Shown here: positions 1-64,000 of the stretch, piece after piece | Numbering within the stretch: the first letter of the stretch is position 1 | How the letters are laid out: every line of letters begins with the position of its first letter | From: Candidatus Vesicomyidisocius sp. Agig_15_S12 | Lineage (GTDB): Bacteria; Pseudomonadota; Gammaproteobacteria; PS1; Pseudothioglobaceae | Direction: 5' to 3' | DNA: 64,000 nucleotides | NCBI GenBank assembly: GCA_021730225.1 | Contig: CP072532.1 | Location: forward strand, 19,230-83,229 | The notes under the pieces: model-generated | The model's input: only the letters and a program-made list of their open reading frames with translations | Databases searched by the model: none | What the model was told of the DNA's origin: nothing | Translations under genes and position numbers: made by a program

Positions 1-19133: not shown

Positions 19134-20018
19134 ATGAACGAACAAGAATATTATGTGCCAAGCGGTACTTATTGGCCTATTATTGGTTCAATTGGTATTG
19201 CTACTTTATTTGTAGGTTTTGCTAATCAAATGCATGGTGCTAGTTGGGGTGCTTCAATTATGCTATTAGGCTTTAGTATTTTGGTGTTTATGATGTTTGG
19301 TTGGTTTGGTCAAGTTGTTAATGAAAGCACTAGTGGCATGTATAACAGTCGAGTTGATCGTTCATTTCGCTGGGGTATGAGCTGGTTTATTTTCTCTGAA
19401 GTGATGTTTTTTGCTGCCTTTTTTGGCGTGTTATTTTATGCAAGGCAATTATCAGTTCCGTGGTTAGGTGGTTCAGGTAATAACCTTTTCACTCCTGATT
19501 TATGGAATGGTTTTAATTCAACATGGAAACAAATTGCTTTTAGCACGCCTGGTTTAATTTTACAATCAGGTACAGCAATTTCTGTGCCAAGACAACTAGT
19601 TGATGCTTGGGGTCTGCCAGCTTTAAATACAGCATTACTGCTTTTATCAGGTGTTACTTTAACTTTCGCACATCATACACTGCGTAATGGAGATCGTAAT
19701 AAAGTTATTGGATGGTTGGTCGCTACTATTGTTCTTGGCGTGTTGTTTTTAGGATTTCAAATTACTGAATATGGCCATGCATATCATGATGGTTTGAAGC
19801 TAACTTCTGGCATTTATGGCTCAACATTTTATATGTTAACTGGCTTTCATGGTTTTCATGTAACAGTTGGTGTAATTATGTTAACTGTTATTCTTTATCG
19901 TGTACAAAAAGGACATTTTAGTGCAGATAACCACTTTGGTTTTGAAGGTGTTGCTTGGTATTGGCATTTTGTAGATGTAGTATGGTTGGGTTTATTTATC
20001 TTTGTGTACTGGTTGTAG
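19134..20018 (+). CDS. coxC: Cytochrome c oxidase subunit III
   Basis: WFIFSEVMFF, LNTALLLLSGVT, GSTFYMLTGFHGFHV, WYWHFVDVVW. Confidence 0.97.
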   Translation: MNEQEYYVPSGTYWPIIGSIGIATLFVGFANQMHGASWGASIMLLGFSILVFMMFGWFGQVVNESTSGMYNSRVDRSFRWGMSWFIFSEVMFFAAFFGVLFYARQLSVPWLGGSGNNLFTPDLWNGFNSTWKQIAFSTPGLILQSGTAISVPRQLVDAWGLPALNTALLLLSGVTLTFAHHTLRNGDRNKVIGWLVATIVLGVLFLGFQITEYGHAYHDGLKLTSGIYGSTFYMLTGFHGFHVTVGVIMLTVILYRVQKGHFSADNHFGFEGVAWYWHFVDVVWLGLFIFVYWL

Positions 20019-20083
20019 TTAGTTATAAAATTGATACAAATATTTTATATTTGGTTTTTTAGTTTACTTTGTAGGAAAAGCTA

Positions 20084-20311
20084 ATGACACAAATTATCAT
20101 AATCATCATTATTATCGCTATTTTAATAGCACTAAGTATAGGTTTATTGGGTATGCTTAGAGGTGGGAAAGCTGGTTCAAATAAAATGTTTCAATCATTA
20201 GTAATACGTGTAGCATTGTCTTTATCTTTGTTTATTATCGTTATGTTTTCTGCTTATATGGATTGGATAGAACCCAACATAATTATGATGGATGCATTCT
20301 CTGTTCAGTGA
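20084..20311 (+). CDS. DUF2909 / twin-transmembrane-helix small protein
   Basis: Two TM helices with L..RVALSLSLF; usual position between coxC and SURF1. Confidence 0.8.
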   Translation: MTQIIIIIIIIAILIALSIGLLGMLRGGKAGSNKMFQSLVIRVALSLSLFIIVMFSAYMDWIEPNIIMMDAFSVQ

Positions 20312-21009
20312 TTAAGCATACTATTTTTATTCCTACGATTTTAATATTCTTAATTATTTATGGATTAGTATCGTTAGGATTTTGGCAGATTGACCGTGCT
20401 GATGAGAAGCGTGTTATTGAGAATAAGATTATATTAGCACAACAAAAACCAGTTCAGTTGATAACAAATATAAAAGAGGTGTTGAATAAAGAGCATTATC
20501 AGGTGCTATTAAAAGGTTATTATGACACTGATAAACAATTTATTTATGATAATCAAATTGTTAATGGTAATGCTGGTTATTATGTACTTACACCCTTTGT
20601 ATTAAGCAATAAAACTACCATCTTGGTTAACCGGGGTTTTGTGCCTTGGCATGGAAGCCGGGGTCATTTGGTTAATATTAAAGTAGATAATCTAACAAGA
20701 GTTATTAAAGTTAGGCTGGTTAAACCTGTTGAGCGTATTAAACTTAAGCAAGAATTAATAAAATCAAATTTTCCTGTATTAATACAGTCTTTAAATTTAG
20801 ACGAGTTATCTTTGTTATCCGATTATCCAATTGTTGCTATGTTAGCGCGTCTTGATATTGAAGATAGTGATGGATTTTTTAGGCAATGGCAACCCTTTTA
20901 TGGTAGTGTAGATAAGCACATGAGTTATGCATTGCAATGGTTCTTAATGGCTTTAATGTTAGGTATTATTTCTTTAAGATTATGGATAAAGAAAAATAAA
21001 AAAAATTGA
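20308..21009 (+). CDS. SURF1 family cytochrome oxidase biogenesis protein
   Basis: LGFWQIDRADEK, GYYVLTPF, LVNRGFVP, KHMSYALQWF. Likely GTG start at 20308, overlapping the upstream stop. Confidence 0.93.
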   Translation: MIKHTIFIPTILIFLIIYGLVSLGFWQIDRADEKRVIENKIILAQQKPVQLITNIKEVLNKEHYQVLLKGYYDTDKQFIYDNQIVNGNAGYYVLTPFVLSNKTTILVNRGFVPWHGSRGHLVNIKVDNLTRVIKVRLVKPVERIKLKQELIKSNFPVLIQSLNLDELSLLSDYPIVAMLARLDIEDSDGFFRQWQPFYGSVDKHMSYALQWFLMALMLGIISLRLWIKKNKKN

Positions 21010-21047
21010 TCTATATCAAAAGAGCATGATGTGGTTGACTGTATCAT
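21006..21047 (+). promoter_or_regulatory. FNR/Anr box with class II promoter for ccoNOQP
   Basis: Perfect TTGAT-ctat-ATCAA at 21006-21019. TATCAT -10 at 21042-21047, the spacing expected for a box centred at -41.5. Confidence 0.85.
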
Positions 21048-21127
21048 CGGTGCTAGTGTAAAATTTGAGCCTATTTTTTTAATATAAAGAAATAGGTTAT
21101 ATAATCTAAAAACATAGAGGACTATTA

Positions 21128-22549
21128 ATGAATTTAACAGAAAAGTATGATTTAGGTGTTGTTAAATGGTTTGCTATCATGGCAACTGTTTACCTAGTAA
21201 TAGGAACACTGCTTGGTGTATACATTGCTTCTGAATTAGCCTTTCCATTTCTTAATGATTTAGGTACAGATTTACCTTATTTTCAATTTGGTCGATTAAG
21301 ACCTTTACACACTAATTCTGTGATTTTTGCTTTTGCTGGATCAGCATTAATGGCGTCAGCTTTTTATATTGTACAACGTACTAATCAAACTCGTCTTTGG
21401 TCTAACAAAATGGCTTGGTTTACATTTTGGTCATGGAATACTGTGATTGTTTTAGCGGTTATTACTCTGCCTTTAGGTTTGACACAATCTAGGGAATATG
21501 CAGAGTTAGAATGGCCAATTGATATTTTGATTACTTTAGCATGGGTTTCGTATCTATATAATTTTATTATGACCATTTACATTCGTAATCGTAATAAAGT
21601 ACCACATGTTTATGTAGCTAATTGGTTCTTTATGGGTATGATGGTTATGGTTACTTATCTTCATGTTATTAACAATTTATCCATTCCAGTGAGTGCGTTT
21701 AAATCTTATTCAATTTTTTCTGGTGTACAGGATGCGATGATTCAGTGGTGGTGGGGTCATAATGCTGTTGGGTTTTTTCTAACAGCGGGCTTTTTAGGTA
21801 TTATGTATTATTTTGTGCCAAAACAAGCGCAGCGTCCAATATATTCTTATCGTTTATCGGTGATTCACTTTTGGGCATTGATGTTTGGTTATGTTTGGTT
21901 AGGTGCTCATCATTTACAATATACAGCATTACCGGACTGGGCAGGCTCATTAGGTGCAACAATTTCATTAGCTATGATTATTCCATCATGGGGGGGTGCG
22001 CTTAATGGCATTTTAACGTTATCAGGTGCTTGGGATCGTTTACGTGAAGACTATATTTTACGTTTCTTGATTATGTCTTTAGCATTTTATGCTATGAGTA
22101 CATTTGAAGGGCCAGTTATGGCGGCGAAGACAGTTAATGCCTTGTCACATTATACAGATTGGACGATTGGTCATGTACATTCTGGTGCATTAGGCTGGAA
22201 TATTATGGTTGCAGCAGGCGCTATATATCACATGATTGAGAAAATTTATAATGTGAAAATGTCACAAAAACTCTTAGGTACTCATTTTTGGATACATACG
22301 ATTGGAACAGTGATTTATATTGTAGCAATGTGGGTATCAGGTATTATGCAAGGTCTTATGTGGAGAGCATATGATGAATATGGAACATTGGCTTATACGT
22401 TTGCTGAGTCAGTATCAGCAATGCATCCTTATTATGTTATGAGAGCTACAGGCGGTACATTAGTATTATTAGGAGCAATTATCATGTTAATTAATATTGT
22501 GATGACTATTCGTAGATCAGGTTCTGTGGGTCAAATAGCTAATGTATAA
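21128..22549 (+). CDS. ccoN: cbb3-type cytochrome c oxidase subunit I
   Basis: [55 protein letters not shown]. Confidence 0.98.
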
Positions 22550-22563
22550 AAAGGGAATGAACC

Positions 22564-23295
22564 ATGGTAGATAGAGACGTAAAAGAGAGTTTACAGGTTA
22601 AACTAGAGAAGAATATTTTTGGCATGTATTTGTTTATGGCGCTATCAGTATCATTAGCTGGTATTGTAGAAATTGTCCCTTTATTTACCAATCCTGAAGC
22701 AGTTAAGGACGAAGTGATTGTAGCTGATGGTAGTACAAAAAGTTTATTATGGCTTCGTTCTAAAGGTCAAAGTTTGTCTGATTGGAAGCTTGGTGATGGT
22801 GTAAGGCCTTTGACTGCTTTAGAATTGGCTGGTCGTGATATTTATCAGCGTGAAGGTTGTTATTTATGTCACTCACAAATGATACGTCCGTTTAGAGATG
22901 AGAAAGAACGTTATGGCCATTTTTCTTTAGCGGTGGAGTCAATATATGATCATCCATTTCAGTGGGGATCTAAAAGAACAGGTCCTGATTTAGCGCGTGT
23001 TGGTGGTAAATATTCTGATGAATGGCATATTTTGCATTTACGTCATCCACAAGTAGTTGTACCAGAATCAGTTATGCCAAAATATCATTTTTTAGAAAAT
23101 GCTTTGGTTGATGGTAGTGTAATCGCTACACATATGAGTGGTTTATCTAAAGTTGGCGTTCCTTATACAAAGGAAGATATTGTACAAGCGCCAGCCTCCG
23201 TTAAGGGAAAGAATGAAATGGATGCAATGGTGGCTTATTTACAATCATTAGGTAATATGATTAAATTTGAAGATGGTGTGATTTACAGAGAGTAA
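22564..23295 (+). CDS. ccoO: cbb3-type cytochrome c oxidase subunit II
   Basis: [50 protein letters not shown]. Confidence 0.97.
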
Positions 23296-23435
23296 TGACC
23301 TTAGTTGATAAAATTGGTGCTGTGATAGCAGTTGTTATATTTTTATTATTAGCAATTTCTTATTTTTACGCTTTTAGACCAAAAAATAAGAAAAAATTTG
23401 AATCCTTGCGTAACTTTGTAAATGATAAAGATTGA
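23295..23435 (+). CDS. ccoQ: cbb3-type cytochrome c oxidase subunit CcoQ (46 aa, below ORF-track cutoff)
   Basis: [51 protein letters not shown] overlap with ccoO; YAFRPKNKKKFE is typical of CcoQ. Confidence 0.9.
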   Translation: MTLVDKIGAVIAVVIFLLLAISYFYAFRPKNKKKFESLRNFVNDKD

Positions 23436-23453
23436 GTTAAGAGGGAAAAAACA

Positions 23454-24365
23454 ATGAGTGAACAGAAAAATCCTTTCCCAGGTGAAAATAATACAGGGCA
23501 TTTTTGGGATGAAGAAAATGATATTAGAGAGCTAAATAATCGCCCGCCAAGATGGTATATGTTGGCATTATATATGGGTACACTTGCTGTTATTGTTTAT
23601 GCGTTTTACTATCCAACTATTCCTTGGTTTGGTGAGCATAATAAAGGTTTTTCTAATTGGACACAAATTAGTGAAATGAATGAAAGCGTTTCTAAATTAG
23701 AGGCCTATCGTGAAGAAAGGTTTGCTGGTACTGAAAAAGCTATTGCTGAAAAATCACTAGAAGAAATTATACTTGATGATGAATTAAGAACTTATGCTAT
23801 TAAAACGTCTAAAGTGTTATTTGGTGATAATTGTTCGGCTTGTCATGGCGCTGCTGGTCAGGGTAATATAGGGTTTCCTGTTTTAGCTGATGATGATTGG
23901 TTATATGGAGGAAAATTAGAACAAATTAGTACTAGTATTACGGGTGGACGAAAAGGAAGAATGCCTGCACGTATGCTTGGTATTTCAGATGCTGAGGCTA
24001 GTACGTTAGCTACTTTCTTGATTGAAACAGGTAAAGGTAAAAAAGGAAATTCTGACCATACTACTACTATCTCTAAAGCACTATATATGAATAAAGGTTG
24101 TATTGCTTGTCATGGTCCTAATATGAAGGGCAATCAATTGTTAGGTAGTGTTAATTTAAGTGATGGTATTTATCGTTTTAAAGCAGATAATCAACATGCG
24201 TCAATTGTACGTATAATTCTACATGGTGTAAATCAAGTAAACGATCCATTAACGCAAGATGCTGTTATGCCATCATTTGGTCATTCAAGTATTATCAATT
24301 CTACGCAAATTAAAAAACTTGCTGTTTATGTGCATCAATTAGGGGGGGGTGTTTCTGTTAAATAA
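23454..24365 (+). CDS. ccoP: cbb3-type cytochrome c oxidase subunit III (diheme)
   Basis: TGHFWD...IRELNNRPPRW, CSACHG, DDDWLYGG, CIACHG, MPSF. Confidence 0.96.
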   Translation: MSEQKNPFPGENNTGHFWDEENDIRELNNRPPRWYMLALYMGTLAVIVYAFYYPTIPWFGEHNKGFSNWTQISEMNESVSKLEAYREERFAGTEKAIAEKSLEEIILDDELRTYAIKTSKVLFGDNCSACHGAAGQGNIGFPVLADDDWLYGGKLEQISTSITGGRKGRMPARMLGISDAEASTLATFLIETGKGKKGNSDHTTTISKALYMNKGCIACHGPNMKGNQLLGSVNLSDGIYRFKADNQHASIVRIILHGVNQVNDPLTQDAVMPSFGHSSIINSTQIKKLAVYVHQLGGGVSVK

Positions 24366-24479
24366 AATACTTAACAAGTTTCTATACTATATTTTAAGGA
24401 ACTTGTAATATTTTTTTGGTTAAAAGCTAATTTTTTTTTAAAGATTTATTATTTTTGTAGGTATAATTCTATTTTTAAT

Positions 24480-24555
24480 GCCGAAGTAGCATAGTTGGTA
24501 GTGCAACTGATTTGTAATCAGTAGGTCGCCAGTTCGAGTCCGGCCTTCGGCACCA
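24480..24555 (+). tRNA. tRNA-Thr(UGU)
   Basis: 76-nt cloverleaf GCCGAAG...CTTCGGCACCA with anticodon loop TTTGTAA and TTCGA T-loop. Confidence 0.96.
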
Positions 24556-24739
24556 TATTTACGAGTAGGACTACATTATTTTATTTTCCTGTTAAATATT
24601 ATTTTTTTAATTATTTTTAGATACAGTTATAACTATGATAGATAAGGTAAATTATACTAGGGTAAAAATGATGAGGAAAGTTATCCATGAATATTTTTAT
24701 ATTGGTAACGGAATATGTGTAAACAGCTAAAAGAGAAAG

Positions 24740-25093
24740 TAATATTAAATTTATTTATTAAGACTAATATAATGGAGTTTTTGTTAAATTAGTTGTTGAT
24801 ATCAAACTAGTTTGTTCTAATTCAACATTAACTAGCGCTATAGTGTAGTATTATTTAACAGTAGTATTTGCTTGTTTGGCATGGCACCAGCGTATTCTAA
24901 ATTAGTTGTGTTGTAGATGTTTTAAACAATAATGTGCCAGAAGATTAGTTAATAGTGTACCTGTATTGCTATAGGTATGTTGTGTAAAGTTAGTACTTAG
25001 ACGTAGACGTTCAAATAAGATCAAAAAATTATAGAAATCATAGTTGTTAACTATATAAAATACAAGCATTAAAGTGCTTAGAAATTTATTCAT
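24740..25093 (-). pseudogene. lolA: Degraded outer-membrane lipoprotein chaperone LolA
   Basis: ATG overlaps the ftsK 3' end (canonical ftsK-lolA order). Across frameshifts and stops it reads MNKFLSTLMLVF..STNFTQHTYSNTGTLLT / SSGTLLFK / PNKQILLLNNTTL* / VNVELEQTSL..LTKTPLY*. Left boundary approximate. Confidence 0.8.
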
Positions 25094-27353
25094 TAGTAGT
25101 TATAGGTATAGGTGCTAATACTTGGCGATTTCCAGTACTGTTCATACTGCTTACTACACCACTAGCTTCCATGTCTTCAATAATAAGCGCTGCACGGTTG
25201 TAACCAATTCGCATACGTCGTTGTAGAATAGAAATTGAAGCGCGCTGTGATAAAGTTACAATTTTCACAGCTTTATCATATAAAACATCAGATGTTTTAT
25301 TTAAGTCTTGTAGATTATTTGATTTACTATGAGTATTAAGAATACCATCTAGATAATTAGTTTCATAGTTGTCTTTTAAAAAATTAACTACGCGTTCAAT
25401 CTCATCATCGTCAACAAAGGCACCGTGTATGCGAATAAGGTGTGACATACCTGGCGTCATATATAGCATATCACCCATACCAAGTAATTGTTCAGCGCCA
25501 CTTTGGTCAAGAATGGTGCGTGAATCAACTTTTGAAGAGACTTTGAAAGCAATACGTGTGGGTATATTAGATTTGATTAGACCAGTAATAACATCTACAC
25601 TTGGACGTTGTGTGGCAATAATAATGTGAATACCTGCAGCTCGTGATTTTTGTGTTAGACGTATAATAAGTGTCTCAACACGTTTAGCTTTGGTACGATC
25701 TTCTTGGGCTAGTGTGCCAAGCATATCAGCATATTCATCAATAACTATCATAATCATAGGCAATGCTTTTAACTCAGTTATTGGTTTACTTTCATTAGTA
25801 GTATCTTGATTAAATAACTGATAAAGTAAAGGTTCTCCCTTATCTTTAGATTTTTTTAGCTTGTTATTAAAGCCTTTAATATGACGCACTCCAAATTTAG
25901 CTAATAATGAATAACGACGTTCCATTTCATTAATACACCAGCACAAGACAGAAGCTGCTTGGTTCATATCTGTTACAACAGGTGTGAGCAAGTGTGGAAT
26001 GTCGGCATAACAAGCTAGTTCAACAATTTTAGGGTCAATCATAATAATACGTACTTCTTTTGGCTTAGCTTTGAAGAGCACACTTAGGATTATGGTATTT
26101 AGTCCAACTGATTTACCCATACCAGTTGCACCAGCAACGAGCAAGTGTGGCATTTTTGTTAGATTGGTAATAATTGGAATCCCGTTAATATCTTTACCTA
26201 AACCTATGGTTAAGGCAGAGTCAGATTTAATAAAATTTTCAGAAGCAAAAATTTCTTTAAGATTGATTATTTCACGTTGTTTATTTGGAATTTCTAAGCC
26301 AATAACAGGTTTTCCAGGGATAATGTCAACAATACGTACACTTTTAACTAATAAAGCACGTGCTAAGTCTTTGTTAAGATTTATAATTTGATTAACTTTA
26401 ATGCCAGGAGCTAGTGAAAGTTCAAATTGAGTGACGACAGGACCAGGAGTGACTGTGGTAACTAAAACATCAAAACCAAAATCTTTAAGTTTTACTTCAA
26501 CTTGGCGTGACATGGTTTCTAATGTTTCTTTAGAGTATCCAGTGGTGTTGATAGTTGGTTCGTTAAGTAAGTTTAAATTTGGCAAACCAGTCATGGTTAT
26601 CGTATTAAATAGATTAGAGGAAAAAACTTTTTTAAAACTTTTATTTGGTTTTTCCTTGGTTTTTTTTATTTTGGTAAGTATACTGGTTTTAGTATTTGAT
26701 TGTCTAATAGGGGTAGAAATTTTTATAGCTTTTTTGGTTTTAACTTGTGTTCTAATATTATGTATTTTTTTAAAAAAATTATTGAACATATTGTTAGTAA
26801 AGGAGAAAATATTATTCCATGAATAGCTACTGACAATGCTGAAACTAATCATTATAATACTGAGATAAATAATTAGTGATGTAGAACCAAATATAACACT
26901 AAAATAACGGTGTATATTAACGCCAATATAGCCGCCAGATGCTCCTATATCTGTAAAGTTTTGAACTAAAAACGCTGCACTAAAAGAAATTAGTGTCAAT
27001 AGTGAAATAAAACGAATAGTAATTGTTGAGTATTTATACTTCTTTTGTTCAGTATTTTTGTGGATTTTCCATCCTAACCATATTAGTGAGGCTGGTATTA
27101 AATAGGCACTATAACCTAAATTAGATAAAGAGATATCACTTAAATATGCACCAAATACACCAGCAAGGTTAGCAACTGGTGCAATTAGAACAACGTTACC
27201 TGACCAAGGGTTTTCATTAGCAGAATAGGTAACTAAGGCGGATAAAAAAATAAGACCTATGGTACTTAAAAATATAAATAGTATTTCACTGGTTATTTTA
27301 GTACGAGGTTTTTGTGGGTATATTTTTGTACTTATTTTTTTATTCTTTTTCAA
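25086..27353 (-). CDS. ftsK: DNA translocase FtsK
   Basis: N-terminal TM domain, GPVVTQFE, PHLLVAGATGMGKSV, MIDPK, IDEYAD, GIHIIIATQRPSVDVITG, GAEQLLGMGDML, gamma domain QRRMRIGYNRAA. TTG start inferred. Confidence 0.97.
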   Translation of the reverse strand: MKKNKKISTKIYPQKPRTKITSEILFIFLSTIGLIFLSALVTYSANENPWSGNVVLIAPVANLAGVFGAYLSDISLSNLGYSAYLIPASLIWLGWKIHKNTEQKKYKYSTITIRFISLLTLISFSAAFLVQNFTDIGASGGYIGVNIHRYFSVIFGSTSLIIYLSIIMISFSIVSSYSWNNIFSFTNNMFNNFFKKIHNIRTQVKTKKAIKISTPIRQSNTKTSILTKIKKTKEKPNKSFKKVFSSNLFNTITMTGLPNLNLLNEPTINTTGYSKETLETMSRQVEVKLKDFGFDVLVTTVTPGPVVTQFELSLAPGIKVNQIINLNKDLARALLVKSVRIVDIIPGKPVIGLEIPNKQREIINLKEIFASENFIKSDSALTIGLGKDINGIPIITNLTKMPHLLVAGATGMGKSVGLNTIILSVLFKAKPKEVRIIMIDPKIVELACYADIPHLLTPVVTDMNQAASVLCWCINEMERRYSLLAKFGVRHIKGFNNKLKKSKDKGEPLLYQLFNQDTTNESKPITELKALPMIMIVIDEYADMLGTLAQEDRTKAKRVETLIIRLTQKSRAAGIHIIIATQRPSVDVITGLIKSNIPTRIAFKVSSKVDSRTILDQSGAEQLLGMGDMLYMTPGMSHLIRIHGAFVDDDEIERVVNFLKDNYETNYLDGILNTHSKSNNLQDLNKTSDVLYDKAVKIVTLSQRASISILQRRMRIGYNRAALIIEDMEASGVVSSMNSTGNRQVLAPIPITTNE

Positions 27354-27392
27354 GGTGGTTTATAATATTCCGAATATATTTATAAAGTATAA

Positions 27393-28349
<957 letters not shown>

Positions 28350-28398
28350 CCTTTTTAAAGGTTATAATCTACTTGTTTATACCTGTAAAGAGTATAAA

Positions 28399-28474
28399 GG
28401 CCACATAGCTCAGTTGGTAGAGCAAGGGACTGAAAATCCCTGTGTCCCTAGTTCAATTCTAGGTGTGGCCACCA
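28399..28474 (+). tRNA. tRNA-Phe(GAA)
   Basis: GGCCACA...TGTGGCCACCA; anticodon arm AGGGA-CTGAAAA-TCCCT. Confidence 0.97.
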
Positions 28475-28603
28475 TATTTATTTGATTATACTAAGTGTTT
28501 TTTTATTAAGATTAGTTAGAGAATTCTATTCTTGTAAAGTATTAATTTTGTTTGATCACTAAATTAAAGATTAAAAGTGTTAGTAACTAATACTATTACT
28601 TTA

Positions 28604-28682
28604 TGGTATAATGTTATTATGTCGCCCTTAAGAAATACTCTCCTTAAGAGATAAGTTGGCGACATACTCTACTATAGAGTAT
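28604..28682 (+). ncRNA. Candidate small RNA or leaderless 11-aa ORF behind an extended -10 promoter
   Basis: TGgTATAAT at 28604-28612; stem tatgtcgcc/ggcgacata (28618-28666); second hairpin atactct/agagtat (28664-28682). No match to an RNA family I recognise. Confidence 0.35.
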
Positions 28683-28876
28683 AATTTCTACCGTTAGTTA
28701 TATTTTATAAAACTTTGAACTGATTGCTAAGTTGTGTTTTTAAGGGAATATATCCTTATTTGTTATGGCTTTGTTTAATCATTTGATTGATCAAACATCA
28801 AAGCTAATGATGTTATTTAACATAGTAAAGTTACACAAAATACAAAATACGATTGTTGTATGTGTTTGTATGATAT

Positions 28877-28908
28877 ATCTTGACTTATAATTAATTATAA
28901 GTCAAGAT
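28877..28908. repeat. Perfect 32-bp palindrome overlapping the pyrB stop codon
   Basis: atcttgacttataattaattataagtcaagat equals its own reverse complement. Confidence 0.9.
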
Positions 28909-29864
28909 TTGTTAGCAAGAATTTGCATGACTGCCATACGTATTGCAATACCATCAGTAACTTGTTGCAATATAATTGATTGATTGCCATCAGCTACGAT
29001 TGAGTCAATTTCAACGCCACGATTAATTGGACCTGGATGCATAACAATAGCATCGGATTTTGTTAGTGCTAGACGTTTTGGCGTGAGTCCAAAATTATCA
29101 AAATATTCTTGTTCATTAGGGATATTAGCCTCAATCATACGTTCTTTTTGTAGTCTTAATACTATCACTACATCACAATCTTTAAGTCCTGGTTCAATAT
29201 TATCAAAACAACTAACTTCTGAACAAGGTTTTGAGTTGTATTGTAAGATTTTTGGAGCAATGAGACGGATATCAGTTGTTCCTAGAGTTTTAAGTGCTTG
29301 AATACCAGAGTGTGCCACACGTGAATGAATAATATCACCTATAATAGCGACTGATAAGTTTTCAAATGTTTTTTTGTGTTGGCGAATACTGAGCATATCA
29401 AGTAGTGCTTGGGTTGGGTGAGCGTTAATACCGTCACCTGCGTTTAGAATGGAGACACCTTCTAGGTATTTTGCTACGTGGTGTGGTAAGCCATTTTGTT
29501 TGTGGCGAATCACAAACATGTCAATTTGCATGGCTTTAAGTGTTCGCATAGTATCAAGTAAGTCTTCATTTTTTTTGAGTGCTGAGTTAGCAAGGTCAAC
29601 GTTAATAACATTGGCACTACTTCTCATTGCAGCAATTTCAAATGTGTTACGTGTTCGTGTTGATGGTTCAAAGAATAAATTAGCGATGGACATATCATCA
29701 AGTGCTTTGGATTTTTTTAAGTTTCCAGAGGCATCAATCAGGCTATCAGCTTTATCAAGAATATGGGTTAAATGTTGTTTGGAAAGACCTTCAAGTCCTA
29801 ATAGATGAATTAATTTACCAGAGTCATTTAGTTGAATATGGTTACTAATCAATTCTTTTTTCAT
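28902..29864 (-). CDS. pyrB: Aspartate carbamoyltransferase catalytic subunit
   Basis: FFEPSTRTRNTFE, NAGDGINAHPTQALLD, GDIIHSRVA, LRLQKER, MHPGPINRGVEI. Confidence 0.98.
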   Translation of the reverse strand: MKKELISNHIQLNDSGKLIHLLGLEGLSKQHLTHILDKADSLIDASGNLKKSKALDDMSIANLFFEPSTRTRNTFEIAAMRSSANVINVDLANSALKKNEDLLDTMRTLKAMQIDMFVIRHKQNGLPHHVAKYLEGVSILNAGDGINAHPTQALLDMLSIRQHKKTFENLSVAIIGDIIHSRVAHSGIQALKTLGTTDIRLIAPKILQYNSKPCSEVSCFDNIEPGLKDCDVVIVLRLQKERMIEANIPNEQEYFDNFGLTPKRLALTKSDAIVMHPGPINRGVEIDSIVADGNQSIILQQVTDGIAIRMAVMQILANKS

Positions 29865-30273
29865 TGAGCCATGTTTGTAATATTAATTGTGATGATTGTT
29901 TGTCAACATTACCACGTTGTGCATTGTGATGATGATGATTGTATTTTAGAAGTTTTTTTGCTTCATTTGAGGATAAATATTCATCAATAAACTCAACTTC
30001 AATTTGGTAACGATTTTTTAATTTTTTTCCGAATGATTTGGCAATAAAAGTCATTATTTGTTCTTTTCCTTGTTGGTCAAATGGCAATCCTACAACAAAT
30101 AGCTTAATATTATGACTATTAATAACTTCATCAAGTGCAATCCAATTAGTTGAGTTGTCTTTATGATGTTTAATCACCGCAATACCTGTTGCTTGCATGG
30201 TTAAACTATTGGCTATTGCAACGCCAGTTCTCTTAGTTCCAATATCAAATCCTAAATAAGTATTAATATTCAC
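29845..30273 (-). CDS. ruvX: Holliday junction resolvase-like protein RuvX/YqgF (pre-16S rRNA nuclease)
   Basis: LGFDIGTKRTGVA, FVVGLP, DEYLSS.EA, VDKQSSQLILQTWL. Confidence 0.93.
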   Translation of the reverse strand: MNINTYLGFDIGTKRTGVAIANSLTMQATGIAVIKHHKDNSTNWIALDEVINSHNIKLFVVGLPFDQQGKEQIMTFIAKSFGKKLKNRYQIEVEFIDEYLSSNEAKKLLKYNHHHHNAQRGNVDKQSSQLILQTWLNEKRID

Positions 30274-31472
30274 AGTAGTTGTTGTAATAATTGATAGCCA
30301 ATATAGCCGTCAATCGGTAAGTTATTTGCTTTTTGGTATGCTCTTGTTGCGCAACGAGTTTTTTGTCCTGGTATACCATCAAGCGTACCTGTATTAAAGC
30401 CCAATTTATTTAGTGTATTTTGAATGTATCTAATATTGTCATTATTAAGCGAAGGTTCGGTAATGGATTTTGTAAATAATTGATTTAAGCCTATTAAACG
30501 ATCAGATAAAAGTCCTACAGATAGTGCATATAAAATTGAGTGATTCCACCTGAGAATAGCATGAAAATTTCGATAAATTAAAAATGCTGGGCCGTTATAT
30601 CCCATTGGTAATATGAGAGAGGATTGCATTCTTGAGTTGGGAAGATTAGTGCCATTTATCATACGTATACCTAAGATTTGCCATTTATTTACTGTTTTTT
30701 TAGTATTCAAATTAGCTAGTTGGTAGTTAAAATCTTTAGGAATATTAACTTCACGCCCCCAACGTTCTCCTTGATGCCAACCAATATTTTTTAGAAAATA
30801 TGCTGCACTGGCAAAGATATCTTCTTCTGTGTGCCATAAGTCAATTTTTCCATCAAGATTAGCATCTATACCGTAAGTAGCTACATTAGTTGGTATAAAT
30901 TGTATACTTCCCATGGCACTTGCCCAAGACCCTTGGGCTTTCAAAGGAATTTTTCCTTCATCGATTAGTTTAAGTAAAGTTAATAATTCATGTGTAAAAA
31001 ATTTGCGTCGGCGTTTATCAAAACTTAGTGTTGCAAGTGAGCGAATTATATTAATTTTTCCAACATTTTTACCATAATTGCTTTCTAAACCCCAAAGAGC
31101 TACAATAATATGAGGCGGTACGCCGTATTTTTTATAATTTTCTTGTAAGGATTCCTGGTACTGTTTAAGTTTTATTAAACCTTTATTAAGCCTACTTTGA
31201 TTCACTCTTGAGTTTAAATAATGCCAAAAATTAAGATTAAATTCTGCTTGGTTGTGGTCATATTCTAAGATTTTAGGATTTAGTGTTAAATCATTAAAAG
31301 CGTTGTTAATTGTAATTTGTGAAATTCCTAATTGAATTGCTTTGCGGCGAACATCATTCAAGAATTGTGTAAAACTATGCGTATTAGACGTGTCTTGGGT
31401 ATTAGACGTATCTTGGGTATTATTTGTATACGCAGGTAATGTTAACAACAAACTAAAAATAAATTTTAACAT
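30270..31472 (-). CDS. Lytic murein transglycosylase (MltB/Slt35 family) with C-terminal peptidoglycan-binding domain
   Basis: IVALWGLESNYG, SLATLSFD.RR, GSWASAMGSIQFIP, DGKIDLW, DGIPGQKTRCATRAYQ. Confidence 0.92.
   Translation of the reverse strand: MLKFIFSLLLTLPAYTNNTQDTSNTQDTSNTHSFTQFLNDVRRKAIQLGISQITINNAFNDLTLNPKILEYDHNQAEFNLNFWHYLNSRVNQSRLNKGLIKLKQYQESLQENYKKYGVPPHIIVALWGLESNYGKNVGKINIIRSLATLSFDKRRRKFFTHELLTLLKLIDEGKIPLKAQGSWASAMGSIQFIPTNVATYGIDANLDGKIDLWHTEEDIFASAAYFLKNIGWHQGERWGREVNIPKDFNYQLANLNTKKTVNKWQILGIRMINGTNLPNSRMQSSLILPMGYNGPAFLIYRNFHAILRWNHSILYALSVGLLSDRLIGLNQLFTKSITEPSLNNDNIRYIQNTLNKLGFNTGTLDGIPGQKTRCATRAYQKANNLPIDGYIGYQLLQQLL
31381..31422. repeat. 18-bp tandem repeat (about 2.3 copies) encoding NTQDTS-NTQDTS-NT
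   Basis: gtattagacgtgtcttgg / gtattagacgtatcttgg / gtatta. Confidence 0.9.
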
Positions 31473-31484
31473 GTCAAAATTATA

Positions 31485-32408
31485 ATGTCTAAGGTGTTTA
31501 TTGTTCTTATCTTTTTATTTTTAAGTTCTTGTATTAGTAAAACACCACAAACTATTATTGGTACAACTATGGGTACTGATTATAGTATCAAGGTTTTTAA
31601 TATCCAAGTTTCAAAGTTAATTATTGATCAACGTCTTAATGAAATTGAGAAAATATTTTCTACTTGGGATGAGACTTCCGAGCTTTCAAAATTAAACAGA
31701 GCGCCAATTAATCAATGGATAAAGGTATCAGATGAGTTGTTTTTTGTTTTACTCCAAGCAAAAGAAATATATAAGCAAACGCAAGGTTTTTTTGATCCTG
31801 GTATAGGTCGTTTAATTGATGTTTGGGGTTTTGGTGTTGTTAAGACACAGGTAAAACCTAATCAGGAAGAGATATCTAAAGCATTAGCAATATCATCGAT
31901 TGAGTATGTACATTTAGGCGATCTACGAGTTAAAAAGCTTAAAGATATTTATATTAATTTATCTGCTATTGTTAAAGGTTATAGTGTAGATATTGTGGCA
32001 AATATGCTAATTCAGCAAGGACTTAAAAATTTTATAGTGGAAATTGGTGGTGAGGTGATGGCCCAAGGTCAATGGACAATTGGTATTGAAAAGCCGAATC
32101 ATAGCCTGCCAATTGCCATTGAATTACAAAATTTAGCTATTGCCACTTCAGGAGATTATCGTAATTATCTTGTTTGGCAAGAAAAAAAATATCAACATAT
32201 TTTAAATCCCAGTACAGGATTACCTGCTAATACTGATCTAAGTTCTGTTAGCGTGATTCATGATAGCGCGATGATCGCAGATGCTTATGCAACTGCTATG
32301 ATGGCAATGGGTAGTCAAAAAGCTAAAATATTAGCAGAAGAACTTAACTTGTCAGTAGTGTTTATTTTGAATCAGTATTATGATTTTGAAGTACTACAAA
32401 TTCATTAA
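31485..32408 (+). CDS. apbE: FAD:protein FMN transferase, lipoprotein
   Basis: Lipobox LSSC, GTTMGT, SELSKLN, DVWGFG, NLSAIVKGY.VD, VEIGGE, ATSGDYRNY, ADAYATA. Confidence 0.95.
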   Translation: MSKVFIVLIFLFLSSCISKTPQTIIGTTMGTDYSIKVFNIQVSKLIIDQRLNEIEKIFSTWDETSELSKLNRAPINQWIKVSDELFFVLLQAKEIYKQTQGFFDPGIGRLIDVWGFGVVKTQVKPNQEEISKALAISSIEYVHLGDLRVKKLKDIYINLSAIVKGYSVDIVANMLIQQGLKNFIVEIGGEVMAQGQWTIGIEKPNHSLPIAIELQNLAIATSGDYRNYLVWQEKKYQHILNPSTGLPANTDLSSVSVIHDSAMIADAYATAMMAMGSQKAKILAEELNLSVVFILNQYYDFEVLQIH

Positions 32409-32495
32409 AATATAACCTTTATTATGGTGGTGTATTTACACTAAAACTTGTCAGTATTTTTTGTGATTGATTAAAATAAAAATATATTTGGTCAT

Positions 32496-33005
32496 ATGCT
32501 ATTTGTAGAAACGTTAAGGTTTAGAACTTTAGATGATTTTAGTTAGTTATATTTGTTGAATATTAGTATTCATGTTGTTAGGATATTTATAACACTCGAT
32601 TAAATTGTATGATTTTATGGAATCTATTAGACATTGGTCGAATTATTCTAATCAAAAATTTTTTAATGGAAATTTTACTTGGTTAAGCTTTGGATTAGAT
32701 AAGGTAAAAGATTTACAGATAATAGTTAATAACGCTAGAAAATTGGTAAGTAAATAGTTACCATCTATCATAATAAGATTGTATTATCAATATATTTATG
32801 TAGTACATTATGTAGATTCTATCAAAGTATAATGCTATATATAAAATATTTAATTGATAGGTAAGTAAAAGTATTTTTATGCATGTGTACATCATGCATT
32901 TGATGTGCTTGTATGTGGATAAACATTTGATCTTCATGCGTTGGAAGAACAAGTTGATTGTCTAAAAATTTTAAGTGAAAGATTAAAATTATTGAAAAGA
33001 TGAAA
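32496..33005 (+). pseudogene. rarA: Degraded replication-associated recombination protein A (RarA/MgsA), heavily deleted
   Basis: Fragments VETLRFRTLDDFS*LYLL (vs AERMRPRTLDEYIGQQHLL), RLNCMILWNLLDIGRIIL (vs LHSMILWGPPGTGKTTL, Walker A destroyed) and WLSFGLDKVKDLQIIVNNARK (vs LSAVTSGVKDIREAIERAR). Lies directly upstream of crcB, as in the canonical rarA-crcB order. Confidence 0.72.
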
Positions 33006-33022
33006 CATCTAAGAGATTTGTG

Positions 33023-33418
33023 ATGAGTGGTTTATTCACAATTTTTGTGATTGGTGTAGGTGCAACTGTTGGCGCTAGTATGCGTTATTATTTAACCCAA
33101 TTAATGAACGCTATACTTATATCTGATTTTCCTTATAGCACTTTGGCTGTTAATGTTTTAGGTTCGTTTTTGGCGGGTATATTGGTAGTTATTATATTAG
33201 AAAGAGCTACTTTACATGAGGCTTATCGTTTGATGTTGTTAATTGGTTTAACTGGGTCGCTAACAACTATGTCAACTTTATCTTGGGAATCTATTGAAAT
33301 GATTAGTTTTGGGCATTATGGTCAAGCAGTGTTTAATATCCTACTTAATATTGTTTTATCTCTTTCTGCTACTGGTATAGGAGTAGTATTGGGTCGATAT
33401 TTTTTGATTTCTCAGTAA
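33023..33418 (+). CDS. crcB: Fluoride efflux channel CrcB/FluC
   Basis: GATVGASMRY, FPYSTLAVNVLGSFLAG, GLTGSLTTMSTLSWE. Confidence 0.92.
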   Translation: MSGLFTIFVIGVGATVGASMRYYLTQLMNAILISDFPYSTLAVNVLGSFLAGILVVIILERATLHEAYRLMLLIGLTGSLTTMSTLSWESIEMISFGHYGQAVFNILLNIVLSLSATGIGVVLGRYFLISQ

Positions 33419-34374
33419 GGACTAATGTTAATCTTTTGTTCGATAACATCAAATAATTTACCTGCAATATTAAGATTAAACTGTTTGTCTAATTCACGAA
33501 TACAGGTTGGACTGGTGACGTTAATTTCAGTAATATAATCGCCAATTACGTCTAGTCCAACAAATACTAACCCTTTAGCTTTAAGAGTAGGAGAGATTTG
33601 TTTGCATAAATAATAATCATGTTTACTTAATGGTTGTCCAATGCCAATTGCACCTGCTGCTAAGTTGCCTTTAAAGTTACCTTTTGCGGGAATACGAGCA
33701 AGTGCATAATCAACCGGTTTACCATTAATCAATAAAATGCGTTTGTCACCTTTAGCAATATCAGACAAAAATTCTTGTACCATAATTGGTTTTTTACCAT
33801 TGTTTGTTAGGCGTTTTAGTACTACATCTATTTTTATATCGTCTATTTTAAATTTAAAAATATCATGCCCTCCCATGCCGTCAAGTGGTTTAATAATAGC
33901 GGTATTTTGTATTTTGATAAAGTTTTTGATTTGCATTTGATTGCTGCTAATTAATGTTTTTGGTATACAATGCGGGAAATTTAGGGCAAATAGTTTTTCA
34001 TTAGCATCTCGTAAAGATTGTGGTTTATTGATGATTAATGTATTTTTGTTTTCAGATTGTTCTAATAAATAAGTTGCATAAATATAGTTCATATCAAATG
34101 GAGGGTTTTTACGCATTAGGATAACATTAAATTCATTAAGTACCATTATTGTATTTTTTTCTTTTTCAAACCAATGATTAAGATTATCATTAACTGTAGT
34201 TTTTGCACAATTAGCAAATACTGATCCATCTTGAGCAAATAGATCATAAGTATTAAAAGTGTAAATCTCCCAGCCTCTCCTTGATGCTTCTAGCATCATG
34301 GCTAAGGAAGAATCTTTTTTTGGATTAATATTGTTGATATTATCCATTAATATAGCAATTTTTATTTTTTTCAT
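33412..34374 (-). CDS. gshB: Glutathione synthetase
   Basis: KKDSSLAMMLEA, MRKNPPFD, LRDANEKL, KPLDGMGG, GDKRILLING, EINVTSPT. True start is the ATG at 34374 (the ORF-track extension runs into the tRNA). Confidence 0.97.
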   Translation of the reverse strand: MKKIKIAILMDNINNINPKKDSSLAMMLEASRRGWEIYTFNTYDLFAQDGSVFANCAKTTVNDNLNHWFEKEKNTIMVLNEFNVILMRKNPPFDMNYIYATYLLEQSENKNTLIINKPQSLRDANEKLFALNFPHCIPKTLISSNQMQIKNFIKIQNTAIIKPLDGMGGHDIFKFKIDDIKIDVVLKRLTNNGKKPIMVQEFLSDIAKGDKRILLINGKPVDYALARIPAKGNFKGNLAAGAIGIGQPLSKHDYYLCKQISPTLKAKGLVFVGLDVIGDYITEINVTSPTCIRELDKQFNLNIAGKLFDVIEQKINISPY

Positions 34375-34412
34375 AATTCTTAGTATTATAGTGTATAATT
34401 CACACCCTTTAG

Positions 34413-34489
<77 letters not shown>

Positions 34490-34496
34490 GTTAAGT

Positions 34497-34558
34497 ACTT
34501 TTTTATTAACCAAGTTAATAAAAAAGTTGATTAAGACCCCCATTTATAGGGGTTTTTT
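34497..34558 (+). terminator. Two tandem hairpins / intrinsic terminator between tRNA-fMet and rimP
   Basis: 14-bp stem acttttttattaac/gttaataaaaaagt (34497-34527), then aagacccc/ggggtttt followed by a T-run (34533-34558). Confidence 0.7.
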
Positions 34559-34592
34559 ATTATGCATAGAAAGATAAAATATACAGAAATAT

Positions 34593-35054
34593 ATGGTAAG
34601 AGTAACTGACAAAATTACCTATTTAATTAAGCCTATTATTGAAGGTATGGGTTATGAATTGTTGGGTATTGAATATGTTACTAGTGGTAAGCATAGTATT
34701 TTGAGAATTTTTATTGATACAAATAAAAGTATTAGTGTTAATGATTGTGAAATAGTCTCTCATCAATTGAGTAGTATTTTTGATATAGAAGAGCCGATTA
34801 GTGGCCAATACAATTTGGAGGTTTCATCTCCTGGTATTGAGCGTCCCTTATTTCATAAGGGGCATTATCAACGTTTTTTAGGTTTTAATGTTAAGTTACA
34901 TATGTTTAGGCCGATTAGCGGTCAAAGTAATTTTTTTGGTGTTATTGGTAGTGTTAATGAGATTAACAATACGATTGAGTTGGTTGGTGAATTAGGAGCA
35001 ATTATTTTGGATATTAATTTGATTAAAAAAGCAAATTTAGTGGTTGATTTTTAA
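34593..35054 (+). CDS. rimP: Ribosome maturation factor RimP
   Basis: GYELLGIEY, LRIFID, DCEIVSHQLS, YNLEVSSPGIERPL. Confidence 0.96.
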   Translation: MVRVTDKITYLIKPIIEGMGYELLGIEYVTSGKHSILRIFIDTNKSISVNDCEIVSHQLSSIFDIEEPISGQYNLEVSSPGIERPLFHKGHYQRFLGFNVKLHMFRPISGQSNFFGVIGSVNEINNTIELVGELGAIILDINLIKKANLVVDF

Positions 35055-35094
35055 GCTCAATTAGGTAACTTGGGTAATGTAGGAGAGTAAAGAA

Positions 35095-36570
35095 ATGGAC
35101 GGTAAAGAATTATTTTTAATGGTTGAGGCGATTTCAAACGAGAAAAACATCTCTAAAGAAGAGGTGCTTGAGTCGTTAGAAAAAGCATTAGCTATTGCTA
35201 CAAAAAAACGAAATAATATTGATGCATATGTTGAAATTAATAGACAAACAGGAGAGTTTTTAACTTTTAGACAGTGGATGGTTGTGGCAGATGGCGAGTT
35301 GTTTGTTGATGATGATGGTACTGAGTTTGATTTAGAATTACACATTTATGAAAAAGATACGGATGGTTTAGTGATTAATGATTATATGCGTAAGCCAATT
35401 GAAACACAAGAGTTTGGCCGTATTGCGGCACAAATTGTTAAGCAAGTAATTATTCAAAAGGTTCGTGAAGCAGAAAGAGAAGTAATTGTTAATGATTACT
35501 CCTCACGAATTGGTGAGGTTATTATGGTTACGGTTAAACGTGTTGATAGAGGCAATGTTTATGTTGATATGGGCGGTGTTGATGGCATGATTCCTAAATT
35601 TGATTTGATTCCTAATGAGTCAGTACGTAAAAATGACCGTTTAAGAGCTTATATTAAAGAGGTAAAGTCTTCTATTCGTGGTGTTCAAATTTTTCTATCA
35701 CGTAGTGTGTCTGAAATGATGATTGAGCTATTCAAAATGGAAGTGCCGGAAATTTCTGCAGGTGTGATTGAAATTATGGGTGGTAGTAGAGATCCAGGTT
35801 TGCGTTCAAAACTAGCAGTTAGAGCTAAAGATAAGCGTATAGATCCAATTGGTTCTTGTATTGGTATGCGGGGTGCGCGTGTTCAAGCAGTATCGAATGA
35901 ATTAAATGCTGAGCGTGTTGATATTATTCTTTGGGATGAAGATCCTGCACAATTTGTTATTAATGCAATGGCACCTGCTGAGGTGAGTTCAATTATTGTT
36001 GATGAAAATAAACACTCAATGGATATTGCAGTTGCAGATGAGCAGTTAGCATTAGCTATTGGTCGTGGTGGCCAAAATATTAAGCTTGCTTCTCGTTTGA
36101 CTGGTTGGAAATTAAATGTGATGTCAACAATTCAAGCTGATGAAGAGCAAGTCCAAGAGTTGCAAAAAATTAGCGATAAGCTTGCTGATCAATTAGGTGT
36201 TGATTCTGAAGTGGCGGGTGTATTAATTGAAGAAGGGTTTGACAGTGTGGATGAGTTAGTTGATGCAGATGCGCAAGTTTTAGGAAATATAGAAGAATTT
36301 GATGCATCCATGGTTGAAGAATTGCAAGAGCGCGCATCAGATGCACAATTAGTACAAGCTTTGGGAGATGCAGAAGCTTCTGAAATACTTATGAGTGTTG
36401 AAGGTGTTAATGAGGATTTGGCAAGTGTATTAATTGAAGTAGACATTTTTACTGTTGATAATTTAGCGGAGTTGTCTATTGATGAATTACTGGATATTCA
36501 AGATATGGATATTGAAATAGCATCAAGTATTATCATGACTGCAAGAGAAAATGAAGGATGGTTTGATTAA
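35095..36570 (+). CDS. nusA: Transcription termination/antitermination factor NusA
   Basis: FGRIAAQIVKQVIIQKVREAER, RDPGLRSKLAV, DPIGSCIGMRGARVQAVSNEL, LAIGRGGQNIKLASRLTGW, C-terminal AR domains. Confidence 0.98.
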   Translation: MDGKELFLMVEAISNEKNISKEEVLESLEKALAIATKKRNNIDAYVEINRQTGEFLTFRQWMVVADGELFVDDDGTEFDLELHIYEKDTDGLVINDYMRKPIETQEFGRIAAQIVKQVIIQKVREAEREVIVNDYSSRIGEVIMVTVKRVDRGNVYVDMGGVDGMIPKFDLIPNESVRKNDRLRAYIKEVKSSIRGVQIFLSRSVSEMMIELFKMEVPEISAGVIEIMGGSRDPGLRSKLAVRAKDKRIDPIGSCIGMRGARVQAVSNELNAERVDIILWDEDPAQFVINAMAPAEVSSIIVDENKHSMDIAVADEQLALAIGRGGQNIKLASRLTGWKLNVMSTIQADEEQVQELQKISDKLADQLGVDSEVAGVLIEEGFDSVDELVDADAQVLGNIEEFDASMVEELQERASDAQLVQALGDAEASEILMSVEGVNEDLASVLIEVDIFTVDNLAELSIDELLDIQDMDIEIASSIIMTARENEGWFD

Positions 36571-36623
36571 TTAAGCATGAGAATTTATTTTAAGTTAATA
36601 ATTATAAAAAATAGGCAAGTATT

Positions 36624-39071
36624 ATGGCACACACGGTTCAAACACTCTCTAAACTACTGAAAAAAACGCCTGATGAGGTGGTTACAATTCTAGCGAATGC
36701 TGGTGTTGATGGTAAAAATTCAGATTCTGTTATTTCAACAGAAGAAAGAAAAATATTAATGAATAGTCTTTCAAAGCGTCCAATTAGAAGATCTAGCATG
36801 TCTGTTTTTCGTAAAGCAGGTACTAAGCCCAATACCGTTTCAGCGAGTGACGTTAAAGTGAAAGTTAGGTCAAAACGCTTGACACAGCCAATTACAATGA
36901 TTGATGAACAGTCTAAAGTTGCTGCTAATGAAATGGCTAGAGCAGCTCTAGCTGCCTTAGATGCTGGTCGTAATGCAGATGAAATATTATTGGCCCAAGA
37001 TGCTAGGCGTTTGGAAATAGTGCGTTTGCAAAAAGCCCAAGTAGAGGTGCTAGAGATCCAGAAAGAAACGGTTAAAAAAGTGCAAGAGAAAGAAGCTGAA
37101 AAGAAAGTTGAAAAACTAAAAACGGAAGACAAGCCTAAAGAAGGTAATAAACCTAAACGCTTACGTAATACTTCTAGTGATAATAATACTCGTAAGCAAC
37201 TTCATGTCGCTAGACATAATCCCAATCGAAAATTAAAGAAAAAAGATAGAACACATTTGTCACAAAAAATACAAGCAGAACAAGCGCAACATGCCTTCCA
37301 AAAACCTATTGAAAAAGTAATTCATGAAGTTGCTATTGTTGGGAATATTAAGGTAACTGAACTTGCACAAAAGATGACTACTAAAGCTGGTGAAGTACTT
37401 AAAGTGTTAATGGGTATGGGTGTTATGGTGACATTGAATGATGTGATTGACCAAGATACTGCTATGTTAGTTGTAGAAGAAATGGGCCATAAAGGTATTA
37501 TTAGTGTTGAAGAAACTATTGAAGATGTATTAATTGAACAGTTAAAATCTAATGAGAATGAAAGTGCTAGACCACCTATTGTAACTATTATGGGTCATGT
37601 TGATCATGGTAAGACTTCACTTCTCGATTATATTCGTCAAGCTAAAATAGCACATAGTGAAGTTGGCGGTATTACACAACATATTGGCGCTTATCAAGTT
37701 CAGTCAAATGGTAAGATTATTACTTTTATTGACACGCCAGGACATGCAGCGTTTTCAAAAATGCGTTCTCGGGGTGCTAATGTGACCGATATTGTTATTT
37801 TAGTAGTGGCTGCTGATGATGGCGTGATGCCACAGACGATTGAGTCTATCAAACATACACAAATTGTTGGCGCACCAATGATTGTTGCAATTAATAAGAT
37901 AGATAAAGAAGGGGTAGATGTTGATAAAATTAAGCAAGTCCTTTCAACGTATGACGTGATCTCTGAAGATTGGGGTGGTGATGTAATAATGGTTCCTGTA
38001 TCAGCTCATACTGGCGAAGGTGTGGATGCTTTATTAGATGCTATTTCACTTACTGCTGAGATTTTAGAATTCTCAGCAGTAAGTGAAGGTCCAGCGCATG
38101 GTACTGTACTAGAAGCACGTCTTGAGAAAGGTCGTGGTAAGGTGACCACTATTTTAGTACAATCAGGTACATTGAATAAAGGAGATATTATGATTGCTGG
38201 ATTCGAATATGGCAAAGTTAAGCAAATTGTGGATGATAAAGGTAAAATACTTAAATTAGCTATGCCGTCAATGCCTGTAGAGGTGTTAGGTTTGTCTGGT
38301 GTTCCCAACTCTGGAGATGAAGTAGTAGTTGTAGGTAGTGAGAAGAAGGCTCGTGAGGTGGCTGATTTTAGAAAATCTAAAGATCGTGAAGTGCAGTTAC
38401 AGAAACAGCAAGCATCGAAAATGGAAAATTTTCTAATGAAAATGGAAAAAGGCGATATTTCAACTGTTAATGTATTGCTTAAAGCGGATGTTAGAGGTTC
38501 AGCTCAAGCATTAATTGAAGCCTTAGAAGAATTATCAACGGATGAGGTTAGAGTGAAAGTGGTGTCAAGTGGTGTTGGCGGTATTAACAATACCGATATT
38601 ACATTAGCAGCAACTTCTAGTGCTTTAGTACTTGGTTTTAATGTACGTGCTGATGCTGTTGCACGTAAAACAGCTGACAATGAAGGTGTTCGTATTGAAT
38701 ATTACTCAATTATCTATAATTTAATTAACGATGTTAAAGCTATTATGAGTGGTTTACTCAGCCCAGAATTGAGTGAAAATATTATTGGTATTGCTTCTGT
38801 TAAAAATATATTTAAATCTCAAAAAATGGGTGATATTGCTGGGTGTATGGTGGATGAGGGTATGGTTAAACGAGACAGTCTAATTCGAGTATTACGTGAT
38901 AGTGTAGTTATCTTTGATGGTAAACTGGAATCATTAAGACGTTTTAAAGACGATGTTAATGAAGTTAAATCAGGTACTGAATGTGGTATTGGTGTACTTA
39001 ATTACAAAGATGTACAGCCAGGTGATCAAATAGAAATCTTTGAACGTGTTGAAAGGGCACGCATACTTTAA
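36624..39071 (+). CDS. infB: Translation initiation factor IF-2
   Basis: [67 protein letters not shown]. Confidence 0.99.
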
Positions 39072-39084
39072 GTTTTTGATATAA

Positions 39085-39423
39085 ATGTTAGAACAAGCCT
39101 CTTATAGAGTTGAAAGAATTAACGAACTAATTCGTCGTGAGTTGACATTATTGTTAAGAACCTCTATTAAAGATCCAAGGTTACGTGACATGATAATTAC
39201 TGATGTACTGATAAGTCGTGATTTAAGTAGTGCTAAGGTTTTTTATACGGTTATTAAAGAAGATAAAAAAATGATTGAATCACTACTTGATAAAGCCAGT
39301 GGTTTTTTTCGTATACATTTATCTAAAACAATTGATCTTCGTCACACACCTGTACTTAGGTTTATCTTTGACTCTGCGCCTAATACAGGCGCAAGAATTG
39401 AACAACTACTATCTAAATTATAA
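39085..39423 (+). CDS. rbfA: Ribosome-binding factor A
   Basis: RVERINELIRREL, KDPRL, SRDLSSAKVFYT, LRHTPVLRFIFD. Confidence 0.95.
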   Translation: MLEQASYRVERINELIRRELTLLLRTSIKDPRLRDMIITDVLISRDLSSAKVFYTVIKEDKKMIESLLDKASGFFRIHLSKTIDLRHTPVLRFIFDSAPNTGARIEQLLSKL

Positions 39424-39446
39424 AAAGACTATTATATCAATAATAC

Positions 39447-40358
39447 ATGTTAAGGCGGCGTAATCCAAAAGGTAGAAGTATTAATGGTATTGTTTTATTA
39501 GATAAAGATATTGGGTTAAGTTCTAACGCGGCCTTACAAAAAGTAAAACGACTTTTTTTTGCTAAAAAGGCCGGACATACAGGCGCACTAGATTTTTCGG
39601 CTAGTGGTATTTTGCCAATTTGTTTAGGACAAGCTACGAAAATTGCACAGTTTTTACTAGAAGAGGATAAACGTTATTTTGTGCGTGGTAAATTGGGTCA
39701 AACAAGTGATACTGGTGATTGCGAAGGTAGCATTATCAAAACTCAACCTTTTGAACATTTAAGTGATAGTGAAATTACTAAGGTAACTGCAAGTTTTAAA
39801 GGTAATATTTTTCAGATTCCTCCTATGTACTCAGCACTTAAAAGAGATGGACAGCCATTGTATAAGCTTGCTAGACAAGGCATAGAAGTAGAAAGGGAGT
39901 CTCGTCTAGTCACTATTTATAAAATTGTCTATCTTGGGTATAAAAACGGCATACTTTCACTTGAAGTAACGTGTTCTAAAGGTACTTATATTCGTACTTT
40001 GATAGAAGATATTGGAAAAAAATTAGGTTGTGGAGCTCATGTTGTTGAACTTAGGCGTACAGGTTTTGCACATATTGACATTAGGCAAACCTCGACATTT
40101 TCTGAACTTGAAATTTTGGCATCTAATAATTATCAAGCACTGGATGAGAAAATACTTGCTAGTGAAGATATGTTATTAAATCTTGAAGATGTTTATTTGA
40201 GTAAGGTTCAAAGTGTGGATATAAAATTTGGTAGAGAAATTCAGACAGATAAGCAAGGATTGCTTAAAGTGAAGTTATTTAATGAGAAAAAACAATTTTT
40301 GGGTATTGGACAATGTCAAAGACATGGAATAATTTTACCAAAAAAATTATTTGTATGA
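39447..40358 (+). CDS. truB: tRNA pseudouridine(55) synthase
   Basis: GIVLLDK, KKAGHTGALD, QIPPMYSALKRDGQPLYKLARQG, CSKGTYIRTL, LRRT. Confidence 0.95.
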   Translation: MLRRRNPKGRSINGIVLLDKDIGLSSNAALQKVKRLFFAKKAGHTGALDFSASGILPICLGQATKIAQFLLEEDKRYFVRGKLGQTSDTGDCEGSIIKTQPFEHLSDSEITKVTASFKGNIFQIPPMYSALKRDGQPLYKLARQGIEVERESRLVTIYKIVYLGYKNGILSLEVTCSKGTYIRTLIEDIGKKLGCGAHVVELRRTGFAHIDIRQTSTFSELEILASNNYQALDEKILASEDMLLNLEDVYLSKVQSVDIKFGREIQTDKQGLLKVKLFNEKKQFLGIGQCQRHGIILPKKLFV

Positions 40359-40900
40359 GCAAAAAAGATTTACTAGTTTGGTGTTTGCTTTAACAATAGT
40401 TCAATACACTATATCAAACGCGATAAAAGTTTGCGTGAAAGTGTTTATAATTATAAAAAAAATTTTAATATTGTAGATGATTATTTAGATAAGTTATTCT
40501 ATAGTTAACTATTTTTATTGACTAAAATAGGCGCATATTGTTTGTTAATTGAGTTACATTACTGTTATATTGTTATTTGATTCGTTTAATACTGAGATGA
40601 ATTGAGTAGATTATTTGTTAAGGTATAAATATGTTGATTTTTATTTTAAAAGAATTAGTTTGGATGAAAAGGATAAGTTTCTATTAAATGTATTTACTTG
40701 ATGTTTAAAAAAATATTAAATTTTTGTCTTGTTCTCAAAAGATTATCAAGAGTATTTGTTATATAGAAATCAAAAAATGTAATAGTTACCATATAAGATT
40801 AATTTATATTGTATTTTGCAAAATTTTTTAAAATTATGCTATCTTAATGAGTTATTATTTATATTGTCATAAATTTTGTATTAATGTTTTTAATGGTTAT
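40355..40900 (+). pseudogene. Unidentified eroded gene, possibly a secreted protein, coupled to truB
   Basis: ATG overlaps the truB stop (ATGA). After a frameshift it reads a signal-peptide-like FTSLVFALTIVQYTISNA, then DKSLRESVYNYKKNFNIVDDYLDKLFYS*. Many stops follow; right boundary approximate. Confidence 0.35.
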
Positions 40901-40951
40901 GGTATATAAATTATAGCAAAAAAAATTTAAGTAATTTATTACGGAGTGCTT

Positions 40952-42235
40952 ATGAGGGTTTTAGTTATTGGTGGCGGTGGTCGTGAACATGCTTTGGCTT
41001 GGCAGTGTAGTCAATTTGATACAGTAAGTCACGTGTTTGTTGCTCCCGGTAATGCTGGTACACAGTTAGAAAGTAATTTGACTAATATTAATATTCATAC
41101 GGATGATATAGTAGGTTTAATTTTTTTTGTAAAAAACAATCAAGTAGATTTAACCATTGTTGGCCCTGAAGCATCATTGGTAATAGGTGTAGTGGATCGT
41201 TTTCAATACGAAGGATTGGCAATTTTTGGTCCAACTAAGGCTGCCTCTCAACTAGAGTGGTCTAAAGTATTTTGTAAGTATTTCTTAGAGCGTCATAATA
41301 TTCCTACAGCACATTATGGTGTATTTACCGAAGCAAATCTTGCTATCGAATATGTTAAGAATAAAGGTACACCTATTGTAATTAAGGCTGATGGTTTAGC
41401 TTCAGGAAAGGGTGTGATTATTGCCCATACACAATTTGAAGCTAAAAATGTTATTATTGACATGTTACAAGGTAATTGTTTTGGTAAGGCAGGCTCATGT
41501 GTGGTGATTGAGGAGTTTTTGACTGGTGAAGAGGCAAGTTTTATTGTGATGTGTGATGGTAAAAATATTTTGCCAATGGCAACTTCACAAGATCATAAAG
41601 CTCGTGATAATAATGATAAAGGTCCAAATACTGGTGGTATGGGTGCTTATTCTCCAGCGCCTATTGTTACTAATGAAATTTTTCAATCAGTTATGGATAC
41701 CATTATTTATCCAACCGTTAATGCAATGGCAGAAGAAGGAAATATTTATACAGGATTCTTATATGTAGGGCTAATGATTGACCAAGATAATAATTTTAAA
41801 GTATTAGAGTATAACTGTCGCCTTGGTGATCCTGAAACTCAGCCGATTATGATGCGTCTCAAGTCTAATTTAGCAGATCTATGTTTATTAGCAACACAAC
41901 AAAGTTTAGATCAAGCGAATATTAATTGGGATGAGCGTATTTGTTTGGGAGTAGTTTTAGCTGCAAAAGGCTATCCAAATACTTATAATACTAATGAATT
42001 AATTATATTGCCAGAAGATAGTCAAGATACCAAAGTTTTTCACGCAGGAACAAAACTAGAAAATGGCAAAGTGTTCTCTAGTGGAGGACGTGTTTTATGT
42101 GCAACTGCTTTGGGTAAAAATATTTCTAGTGCACGAAAGAAGGCTTATAAGTTGGTAAAAAGAATCAATTGGGATGGCTCCTATTATCGAGATGATATTG
42201 GATTTAAAGCTATTAAAAGGCTATACTCTATTTAA
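40952..42235 (+). CDS. purD: Phosphoribosylamine-glycine ligase
   Basis: MRVLVIGGGGREHALAW, APGNAG, IKADGLASGKGV, EEFLTGEEAS, SQDHK, GPNTGGMGAYSP, EYNCRLGDPETQ, YYRDDIG. Confidence 0.98.
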   Translation: MRVLVIGGGGREHALAWQCSQFDTVSHVFVAPGNAGTQLESNLTNINIHTDDIVGLIFFVKNNQVDLTIVGPEASLVIGVVDRFQYEGLAIFGPTKAASQLEWSKVFCKYFLERHNIPTAHYGVFTEANLAIEYVKNKGTPIVIKADGLASGKGVIIAHTQFEAKNVIIDMLQGNCFGKAGSCVVIEEFLTGEEASFIVMCDGKNILPMATSQDHKARDNNDKGPNTGGMGAYSPAPIVTNEIFQSVMDTIIYPTVNAMAEEGNIYTGFLYVGLMIDQDNNFKVLEYNCRLGDPETQPIMMRLKSNLADLCLLATQQSLDQANINWDERICLGVVLAAKGYPNTYNTNELIILPEDSQDTKVFHAGTKLENGKVFSSGGRVLCATALGKNISSARKKAYKLVKRINWDGSYYRDDIGFKAIKRLYSI

Positions 42236-42604
42236 GTAAATAAGTAAAATTATAATACTTAAATTTATCCTGTTAAAAAGGTTATCTTTTGAGATAAGTT
42301 GATTAAAAGTTATGGTAAGTTTTAGTTTTCGTTTAGAAAGATGTTGTATTGCAATAATAGTTGTACTGATTTTGACTATTGAAAGATAGTGTAATTAAGT
42401 TTGAAATTAGTAGTATCGATTTTTGTCAAAGGAATAACATGATAAACAAATGATTGAATTAGATAAGTTTAATTCAATGTACGAACATTGCTAAATATAA
42501 TAATTGTGTTGTTAAATTGAGAGGTGTATTATAGCTTTAACAACATAATGAAAACTATTAATTATTCACTCTGGTGAATAATTCTATTTTTCTATTTAAT
42601 AACT

Positions 42605-43285
42605 TTATTTAGTGGTTGAGATTAGCTTTTTTACTTCAAGTTCAGTTTTTTGTTCATTTTTAAACATTTTAATTCTATCACGTTCTATTTCCGCTTTGGG
42701 GCGAGTTTTTATATAATCAAATAATTTGATAACCTTGTAAACACCTTTGGCTTTAGCGGCAGTTTTGGCGGCCATGTCTGCTTCTCGTTTAGTTACGGCC
42801 CCCATAAGATAAACTACCTGATCTTCAGTCATCACCTGAACGTGGGTTGGATGAAATACCTCCTGATTTTGAAATAGTAACTCAACTTGTATAGTGATAG
42901 TTGAATCTTTAGCTCTACTAAGTAGTCCATTTGAAGGACCTAATTTAATTTCATTAAATATTTGTGAAATTTTTGGTGCTTGAAGTTGTGCTTGTTTACT
43001 TGTATAAATACGTATCTTAGGCGTTGCTACTTCTCCAGTAATGAGTACTGTTTTATTATAAACCATGAAATTAAGATGTGCATTGTTTAATATTAAATCT
43101 TTGTTAGACCAGTTAAATAACCTTAGAATAATAGTTTTATCATCTAACACTTCTCCAGCACTACGCCTATCATTACTTACTGAGATAATTGAGCTAATAG
43201 TTGAAACCCCTTGAATAGCTGATACACAAGCTGTTAAAAGTAAGAAGTTTATTATTAGAAGTGTTGATAGAATGAATTTTTTCAT
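42605..43285 (-). CDS. dolP: Dual-BON-domain outer-membrane lipoprotein (DolP/YraP)
   Basis: Lipobox LTAC, DRRSAGEVLDD, VLITGEV, VVYLMGAVT, GVYKVIKLFDY. Confidence 0.85.
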   Translation of the reverse strand: MKKFILSTLLIINFLLLTACVSAIQGVSTISSIISVSNDRRSAGEVLDDKTIILRLFNWSNKDLILNNAHLNFMVYNKTVLITGEVATPKIRIYTSKQAQLQAPKISQIFNEIKLGPSNGLLSRAKDSTITIQVELLFQNQEVFHPTHVQVMTEDQVVYLMGAVTKREADMAAKTAAKAKGVYKVIKLFDYIKTRPKAEIERDRIKMFKNEQKTELEVKKLISTTK

Positions 43286-43299
43286 GATGTTATATTTAT

Positions 43300-43600
43300 C
43301 AAGGTGTCTTTACTTTACACGCTATATTTAAAATATTTTAAATCAGATTTAAGTCTAATAAGATCAAACTTATACAGTTAATTTTGATATTTTTTTGAAT
43401 AATTATTTACATCATATAACTAAAAGAGGTATTAGCACGATATATTTTTTCAATAAAAACTAGTATTTAGTTGATTTTATAAAGCATAATAATATCTAAT
43501 GTCACTCAATCATGATTTAATATTTTTTTTAATGAGTTTTAAATGTTATTTAAATAAATATGTTAATACAATTTCTTTTTATTTGATAGCTAATTTTTTG
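43300..43600 (-). pseudogene. yraN: Degraded YraN family endonuclease
   Basis: Minus-strand fragments YLFK*HLKLIKKNIKS*LSD / LDIIMLYKIN*ILVFIEKIYRANTSF / YKFDLI match the YraN pattern YL..GL.I...N.....GEIDLIM....LVFVEVRYR....F...CRFDV. Canonical position between rsmI and yraP; boundaries approximate. Confidence 0.72.
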
Positions 43601-43611
43601 TAAAACTGAAT

Positions 43612-44442
43612 ATGAATGGAACACTTTATATTGTTGCTACACCAATTGGAAATTTAAATGATATCACTTTTAGGGCTATTGAAACACTAAAAATAGTTGA
43701 TATTATTTTAGCAGAGAATATGTATCACTCTAAACACTTGCTTAATCATTATGATATTACAACACCTGTGTATACTTTTCATGAACATAATGAAAGATGT
43801 AAAACTCCTGATGTAATCAATAAATTATTAGAAGGAAAGCATATTGCATTGATTAGTGATGCAGGAACGCCACTTATTAGTGACCCAGGCCATGTATTAG
43901 TGATAGAAGCGAAGAAAGTAGGTATTAATGTATCGCCTATCCCTGGTTCTAATGCAATGATTAGTGCAATTAGCGTATCAGGAATGGCCAGTAATAAATT
44001 CAGTTTTTTTGGTTTTTTACCTAGTAAACAATCGACGCGTCTTAAGGTGATTCAATCCATTGCAAATATCAATGAAATGGCTATTTTTTATGAATCACCT
44101 AATCGTATCCTTTCTTGTGCACAAGATTTACAAGCAGTATTGGGCAATGAACGCATTGTTTGCTTTGCTAAAGAACTGACCAAGTTGTTTGAGACCATTA
44201 AGACAAATACATTGCCACAGTTGATTGATTATTTACAAGCAGATAATACACACCGAAAAGGTGAATTTGTGATTCTTATTTCTGCAGTAAAGAAAAACAA
44301 TAAAGCCTCAGAAGAAGAAATATTGAATAAAGTATTACCAATTTTGCTCATTGAGATGGGTGCGTCAAAAGCAGCTAGACTTGTAGCTAAAATGACTGGT
44401 TTTGATAAAAGATACTGTTATCAAAGAGCTATTGAGCTATAA
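43612..44442 (+). CDS. rsmI: 16S rRNA (cytidine1402-2'-O)-methyltransferase
   Basis: LYIVATPIGNLNDITFRA, ALISDAGTPLISDPG, PIPG, FFGFLP, FYESPNR, KELTKLFE, KGEFVILI. Confidence 0.95.
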   Translation: MNGTLYIVATPIGNLNDITFRAIETLKIVDIILAENMYHSKHLLNHYDITTPVYTFHEHNERCKTPDVINKLLEGKHIALISDAGTPLISDPGHVLVIEAKKVGINVSPIPGSNAMISAISVSGMASNKFSFFGFLPSKQSTRLKVIQSIANINEMAIFYESPNRILSCAQDLQAVLGNERIVCFAKELTKLFETIKTNTLPQLIDYLQADNTHRKGEFVILISAVKKNNKASEEEILNKVLPILLIEMGASKAARLVAKMTGFDKRYCYQRAIEL

Positions 44443-44714
44443 GTATCTCTTATGAATTTTTATACAAAGCATGTTTGTTTTTGTAATAACACTAGTTAAA
44501 GATATTAAAGTCTATTGTCTATAATTTAATTTATAAAAAATAAATTTTGCATAAAAAATGCATTATAGGTTAGGAATAAGATAGGGTTTAGTAAGTCATG
44601 TTATTTAAGGTGTTGTATGTATAATGTATATGGTTGTTTATATTGACGAAGAGGATATTAGTAATATAATATTATCTTAAACATCCAATAAATGGTAATA
44701 TTATTGTTAAGAGG

Positions 44715-45320
44715 TTATAAGTTAATTAGTTTTTTGTACAACTGATTAGTTTTATGGGTTAAATCAGCAATTGCTAGGTCATTTTTAATGATATCAGTAG
44801 GTAATTTATCACGCAATTTTAAGCGTAATGAATGACTAAATTGTGCAGAAACCATATTTTTTGCTTCCTTTGTATTAATATTATCACGATTGATCAATCT
44901 TTTTATTTGTTGTTTTTTATTGCAGCTAATAATAATTGCTCTATTAAATAAATGAGTAAGATTCTTCTCAGCTAAAAGCGGTACTTCAACCACCACTAAT
45001 TTAGTTTTTAGTTTTCCAATTTCATTTTCCATGCGTATTAATATTCTTGGATGTAGTACTGCTTCAATCAATTTTTGATTAGATTTTTTTTCTAATAAAA
45101 TTTTTCTTAAAGTACTACGGTTAAGGCTTTTATTCTTATTAAGAATATTATCACCAAAGTGTTTGATTAATTCTTTAAGTTCAATCGTGTTAGGTCTAAC
45201 AATTTTTTGTGCAAGCTTATCAAGACTTATAATATCTAAGCCTAAATTACTTAAGATGTGACTTACTTTTGATTTACCACAAGCAATTCCACCTGTTAAT
45301 GCTATTTTAATGATTGACAT
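44715..45320 (-). CDS. coaE: Dephospho-CoA kinase
   Basis: ALTGGIACGKS, LNRSTLR, LHPRI, VVEVPLLAE, RLINRD. Confidence 0.93.
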   Translation of the reverse strand: MSIIKIALTGGIACGKSKVSHILSNLGLDIISLDKLAQKIVRPNTIELKELIKHFGDNILNKNKSLNRSTLRKILLEKKSNQKLIEAVLHPRILIRMENEIGKLKTKLVVVEVPLLAEKNLTHLFNRAIIISCNKKQQIKRLINRDNINTKEAKNMVSAQFSHSLRLKLRDKLPTDIIKNDLAIADLTHKTNQLYKKLINL

Positions 45321-45355
45321 ATTAAATTGATTTTATTAATATTACATCTTATCTA

Positions 45356-45384
45356 TTGACATTTATATTAAATCTTTCGATAAT
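45356..45384 (+). promoter_or_regulatory. Sigma70 promoter of tRNA-Met
   Basis: TTGACA (45356-45361), 17-nt spacer, GATAAT (45379-45384). Confidence 0.75.
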
Positions 45385-45404
45385 GTTTCTTTTTATAGTT
45401 ATAT

Positions 45405-45481
45405 GGTTATGTAGCTCAGCTGGTTAGAGCACAGCATTCATAATGCTGGGGTCGGTGGTTCAAGTCCACCTATAACCACCA
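45405..45481 (+). tRNA. Elongator tRNA-Met(CAU)
   Basis: GGTTATG...TATAACCACCA; anticodon arm CAGCA-TTCATAA-TGCTG. Overall closer to the elongator Met type than to Ile2(CAU). Confidence 0.9.
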
Positions 45482-45625
45482 TATTATATAAGGTTTTAAG
45501 CCTTTATACCTGTTTATAAATAACTCTAGGATAACACAAGACCTATATTTAAATGTTATTTAAAGCAGTTTAGAGTTATTTAAAGTGTATGTTTTAATTT
45601 ATTTAACCCTTCATTATTTAGAAGA

Positions 45626-46140
45626 CTAATGAAACCCCTTCGTAATATTTTGGTCAGATAAGTTTTTCCATTGGATTTTTTTTTGGATAAATACATCATA
45701 ATATGTTTCTTTTAGGTCAGCATCACCAAAATCCAAAAAGGTTATTATCTTTTCACTTTTTTAATAGTTTAGAGTTTGCATAAACTTCGATGAAAAGAAG
45801 TTGTTTGTACGTTCTAACTTCACAAAATAATTGATTATTATTTGTTTTTCTTCTTGTGCCTAGTTACTGTTCTTTCTGTAGAAATCATTTTGTGAGAGAT
45901 ATTCTTCATATTTAATAGCAGAATTCTAAAATTTAACAACCTAGCTATCAGGCGTTTTGACGTCTACAATGTGTTTTTCACTAACCTTATTATGATGAAG
46001 TATAAGTATATCTTACTATTCTTTAGGTAATTGATTTTTCTAGTTACGACACATTTAGTTTTATTTTCCCGTTAATGTATCGATAGACCTCTTTGTGTTA
46101 GTTTGTGTTAGTTCGACAATATATTTTGGTTTCACCAAAT
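45626..46140 (-). pseudogene. Degraded CoiA-like nuclease-family gene
   Basis: One frame with in-frame stops reads EKHIVDVKTPDS*VVKF*NSAIKYEEYLSQNDFY, resembling the CoiA-type H.ADV.T..G.VIEFQ.S.I..EE...R..FY. Upstream boundary approximate. Confidence 0.5.
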
Positions 46141-46202
46141 TTAGTGGTTAGTTTAGAGTTATAACTATGGTATATTTCTGTTTAGTTCTATTTGTAAGTT
46201 TA

Positions 46203-46628
46203 TTACTTGCACCAACTTAATTTTTTACCACCATAATAACTATAAGCCAAGTCATTATCAAGTAGTTCTTGTTCTAAACTAATACCATCAACTATCACAT
46301 TGGCAATAACCCTAAAGTACTTACCTCTCTGTAAATTAGTCAACTTAATTTCTTCAGCATTGTTTAACTTACCTCTTACAAAATTTCTTGCTTTAATGGC
46401 TATATCCTTTTCATACTGGCACTTTCCTCGTATTTCTGGAGTGTCTATTCCATTCACTCTAATAGGTATATTCCTCCCTACGATAGGAGGTAGTAAGTCT
46501 ATGTTTACTCTGAAGGTATCGCCATCATAAACACTGATGACTTTTGATACTATTACTGTACCGTATTGTGGTTTTGATTGTACTTGAAAAACAAGAGTTG
46601 CTATAATAATAGATAAAAATAGTTTCAT
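46203..46628 (-). CDS. Secreted thermonuclease (staphylococcal-nuclease/SNase family)
   Basis: Signal-peptide-like MKLFLSIIIATLVFQVQS; VISVYDGDTF, IRVNGIDTPE, KYFRVIA. Equivalents of D19, D21, R35, D40, E43 and R87 are present. Confidence 0.92.
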   Translation of the reverse strand: MKLFLSIIIATLVFQVQSKPQYGTVIVSKVISVYDGDTFRVNIDLLPPIVGRNIPIRVNGIDTPEIRGKCQYEKDIAIKARNFVRGKLNNAEEIKLTNLQRGKYFRVIANVIVDGISLEQELLDNDLAYSYYGGKKLSWCK

Positions 46629-46646
46629 AAATTTAATGATTAGAGT

Positions 46647-46859
46647 CTAATTTTTATATGCATCTTTAACTGCTTTATATAATGCTTTTTTAGTCTTGTA
46701 GTTTATATTCACAATACAAAAAATATCAAATTTATTTATCTCTTTATTGTAGGATACAACATTGAATAGTCCTTTACTATCTGATATAGTATTTTGAAAA
46801 CAAACAGAGTCGATTATCATTATTTTAGGATTTTTATCAATTTGAAAATACCCTAACAT
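46647..46859 (-). CDS. Hypothetical 70-aa ORF inside the island (may be a gene fragment)
   Basis: ATG-started ORF ending 18 nt upstream of the nuclease start; no motif recognised. Confidence 0.35.
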   Translation of the reverse strand: MLGYFQIDKNPKIMIIDSVCFQNTISDSKGLFNVVSYNKEINKFDIFCIVNINYKTKKALYKAVKDAYKN

Positions 46860-47142
46860 ATATATTTATATTGATTCTTATGACTAATCTTGAAGTAACT
46901 AAGGTATAAAGAAAAGTTAGAGCCTCAAGAAACGATACTGATTTATGTTTTTTGATAATTTTAATGTAGTCTTTTCCTGTAAATTTAGACAAAGTTTACT
47001 CAATTAAATTGATACTTAGGAATATTTGTAAATATTCATACAACTAATACAAATCATATGAATAGTAGTTGGTGTTTCTAATTTTATTTGTTACTTTTAT
47101 TTAAATATTTAATAATTCCAATCACTTTATTAAATATAATCA

Positions 47143-48294
47143 TTACCAATTTTCAACAAAATTTGTATAAATTTCCTTCTGTCTCTGTTTGCTCAATTCC
47201 AACCATACAAGAAGAATGTTGGATAAATTTCATTGTACCTCTATCATAGTTAAGAGTATATATTATTACACTGATTAAGCTAATACGTTTGTGATTGTTT
47301 AATCTCATCAGAACTCTAGTCTAATTTATTGGAAGTTTGGTTAAACATATCATCTAGTTGATGTCATTCTATTTCTAACTGTATCTCGCAACAAGTAACT
47401 ATAGCAGTTGTTAGTGGTGTTATAGGCAGTTTATGGTTACCTAGTGATATTCCTTTAAATACGACAGAACTATTCGTTTCTAATTTACTCCTATTTAACA
47501 TGTTCAACAAATAGTGTATTAATGATAATGTGTGGTTTTATAGTTTGTATTATTATAAATAGTTAAGTTTTATCTTTGTAATCAACATTACTCCATTTTA
47601 GGTTTGTAGTTTCTTTTCTATGTAAACCAGTAAATAGTATAAATACAAGCAGCTCTCTAACAGCATCTTCTGGATTTGATCCTTTTGTCTGGTAGCTCTT
47701 GTACAATCTTGTGCTATTTCTTTAAATTATATGATTTTATTATCACTTTTCTACATGTTTCTCTATTCTAGGCTTTAATGTGTCTAATCTTTTTGGTTGA
47801 GTTACTAATTATTATAGGTCAACCATTATTTCACACTCATCTTATTCATAATTAAATAAAGCTCTAAGTAGCTTCATAGAAGTGTTGGCTTTTGTTATAG
47901 ATTTTTGAGTCATGTCTCTATGTTTTTTCCACATCATCACGAGTAATACTTAATATTTTTTTATCTTTTTAATCAAATAGATAGTTGTTAATAATATGAG
48001 GATTCAAGTTAGTACAATGACTTGTAATATAATTATCCAGCATCTGCAAAAGGGTGTGATAACTTTAATAGTTTCACTATTTGCTTTTTTGGATTAATTC
48101 CACCACTGATATTGTCTAATATTTTTACGGCTTTACTTCTTGCTTTTTATAACACTATTAATGTAATTACGTTTTTACACAATAATTGATTTTATGCTAT
48201 TATTAGTAATCTAGAGGATTAGGTCCGTTAATTTCAGATACGGGCTGGTAGAGAATTCATTATTTTCCTTTGTGAAGCTTATTTATTTACTCAT
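47143..48294 (-). pseudogene. Degraded tyrosine recombinase/integrase with arm-type N-terminal domain
   Basis: Fragments KARSKAVKILDNISGGINP; SITRDDVEK; KANTSMKLLRALFNY; KA*NRETCRK; RELLVFILFTGLHRKETTNLKWSNVD (box I, R to H); NHTLSL; HQLDDMF (eroded HxLR); GTMKFIQ. The span of about 1.15 kb fits an integrase next to the right att site. Confidence 0.85.
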
Positions 48295-48454
48295 ATCTTT
48301 TATATAGTTAGGGATACAGAATGTGGTTATTTGATAGTGAGCAAGTACAAAGTGTGATGGATAATGAATTTATATATGATACTATTTTACAAGTATTTTA
48401 GTGAATATGAATGTATTGTAGTGGATGTAGGTTGAAATTGTAAGCATGAATTTT

Positions 48455-48498
48455 ATTATGCTGTGGTTGGTGATTCAACTCCACTTATAACCACCATA
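48455..48498 (+). repeat. Right attachment site: degenerate copy of the tRNA-Met 3' half
   Basis: attatgctgtggttggtgattcaactccacttataaccaccata vs ataatgctggggtcggtggttcaagtccacctataaccaccata (38/44 identical). Confidence 0.9.
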
Positions 48499-48698
48499 AT
48501 AATGTCATAATTTGGATTGTGTTTTAATGTGTGTCTTTGATTTTTAATCTAACGTAGAAAAGTTAGCCTTATAATTTAATTAATTTTTCTCATGATTATG
48601 ATTATTTTTTTGTTATAAGAAATCATTTTTGATGTGTCTTAAATAAAGAGTATTTTTTTACGTATAATCATTTAGTATTTTGTTCAAGGAATTTTACT

Positions 48699-50684
48699 AT
48701 GCCATCACGCAGAGATTTAGCAAATGCCATTCGTGTTTTAAGTATGGATGCAGTTCAAAGGGCAAATTCAGGTCATCCAGGTGCACCAATGGGTATGGCA
48801 GATATTGCAGAGGTACTTTGGAATGATCATTTAAAGTATAACCCAATGAATGCTAAGTGGACTAATCGTGACCGTTTTGTGTTATCAAATGGACATGGTT
48901 CAATGCTTATTTACTCATTACTACATTTGTCAGGTTATGACCTTAATATGGATGATATTAAAGATTTTCGTCAATTACATGCTAGAACTGCAGGACATCC
49001 TGAATATGGTTATGTAGATGGTATTGAAACAACAACAGGTCCATTAGGACAAGGTATTACTAATGCAGTTGGTATGGCAATTGCTGAGCGAACATTGGGC
49101 GCACAATTTAACAAGTTGGGTCATAATATTGTTGATCATAACACATATGTGTTTATGGGTGATGGTTGTTTAATGGAAGGTCTATCTCACGAATCTTGTG
49201 CTATGGCAGGTACATTAGGACTTGGCAAATTAATTGTCTTTTGGGATGATAATGATATTTCTATTGATGGTCATATTTCTGACTGGATGGAAAAAGATGT
49301 GGCAAGTCGTTTTGAGTCTTATGGTTGGCATGTTGTTCGCGATGTTAATGGTCATGACCCTGATGCAATTAATTCTGCAATTAATGCAGCTAAGGGTGAA
49401 ATTACTAAACCCTCATTTATTTGTACACGTACAACTATTGGTTTTGGTTCACCTAATTTATGTGGTACTCATAATTGTCATGGTGCACCACTTGGTAATG
49501 AGGAAATTGAAGCAACTCGTAAAGAGTTGGGTTGGGATTTTGCTCCATTTGAAATTCCTGTAGATATTTATGCAGGATGGGATCATAAAAAAAAAGGTAT
49601 TGCTGATGAATTAGCTTGGAATGTTAAATTTGCAGCTTATAAGGCGGAGTTTTCAGCAGATGCTGCTGAGTTTGAGCGTCGTATGTCTGGTAATTTGCCT
49701 GTTAACTTTGAAGTTGAGATGGATCAATTTATTGCTAAAACACAGGATGAAATGCCAAGCATTGCTTCTCGTCAGGCCTCTCAACGTACTATTGAAGTTA
49801 TGGGTCCACTATTGCCAGAAATGTTTGGTGGCTCTGCTGATTTAACTGGTTCTAATTTAACTAATTGGTCAGGAACTGTTAAAGTGAATGCACAAAATGC
49901 AAATGGTAATTACCTTTCATGGGGTGTACGTGAATTTGGTATGGCACATATGATGAATGGTATAGTGCTTCATGGTGGTTTTAAGGTTTATGGCGCAACT
50001 TTCTTTATGTTTATGGAATTTATGCGTAATGCATTACGTATGTCAGCACTTATGAAAATTGGTACAATTTATGTTTATACCCATGATTCTATTGGTTTAG
50101 GAGAAGATGGACCTACGCATCAGCCAGTTGAACAGTTAGCAACTATGCGTATGATTCCTAACTTCCAGTCTTGGAGAGGGTGTGATGCAGTTGAATCAGC
50201 AGTTTCTTGGAAGATGGCGATGCTTAGAGGTGATGCACCAACAGGATTGGTATTTTCACGTCAAACTTTGATAGCAATGGAACGAACTTCTGAACAAGTA
50301 GAAAATATTGAAAAAGGAGGTTATGTTATTAAAGATTGTGAAGGCGTTGCTGATATTATTTTTATTGCGACTGGTTCTGAAGTGAATTTAGCAATTGAAG
50401 CGGTAGCGGCCATAAATGTTAAGGTTCGTGTAGTTTCAATGCCTTGTACAAATGCTTATGATGATCAAGATCAAGCTTATAAAGATTCAGTTTTAACACC
50501 GGGGGTTAAGCGCCTTGCGATTGAGGCAGGTGTTGCTGATGGATGGTATAAATACGTAGGCTTAGATGGTGGTGTGGTTTGTATGACAACTTTTGGTGAA
50601 TCTGCACCGGCAGATCAATTGTTTAAAGTATTTGGTTTTACCATAGATAATGTCATTGCACAAGCAAAAGCTATTATTGGCTAG
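48699..50684 (+). CDS. tkt: Transketolase
   Basis: [69 protein letters not shown]. Confidence 0.99.
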
Positions 50685-50790
50685 ATAATACATTTAAACA
50701 TGGTAAAAATGACTGATAATTTTTGAGTGTTTTTTAATGAAATTTATATCTAAATGGTATAATTTAATGAAGTAAAAAAGGAGTAATAAA

Positions 50791-51786
50791 ATGGCAATAA
50801 AAATAGGTATTAATGGTTTTGGTCGTATTGGTCGCATGGTATTTCGTGCAATCGCAAAAGATTTCCCAGAATTAGAGGTAGTCGGTATTAACGATTTATT
50901 AGAGAATAATTATTTAGCATATATGCTTAAATATGATACAGCTCATGGTCGTTTTGATGATGATATTACAGTTGATAGTGATAACTTCTTTATTAACGGT
51001 AAAAAAATTCGCTTGTCAGCTGCACACGATCCTGCTAACCTTTTATGGGGAGATATTGATGTAGATGTAGTAATTGATTGTACTGGTTTTTTCTTAACTA
51101 AAGAATCTTGTCAATCGCATATTGCTGCAGGTGCAAAAAAAGTGGTTCAATCAGCACCATCTAAAGATGATACACCAATGTTTGTTTATGGTGTAAATCA
51201 CACCGAATATTCGGGTCAAGCTATTATTTCAGCGGCATCTTGTACCACAAATTGTCTTGCACCAATAGCTAAAGTAATTAATGATAATTGGGGCTTAAAG
51301 CGTGGTTTAATGACAACAATTCATGCATCAACAGCAACACAAAAAACAGTTGATAGTCCTTCAATGAAAGATTGGAGAGGTGGTCGTTCGGTATTTGAGA
51401 ATATCATTCCTTCATCAACAGGCGCTGCTAAAGCAGTAGGTGTTGTATTGCCAGAACTTAATGGTAAGTTAACAGGTATGGCATTTCGTATTCCATCAGT
51501 TGATGTTTCAGTTGTTGATTTAACTTGTGAGTTAAACAAAAGTACAACTTATGAACAAATTTTTGACGCTATGAAAGAGGCTTCACAAGGATCAATGAAG
51601 GGTACGTTGGCCTATACTCGAGATGCAGTGGTTTCAAGTGATTTTCGTGGTTTTAGCGCTTCTTCAATTTTTGATTATGATGCAGGTATTGCCTTGGATG
51701 ATACGTTTGTTAAAGTTGTATCTTGGTATGATAATGAGTATGGCTATACCTGTAATATGCTTCGCTTAGTTGGATATGTTGCTTAA
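50791..51786 (+). CDS. gap: Glyceraldehyde-3-phosphate dehydrogenase, type I
   Basis: [43 protein letters not shown]. Confidence 0.99.
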
Positions 51787-52235
51787 TTTATTAAAGATAC
51801 GTCCTGGTATTGCTTGCCAGTTGTATTTTTATGTTATATTTATATATGGAAGATTTACAACTGAATTTTGGTTAGTTTGATTGGGAAATTAAAATAAGTT
51901 ATTACAAATAATCAGGTTAGTATTTTAGATATATTTGATATTAAACATATACTAGAAATAAAGACTAAAAAAATAGCAGAGGAGTGTTGCGTATTTAAAA
52001 TTTGCAATCTAAAAGTAGCAGAAGATATTTTTGAAAAAGATATCAATTTAGTTACAATGTTGTTGTGTTGAATTTCGGTATATACTCAGAATAATATTAC
52101 TAAAGTTGGGTTAGTATTACTATCTAAATAAATTATTCAACTATCGAATGCCAATGTATTATTGTCGTTAGTTGAGCTTGTTGAAGAAATCTGATTAACA
52201 TTGTTGATCAGACTGTTGAATATAGGAGAATTATT

Positions 52236-53414
52236 ATGTCAATTATTAATTTATCAGATTTAGATTTAAACTCAAAACGAGTGTTAATTCGTCAAGATCT
52301 TAATGTACCGATTTCTAATGGTGTTGTTACGAGTGATAAGCGTATCAAAGCTTCATTACCAACTATTAAAATGGCTTTGAAGCAAGGCGCTAAAGTGATG
52401 TTAATGTCACATCGTGGTCGTCCAATTGAAGGTGATCCAAGTGATGGATTTAGTCTGCAACCTGTTGCAGATCGTTTGAGTGAGTTATTAAACACTACAG
52501 TACGTTTAGAAAAAGATTGGTTGGATGGTATTGAGATGAACAATGGCAAAGTAGTGCTTTGTGAAAATGTTCGCTTTAACGTCGGTGAAATGGTTAATGA
52601 TGATGAGTTATCTAAGCGTATGGCGGCTATTTGTGATATTTTCGTGATGGATGCATTTGGTACTGCACATCGTGTGCAGGCATCTACTTATGGTGTTGCT
52701 AAATATGCACCTATTGCTTGTTCTGGTCCATTATTATCGGAAGAGCTTAATGCGCTTGGTAAGGCGTTAGATAATCCCAAACGCCCAATGGTTGCAATTG
52801 TTGGAGGCTCTAAAGTTTCAACAAAATTGACTGTGCTTGAGTCGTTATCCAAGATAGTGGATCAACTAGTTGTAGGTGGCGGTATTGCTAATACTTTTAT
52901 TGCAGCCCAGGGCTTTAACGTGGGTAAATCTTTATGTGAGTACGATTTAATTCCAATAGCTAAAAGACTTATGGAAGATTGTGAAATTCCAGTATCAAAA
53001 GATGTTGTATGTGGTAAGGAATTTTCAGATGTTGCTAAGGCTGAAACTAAAGCATCAAAAGATGTTGCTGATGATGATATGATTTTTGATATTGGCCCTG
53101 AATCTGCTCAGCAGTTAGCTGATATTATGAGAAATGCAGGTACGATTGTATGGAACGGTCCAGTTGGTGTGTTTGAGTTTGATCAATTTGCTGGTGGCAC
53201 AGAAACGTTAGGTAAAGCGATTGCTGAGTCTAATGCATTTTCAATTGCTGGTGGTGGTGATACATTAGCTGCTGTTGATAAATACGGGATCGAGGATAAA
53301 ATAAGTTATATTTCAACAGGCGGGGGCGCATTCTTAGAATTTCTTGAGGGTAAAAAATTACCAGCAGTAGAAGTTTTAGAACGAAGAGCTTCAGAGGTTA
53401 TAAAACTTGCCTAG
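52236..53414 (+). CDS. pgk: Phosphoglycerate kinase
   Basis: [59 protein letters not shown]. Confidence 0.99.
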
Positions 53415-54849
53415 AAGAACTAAAATATTAGCGACACTTGGTCCTGCAACTGATAAAGAAGGTGTATTAGTTAGTATTCTTGAGGCTGGTGTTAATGTTG
53501 TGCGCATTAATTTTTCACATGGTTCGGAGAAAGAACATTTGAATAGAGTTAAGGCAGTACGCGCTTGGGCAGAAGCTAATCAAACTTATGTGGGTGTTTT
53601 GATGGATCTTCAAGGTCCTAAAATCCGTATTGCTGCTTTTAAAGGCGGTATAAAGATTCAGTTGAATAATGGAGATACTTTTGCACTTGATGCTGATTTA
53701 GATGAAAACTTAGGTAATAAATATTCGGTGGGTATTGCATATAAAAAATTACCCCAAGAAGTTCAACTTGGTAGTATTTTACTTCTCGATGATGGAAAAA
53801 TAATACTGAAAGTTACTGATATTAAAGGTAATAAAATTAATACCAATGTGGTTCAAGGTGGTATTTTGTCAGATAAAAAAGGAATTAATCTTCGTGGTGG
53901 GGGTTTATCTGCTAATGCACTAACTAAAAAAGATAAAAAAGATATTTTAATTGTAGCAAAAGCTAAAGCAGATTATGTGGCTTTATCATTTCCAGTTAGT
54001 GGTGATGATGTACGCGAAATTAAGAAATTATTAAAACAGGTAGATTGTGATGCTGGTGTAATTTCAAAAATTGAACGTGCTGAATCCTTAGTAGAAAGCG
54101 TTATTTTAGATATTATCAGAGAATCAGTGGGAATTATGGTGGCGCGAGGTGATTTAGGTGTTGAAATTGGTGATGCACAATTACCTGCACAACAAAAACG
54201 TTTAATTAAGTTAGCTAGATCAAATAATCGAATAGTTATTACCGCAACACAAATGTTAGAATCAATGATTATTAATCCAATCCCAACTCGAGCTGAGGTT
54301 TTTGATGTTGCTAATGCAGTATTAGATGGTACTGATGCAGTAATGCTTTCAGCTGAAACAGCAGTAGGTAATTTTCCTGGGAATGCTGTTAAAGCCATGC
54401 ACGATGTTTGTATTGAAGCTGAAAAAAATCCAATTGCTAAAATATCTCATCATCGTCTTGATGAAACCTTTACTTATATTGATGAAACCATTGCTATGAG
54501 TGCAATGTATGCAGCTAATCATATGGGTGCTAGGGTGATTTCTACTTTAACAGAAGGCGGTAAAACCGCTATATGGATGTCAAGAATTAGTTCAGGTATT
54601 CCTATTGTAGCAATGTCTGATAAGATATCTACTTTGCAAAAGGCTACGCTTTATCGGGGAGTACATCCTTGTTTTTTGTCCACTAAAAAAGATTGGACAG
54701 AGATAAACAAGGCCGTTATTAAGCGTTTACAAATTGGAGATTTTGTTTATGATGGCGATACTGTTATATTAACTAAGGGTATGTATAAAAATAAGTCTGG
54801 TGGTACTAATCTAATGAAAATTTTGACAGTTGGCGATTCAGAGTATTAA
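53407..54849 (+). CDS. pyk: Pyruvate kinase
   Basis: [63 protein letters not shown] start overlaps the pgk 3' end. Confidence 0.98.
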
Positions 54850-54924
54850 AATAAGAGTAAAAGTAGTTATATTTATATAAATAATACAGTAATAAACTTT
54901 AAGAAACTTAAAAAGGAGAAAAAT

Positions 54925-55986
54925 ATGTTAATTTCGTTAAGAGAATTATTAGATCATGCTGCAGCTAACAATTATGGTATGCCAGCATTTAATGTTAATA
55001 ATATGGAACAAGTTCATGCTATTATGAAAGCAGCAGATAAAACCAATAGTCCTGTGATTATGCAAGGTTCTGCTGGTGCACGAGGTTACGCAGGTGAACC
55101 GTTTTTACGTCATTTGATTTTAGCGGCAATTGAAATGTATCCACATATTCCAGTGGTTATGCATCAAGATCATGGTTCTGATCCATCTGTCTGTTTACGT
55201 TCAATTCAATCTGGCTTTTCATCAGTGATGATGGATGGTTCATTAGAGCCAGATATGAAAACGCCAGCTTCATTTAAGTATAATGTTAATGTGACTACTG
55301 AAGTTGTAAAAATAGCACACGCAGGCGGTGTTTCTGTTGAAGGTGAATTAGGTTGTCTAGGATCATTAGAAACTGGAATGATGGGTGAAGAAGATGGTCA
55401 TGGCGCTGAAGGTAAGTTAGACTTAGATATGTTGCTAACTTCAGTTGAAGAGGCTGCTGATTTTGTTAAATCAACTAATGTCGATGCATTAGCTATTGCT
55501 ATCGGCACCTCGCATGGTGCTTATAAATTTACCCAAGAACCAACGGGAGATGTGTTGCGTATTGATAGAATTAAAGAAATCCATGCACGTATTCCAAATA
55601 CTCATTTAGTGATGCATGGTTCTTCTTCAGTACCTCAAGATTGGTTAAAAATTATTAACAATTTTGGTGGTGATATGGGTCAAACTTATGGTGTTCCTGT
55701 AGAGGAAATTCAAGAAGGTATCAAGCACGGCGTACGTAAAGTTAATATTGATACTGATTTACGTATGGCATCGACTGGTGCGATTCGCAAACACCTAGGT
55801 GAAAATACATCAAACTTTGATCCACGTAAATTTTTAAAAGAAGCAACTAATGCGATGAGTGATATTTGTGTAGCGCGTTTTGAGGCATTTGGATCAGCAG
55901 GTAATGCTGATAAAATCATCGTATCTTCATTAGATACTATGAGTAAAAAATATCTTTCTATAGAGTTAGACTCTCAAGTAAAGTAG
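54925..55986 (+). CDS. fba: Fructose-bisphosphate aldolase class II (CbbA-type)
   Basis: [60 protein letters not shown]. Confidence 0.98.
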
Positions 55987-56002
55987 AGTTATAACAATTA
56001 AT

Positions 56003-56040
56003 AATAAACAGGGCTCGTTAAAAACGAGCCCTGTTTATTT
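56003..56040. terminator. Intrinsic, likely bidirectional, terminator after fba
   Basis: 17-bp perfect stem aataaacagggctcgtt / aacgagccctgtttatt with an aaa loop. Confidence 0.85.
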
Positions 56041-56052
56041 AAGTTGATAAAT

Positions 56053-57930
56053 ATGAAACAATCTAAGCGTTATTTAGTTATTGTTATTGGGGGGGGGCAT
56101 GCTGGTACAGAAGCGGCACTTGCGAGTGCACGTATGGGAGTTAGTACGTTGCTCATTTCTCATAATATTGAAACACTTGGACAAATGAGTTGCAATCCTG
56201 CAATTGGTGGGATTGGAAAAGGACATTTAGTTAAGGAAATTGATGCGATGGGCGGTATTATGGCACATGCGATTGATAAATCTGGGATTCAATTTCGTAC
56301 ATTAAATGCTTCAAAAGGCTCTGCAGTACGTGCTACTCGTGCACAGGCTGATCGTATTTTGTATAAGTCAGAGATTCGTTATGCTTTAGAAAATCAAGAT
56401 AATTTATCTTTATTCCAACAGTCAGTTGATGATTTAATTATTGAAGGAGGGCAAATTAAGGGTGTAGTGACTCAAATGGGGCTTGCTTTAATGGCAGATA
56501 AGGTTATTCTTACATCAGGTACTTTTTTAGGCGGTATTATCCATATTGGGCAACGTAATTTTCAAGGTGGTCGTGCAGGTGATGCACCTTCCAATACCCT
56601 GTCAATAAAATTACGTTCTTATGATTTAGGTGTTAATCGATTAAAAACGGGTACACCACCAAGATTAGATGGAAGAACATTGGATTATTCTCTCATGCAA
56701 GTACAACCAGGAGATATACCAATACCGACATTTTCATTTATAGGTGTTAAAGAAGAACATCCAAGACAAATTCCTTGCTATATTACTCATACTAACAACA
56801 GAACCCATGATTTAATTCGTAATGGATTAAAAGACTCACCTATTTTTACTGGAAATATAGAAAGTATTGGCCCGAGATATTGTCCATCTATTGAAGATAA
56901 AGTAGTGCGTTTTGATGAGCGTGATTCACATCAAATCTTTGTTGAACCTGAGGGACTGAGTACTAACGAGGTTTATCCAAACGGAGTTTCCACATCGTTA
57001 TCTTATAAAGTGCAACTAGATTTTATTAATTCCATTAAGGGATTTGAGAATGCACAAATTATACGTCCAGGCTATGCGATTGAATATGATTTTTTTGATC
57101 CTAGAGGATTAAAACAAACATTGGAAGTTAAAAAAATATCAGGATTGTATTTTGCTGGACAGATTAATGGCACTACAGGTTATGAAGAAGCAGCAGCTCA
57201 AGGTTTGTTAGCAGGCGTTAATGCTGCATGTGCTATATTAGAAAAAGATGTTTGGTTGCCAAAACGAGATGAGTCTTATATTGGCGTTATGGTAGATGAT
57301 TTAATTACAAAAGGTACTAATGAACCTTACCGAATGTTTACCTCTCGTGCTGAATATCGCCTATTATTAAGAGAGGATAATGCAGATGAGCGACTCACAC
57401 CTAAGGCTAAAGAACTTGGGTTAATTAGTGAGTCTCGTTGGCAGTCTTTTCAAGTTAAATATAAGGCTGTTGAACAAGAAAAAAAGCGTCTTAAAAATAC
57501 CTGGATACAAGCAAACGACACTCAAGCAAATACGATTTTAAATCAAAATATAAGTCATGAATATTCTTTATTTGAATTACTAAGACGACCGAAAGTTGAT
57601 TATCAAATATTAAGTAAAATAGAATCTGGTAAGCCGTTTTTAACGGATATTACTTTAATGAGAGTGATTGAAAATCAAATTAAATATGCTGGTTATATTA
57701 AGCGTCAACTAGTGGAGATTGAAAAATATCGTAAGAACGAAAATACAGTATTATCTACAAATATAAATTATAACTCAATTAAAGCACTTTCTGCTGAAGT
57801 TAGACAAAAACTTGAACTACATAAACCAGAGACTATTGGTCAAGCAAGCCGTATTCAAGGTGTCACTCCCGTTTCTATTTCTATTTTATTAGTTTATTTA
57901 AAAATACGCATTAGTCAAGATAAATGTTAA
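56053..57930 (+). CDS. mnmG: tRNA uridine-5-carboxymethylaminomethyl modification enzyme MnmG/GidA
   Basis: [70 protein letters not shown]. Confidence 0.99.
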
Positions 57931-58110
57931 AGGACACTAGGTTTAATAGGCATGAAGTTTGAAAGTGAACAAGTTAATAAATTTATGAACTGTGTTACGT
58001 TGATTATGAATTGTAATTAGATTTACAATTTAAGCGCTATTAGAATCTTGGAACGATGTAATTTTATACAATTTGATAAATTTAATGATAATTAACAATC
58101 TTTAATTTGG
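57924..58110 (+). pseudogene. rsmG: Degraded, truncated 16S rRNA m7G527 methyltransferase RsmG/GidB
   Basis: ATG overlaps the mnmG end. Fragment LGLIGMKFESEQVNKFMNCVTLIMNCN*IYNLSAIR matches L..L.L.....Q...L..Y..LL.KWN..YNLTAIR; canonical mnmG-rsmG order. Confidence 0.8.
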
Positions 58111-58288
58111 TTAATTTTAGGTTGGAATCCTATCAGATTAAATCTTGCTTCAGATAGATTATTTTAATAGTCTTTTTAGAGGTTAAAAAATATTGAAATT
58201 AATGCAATAATTATTATGCGATAATGACTAATACTTGTTAATAAAAAGGAAGCAATATTTTAAGTAAAAGGAATTTATTAGGAGAAAA

Positions 58289-59089
58289 ATGAAAAAAATA
58301 GGGTATTTTTTAATAGGTTTAATTGTTATTTTAGTTCTTATTATGATGCTTGCATTTGACCTAATAGGCAAAAAATACGTACAAAAGTATGCACAAAATA
58401 TACTGAGAACACCGATAACTATTAGTCAATTTAGCAGTAGCTTTTGGGATAAGCGTCTAAATATTGATTTTATTGAAGTACAGAATCCACCAAATTTTAA
58501 TAATAAAAATGCTTTTTATTTAGATCACTTTGTATTAAAAATCGGTGATGATACCACTCTAGATTTAATTGTTATTGATGAGCTATCTTTTGATGGAATG
58601 CATTTTATTTTAGAGCAAAATAAGACTAACGTGAATTTAGTTACACTAATTGATAATTTAGATCAAAATAGTAATAATACCACTTTATCTTCATCTGAGA
58701 AAACTCAGGGCGTTATTGATAAAAGAATTAAGATTAATCAATTTAATGTTATTAATACCACATTAGAAATTGATACAAAATGGTTTAAAGAGACAATTAA
58801 AGTGCCTAATATTAACCTTCAAAAATTTGGGGGTAGCAGTGGTATTACATTTAGTAAAGTTGGTCAAGAATTGATGGAAATTGTGTTTAATAATTTAGAA
58901 GATACTTTAGAGAAAAAAGGTCTTGAATTAGGAGAGAAAGAAATCAAAGAAACTCTAATTCGAGGACTATGGATTGATAATATTCAAGAAAATTTTAAAT
59001 TGGATAAATTCAAAGAATCATTAGATTTTAGTAAAACTAAAAAGATACAAAATCAAGCTAAAGATTTATTTCAGAAATTTGGTTTTTAA
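58289..59089 (+). CDS. AsmA-like membrane-anchored hypothetical protein
   Basis: N-terminal TM helix followed by an AsmA-type beta-rich segment (IEVQNPPNF, IVIDELSFDG, NLVTL.DNL). Confidence 0.6.
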   Translation: MKKIGYFLIGLIVILVLIMMLAFDLIGKKYVQKYAQNILRTPITISQFSSSFWDKRLNIDFIEVQNPPNFNNKNAFYLDHFVLKIGDDTTLDLIVIDELSFDGMHFILEQNKTNVNLVTLIDNLDQNSNNTTLSSSEKTQGVIDKRIKINQFNVINTTLEIDTKWFKETIKVPNINLQKFGGSSGITFSKVGQELMEIVFNNLEDTLEKKGLELGEKEIKETLIRGLWIDNIQENFKLDKFKESLDFSKTKKIQNQAKDLFQKFGF

Positions 59090-59095
59090 TTAATT

Positions 59096-59866
59096 ATGCA
59101 AATAGTTGATTCGCACTGTCATCTTAATAAGTTAGATTTTGTTAAATTTGGGGGTAATATTGAGAGTGTAATCACTCATGCTAAAGAATTATCTGTTATA
59201 AAATTCTTGTGTGTGTGTATTGATTTAGAACATTTTGATGAGATATTATTTTTAGCGAAAAAATACCCACAAATTTATGCTTCAGTTGGTGTACATCCTG
59301 TTAATACAAAAGGTAAAGATCCAAGTATTTGTCAGCTTTTAAAATTAGCCAATTATGAAGAGGTTGTTGCTATTGGCGAAACTGGTTTAGATTATTTTCA
59401 TATTGAAAGAGCAATAGCTGATTGGCAACGAAATCGTTTTAGGCGGCATATTAGAGCTTCGAACCAATCAGGCAAGCCAATGATTATTCATACACGTAAC
59501 GCTAAAGAAGATACTATTAAGATTATGCAAGAGGAAAAAGCCAAACAAGGTGTAATGCATTGTTTCTCTGAAGATTGGGAAACTGCTCAGATGGCATTGG
59601 ATTTGGGTTTTTATATTTCTTTTTCTGGTACTATTACTTTTAAAAGTGCTAGAGATTTACGTGAAGTGGCAAAAAAAGTACCAAGTGATAAATTATTAGT
59701 TGAAACAGATTCTCCTTATTTAACACCTATGCCTTATAGAGGAACCTCTAACTTACCAGCTTATAGTTATTATGTTGCTGAGAAGTTAGCTGAAATTCGT
59801 GGTGTGAGTATTAATGATATAGCTAGTACAACTACAAGTAATTTTGAACAACTTTTTTTAACATGA
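59096..59866 (+). CDS. tatD: TatD family metallohydrolase/DNase (YcfH-like)
   Basis: IVDSHCHL, ASVGVHP, VAIGETGLDY, IIHTRNA, GVMHCFS, LLVETDSPYL. Confidence 0.93.
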   Translation: MQIVDSHCHLNKLDFVKFGGNIESVITHAKELSVIKFLCVCIDLEHFDEILFLAKKYPQIYASVGVHPVNTKGKDPSICQLLKLANYEEVVAIGETGLDYFHIERAIADWQRNRFRRHIRASNQSGKPMIIHTRNAKEDTIKIMQEEKAKQGVMHCFSEDWETAQMALDLGFYISFSGTITFKSARDLREVAKKVPSDKLLVETDSPYLTPMPYRGTSNLPAYSYYVAEKLAEIRGVSINDIASTTTSNFEQLFLT

Positions 59867-60777
59867 GTGTTAGTTTTAAAACTATTGATGAATTTTCACA
59901 AGGTCAACGTTTGGATAATTATTTATTTAAAACGCTTAAAGGCGTTCCTAAATCTCATATCTATAGAGTTATTCGTAAAGGTGAAGTACGTGTTAATAAA
60001 GGGAGAAAAAAATCAGAATATAAATTAAACTTAGACGACATAGTTCGTATCCCGCCAATTAAAGTGTCTACAACTAAGTTTATGTATACCACTTCAAATG
60101 GTTTAAAAAAAATATTAACCAATGCTATTTTATATGAGGACAAAGGGTTACTTATTATTAATAAACCAAGCGGTCTGGCGGTGCATAGTGGTTCTGGTGT
60201 TAATATTGGTGTTATTGAAGCGCTTCGGCAAATGTATAAAGAACCTATTGAGCTGGTGCACCGATTAGATAGCGCTACTTCTGGAGTTTTGTTAGTTGCT
60301 AAAAAGCGTCTAGTGTTAAAAAATTTGCATGAGCAACTGAACCAACATACCATAGAAAAACATTATATAGCTTTGGTGAAAGGGGTATGGTCAAAAAAAT
60401 TACACACTATTGATGCGCCACTATATAATAATTCAAGATATACAAAGGTAGATGTTAGGGGTAAATATTCAGTTAGTCATTTTTATCCACTTAAAAATTT
60501 TAGTACTGAGAATTTTGCTGCTTCATTGGTTAATATTAGTATTGAAACTGGTCGCACTCATCAAATCCGTGTACACGCAAAGTATGCTGGACATGCGCTG
60601 GCTTGTGATAATAAATATGGGGATAAAGAATTTGACAGACAAGTAAAATTTAAAGGTTTAAAAAGATTATTTTTGCACTCGAATCAACTTATTTTTATTA
60701 ATCCCTTGACGAGTGATATTCAAAAAGTGAACGCGCCTTTGCCGGTTGAATTAGAAGAGTTCTTAGCTAAATTATGA
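59863..60777 (+). CDS. rluC: 23S rRNA pseudouridine synthase, RluC-like
   Basis: GQRLDNYL..LKGVPKSHIYRVIRKGEVRVNKGR (S4-like), INKPSGLAVH, VHRLD..TSG, TGRTHQIRVH, RLFLHS. Confidence 0.92.
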   Translation: MSVSFKTIDEFSQGQRLDNYLFKTLKGVPKSHIYRVIRKGEVRVNKGRKKSEYKLNLDDIVRIPPIKVSTTKFMYTTSNGLKKILTNAILYEDKGLLIINKPSGLAVHSGSGVNIGVIEALRQMYKEPIELVHRLDSATSGVLLVAKKRLVLKNLHEQLNQHTIEKHYIALVKGVWSKKLHTIDAPLYNNSRYTKVDVRGKYSVSHFYPLKNFSTENFAASLVNISIETGRTHQIRVHAKYAGHALACDNKYGDKEFDRQVKFKGLKRLFLHSNQLIFINPLTSDIQKVNAPLPVELEEFLAKL

Positions 60778-61643
60778 GTTTTCATTTTAAGACTACTTCT
60801 TTGGTGGCGTATTTACGCCTAATGCGTTTGGACAATCCAATTGGTATTTATTTACTATTATGGCCAACATTATGGGCGTTATTTTTGGCATCAGAAGGGT
60901 TTCCTGATTTAAAATTATTATTAATTTTTGTTTTAGGTGTTGTCTTAATGCGATCAGCAGGTTGCGTGATTAATGATTATGCAGATAGATATATTGATAA
61001 ACTAGTAGAACGCACTAAGCATAGACCTATCGCCTCAGGCGAGATTCATCATAAATCTGCGCTTAAATTTTTTGTATTATTAATTATGTTGGCATTCTTA
61101 TTGGTATTATTAACTAACTGGCTAACTATCCAACTTGCTATGATAGCGGCGCTATTAGCAATTTTGTATCCATTTACTAAGCGTTGGACTCACTTTCCAC
61201 AGCTTGTGTTAGGCTTAGCATTTGCGATGAGTGTATTAATGGCTTTTTCAGCAACTCTTAATGAGATTCCAATTACTGCTTGGTATGTATTTGCAGCAAC
61301 AGTTGTTTGGACAGTAATTTATGATACGATGTATGCTATGGCTGATCGAGAAGAAGATTTAGAAATTGGAATCAAATCAAGCGCTATTTTATTTGCCAAA
61401 TTTGATAGATTAATCATTGGAATTTTACAAATTATATTTTTGCTAATTTTGATAAAAATATCAGATATTTTTAATCTAACTCTTTCTTATAATGTTACGT
61501 TATTTTTGGTTGTATTGTTAATGATTTATCATCAATATTTGATTAAAAGTAATGAAAACTATTCTTATTTACATGGATTTTTACATAATAATTATATAGG
61601 CATGGTAATTTTTGTAGGGATTATGCTATCTATTGGATTATAG
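60774..61643 (+). CDS. ubiA: 4-hydroxybenzoate octaprenyltransferase
   Basis: LMRLDNPIGIYLLLWP, RSAGCVINDYADR..D..VERTKHRP, YPFTKR, YDTMYAMADREED..IGIKS. Confidence 0.97.
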   Translation: MSFHFKTTSLVAYLRLMRLDNPIGIYLLLWPTLWALFLASEGFPDLKLLLIFVLGVVLMRSAGCVINDYADRYIDKLVERTKHRPIASGEIHHKSALKFFVLLIMLAFLLVLLTNWLTIQLAMIAALLAILYPFTKRWTHFPQLVLGLAFAMSVLMAFSATLNEIPITAWYVFAATVVWTVIYDTMYAMADREEDLEIGIKSSAILFAKFDRLIIGILQIIFLLILIKISDIFNLTLSYNVTLFLVVLLMIYHQYLIKSNENYSYLHGFLHNNYIGMVIFVGIMLSIGL

Positions 61644-62124
61644 ATATTCTAATGAATTAAATAAACTAAGCCTGATTGCAGGGACTGACATGGTAATAGA
61701 TTTATGTCTATCATATTATAGCTCTAATAAAAAAGACTCATGATTTGGTAAAGTATATATTTTAGTAATTATATTTCGATAATTGATACTTGTAATTTTG
61801 GTAAGATTTATGTTAATTGTAAGATTGTTTGACTTTGTATAGGTTTTTATAGCTTTAAAGATATGATTAATTTTTATGGTATTAAATTTAGTTAGACAAG
61901 CATAGTTGGTATTTGTATTCAATATTATTAAAGTTATATTATTTAGGAAGTACTTATTAAATTAATAGTAATTGACGGGTATTTAAAGAAAATAGCAACA
62001 AAAAAAGATATTAGTATTCATAAAAATCTTAGTTTTTTATAGGTTAACTGAGTTACAGTATAGCTATTAAGGTTAAGTTTAGTATTAATCTTAATAGCTT
62101 AACAAAAGAAGGTTTATTGGTTTT

Positions 62125-62940
62125 TTATATGCCTCGTAAAAGCTTATTTATACCTATTTTATGACGTGTTTTGGTATCTACTTGCTTAACGATCACTGCA
62201 CAATAAAGTGAATAAGTGCCATCTTTACTTGGTAGGTTTCCAGATACAACTACTGAACCAGAAGGGATGCGTCCATATGTAATTTTATTTGTTTTACGAT
62301 TGAATATTTTTGTGGATTGTCCAATATAAACCCCCATTGAAATAACAGCACCTTCTTCAACAATCACACCTTCCACAATTTCTGATCTAGCACCGATAAA
62401 ACAATTATCTTCAATAATTGTCGGACTTGCTTGTAATGGTTCCAATACTCCACCGATACCAACTCCTCCTGATAGGTGTACATTTTTACCGATCTGAGCA
62501 CATGACCCTACTGTTGCCCAAGTATCTATCATTGTGCCTGAGTCTACATAAGCACCAATATTGACATAACTTGGCATCATCACTGTATTTTTGGCAATAA
62601 AAGATCCATATCGTGCACTTGCTGGTGGAACTATACGAACACCTGCTTTATTGAATTCATCTATTGACATGTTAGCAAATTTAGAAGGTACTTTATCGAA
62701 GTATTGAGTGAACCCACCTTGCATAGGTATATTTTCTTCCAATCTAAAAGATAATAAGACTGCTTTTTTCAGCCATTCGTTAACCTTCCAATCACCTACA
62801 CTTTTCTGTTGTGCAATACGTGCTTTACCAGAATCAAGTAAATAAATGGCATCAGCAACGGCTTGTTTTACTTTTACATTGACTGTTTGTGGATTGAGAT
62901 TAGCTCTATCTTCAAAGGCTTTTTCAATAATATCTTTCAT
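62125..62940 (-). CDS. dapD: Tetrahydrodipicolinate N-succinyltransferase
   Basis: [65 protein letters not shown]. Confidence 0.98.
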
Positions 62941-63024
62941 GTTAAATTTTACCTAAATAAATTAAGAATTATATCAGTAATCATGCATTATTGATAAGCG
63001 GTGGATTTAAATTGTTGTAATTTT

Positions 63025-63038
63025 TTGATAAAAATTAA
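63025..63038 (+). promoter_or_regulatory. FNR-like box upstream of ccoG
   Basis: TTGAT-aaaa-ATTAA (1 mismatch to TTGAT-N4-ATCAA), about 65 nt upstream of the ccoG ATG. The AT-rich context raises the chance of a random match. Confidence 0.5.
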
Positions 63039-63102
63039 GAAAAAATTAGTATTAATGATATGATATTTAAAATATAAAATTCTTCCTATAAAGAGGTAAG
63101 AC

Positions 63103-64000
63103 ATGATAGATAAAAAAATCCAAGTAGAAAGCTTATATAAAGAGAGTGAGCTGTGGGTGCAGAACCTAGGAGATAAAACCATTCATGCAAAACGCATGAA
63201 TGGAAAATTCCGTAATTTAAAATGGTTAGCTATTGTTGTTTGGTTGCCATTTTTTATAGGTCCGTATCTTACTTGGAACGACAAACAGGCTATTCTATTT
63301 GATATAGATAATAGGCAATATCACTTATTTAATATTACTATTTTTCCACAAGACATTTGGATGTTGACTATGGTATTGCTATTTTTATCTATTTTACTTG
63401 CAATAATGACCGCTGTTTTAGGTCGGATATTTTGTGGTTATTTTTGTTTTCAAACAATTTGGACAGATATTTTTACCAAAATAGAGCAATGGGTTGAAGG
63501 TACACCAGTACAACGTCGAAAGTTAGATAAAGAACCAGTGAGTTTTAATAAACTTAGACTCAAATTGGTCAAACACTCTATTTGGATAGCATTTGCACTT
63601 TTTTCTGGTATTAGTTGGATGCTGTATTTTGGTGTTACTTGGACTGATTATGTTAAGGGTGATGTTACCTCTACAACGATGGTCATTACTGCTATTATTG
63701 CATTTGGTGCTTATGTATTTGCTGGATTTATGAGAGAGCAAACTTGTTTGTGGATTTGTCCATATGCGCGTATTCAGGGGGCTATGGTTGATGAACAAAG
63801 CATTTTACCCACTTATGATTATTATCGTGGTGAGCGTCGTGGCAAACTTAAAAAAGGTGAGTTTGTTAAAGGTTTTGGTGATTGTATTGATTGTCATCAG
63901 TGTGTTGCTGTTTGCCCAACAGGTGTTGATATTCGAAAAGGCCAAGAGTATGGTTGTATTACTTGTGGGCTATGTATTGATGCTTGTGATTTGGTGATGG
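63103..64000 (+). CDS. ccoG: Cytochrome c oxidase accessory ferredoxin-like protein CcoG/FixG (3' end runs off window)
   Basis: Missing from the ORF track and translated by hand from ATG 63103: TIHAKRMNGKFRNLKW...FPQD...GRIFCGYFCFQTIWTD...EQTCLWICPYARIQGAM...DCIDCHQCVAVCPTGVDIRKG..CITCGLCIDAC. Confidence 0.96.
   Translation, partial: MIDKKIQVESLYKESELWVQNLGDKTIHAKRMNGKFRNLKWLAIVVWLPFFIGPYLTWNDKQAILFDIDNRQYHLFNITIFPQDIWMLTMVLLFLSILLAIMTAVLGRIFCGYFCFQTIWTDIFTKIEQWVEGTPVQRRKLDKEPVSFNKLRLKLVKHSIWIAFALFSGISWMLYFGVTWTDYVKGDVTSTTMVITAIIAFGAYVFAGFMREQTCLWICPYARIQGAMVDEQSILPTYDYYRGERRGKLKKGEFVKGFGDCIDCHQCVAVCPTGVDIRKGQEYGCITCGLCIDACDLVM

What the first reader, a model, noticed from the sequence alone, without database searches (positions are those of the whole stretch)
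24740..25093. lolA is a pseudogene although outer-membrane-type lipoproteins are still encoded
Seen in sequence: a frameshifted, stop-riddled LolA remnant in its canonical place after ftsK, plus intact lipobox proteins DolP (LTAC-VSA) and ApbE (LSSC) in the same window. Established: LolA shuttles lipoproteins from LolCDE to the outer membrane and is essential in E. coli under normal conditions. Inference: this organism either has a second LolA-fold carrier, uses a LolA-independent route, or leaves lipoproteins in the inner membrane. It could be a natural model of Lol-independent envelope biogenesis.
Basis: partly seen in the sequence, partly recalled or inferred. Interest (0 to 1): 0.72.

Follow-up and report, generated by a model that had tools for sequence, protein, structure and literature searches.

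The report
Dead lolA in clam symbiont
The gene for LolA, which carries lipoproteins to the outer membrane, is truly dead in this 1.03-Mb clam-symbiont genome, and so is its partner lolB. The inner-membrane Lol pump, the lipoprotein-maturing enzymes and the essential outer-membrane lipoproteins are all kept, so this is a natural case of a cell living without LolA and LolB.

Summary
Directly after ftsK, on the minus strand (window 24761..25093), lies a lolA remnant. Intact LolA of a sister genome matches it at 50% identity over 113 residues with 2 stops (E 2.7e-19). It carries seven small indels and has lost its 3' 249 nt in a 382-bp deletion. No other LolA-like gene was found.

New here: lolB is also a pseudogene, outside the window. 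Its lesions are shared by all four ~1.0-Mb sister genomes (Vesicomyosocius-type clam symbionts). lolB therefore died first. lolA then decayed in three of the four.

lolF-lolD stay intact under purifying selection (dN/dS 0.09-0.21, against 0.8-0.9 for the dead lolA). lgt and lspA are also intact. BamC/D/E, LptE, DolP, an NlpD-like protein and an SLT lipoprotein keep their lipobox cysteines in all four genomes. lnt is absent from the whole genus.

Best reading: stepwise reductive loss of LolAB, with lipoprotein extraction by LolDF still needed. This mirrors E. coli, where LolAB are dispensable under defined conditions but LolCDE is not. Buchnera is a precedent.

A free-living relative (Pseudothioglobus, 1.74 Mb) also shows no LolA or LolB by sequence. 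That lead is unproven.

The parts
24761..25093 (-). lolA pseudogene. It is the remnant of the first ~324 nt of the gene, with seven small indels and stops in the ancestral frame (TAG, TAA).
   Evidence: DNA alignment to intact lolA of G006, G002, G003 and G009. Lesion map. tblastn E 2.7e-19 with 2 stops. Profile hit E 9.6e-8 with 2 TAA. Three-frame translations.
24902..25093 (-). Residual 63-aa open frame. It holds the former LolA signal peptide and first strands, and its start overlaps the ftsK stop.
   Evidence: ORF list and translation. No Pfam family. Custom LolA HMM E 0.033.
24756..24765 (.). Junction of the 382-bp deletion that removed the 3' 249 nt of lolA plus about 133 bp of downstream spacer.
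   Evidence: Alignment against G001 and G006, which keep the deleted stretch.
25086..27353 (-). ftsK, intact at 755 aa. It is the conserved upstream neighbour of lolA.
   Evidence: ORF. It is 90% identical to FtsK of Ca. Vesicomyosocius sp. Pext_18_S21. ftsK is followed by lolA in 43 of 80 related loci.
24480..24555 (+). tRNA-Thr (TGT), the downstream boundary of the former lolA locus.
   Evidence: ARAGORN. It is conserved in G001, G005 and G006.
42605..43285 (-). DolP-like BON-domain lipoprotein, intact, lipobox LLLTAC.
   Evidence: Lipobox scan. NF008247 E 3.3e-33. PF04972. The lipobox Cys is kept in G001, G005 and G006.
31485..32408 (+). ApbE-family lipoprotein, intact, lipobox FLSSC.
   Evidence: Lipobox scan. 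PF02424 267.8 bits.

Best explanation
Shown:
- Window 24761..25093 (-) is a dead lolA gene.
- The genome belongs to a clade of four ~1.0-Mb, vertically transmitted clam symbionts (Vesicomyosocius/Vesicomyidisocius type).
- In that clade the periplasmic and outer-membrane half of the Lol pathway is being lost stepwise.
- lolB was inactivated in the common ancestor of the four. They share a 6-bp deletion, a TAG stop and two +1 insertions.
- lolA then decayed in three of the four. It is most advanced here, where the 3' half is deleted.
- The inner-membrane half is kept. lolF-lolD are intact and under purifying selection. lgt and lspA are intact.
- The essential outer-membrane lipoproteins BamD and LptE, plus BamC, BamE, DolP, an NlpD-like protein and an SLT lipoprotein, keep their lipobox cysteines in all four genomes.
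- lnt is absent from the whole genus, so the lipoproteins are presumably diacylated. That fits a LolDF-type pump.

Inferred mechanism:
- Lipoproteins are still lipidated by Lgt and LspA and extracted from the inner membrane by LolDF.
- They reach the outer membrane without LolA or LolB, by the still unidentified LolAB-independent, LolCDE-dependent route that E. coli genetics implies.
- The loss was probably tolerated because the lineage lacks the cargo that makes LolAB loss lethal in E. coli (Lpp-type lipoproteins), and because the protected intracellular niche relaxes the demand on envelope quality. pal and lptA are also eroding.
For: Pseudogene status:
- Alignment and lesion map.
- Single genome-wide tblastn hit with stops, E 2.7e-19.
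- No PF03548 hit at E<=10.

No paralog or substitute fold:
- Custom LolA and LolB HMMs hit only the remnants.
- PF17131 (LolA_like) finds nothing.
- About 20 secreted-looking ORFs carry no LolA-clan domain.
- Two unknown periplasmic proteins do not fold like LolA.

lolB:
- There is a stop- and frameshift-riddled remnant between hemA and ruvB, genome ~261750..262275.
- Its lesions are shared by G000, G001, G005 and G006.
- PF03550 is absent in all four but present in larger genus-mates.

lolA in sister genomes:
- G006 is intact at 197 aa. G001 is split by a 4-bp deletion. G005 has 4 stops.
- dN/dS of lolA is 0.80-0.88 on the G000 and G005 lines.

Retained machinery:
- lolF: TIGR02212, 405 bits, above cut-off. 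lolD: TIGR02211, 309 bits, above cut-off.
- The best solved relatives of lolF are LolF structures.
- dN/dS is 0.11-0.21 for lolF and 0.09-0.20 for lolD among the four LolB-less genomes.
- lgt and lspA are intact.
- lnt is absent genus-wide, with a pseudogene in G007.

Lipoproteins:
-.

Literature:
- LolAB are dispensable and LolCDE is essential in E. coli under defined conditions (PMC10659402, citing Grabowicz & Silhavy 2017).
- LolDF plus LolA is the typical architecture (PMC11784454).
- lnt is dispensable in several species (PMC7240156).
- Buchnera keeps LolC/LolD without LolA/LolB (PMC3246468).
Against: - No experimental localisation exists. Whether BamD, LptE and the others really sit in the outer membrane is inferred.
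- LolDF retention could reflect another role, such as clearing lipoproteins from the inner membrane.
- Divergence within the four-genome clade is small (dS 0.10-0.20). Conservation of single lipobox cysteines is therefore weak evidence on its own.
- The dN/dS values come from a simple pairwise Nei-Gojobori count, not a branch model.
- A carrier with no sequence or fold resemblance to LolA cannot be excluded. Only two unknown proteins were folded, not the whole proteome.
- Reads could not be inspected.
- pal is decaying in two sister genomes and lptA is gone here. The envelope may be degenerating more generally rather than being served by a dedicated alternative route.
Confidence: 0.6

Rival explanations
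1. Without LolA and LolB, the outer-membrane-type lipoproteins stay anchored in the inner membrane or are shed as soluble proteins, and work from there across a narrow periplasm. LolDF is kept for another reason, or is simply not yet lost.
For: - Many lipoproteins work when made soluble (review PMC11784454, section 4).
- MlaA has no lipobox Cys in the whole genus, so non-lipidated versions of classical lipoproteins already exist here.
- pal is decaying in G005 and G006 and lptA is lost. Both fit a degenerating envelope.
Against: - lolF and lolD show dN/dS of 0.09-0.21 in the very genomes that lack LolB, against 0.8-0.9 for dead lolA over the same time span.
- All seven checked lipoproteins keep the lipobox Cys in all four genomes.
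- lgt and lspA are intact.
- In E. coli, LolCDE stays essential when LolAB are removed (PMC10659402).
Confidence: 0.2
2. A second carrier replaces LolA. It could be a very divergent LolA-fold protein, an unrelated periplasmic lipid-binding protein, or a bridge such as the long LptC/Lpt machine.
For: - The genus-wide LptC is unusually long (328-348 aa) with a weak LptA/LptD_N-like C-terminal part (PF03968, E 0.0022, below cut-off).
- Two MlaC-like periplasmic proteins exist.
- Lpt-mediated lipoprotein transport has been proposed for Borrelia, though it is debated (PMC11784454, section 7).
- LolA and LolB of this family are divergent. LolB scores only 21-36 bits on PF03550, so homology searches are not very sensitive here.
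Against: - No hit to PF03548, PF03550 or PF17131, or to clade-aware LolA and LolB HMMs, other than the remnants.
- No LolA-clan domain in about 20 secreted-looking ORFs.
- The two family-less periplasmic candidates fold differently. For the 209-aa candidate, LolA ranks 36th with TM 0.10 and probability 0.04. For the 222-aa candidate, no LolA structure appears among the 50 listed matches. Both also exist in relatives that have LolAB.
Confidence: 0.13
3. The lesions are sequencing or assembly errors and lolA is intact in the organism.
For: Two of the small indels (-1 and +1) sit in A-runs, where long-read errors occur. Reads could not be checked. No independent assembly holds the junction.
Against: - The 382-bp deletion, the 6-bp tandem duplication, the +5 and +2 insertions and the substitution-type stops are not typical consensus errors.
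- Neighbouring genes are intact, including the 755-aa ftsK.
- The genome is a single contig rated 99.98% complete.
- Sister genomes from other projects show independent lolA decay and the same dead lolB.
- Near-neutral dN/dS of the remnant.
Confidence: 0.02

Closest known systems
E. coli strains deleted for lolA and lolB under defined suppressor conditions (Grabowicz & Silhavy 2017 PNAS, as summarised in PMC10659402)
   Same: LolA and LolB are absent while the inner-membrane ABC extractor stays required or conserved. Outer-membrane lipoproteins of the Bam and Lpt machines are still needed. Both cases imply a LolAB-independent route that starts at LolCDE/LolDF.
   Different: - This case is natural and evolutionary, not engineered.
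- The extractor is a single-gene LolF homodimer type with LolD, not LolC/LolE.
- There is no Lnt, so lipoproteins are presumably diacylated.
- There is no experimental localisation.
- The requirement for LolDF is inferred from purifying selection, not from lethality.
Buchnera aphidicola APS and Sg: LolC and LolD retained, lolE a pseudogene, LolA and LolB absent (PMC3246468)
   Same: An obligate intracellular gammaproteobacterial symbiont with a reduced genome has lost LolA and LolB but kept inner-membrane Lol components.
   Different: - Per that paper, Buchnera has also lost LptD/LptE and LPS assembly.
- This symbiont keeps LptC, LptE, BamC/D/E, Lgt and LspA. The 743-aa ORF I took for LptD was not family-checked.
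- Here the loss is caught in progress. Remnants of both genes remain, an intact lolA survives in one sister genome, and intact LolAB are found in 1.2-1.6-Mb genus-mates.
LolB-less diderms with LolDF and a bifunctional LolA, such as Caulobacter, Helicobacter and Borrelia (PMC11784454, PMC7240156)
   Same: A single lolF-lolD operon. No LolB. Lnt dispensable or absent. Sister genome G006 (intact lolA, dead lolB) currently looks like this state.
   Different: Those organisms keep LolA, and it is essential in H. pylori. In this genome LolA is gone as well. LolB here was lost secondarily within the Gammaproteobacteria, not primitively absent.

Membership tests
LolA (Pfam PF03548), periplasmic lipoprotein carrier | Match to the LolA domain model over most of its ~165 positions, above the gathering score | tested here: not met
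   PF03548 six-frame search of the whole genome gave no hit at E<=10. Only residues 1-106 of a relative's LolA align, with stops. The genus-aware profile covers positions 11-120 of 214.
LolA (Pfam PF03548), periplasmic lipoprotein carrier | Uninterrupted reading frame of about 190-200 codons with a signal peptide | tested here: not met
   The longest open piece is 63 aa. Seven small indels, stops in the ancestral frame (TAG, TAA) and loss of the 3' 249 nt.
LolA (Pfam PF03548), periplasmic lipoprotein carrier | Descent from lolA: orthologous position directly downstream of ftsK and nucleotide-level alignment to intact orthologues | tested here: met
   Base-for-base alignment with lolA of G006, G002, G003 and G009. 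ftsK-lolA synteny in 43 of 80 related loci.
Canonical gammaproteobacterial Lol pathway (LolCDE/LolDF + LolA + LolB, with Lnt) | Inner-membrane ABC extractor present | tested here: met
   lolF: TIGR02212, 405 bits (cut-off 362). lolD: TIGR02211, 309.3 bits (cut-off 307.75). They are adjacent genes.
Canonical gammaproteobacterial Lol pathway (LolCDE/LolDF + LolA + LolB, with Lnt) | Functional LolA | tested here: not met
Canonical gammaproteobacterial Lol pathway (LolCDE/LolDF + LolA + LolB, with Lnt) | Functional LolB | tested here: not met
   PF03550 finds nothing at E<=10. The remnant between hemA and ruvB has stops and frameshifts.
Canonical gammaproteobacterial Lol pathway (LolCDE/LolDF + LolA + LolB, with Lnt) | Apolipoprotein N-acyltransferase Lnt | tested here: not met
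   TIGR00546 gives only a 27-bit hit to the CN-hydrolase part of a 627-aa protein. It is absent in all genus-mates tested, with a pseudogene in G007.
LolDF-type extractor (single LolF permease homodimer + LolD) | One lolC/E-like gene only, next to lolD, closest to characterised LolF | tested here: met
   A single TIGR02212 hit in the genome. lolF overlaps lolD. The best PDB matches are LolF chains 9w37, 9w35 and 9w2w at ~300 bits, ahead of LolE and LolC.
LolDF-type extractor (single LolF permease homodimer + LolD) | ATP-dependent release of lipoproteins from the inner membrane | not testable with these tools
   Only purifying selection (dN/dS 0.09-0.21) speaks for retained function.

The most novel reading that the evidence does not exclude
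The SUP05/Thioglobaceae family may carry a LolDF-dependent but LolAB-independent way of delivering lipoproteins to the outer membrane. That route would make LolA and LolB expendable, so they have been lost more than once: stepwise in the Vesicomyosocius-type clam symbionts (lolB first, then lolA), and perhaps also in free-living lineages. The complete 1.74-Mb genome of Ca. Pseudothioglobus sp. shows no LolA or LolB by any profile used, yet has LolF, LolD, Lgt, LspA, BamC/D/E, Pal and DolP. Comparing these LolAB-plus and LolAB-minus sister genomes, and working in any culturable relative, could identify the alternate route inferred in E. coli in 2017 and still unidentified.
Probability: 0.3. Interest if true: 0.8.

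Novelty: new member of a known kind. Interest (0 to 1): 0.55.

Why it matters
All known proteobacterial outer-membrane assembly machines (Bam, Lpt) depend on lipoproteins delivered by the Lol pathway. LolA is regarded as broadly conserved wherever LolCDE/LolDF exists (PMC11784454). E. coli genetics showed that LolA and LolB can be bypassed but LolCDE cannot, which implies an unidentified second route (PMC10659402).

This clade offers a natural, time-ordered series:
- LolAB intact in the 1.2-1.6-Mb genus-mates.
- lolB dead with lolA intact in G006.
- lolA freshly broken in G001.
- lolA far decayed in G005 and in this genome.

Through the whole series LolDF, Lgt, LspA, BamD and LptE are conserved. 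That makes it a ready comparative data set for asking what replaces LolAB and in which order the envelope can be dismantled.

On its own, a pseudogene in a reductive symbiont genome is ordinary, and Buchnera is a precedent. The value therefore lies in the series and in the possible free-living parallel, not in the single locus.

Tried and rejected
2. Independent assemblies of the deletion junction. A 40-nt junction pattern gave no match in genome contigs or metagenome contigs. This is uninformative.
3. A second LolA or LolB elsewhere.
- PF03548, PF03550 and PF17131 LolA_like found nothing.
- Custom HMMs built from 16 LolA and 9 LolB relatives, run against all six-frame ORFs of 30 aa or more, hit only the two remnants.
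4. Other LolA-clan domains in secreted proteins. Pfam on about 20 ORFs with signal-peptide-like N-termini gave MlaC x2, MlaA, Lcl_C, HSP20, thioredoxin-like, SCO1, FMN_bind, imelysin, OEP, cytochromes and similar, but nothing LolA-like. My signal-peptide filter is crude: 129 candidates with many false positives, of which I hand-picked a subset.
5. Two family-less periplasmic candidates were folded.
- 222 aa, genome 984967..985635: pLDDT 68. The best PDB match is a weak DcrB-like hit, E 0.025, and no LolA structure is among the 50 listed matches.
- 209 aa, genome 269691..270320: pLDDT 85. Weak TBP-like pseudo-dimer hits. LolA ranks 36th with TM 0.10.
- Both are conserved across LolAB-encoding relatives, so I rejected them as replacements.
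6. The idea that MlaA lost its lipobox because of LolAB loss. Rejected, because the Cys is absent in the whole genus, including LolAB-plus genomes.
7. The idea that the long LptC is an lptC-lptA fusion specific to the LolAB-less clade. Rejected, because the long form (328 aa) also exists in G002, G003 and G009 next to a separate lptA.
8. Branching order of the four small genomes, to count independent lolA inactivations. A 7-kb concatenate gives a 100% clade but only 53-55% support inside it. Whether the -1/+1 pair shared by G000 and G005 is inherited or parallel stays open.
9. Earlier notes of this scan. Nothing on this genome and nothing relevant by words.

Full report
LOCUS AND OBSERVATION

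The window is genome G000:C1:19230-83229 of a single-contig, 1,033,397-bp, AT-rich genome rated 99.98% complete. ftsK occupies window 25086..27353 on the minus strand (755 aa, intact). tRNA-Thr lies at 24480..24555 on the plus strand.

The roughly 530 bp between them hold no long frame on the minus strand. The only open piece is a 63-aa ORF (24902..25093) whose start overlaps the ftsK stop. I aligned this stretch with the same place in six genomes of the same genus. It is lolA. In G006, G002, G003 and G009 an intact 194-200-codon frame follows ftsK.

Against G006 lolA, the window copy shows these lesions:
- A 6-nt deletion in the signal-peptide region. It is in frame and shared with the intact G006 copy.
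- A 6-nt tandem duplication (ACGTCT).
- Indels of -1, +1, +2, +5 and +2 nt.
- Stops in the ancestral frame, TAG and TAA.
- A 382-bp deletion that removes nt 325 to the end of the gene plus about 133 bp of spacer.

tblastn of G006 LolA against the whole genome finds only this place: window 24767..25093, 50% identity over 113 aa with 2 stops, E 2.7e-19. The Pfam LolA model finds nothing at E<=10.

WHO THE ORGANISM IS

Contig lengths and source names returned by the protein and locus searches identify the sister genomes:
- G001 (1,022,154 bp) is 'Ca. Vesicomyidisocius calyptogenae'.
- G005 (1,032,764 bp) is 'Ca. Vesicomyidisocius sp. SY067_SCS001'.
- G006 (1,023,779 bp) is 'Ca. Vesicomyosocius sp. 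Pext_18_S21'.
- G003 (1,160,782 bp) is Ca. Ruthia magnifica Cm.
- G002 and G009 are Ca. Ruthia spp..

A 7-kb concatenate puts G000 with G001, G005 and G006 in a 100%-supported clade. The order inside the clade is unresolved (53-55% support). The window therefore comes from a Vesicomyosocius-type, maternally transmitted, sulfur-oxidising clam symbiont.

THE REST OF THE PATHWAY

lolB:
- PF03550 finds nothing in G000, G001, G005 or G006. It does find a 173-aa gene in the 1.2-1.6-Mb genus-mates.
- Using the G002 neighbourhood (hemA-lolB-ruvB), I located a full-length but stop- and frameshift-riddled lolB remnant in G000 at genome ~261750..262275. This is outside the window.
- The same remnant exists in the three sister genomes. 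Four lesions are shared by all four: a 6-bp deletion, an adjacent TAG and two +1 insertions.
- lolB was therefore inactivated before these lineages split.

lolA died later and separately:
- It is intact in G006.
- It is split by a 4-bp deletion in G001.
- It has 4 stops and a 3' deletion in G005.
- It is furthest gone in G000.
- G000 and G005 share one -1/+1 pair in A-runs. This could be inherited or parallel.
- Pairwise dN/dS of lolA is 0.08-0.14 among genomes with intact LolAB. It is 0.30 between G006 and G001, and 0.80-0.88 between G006 and G005 or G000. So lolA evolves nearly neutrally on the latter two lines.

Retained inner-membrane machinery:
- A single lolC/E-type gene sits at genome 812826..814061. 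It scores 405 bits on TIGR02212, above the cut-off. Its closest solved relatives are LolF chains.
- It overlaps lolD at 814054..814737, which scores 309 bits on TIGR02211, just above the cut-off.
- Among the four LolB-less genomes, dN/dS is 0.11-0.21 for lolF and 0.09-0.20 for lolD. This is close to the 0.07-0.18 seen among LolAB-plus genomes.
- lgt and lspA are intact.
- lnt is absent from every genus-mate tested, and G007 carries an lnt pseudogene. Absence of Lnt fits a LolDF-type system, because Lnt is dispensable in several such organisms (PMC7240156; PMC11784454).

LIPOPROTEIN CENSUS

A lipobox scan of the genome, followed by family searches, gave the following predicted lipoproteins:

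| Protein | Lipobox | Family evidence |
|---|---|---|
| BamD | LINGC | PF13525, E 8.9e-51 |
| LptE | LSSC | PF04390, 31 bits; next to holA |
| BamC | LGGC | PF06804 |
| BamE | LSAC | NF008585 |
| Pal | LSSC | TIGR02802, E 2.4e-32 |
| DolP-like | LTAC | NF008247, PF04972 |
| NlpD-like M23 protein | ITSC | NF008123 |
| SLT_4 transglycosylase | LSGC | PF19489 |
| ApbE | LSSC | PF02424 |

There are also two Tat-signal proteins with lipobox-like motifs.

In G001, G005 and G006, the BamC, BamD, BamE, LptE, DolP, NlpD-like and SLT_4 genes all keep the lipobox cysteine. All are open except G006 dolP, which shows one stop in the aligned stretch (not followed up). Pal is the clear exception. It is intact in G000 and G001, a stop-riddled pseudogene in G006 and mostly deleted in G005.

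IS THERE A SUBSTITUTE CARRIER?

- Clade-aware LolA and LolB HMMs hit only the remnants.
- PF17131 (LolA_like) finds nothing.
- About 20 secreted-looking ORFs carry no LolA-clan domain.
- Two family-less periplasmic candidates were folded with 41-sequence alignments, giving pLDDT 68 and 85.
- Neither resembles LolA. The best PDB matches are weak DcrB-like and TBP-like hits, and LolA ranks 36th with TM 0.10 for the second candidate.
- Both candidates are conserved in relatives that have LolAB.
- A carrier unrelated to anything tested cannot be excluded.

INTERPRETATION

Shown:
- lolA and lolB are dead, in that temporal order reversed (lolB first).
- LolDF, Lgt, LspA and the essential Bam and Lpt lipoproteins are retained.
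- lolF and lolD are under purifying selection.

Inferred:
- Lipoproteins are still made and still extracted by LolDF.
- They reach the outer membrane by a LolAB-independent route.

This is what E. coli genetics predicts to be possible. [quoted passage not shown]

Lethality of LolAB loss in E. coli is tied to mislocalised Lpp and OsmB, which are restricted to close relatives of E. coli (PMC11784454). My census found no such small lipoprotein, though ORFs under 60 aa were not scanned.

Buchnera APS and Sg are a precedent for LolC/LolD without LolA/LolB (PMC3246468). Per that paper, however, Buchnera has also lost LptD/LptE.

WIDER ENVELOPE EROSION

- lptA is a 168-aa gene after lptC in G002. In G000 it is reduced to a ~120-bp trace in a 320-bp gap.
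- This agrees with a preprint reporting LptA missing or pseudogenised in the Vesicomyosocius clade (10.1101/2020.10.19.345819). That preprint's main text does not mention lolA (0 occurrences), and a search of another clam-symbiont preprint for 'lol' found nothing.
- Three proteins of periplasmic transit or outer-membrane insertion (LptA, LolA, LolB) are thus gone, while the membrane-embedded machines stay.
- Whether this reflects a tighter envelope or bridge-type transfer is speculation.

A LEAD BEYOND THE FINDING

- Two complete genomes of other genera in the same family, G012 and G019, gave no LolA hit with PF03548 or with the genus-aware profile. G012 also gave no LolB hit.
- G012 is 1,743,937 bp long, the same length as the record 'Ca. 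Pseudothioglobus sp. Uisw_041'.
- I read its whole sequence and searched it with the custom HMMs. The best E-values were 0.98 and 0.65, on Skp-like and pilin-like ORFs.
- tblastn finds LolF (63% identity), LolD, Lgt, LspA, BamD (LAGC), BamC, BamE, Pal and DolP in G012.
- Its LolF lacks the PRFKRF motif that the Ruthia/Vesicomyosocius genomes and the solved LolF share in the hook region of the periplasmic domain. It reads PQSQSY there.
- In about 20 Pseudothioglobus- or Thioglobus-type loci with full flanks, ftsK is not followed by lolA.
- This is sequence-level evidence only, and LolA and LolB are divergent in this family. If it holds, LolAB loss is recurrent in the family and may extend beyond obligate symbionts. 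I did not confirm the lifestyle or culture status of these lineages.

LIMITS

- No independent assembly was found.
- dN/dS comes from my own Nei-Gojobori script on pairwise comparisons with dS of only 0.10-0.20 inside the clade.
- The signal-peptide and lipobox filters are heuristic.
- No localisation data exist.

VERDICT

The pseudogene is real. The single locus is an ordinary product of reductive evolution with a known precedent. The staged series across sister genomes, and the possible parallel in a non-symbiont genus of the same family, give it moderate interest.

Noticed in passing
outside the window: own genome C1:~261750..262275 (+), between hemA and ruvB: lolB is also a pseudogene (51-61% identity to G002 LolB, with stops and frameshifts). 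A 6-bp deletion, an adjacent TAG and two +1 insertions are shared by G000, G001, G005 and G006, so it died in their common ancestor.
   Followed up: yes
outside the window: own genome C1:96447..96767 (gap between lptC and sat): lptA is a 168-aa gene at this place in G002. In G000 it is reduced to a ~120-bp trace (39 aa, 44% identity, one stop). A preprint reports LptA loss in the Vesicomyosocius clade.
   Followed up: partly
L046 (G006) ~7500..8012 and L049 (G005) 6989..7141: pal is a stop-riddled pseudogene in G006 and mostly deleted in G005. It is intact in G000 (with a 14-aa internal deletion) and in G001. So a classical outer-membrane lipoprotein is decaying in part of the LolB-less clade.
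   Followed up: partly
L163-L250 (G012, 1,743,937 bp, same length as 'Ca. Pseudothioglobus sp. Uisw_041'); also G019: This complete genome from another genus of the family shows no LolA or LolB with Pfam models, a genus-aware profile or custom HMMs. It does encode LolF, LolD, Lgt, LspA, BamC/D/E, Pal and DolP. ftsK is not followed by lolA in about 20 related loci. LolAB loss may be recurrent in the family. The evidence is sequence-level only.
   Followed up: partly
outside the window: own genome C1:812826..814061 (lolF), residues ~171-185: G000 alone changes two residues that are otherwise invariant in eight genus-mates and in the solved LolF. They lie in the hook region of the periplasmic domain: NIIGIQPRFKRF becomes NIIDIQPRFKSF. 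The Gly aligns with E. coli LolC G176 (LolC sequence recalled from memory; its numbering is consistent with the Hook 167-179 definition in PMC10659402). This might reflect relaxed constraint on the LolA-docking surface, but the sample is too small to say.
   Followed up: partly
outside the window: own genome C1:843589..844275 (-); L041, L044, L047, L050, L053, L056: MlaA (PF04333, 220 bits) has an ordinary signal peptide without a lipobox cysteine in the whole genus, in both LolAB-plus and LolAB-minus genomes.
   Followed up: yes
outside the window: own genome C1:95404..96447 (+): LptC is unusually long (328-348 aa) throughout the genus, with a weak LptA/LptD_N-like C-terminal part (PF03968, E 0.0022, below cut-off). 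Only the four small genomes have a Cys after the membrane anchor (LFSC), giving a lipobox-like motif.
   Followed up: partly
genus-wide; G007:C1:109324-110448: lnt is absent from all genus-mates tested. G007 keeps an lnt pseudogene with 4 stops, so the loss of N-acylation is older than the loss of LolB and LolA.
   Followed up: partly
window 24560..24740: The spacer between tRNA-Thr and the lolA remnant, which includes a 31-aa ORF at 24635..24730 (+), is conserved at nucleotide level in G001 and G006 but not in the Ruthia genomes. Its nature is unknown.
   Followed up: no
window 24342..24349: A run of eight G lies in the last codons of the 303-aa ORF at 23454..24365 (ccoP-like by the reading of its sequence). 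That is unusual in this AT-rich genome and is a possible slippage site.
   Followed up: no

What the first reader, a model, noticed from the sequence alone, without database searches (positions are those of the whole stretch)
45440..48498. Fossil integrative element at tRNA-Met with both att sites still readable
The 3' 44 nt of the tRNA-Met region recur about 3 kb downstream with 6 substitutions. Just inside that copy lies a full-length but shattered tyrosine integrase pointing inward. This is the standard layout of tRNA-targeting islands and prophages, here frozen and shrunken. It records a horizontal acquisition in a lineage otherwise losing DNA, and att divergence (6/44) gives a rough relative age.
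Basis: partly seen in the sequence, partly recalled or inferred. Interest (0 to 1): 0.7.

Follow-up and report, generated by a model that had tools for sequence, protein, structure and literature searches.

The report
Decayed tRNA-Met island keeping one nuclease
A 3-kb remnant of a mobile DNA island sits behind a tRNA-Met gene in this tiny clam-symbiont genome: its integrase is broken and truncated, but one cargo gene, a secreted nuclease, is still intact and under selection. It is an ordinary kind of element, though such remnants were not thought to exist in this lineage.

Summary
The last 45 nt of tRNA-Met(CAT) (45437-45481) recur at 48452-48496. The match is unique in the 1.03-Mb genome.

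Between the copies, on the minus strand, lies a pseudogene of a P4-type tyrosine integrase (48146->47421). Pfam does not detect it. It matches integrases of relatives at E ~5e-15.

The integrase is not full length. Only residues ~68-332 of ~413 are readable, with 4 stops and 7 frameshifts. A ~2.3-kb lineage-specific deletion removed the catalytic C-terminus and fused the remnant to an LprI/DUF1311 pseudogene.

Four relatives, including the 1,160,782-bp genome, have empty sites. One Ruthia-like genome has a young related element at the same tRNA, with a 45-nt att repeat at 98%.

The island is not wholly dead. A 141-aa secreted SNase-like nuclease (46203-46628) is intact in four reduced genomes, with dN/dS of 0.09-0.21.

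The P. extenta symbiont carries a different fossil of the same family at the same site. Its SNase dS is 6-8 times that of the flanking genes, so at least two elements were acquired.

The kind is known and the instance is new. Interest is moderate.

The parts
45405..45481 (+). Intact elongator-type tRNA-Met(CAT). This is the integration target; its 3' 45 nt form the attL core.
   Evidence: ARAGORN. Rfam tRNA at 69.1 bits, full length. Identical 3' half in G001, G005 and G006.
45437..45481 (+). attL core, running from the anticodon loop (TTCATAA) to the CCA end.
   Evidence: The boundaries equal the 45-nt, 98% identical repeat that flanks the young G002 element. Repeat D1.
45482..46202 (.). Left arm of the island. 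The first ~60 nt are the conserved element end; the rest is unidentified non-coding debris.
   Evidence: 86.5% identical to G001. 568 bp of it are deleted in G005. The first ~60 nt are alignable with G006 and G002. No Pfam or PHROG hit in any frame.
46203..46628 (-). Intact 141-aa SNase-like (staphylococcal-nuclease fold) gene with an N-terminal signal peptide. It is the one surviving cargo gene.
   Evidence: PF00565 at 31 bits against a cut-off of 21. phrog_452 endonuclease, E 2.7e-19. Intact in G001, G005 and G006. dN/dS 0.09-0.21. Absent from the empty-site genomes.
46629..47145 (-). Debris that includes a 70-aa ORF (46647-46859) which is not conserved.
   Evidence: The region is deleted in G001. 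No ORF of 60 aa or more at the homologous place in G005. No family hits.
47146..47411 (-). Pseudogene of an LprI/DUF1311-family secreted protein. Residues ~26-117 remain, with 2 stops and 2 frameshifts; the N-terminus is deleted.
   Evidence: tblastn with the G007 117-aa protein gives E 4.5e-19 in three frames. That protein matches PF07007 at E 3.2e-13. 77% nucleotide identity to G007.
47412..47420 (.). Junction of a lineage-specific ~2.3-kb deletion. It joins LprI residue ~26 to integrase residue ~332.
   Evidence: G001 and G005 hold 2.3-2.5 kb of extra DNA at this point. That DNA has no detectable homolog elsewhere.
47421..48146 (-). Pseudogene of a P4-type tyrosine integrase. Residues ~68-332 of ~413 remain, with 4 in-frame stops and 7 frameshifts. 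The C-terminal catalytic part is missing.
   Evidence: tblastn E 4.7e-15. Frameshift-aware alignment gives score 295. The G002 homolog has PF13356 plus PF00589.
48147..48451 (-). Former integrase N-terminus (arm-binding domain) and the int-attP spacer, now unrecognisable.
   Evidence: Contiguous at 81.6% with G001, where integrase residues 26-67 are still detectable. No alignment in G000.
48452..48496 (+). attR core. This is the displaced copy of the tRNA-Met 3' 45 nt and differs at 7 positions.
   Evidence: Not recognised as a tRNA by ARAGORN or Rfam.
48497..48698 (+). Native flank between the old tRNA end and tkt. tkt itself is 48699-50684 (+).
   Evidence: Homologous to the ~170 bp between tRNA-Met and tkt in the empty-site genomes.

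Best explanation
Positions 45482-48451 are the decayed remnant of a small integrative island.

Mechanism of insertion. A P4-type tyrosine integrase (arm-binding domain plus catalytic domain) recombined the element's attP with the chromosomal tRNA-Met gene. attP carries a copy of the 3' 45 nt of tRNA-Met, from the anticodon loop to CCA. The exchange rebuilt an intact tRNA at the left junction and displaced the original 3' end to the right junction, next to the integrase gene.

Timing. The insertion predates the split of this genome from two sister symbionts, G001 (by its size V. okutanii) and G005.

Decay. The integrase then accumulated stops and frameshifts. Each lineage deleted different pieces. 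In this genome a ~2.3-kb deletion removed the integrase catalytic C-terminus.

Why it is immobile. The genome has no other detectable tyrosine recombinase, and the clade is reported to lack homologous-recombination genes, so the element cannot excise.

What survives. One cargo gene, a signal-peptide-bearing SNase-like nuclease, has been kept by purifying selection and now behaves as a resident gene.

Shown: the repeat, the integrase homology and its damage, the empty sites, the related younger elements, the shared ancestry of the fossil, and selection on the nuclease.
Inferred: the recombination mechanism, by homology to the integrase family; the present immobility; and that the nuclease is secreted and active.
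For: Repeat and integrase.
- The att repeat is unique in the genome. Its boundaries coincide with the 45-nt, 98% repeat of the G002 element.
- Integrase homology.
- The G002 homolog carries PF13356 plus PF00589. The G007 homolog is intact at 406 aa, matches phrog_1 at E 8.9e-52, and has an AlpA-type excisionase nearby.
- All three copies have the same layout: integrase next to the displaced tRNA fragment, pointing inward.

Empty sites.
- G003, G009, G010 and G011 are empty, with homologous flanks.

Shared ancestry with G001 and G005.
- Collinear blocks at 81-91% identity.
- Shared nonsense codons at integrase residues 129, 177, 203 and 221.
- 5 of 7 attR core changes are shared with G005.

Immobility.
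- PF00589 gives no hit anywhere in the genome at E<=10, while all 14 control genomes hit.
- The literature reports XerCD, RuvC and the RecF/RecBCD pathway genes lost in this clade.

Nuclease.
- PF00565 and phrog_452.
- dN/dS 0.09-0.21 in four genomes, while all neighbouring DNA is pseudogenised.
- Patchy distribution among relatives; absent from the empty-site genomes.

Composition.
- Island GC is 27.2% against 32.4% for the window.
Against: - No profile HMM recognises the integrase in this genome directly.
- None of the catalytic residues of the C-terminal half can be checked, because that part is gone.
- About 1.2 kb of the island (45482-46202 and 46629-47145) has no identifiable origin.
- The pseudogene stretches and the SNase are somewhat more diverged between G000, G001 and G005 (raw 9-19%; SNase dS 0.25-0.34) than synonymous sites of the flanking genes (dS 0.09-0.155). 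Vertical descent of the fossil is therefore well supported by structure but not by a clean clock.
Confidence: 0.9

Rival explanations
1. The distal copy is the remnant of a tandem duplicate of the whole tRNA-Met gene. On this reading the DNA in between is ordinary decayed chromosome, not a mobile element.
For: Upstream of the distal core there is a weak extension of similarity to the tRNA 5' half: an exact ATGTAG at nearly the right spacing and an AGCA match.
Against: - In the young G002 element the identity stops exactly at the anticodon loop.
- Rfam and ARAGORN do not see a tRNA at the distal copy, even at E<=1.
- Four relatives have one tRNA-Met directly followed by tkt.
- An integrase pseudogene lies between the copies.
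Confidence: 0.02
2. The remnant is a true prophage whose structural genes have been deleted, rather than a small phage-independent island or satellite.
For: - The nuclease matches a phage protein family (phrog_452), and the integrase and excisionase of relatives match phage families.
- The 2.3-2.5 kb of unidentified debris in G001 and G005, and the 0.7-kb left arm here, could be anything.
Against: - The two least-decayed relatives show no capsid, tail, terminase or lysis genes.
- G002, complete between its att copies at 5.7 kb, has a PDZ lipoprotein, small ORFs and integrase.
- The stretch of the G007 element that was examined (its far end was not located) holds integrase, a 276-aa protein, an AlpA-like excisionase, a 523-aa P-loop protein and secreted-protein cargo.
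Confidence: 0.1
3. The repeat and the integrase-like similarity are chance matches in AT-rich DNA.
For: The window is 32% GC, and short chance repeats are plentiful in it.
Against: - The 42/50 match compares with a genome-wide non-tRNA maximum of about 31/50.
- tblastn E ~5e-15, with the pieces collinear across three frames.
- The same structure is conserved in sister genomes.
Confidence: 0.005

Closest known systems
tRNA-integrated genomic islands and satellites with P4-type tyrosine integrases (for example P4 at leuX and CP4-57 at ssrA in E. coli; named from memory)
   Same: - The integrase of the relatives has the Arm-DNA-bind_3 plus Phage_integrase architecture.
- The att core is the 3' part of a tRNA gene, starting in the anticodon loop.
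- Integration regenerates the tRNA and leaves a displaced 3' fragment.
- An AlpA-type excisionase sits beside the integrase in the intact G007 copy.
   Different: - Here the integrase lies next to the displaced fragment at the end far from the tRNA. In the E. coli examples I recall, it lies next to the intact tRNA.
- The element is dead and only 3 kb long.
- No primase or replication gene of a known family was identified in the relatives.
Related element at the same tRNA-Met in G002 (a 1.18-Mb Ruthia-like genome)
   Same: Same target tRNA, same 45-nt core, similar left-end sequence, same integrase position and orientation. The integrase is about 35% identical over the readable remnant.
   Different: - G002 is young: att copies 98% identical and an integrase with a single frameshift.
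- Its cargo is entirely different (PDZ lipoprotein, small ORFs, no SNase).
- It is an independent acquisition, not the same insertion.
Staphylococcal-nuclease (SNase, PF00565) family secreted nucleases
   Same: The domain matches above Pfam's cut-off. Size is about 140 aa with an N-terminal signal peptide. By eye, DGDT and DTPE motifs occur where the family has its Ca-binding and catalytic residues.
   Different: Distant from characterised members. There is no PDB sequence hit at E<=0.01, and the NCBIfam EcnA and NucI models score far below their cut-offs. Activity and substrate are untested.

Membership tests
tRNA-targeting integrative island (tyrosine-integrase type) | The element is flanked by a direct repeat that equals the 3' part of the target tRNA gene. 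| tested here: met
   45-nt core with 38/45 identical (42/50 extended). Unique in the genome.
tRNA-targeting integrative island (tyrosine-integrase type) | An integrase gene of the tyrosine recombinase family lies next to one att site. | tested here: met
   A pseudogene 305 nt from attR. tblastn E 4.7e-15 to integrases that carry PF13356 plus PF00589. The Pfam model itself gives no hit here.
tRNA-targeting integrative island (tyrosine-integrase type) | The catalytic R-K-H-R-H/W-Y residues are present, that is, the integrase is functional. | tested here: not met
   The C-terminal ~80 residues (HxxR box and Tyr) are deleted, and the remainder has 4 stops and 7 frameshifts. It is a fossil, not a working member.
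tRNA-targeting integrative island (tyrosine-integrase type) | Related genomes have an unoccupied target site with matching flanks. | tested here: met
   G003, G009, G010 and G011 have tRNA-Met, then ~170-180 bp, then tkt.
tRNA-targeting integrative island (tyrosine-integrase type) | Excision to a circular form. | not testable with these tools
A negative result is expected, because no tyrosine recombinase was detected in the genome.
Prophage | Virion structural, packaging or lysis genes are present in the element or in its intact relatives. | tested here: not met
   None among the ORFs of the G002 and G007 elements, nor in the window. The unidentified debris leaves some room for doubt.
SNase (PF00565) nucleases | The domain matches above the curated cut-off. 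| tested here: met
   31 bits against a cut-off of 21, residues 56-132. phrog_452 at E 2.7e-19.
SNase (PF00565) nucleases | Ca2+-dependent nuclease activity; catalytic Arg/Glu/Arg in place. | not tested
   Motifs were read by eye only. No structural alignment was made and there was no PDB sequence hit.

The most novel reading that the evidence does not exclude
Related SNase-carrying islands entered the tRNA-Met site of the recombination-deficient clade-I (Vesicomyosocius) symbionts at least twice. At least one entry would have come after their radiation began, and the nuclease was retained by selection each time.

The evidence is the P. extenta symbiont (G006). Its flanking genes differ from this genome at dS ~0.1. 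Its island has a different architecture, a much more divergent integrase remnant, and an SNase with dS of 0.76-1.14 to the others.

This would mean that horizontal gain of useful genes continued in obligate, maternally transmitted symbionts thought to be closed to it.

The competing reading is one ancestral tandem array of two related elements followed by differential loss. That reading still requires two acquisitions, but before the radiation.
Probability: 0.25. Interest if true: 0.65.

Novelty: new member of a known kind. Interest (0 to 1): 0.38.

Why it matters
Comparative papers on vesicomyid symbionts make three statements about clade I. Phage-related genes are 'completely missing' from the Vesicomyosocius clade. 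The symbionts hold essentially a subset of free-living gene content. Horizontal transfer is almost absent.

This locus is a dated counter-example.
- A mobile island entered the lineage, was immobilised, and is being erased piecemeal by different deletions in each species.
- That gives a small natural time series of deletional decay.
- One imported gene, a secreted nuclease, escaped the erosion.

An imported, selected, exported nuclease in a 1-Mb intracellular symbiont is a concrete candidate for a host-facing or nucleotide-scavenging function. The presence of two different fossils at one site in near-identical genomes bears on whether gene gain truly stopped in this clade.

Tried and rejected
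- Pfam on the three minus-strand frames with stops as X gave no hit. PF00589 over the whole genome gave no hit. HMMs alone cannot see this integrase.
- The frameshift-aware alignment at first ran on into 47311-47267 ('LMRLNNHK', resembling the integrase box-II region). I rejected this as chance. The same DNA, in another frame, is a well-supported LprI pseudogene with 77% nucleotide identity to G007.
No Pfam or PHROG hit supports that in any frame of 45482-46202 or 46629-47150. The identifiable neighbour is LprI/DUF1311.
- I looked for intact homologs of the 2.3-kb extra DNA of G001 in 21 genomes and found none outside G001 and G005.
- tblastn of the G007 and G002 element proteins (276 aa, AlpA, 523 aa, 245 aa, helicase, HTH) against the islands gave only helicase debris in G006.
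- I considered using G003's tRNA 3' end (CATAACC versus TATAACC) as proof that the element supplied the present tRNA end. I rejected it, because other empty-site genomes have the T form.
- PDB sequence search for the nuclease gave nothing.
Full report
**What the window is.** The window is C1:19230-83229 of a single-contig, 1,033,397-bp genome.
- Its nearest relatives have contigs of 1,022,154 bp (G001) and 1,160,782 bp (G003). From memory these are the sizes of Ca. Vesicomyosocius okutanii HA and Ca. Ruthia magnifica Cm.
- G006 is named by its record as Ca. Vesicomyosocius sp. Pext_18_S21, CP072535.1.
- The genome is therefore a clade-I vesicomyid clam symbiont.

**The observation.**
- ARAGORN and Rfam place an intact tRNA-Met(CAT) at 45405-45481.
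- Its 3' part recurs at 48452-48501 with 42/50 identity.
- An ungapped scan of both strands of the whole genome finds no other site above 37/50. All hits of 32-37 are genuine tRNA genes, and non-tRNA background stops near 31/50.
- The distal copy is not called a tRNA by ARAGORN, nor by Rfam at E<=1. It is a 3' fragment only.

**The integrase.**
- Pfam finds nothing in the three minus-strand frames. PF00589 has no match anywhere in the genome at E<=10, although all 14 control genomes match.
- Homology appears through relatives.
  - G002 has, at the same tRNA-Met, a 5.7-kb element whose integrase carries PF13356 (arm-binding) and PF00589. It reads as 325 + 93 aa, split by one frameshift.
  - G007 has an intact 406-aa homolog.
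  - With these as queries, tblastn hits the window at E 4.7e-15 in collinear pieces in three frames.
- A frameshift-aware alignment places residues 68-332 at 48146->47421, with 4 in-frame stops and 7 frameshifts.
- It is not full length.
  - From 47411 down to 47146 the DNA is a pseudogene of a 117-aa LprI/DUF1311 protein. The evidence is E 4.5e-19, 77% nucleotide identity to G007, and PF07007 for the intact homolog.
  - LprI residue ~26 abuts integrase residue ~332. G001 and G005 carry 2.3-2.5 kb of extra DNA exactly there.
  - This genome therefore suffered a private ~2.3-kb deletion. It took out the integrase C-terminus, which holds the HxxR box and the tyrosine nucleophile, together with the LprI N-terminus.

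**It is an insertion.**
- In G003, G009, G010 and G011, tRNA-Met is followed by ~170-180 bp and then tkt.
- The sequence after the window's distal copy aligns with the sequence after the tRNA in the empty site. The sequence after the window's intact tRNA aligns with the left end of the G002 element.
- In G002 the flanking repeat is exactly 45 nt, from TTCATAA of the anticodon loop to CCA, at 98% identity. That fixes the core and shows where identity should stop.
- The integrase lies next to the displaced fragment and points inward in G000, G002 and G007. In G007 the fragment belongs to a different tRNA. This is the native layout of the element family.
- The site is a hot spot. G004 holds unrelated junk there: a truncated HsdM and two IS elements.

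**Age and descent.**
- G000, G001 and G005 share one fossil, with collinear blocks at 81-91% identity.
- Nonsense codons are shared at integrase residues 177, 203 and 221 (G000 + G001) and 129 (G000 + G005). These are mostly W->stop, so some parallelism is possible.
- 5 of the 7 core changes in attR are shared by G000 and G005; 2 are private to G000 and 4 to G005.
- Each lineage then lost different pieces.
  - G001 lost 329 bp after the nuclease and the 5' part of LprI.
  - G005 lost 568 bp of the left arm and integrase residues beyond ~221.
  - G000 lost the 2.3-kb block.
- Together with G006's diverged copy, the remnants cover integrase residues 26-413. The ancestral integrases were therefore full length.
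- The att divergence is a weak clock. Only the distal copy drifts, shared differences may include original attP/attB mismatches, and at one position G000 appears to have drifted back to the tRNA state.

**The island is not wholly dead.**
- ORF 46203-46628 (minus strand, 141 aa) has a signal-peptide-like N-terminus. It matches PF00565 (SNase) above cut-off and phrog_452 'endonuclease' at E 2.7e-19.
- It is uninterrupted in G000, G001, G005 and G006.
- Pairwise dN/dS is 0.09-0.21, comparable to the flanking tkt (0.07-0.12) and lower than coaE (0.27-0.45).
- Among relatives it is patchy.
  - It is absent from G002, G003, G009 and G010.
  - It is present but split about 3 kb from the intact integrase in G007.
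  - It is present in G012 and in many unrelated marine bacteria.
- It behaves as mobile cargo that became fixed and kept here.
Its 'CoiA-like neighbour' could not be reproduced.

**A second fossil.** G006 has a different remnant between the same tRNA and tkt.
- It holds debris of a UvrD-like helicase, homologous to a 1076-aa protein that sits beside LprI in a G007 defence-type island.
- Its SNase gene is in the opposite orientation.
- It retains integrase residues 189-413, with the N-terminus and attR deleted.
- Apart from the tRNA plus ~60 nt, the SNase, traces of integrase and the tkt flank, it shares nothing with the other three, even by tblastx.
- The flanking genes are equally close among all four genomes: dS is 0.086-0.145 for coaE and 0.105-0.155 for tkt.
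- The SNase dS is 0.25-0.34 among G000, G001 and G005, but 0.76-1.14 to G006.
- G006's copy is therefore not a vertical ortholog of the others.
- Two readings remain open. Either two related elements entered separately, or an ancestral tandem pair was resolved differently. I could not build the species tree needed to choose.

**Comparison with what is known.**
- This is a standard tRNA-targeting island with a P4-type integrase, now defunct.
- It is not a prophage by any evidence available. No structural genes occur in the least-decayed relatives.
[quoted passage not shown] It also reports loss of XerCD and recombination genes, and almost no horizontal transfer in clade I.
- I found no paper mentioning this fossil or the nuclease.

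**Verdict.**
- The finding is real and its core interpretation is right.
- Three corrections apply: the integrase is truncated, one cargo gene is living, and the att clock is poor.
- One addition applies: a second, different fossil sits at the same site in a sister symbiont.
- The kind is well known, and the instance is new and moderately interesting.

Noticed in passing
L015 (G006 = CP072535.1) 1590-3400 and 5430-6070: The P. extenta symbiont has a different fossil at the same tRNA-Met: UvrD-like helicase debris, an inverted SNase, integrase residues 189-413, and attR deleted. Its SNase dS to the other clade-I copies is 0.76-1.14, against 0.09-0.155 for the flanking genes.
   Followed up: partly
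L016 (G002) 1116-6785: A young 5.7-kb element sits at the same tRNA-Met. Its 45-nt att repeat has 1 mismatch and its integrase has a single frameshift. A second 32-nt direct repeat (GGGCTACCACTGGGCTACC...) lies near both ends and may be arm-type integrase sites. The cargo is a PDZ lipoprotein and small secreted or membrane ORFs.
   Followed up: partly
L026 (G007) 5025-9860: The part of this element examined (far end not located) has an uninterrupted gene set apart from its cargo nuclease: 406-aa integrase, 276-aa protein (weak GapS6a-like hit), AlpA-type excisionase, and a 523-aa P-loop protein of no known family. Its SNase cargo gene is frameshifted. The element lies next to a 3' fragment of a tRNA other than tRNA-Met, followed by an IS transposase.
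   Followed up: partly
L025 (G007) 1491-11648: A defence-type island holds a 1076-aa UvrD-like helicase, an HTH protein, LprI/DUF1311, a split N6-methyltransferase-like gene, a DEAD-box-type helicase, and a second, distant integrase about 8 kb away. It is the source family of the LprI and helicase debris seen in the clam-symbiont fossils.
   Followed up: no
L018 (G004) 1084-5870: The same tRNA-Met/tkt gap holds unrelated junk: a type I HsdM truncated by an IS3-type element, plus an IS4/IS5-type transposase, with no integrase and no att repeat. The site is a recurrent landing place.
   Followed up: no
L023 (G007) 5986-6019: In G007 a short tRNA-Met 3'-end fragment sits just upstream of tkt, while the intact tRNA-Met lies about 315 kb away. 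This suggests a rearrangement with a breakpoint at this att site.
   Followed up: no
whole genome (G000): The genome has no match to the tyrosine recombinase family PF00589 at E<=10, so XerC/XerD are absent too. This agrees with the published loss of XerCD in the clade.
   Followed up: yes
window 45405-45584, minus strand: The sub-threshold Rfam hits HPnc0260 and Plastid-ycf2 are artefacts of the antisense strand of the tRNA. They are not separate RNAs.
   Followed up: yes
window 34413-34489: A second tRNA-Met(CAT) gene lies 11 kb upstream. I did not examine whether it is the initiator or a lysidine-Ile type.
   Followed up: no

What the first reader, a model, noticed from the sequence alone, without database searches (positions are those of the whole stretch)
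46203..46628. A domesticated secreted thermonuclease is the only clearly intact gene of the dead island
The flanking integrase and CoiA-like genes carry many stops and frameshifts. The 141-aa SNase is uninterrupted, keeps a signal peptide and keeps all catalytic and Ca-binding residues (DGDT, R..GIDTPE, KYFR). That contrast points to purifying selection after immobilisation. Established: secreted SNase-type nucleases degrade extracellular nucleic acids, including host DNA traps. Inference: a mobile-element nuclease co-opted for nucleotide or phosphate scavenging or for host interaction in a symbiont.
Basis: partly seen in the sequence, partly recalled or inferred. Interest (0 to 1): 0.75.

Follow-up and report, generated by a model that had tools for sequence, protein, structure and literature searches.

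The report
Exported nuclease surviving a dead island
A small DNA/RNA-cutting enzyme with an export signal is the only working gene left in a decayed 3-kb mobile island of a deep-sea clam symbiont; selection has kept it intact, but it probably stays in the periplasm and is an ordinary member of a known enzyme family.

Summary
Window 46203-46628 (-) encodes an intact 141-aa staphylococcal-nuclease (SNase) homologue. It has a Sec-type signal peptide and every catalytic and Ca-binding residue.

It lies in a ~3-kb island between tRNA-Met (45405-45481) and an 84%-identical 50-nt repeat of the tRNA 3' half (48452-48501). The island's P4-type integrase is a wreck (48055-47451, at least 10 stops, at least 2 frames). 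The "CoiA-like" neighbour could not be confirmed.

The genome is a ~1.03-Mb clade I vesicomyid clam symbiont, sister to Ca. Vesicomyosocius okutanii. Purifying selection is clear:
- dN/dS is 0.09-0.15, against 0.08-0.45 for housekeeping neighbours.
- There are no indels in 426 bp, against 12-17 indel events per kb in the island flanks.

All five clade I genomes examined keep the gene at this site. One (G006) carries a different island and a divergent allele, so the nuclease may have been captured and retained twice. Clade II relatives lack it or carry it broken.

"Secreted" is overstated. The genome has signal peptidase I and DsbA but no secretin, so a periplasmic location is most likely. The host DNA-trap idea has no support. 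NCBI already annotates the V. okutanii orthologue as a thermonuclease family protein.

The parts
44715..45320 (-). coaE (dephospho-CoA kinase), the left chromosomal flank of the integration site
   Evidence: Pfam CoaE E 3.5e-48. In G003, G009, G010 and G011 coaE and tkt lie only about 320-340 bp apart, which is the empty site.
45405..45481 (+). tRNA-Met (CAU), the integration target and attL side of the island
   Evidence: ARAGORN; Rfam tRNA 69 bits. The same tRNA borders the islands in G001, G005, G006, G002 and G004.
45482..46202 (.).
   Evidence: No ORF of 50 aa or more. No Pfam or PHROG hit in the stop-masked minus-strand frames; the plus frames look like non-coding sequence by eye and were not searched. 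Positions 45566-46133 are deleted in G005. Divergence from G001 is 12-13% with 14 indel events.
46203..46628 (-). Intact SNase-family nuclease gene, 141 aa. The signal peptide is roughly codons 1-18 (46575-46628); the mature domain is 46206-46574.
   Evidence: dN/dS 0.09-0.15. 0 indels in 426 bp.
46647..46859 (-). 70-aa ORF, probably a leftover of a larger island gene and not conserved
   Evidence: No family hit. Absent from G001 and CP072537.1. In G005 residues 6-69 still align without a stop, but no ORF of 50 aa or more is called there.
47451..48055 (-). Pseudogene of a P4-type tyrosine integrase
   Evidence: tblastn with the G002 integrase (residues 99-322) gives E 9e-17 and 2.5e-16, with 8-10 stops per piece and pieces in at least two frames. 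The intact G007 integrase (Arm-DNA-bind_3 plus Phage_integrase) gives E 2e-13. The Pfam model itself no longer detects it.
48452..48501 (+). Degenerate direct repeat of the tRNA-Met 3' half (attR)
   Evidence: 50 nt, 84% identical to 45437-45486, spacing 3015 bp. Also present in G001 and G005, and 98% identical over 45 nt in G002.
48699..50684 (+). tkt (transketolase), the right chromosomal flank
   Evidence: ORF of 661 aa. Pfam Transketolase domains on the CP072537.1 orthologue. Synteny.

Best explanation
The gene encodes a functional Ca2+-dependent nuclease of the staphylococcal-nuclease family that is exported by the Sec pathway. It arrived as cargo of a P4-type integrative element that inserted at tRNA-Met between coaE and tkt.

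Shown: in the ~1.0-Mb clade I vesicomyid clam symbionts the element has lost its integrase and everything else. The nuclease has been kept by purifying selection about as strong as on housekeeping neighbours.

Inferred mechanism:
1. SecYEG exports the protein.
2. Signal peptidase I cleaves after V-Q-S.
3. DsbA oxidises the invariant pair C70/C140.
4. The mature 123-aa enzyme stays in the periplasm and cuts DNA or RNA that reaches it into 3'-phosphorylated fragments.

In free-living SUP05 relatives the same family sits in flexible regions and next to integrative elements, under even stronger constraint. There it most likely acts on extracellular or incoming nucleic acid.

What it does for the clam symbiont is not established. 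My best guess is degradation or salvage of nucleic-acid fragments in the cell envelope. It is not needed for the clam symbiosis as such, because clade II symbionts do without it.
For: Identity and integrity:
- all catalytic residues invariant; SNase fold, pLDDT 89, Foldseek probability 1.00.

Export:
- A variable signal peptide with a conserved cleavage site sits in front of a near-invariant mature domain, and C70/C140 are invariant.
- LepB is present and so is a DsbA-like gene.
- No secretin is present. Loss of T1SS, T2SS and porins is reported in PMC7826175.

Island:
- tRNA-Met plus a 50-nt repeat.
- Integrase wreck.
- The site is empty in G003, G009, G010 and G011. It holds other islands in G002 and G004.

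Selection:
- dN/dS is 0.09-0.15, against 0.08-0.45 for truB, purD, BON, rsmI, coaE, tkt and gap.
- Binomial P for the synonymous excess runs from 1e-9 to 4.5e-4.
- Flank divergence is 12-13% with 12.5-16.5 indel events per kb. The gene shows 7.5-8% divergence and 0 indels. Poisson P(0) is 9e-4 and 5e-3.
- The gene is intact in G000, G001, G005, G006 and CP072537.1.

Possible second capture:
- The G006 island shares only the mature-domain DNA with the G000-type island.
- dS between G006 and G000 is 0.69, against 0.11-0.18 for neighbouring genes and 0.38-0.47 to environmental copies.

Mobile-element association of the family:
- Next to an intact integrase/HTH/helicase-like element in G007.
- Next to type I R-M and DUF3987 genes in L053.
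- Homologues on a temperate vent phage at 51% identity, in IMG/VR viral contigs at up to 53% and on plasmids at 31-45%.
Against:
- No Shine-Dalgarno sequence or conserved promoter can be named. Sequence more than about 51 bp upstream is unrelated in G001.
- Signal-peptide cleavage, the disulfide and the periplasmic location are inferred, not computed with a dedicated predictor.
- Nuclease activity is inferred from residues and fold only.
- In free-living relatives the gene often lies among Sel1/MORN genes with no integrase nearby. It may therefore be a flexible-genome gene that hitch-hiked rather than core island cargo.
- The protein tree does not reject a single clade of all clam copies (AU p 0.67). 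The two-capture scenario rests on dS and on island content.
Confidence: 0.8

Rival explanations
1. One reading: the nuclease is truly secreted into the symbiosome or host cell. There it degrades host nucleic acids (DNA traps, or nucleotide and phosphate scavenging) as a symbiosis factor.
For: Signal peptide and an intact active site. Secreted SNase homologues of S. aureus and N. gonorrhoeae remodel eDNA and degrade neutrophil traps (PMC13584700). Purifying selection in clade I.
Against: No secretin. T1SS, T2SS and porins are reported lost (PMC7826175). Clade II clam symbionts lack the gene, or have it broken, in the same kind of host, and they have no EndA-type substitute. The only 5'-nucleotidase-fold protein is SoxB, so no periplasmic nucleotidase is visible to finish scavenging.
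Confidence: 0.1
2. It still acts as a mobile-element style barrier: a periplasmic nuclease that destroys incoming DNA from transformation, phage or conjugation. This is the job of the island- and ICE-borne exported nucleases that block natural transformation in Vibrio and Campylobacter.
For: The family sits at the edge of integrative elements, and on phages and plasmids. This role is plausible as the original one in free-living SUP05.
Against: Clade I genomes have no ComEC, no secretin and no tyrosine recombinase at all. They are intracellular and mostly maternally transmitted (abstracts listed). Little incoming DNA is left to block, yet selection persists.
Confidence: 0.12
3. The ORF is intact only by chance, being short and perhaps recently acquired, and is on its way to decay like its neighbours.
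For: It is small (426 bp). Relatives G007 and G011 carry broken copies. No expression evidence exists.
Against: The island flanks have diverged as much as genome-wide synonymous sites (p 0.12-0.13 against dS 0.10-0.25). The island therefore predates the split of G000, G001 and G005. Over that time the gene took 0 indels where 5-7 are expected and shows a 3- to 9-fold deficit of non-synonymous changes. It is intact in all five clade I genomes.
Confidence: 0.02
4. The nuclease is not island cargo. It is an old flexible-genome gene of the SUP05 group that happens to lie next to an integration hot spot and was enclosed by rearrangement.
For: In G012 and in several metagenome contigs it lies among Sel1, MORN_2 and DUF723 genes with no integrase within several kb. 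In G007 it sits just outside the intact integrase-to-helicase module.
Against: In G000, G001, G005 and CP072537.1 it lies between the tRNA and its att repeat. The site is empty in four relatives. Its position and orientation differ between the G000-type and G006 islands. Close homologues occur on phages and plasmids.
Confidence: 0.15

Closest known systems
Staphylococcus aureus nuclease A / thermonuclease (Nuc; Pfam PF00565)
   Same: Same fold (Foldseek probability 1.00, TM about 0.65). The same Ca-binding and catalytic residues align one to one. Both have a signal peptide followed by a single small domain.
   Different: Only about 24% identical. The host is a diderm, so export ends in the periplasm unless a further route exists. 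An invariant Cys pair (C70/C140) is absent from the aligned S. aureus sequences. The protein is shorter at the C-terminus.
Neisseria gonorrhoeae Nuc thermonuclease (a Gram-negative SNase homologue)
   Same: An SNase homologue in a Gram-negative host-associated bacterium. It acts on extracellular DNA in biofilms and neutrophil traps (PMC13584700).
   Different: Gonococcal Nuc is described as extracellular. Here no outer-membrane secretion route is detectable. There is no evidence of biofilm or immune-trap biology in a clam bacteriocyte. Sequence relatedness to it was not tested.
Thermonuclease-family genes carried by marine mobile elements (Sulfurimonas phage SNW-1 WAK43917.1; plasmids of Shewanella, Photobacterium and Desulfocapsa)
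   Same: Full-length homologues at 37-51% identity. The closer viral homologues in alignment A4 (43-53% identical) show a hydrophobic N-terminus and the Cys pair. They are carried as single accessory genes on mobile DNA.
   Different: They sit on active elements and their function is untested. The gene studied here sits in a dead element in a reduced symbiont genome.
Exported nucleases of integrative elements that block natural transformation (IdeA of Vibrio ICEs; Dns, CJE0566 and CJE1441 of Campylobacter integrated elements). Named from an earlier scan note and from my own memory.
   Same: A single exported nuclease gene as cargo of an integrative element. This may be the ancestral logic in free-living SUP05.
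   Different: As far as I recall those belong to other nuclease families (endonuclease I or non-specific endonucleases); this was not tested here. Clade I symbionts lack the ComEC and secretin uptake machinery, so that role cannot explain present retention.
ParB nuclease of IncP plasmid RP4/RK2 (from my own memory; the one paper search found no paper on it)
   Same: An SNase homologue with an N-terminal signal-like sequence encoded by a mobile element of Gram-negative bacteria.
   Different: It is part of a plasmid stability operon. No such partners are present here. Relatedness was not tested.

Membership tests
Staphylococcal nuclease / thermonuclease family (PF00565) | Sequence match above the curated family threshold | tested here: met
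   31 bits against a cut-off of 21, E 3.7e-7. PHROG 452 endonuclease E 2.7e-19. The NCBIfam equivalogs EcnA and NucI score far below their cut-offs, so it is not either of those named subfamilies.
Staphylococcal nuclease / thermonuclease family (PF00565) | OB-fold barrel plus helices of SNase | tested here: met
   AF2 model pLDDT 89, pTM 0.79. All top 50 Foldseek PDB hits are S. aureus nuclease, probability 1.00, TM 0.60-0.66.
Staphylococcal nuclease / thermonuclease family (PF00565) | Ca2+ ligands (Asp21, Asp40, Thr41) and catalytic Arg35, Glu43, Arg87, plus Lys84/Tyr85 | tested here: met
   D37, D62, T63, R57, E65, R106, K103 and Y104 align to these residues. All but T63, which is nearly invariant, are invariant in 41 diverse homologues.
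Staphylococcal nuclease / thermonuclease family (PF00565) | Ca2+-dependent hydrolysis of DNA and RNA to 3'-phosphate products | not testable with these tools
   Needs a recombinant enzyme assay.
tRNA-targeting genomic island with a P4-type integrase | Insertion at the 3' end of a tRNA gene, with a direct repeat of the tRNA 3' part at the far end | tested here: met
   tRNA-Met 45405-45481 and a 50-nt repeat at 48452-48501, 84% identical. The site is empty in four relatives.
tRNA-targeting genomic island with a P4-type integrase | Tyrosine integrase (arm-binding plus catalytic domain) next to an att site | tested here: met
   Present only as a pseudogene: 48055-47451 (-) matches residues 99-322 of the G002 integrase, E 9e-17, with at least 10 stops. 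The intact G007 relative has Arm-DNA-bind_3 plus Phage_integrase.
tRNA-targeting genomic island with a P4-type integrase | Capacity to excise or move | tested here: not met
   The integrase is destroyed. No tyrosine recombinase exists anywhere in the genome. attR has degenerated to 84%. The element is a dead remnant.
Domesticated (co-opted) mobile-element gene | Mobile-element origin, loss of mobility, and purifying selection after immobilisation | tested here: met
   The gene lies inside the att-bounded remnant. dN/dS is 0.09-0.15, with 0 indels against 12-17 per kb in the flanks, among genomes that share the already decayed island.
Domesticated (co-opted) mobile-element gene | A demonstrated function for the host cell | not testable with these tools
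No genetics exists for this uncultured symbiont.
Secreted (extracellular) nuclease of a Gram-negative bacterium | A route across the outer membrane | tested here: not met
   No secretin (PF00263) in the genome. T1SS, T2SS and porins are reported lost in these symbionts (PMC7826175). Release by vesicles or by lysis cannot be excluded.
   No hit in the whole genome at E up to 1. No Pfam or PHROG hit in stop-masked minus-strand frames of 45482-46202 and 46647-48470; the plus frames were only read by eye.

The most novel reading that the evidence does not exclude
Two different SNase-bearing islands were captured independently at the same tRNA-Met hot spot in clade I clam symbionts. Both decayed completely except for the nuclease. 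On this reading, these highly reduced symbionts (no recA, XerCD or ComEC) gained, after becoming obligate, a clade-specific need for a periplasmic nuclease. That need might be use of host or lysed-symbiont nucleic acids as a phosphorus or nucleoside source, or clearance of nucleic acid from the envelope. It would be a case of a mobile-element gene becoming a fixed symbiosis trait by convergent retention.
Probability: 0.2. Interest if true: 0.6.

Novelty: new member of a known kind. Interest (0 to 1): 0.35.

Why it matters
Vesicomyid clam symbionts are a model for genome erosion in marine, maternally transmitted bacteria. Here a gene brought in by a mobile element outlived the element and is held under selection as strong as on core metabolic genes. 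This is a clean, datable example of gene gain persisting within an eroding genome. It complements recent claims that erosion in this group can be offset by mobile elements (bioRxiv 10.64898/2026.10.22.761039).

The gene also marks a clade I against clade II difference that could be tested in gill transcriptomes and proteomes. The enzyme itself is ordinary and already annotated. The biological pay-off depends on showing expression and a role.

Tried and rejected
1. Pfam model searches for the integrase (PF00589) and CoiA (PF06054) in the genome, and Pfam and PHROGs on stop-masked minus-strand translations of the island, found nothing. The integrase was recovered only by tblastn with intact relatives. 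CoiA was never recovered.

2. The first AlphaFold run used 41 near-identical homologues and gave pLDDT 59.6, so I discarded it. A diverse alignment fixed it.

3. The quick protein tree placed G006 apart from the other clam copies. The AU test does not reject one clam clade (p 0.67), and the constrained tree even scored better. I therefore do not use the tree as evidence for two captures.

4. I looked for att repeats around the G007 element and found none convincing.

5. Phage origin: the best viral matches are only 43-53% identical. The 77-86% identical metagenome homologues are not in the viral collection. A direct phage origin is not shown.

6. Replacement of a lost EndA-type nuclease: EndA is absent from clade I and from most clade II genomes alike, so I rejected this.

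7. Promoter and terminator scans gave only consensus-level matches, not above shuffled expectation in any useful way.

8. Literature searches for the gene in vesicomyid symbiont papers and one supplement set found nothing.

Full report
**What is there**

Window 46203-46628 (-) is an uninterrupted ATG-started ORF of 141 aa. It matches Pfam SNase above the curated threshold (31 bits against 21) and PHROG 452 "endonuclease" (E 2.7e-19).

phmmer against PDB sequences aligns residues 30-132 to S. aureus nuclease. An AlphaFold model built on a diverse alignment has pLDDT 89. All 50 top-ranked Foldseek PDB matches listed are S. aureus nuclease (probability 1.00, TM about 0.65).

The catalytic and Ca-binding set is complete:
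- D35/D37/T38 correspond to D19/D21/T22.
- R57 corresponds to R35.
- D62/T63/E65 correspond to D40/T41/E43.
- K103/Y104/R106 correspond to K84/Y85/R87.

Apart from the nearly invariant threonines T38 and T63, these positions are invariant across 41 homologues down to 33% identity.

The N-terminus (MKLFLSIIIATLVFQVQS|KPQYG) looks like a Sec signal peptide. In 41 close homologues the signal region is hypervariable. The cleavage motif [VT]-Q-[AS]|[AK]-P-Q-Y-G and the mature domain are almost invariant, including two cysteines, C70 and C140.

**Where it sits**

The window is positions 19230-83229 of a single 1,033,397-bp contig at about 32% G+C. Its nearest relative, G001, is 1,022,154 bp. A source names the G001 orthologue [quoted passage not shown]. 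The genome is therefore a clade I ("gigas group") vesicomyid clam symbiont. The clade naming follows PMC5310779 and bioRxiv 10.64898/2026.10.22.761039.

The gene lies between coaE and tkt, in a 3-kb stretch bounded by two features:
- tRNA-Met(CAU) at 45405-45481.
- A 50-nt, 84%-identical direct repeat of the tRNA 3' half at 48452-48501.

In G003, G009, G010 and G011, coaE and tkt are only about 320-340 bp apart, which is the empty site. G002 and G004 carry other islands there. The G002 island has a 98%-identical att repeat and an integrase broken by one frameshift, and it has no nuclease. The site is thus an integration hot spot.

**The neighbours are dead**

Pfam no longer detects an integrase anywhere in the genome. 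tblastn with the G002 and G007 integrases does recover one. The G007 protein is intact and has Arm-DNA-bind_3 plus Phage_integrase domains. The remnant lies at 48055-47451 (-). It covers residues 99-322, with E 9e-17 and 2e-13, at least 10 stops, and pieces in at least two frames.

The other island sequence is also decayed:
- 45482-46202 has no ORF of 50 aa or more and no family match in its minus-strand frames. Most of it is deleted in G005.
- The 70-aa ORF upstream of the nuclease is missing from G001 and CP072537.1, and in G005 no ORF of 50 aa or more is called at its place.

**Selection**

I compared G000, G001, G005 and CP072537.1, which share the same decayed island.

| Measure | Island flanks | Nuclease gene |
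|---|---|---|
| Nucleotide divergence | 12-13% | 7.5-8% |
| Indel events | 12.5-16.5 per kb | 0 in 426 bp |

Poisson P(0 indels) is 9e-4 and 5e-3.

Flank divergence equals the synonymous divergence of neighbouring genes (dS 0.10-0.25). The island was therefore already present, and probably already dead, in the common ancestor of these genomes.

Pairwise dN/dS of the nuclease is 0.09-0.15. Seven housekeeping neighbours give 0.08-0.45. Published values for clade I genes are 0.1-0.5 (PMC5310779). The excess of synonymous changes is significant in every pair (binomial P 1e-9 to 4.5e-4). Among free-living-type metagenome copies dN/dS is 0.04-0.07. Constraint in the symbionts is therefore relaxed about two-fold but still strong.

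**A possible second capture**

The fourth clade I species, G006, also has an intact nuclease at the tRNA-Met site, but its island differs in four ways:
- The gene is inverted.
- The remnants include a UvrD/helicase IV-like gene.
- Nothing but the mature-domain part of the nuclease aligns with the G000-type island.
- dS between the G006 and G000 copies is 0.69-1.1, against 0.11-0.18 for neighbouring genes. The G006 copy is closer to environmental copies (dS 0.38-0.47).

This fits two captures from an environmental pool, or replacement of one island by another. In either case the nuclease was retained both times.

The short protein alignment cannot confirm this. The AU test does not reject a single clam clade.

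**Who else has it**

About 3,900 homologues were found in metagenomes. Many are 77-86% identical and about 141 aa long. Their contexts are flexible regions with Sel1, MORN_2, DUF723, type I R-M and DUF3987 genes.

- In G007, a 1.45-Mb clade II genome rich in IS elements, the gene sits beside an intact integrase/HTH/helicase-like element. It is itself broken by a frameshift inside GVDTPE.
- G011 has a more distant broken copy.
- The 1.2-Mb Ruthia-type genomes have none.
- More distant homologues are on a temperate Sulfurimonas vent phage (51%), in IMG/VR viral contigs (up to 53%) and on marine plasmids (31-45%).

**How it most likely works**

Shown: an intact SNase active site and fold, an export signal, and purifying selection.

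Inferred: Sec export, cleavage by signal peptidase I (present), and disulfide formation by a DsbA-like protein (present).

The end point is most likely the periplasm. The genome has no secretin, and these symbionts are reported to have lost type I and II secretion and porins (PMC7826175).

The likely ancestral role in free-living SUP05 is action on extracellular or incoming nucleic acid. That role cannot be the present one for DNA uptake, because ComEC is absent from all four clade I genomes searched.

Nutrient scavenging lacks a visible periplasmic nucleotidase. The only 5'-nucleotidase-fold protein is SoxB. An exported nuclease is also not required for the clam symbiosis in general. Clade II symbionts lack this gene and also lack EndA.

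The present role therefore remains open. I favour envelope-level degradation or salvage of nucleic-acid fragments, with low confidence.

**Verdict**

The "secreted", host-trap and CoiA parts are not supported.

The enzyme is an ordinary, already annotated member of a well-known family. The evolutionary pattern is neat and apparently undescribed, but of moderate interest. It has two parts: clade-I-wide and possibly repeated retention of a mobile-element nuclease, and its occurrence in genomes that have lost recombinases, competence and secretion genes.

Noticed in passing
whole genome G000; also G001, G005, G006: No tyrosine recombinase (PF00589) at all, and therefore no XerC/XerD, in any of the four ~1.0-Mb clade I genomes. 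All 14 control genomes and the clade II relatives have them. How these single circular chromosomes resolve dimers is not obvious; loss of recA may make it moot.
   Followed up: partly
L059 (G002:C1:71500-79000), about 1119-6830: A Ruthia-type genome has a different 5.7-kb island at the same tRNA-Met site. It has a 98%-identical 45-nt att repeat and an integrase broken by a single frameshift (325 + 93 aa). Its cargo ORFs look intact: a 262-aa putative lipoprotein, exported proteins of 180 and 111 aa, and a 245-aa protein. This looks like a younger stage of the same decay process.
   Followed up: partly
L018 (G006:C1:59000-75000), 6192-7401: The G006 island carries fragments of a UvrD/helicase IV-like gene (PF00580 E 3.7e-11; NCBIfam helicase IV E 1.4e-18). 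This gene is absent from the G000-type island.
   Followed up: partly
L020 (G007) 6048-8006; L053, L055, L056; L019 (G012) 9286-11181: In free-living-type relatives the nuclease gene recurs next to Sel1-repeat and MORN_2-repeat proteins and DUF723 proteins. In several contigs its start overlaps the upstream gene within tightly packed same-strand arrays of unknown small genes. This may be a conserved flexible-genome module of SUP05.
   Followed up: no
window 46575-46628 against L018, L020, L019: DNA homology between nuclease copies of different lineages starts almost exactly at the mature domain. The signal-peptide codons are unalignable, while the mature domain is 82-86% identical at the DNA level.
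   Followed up: partly
L016 (G001) 8893-11230; L017 (G005) 9383-11888: G001 and G005 keep about 2.3-2.5 kb of extra decayed island DNA that G000 has deleted. Part of it is alignable between G001 and G005. The island is shrinking by different deletions in each lineage.
   Followed up: partly
window 42605-43285 (BON-domain gene) against L018: The tblastn match of the BON-domain protein in G006 contains a stop codon. This may be a premature stop or only the terminal codon; I did not check.
   Followed up: no
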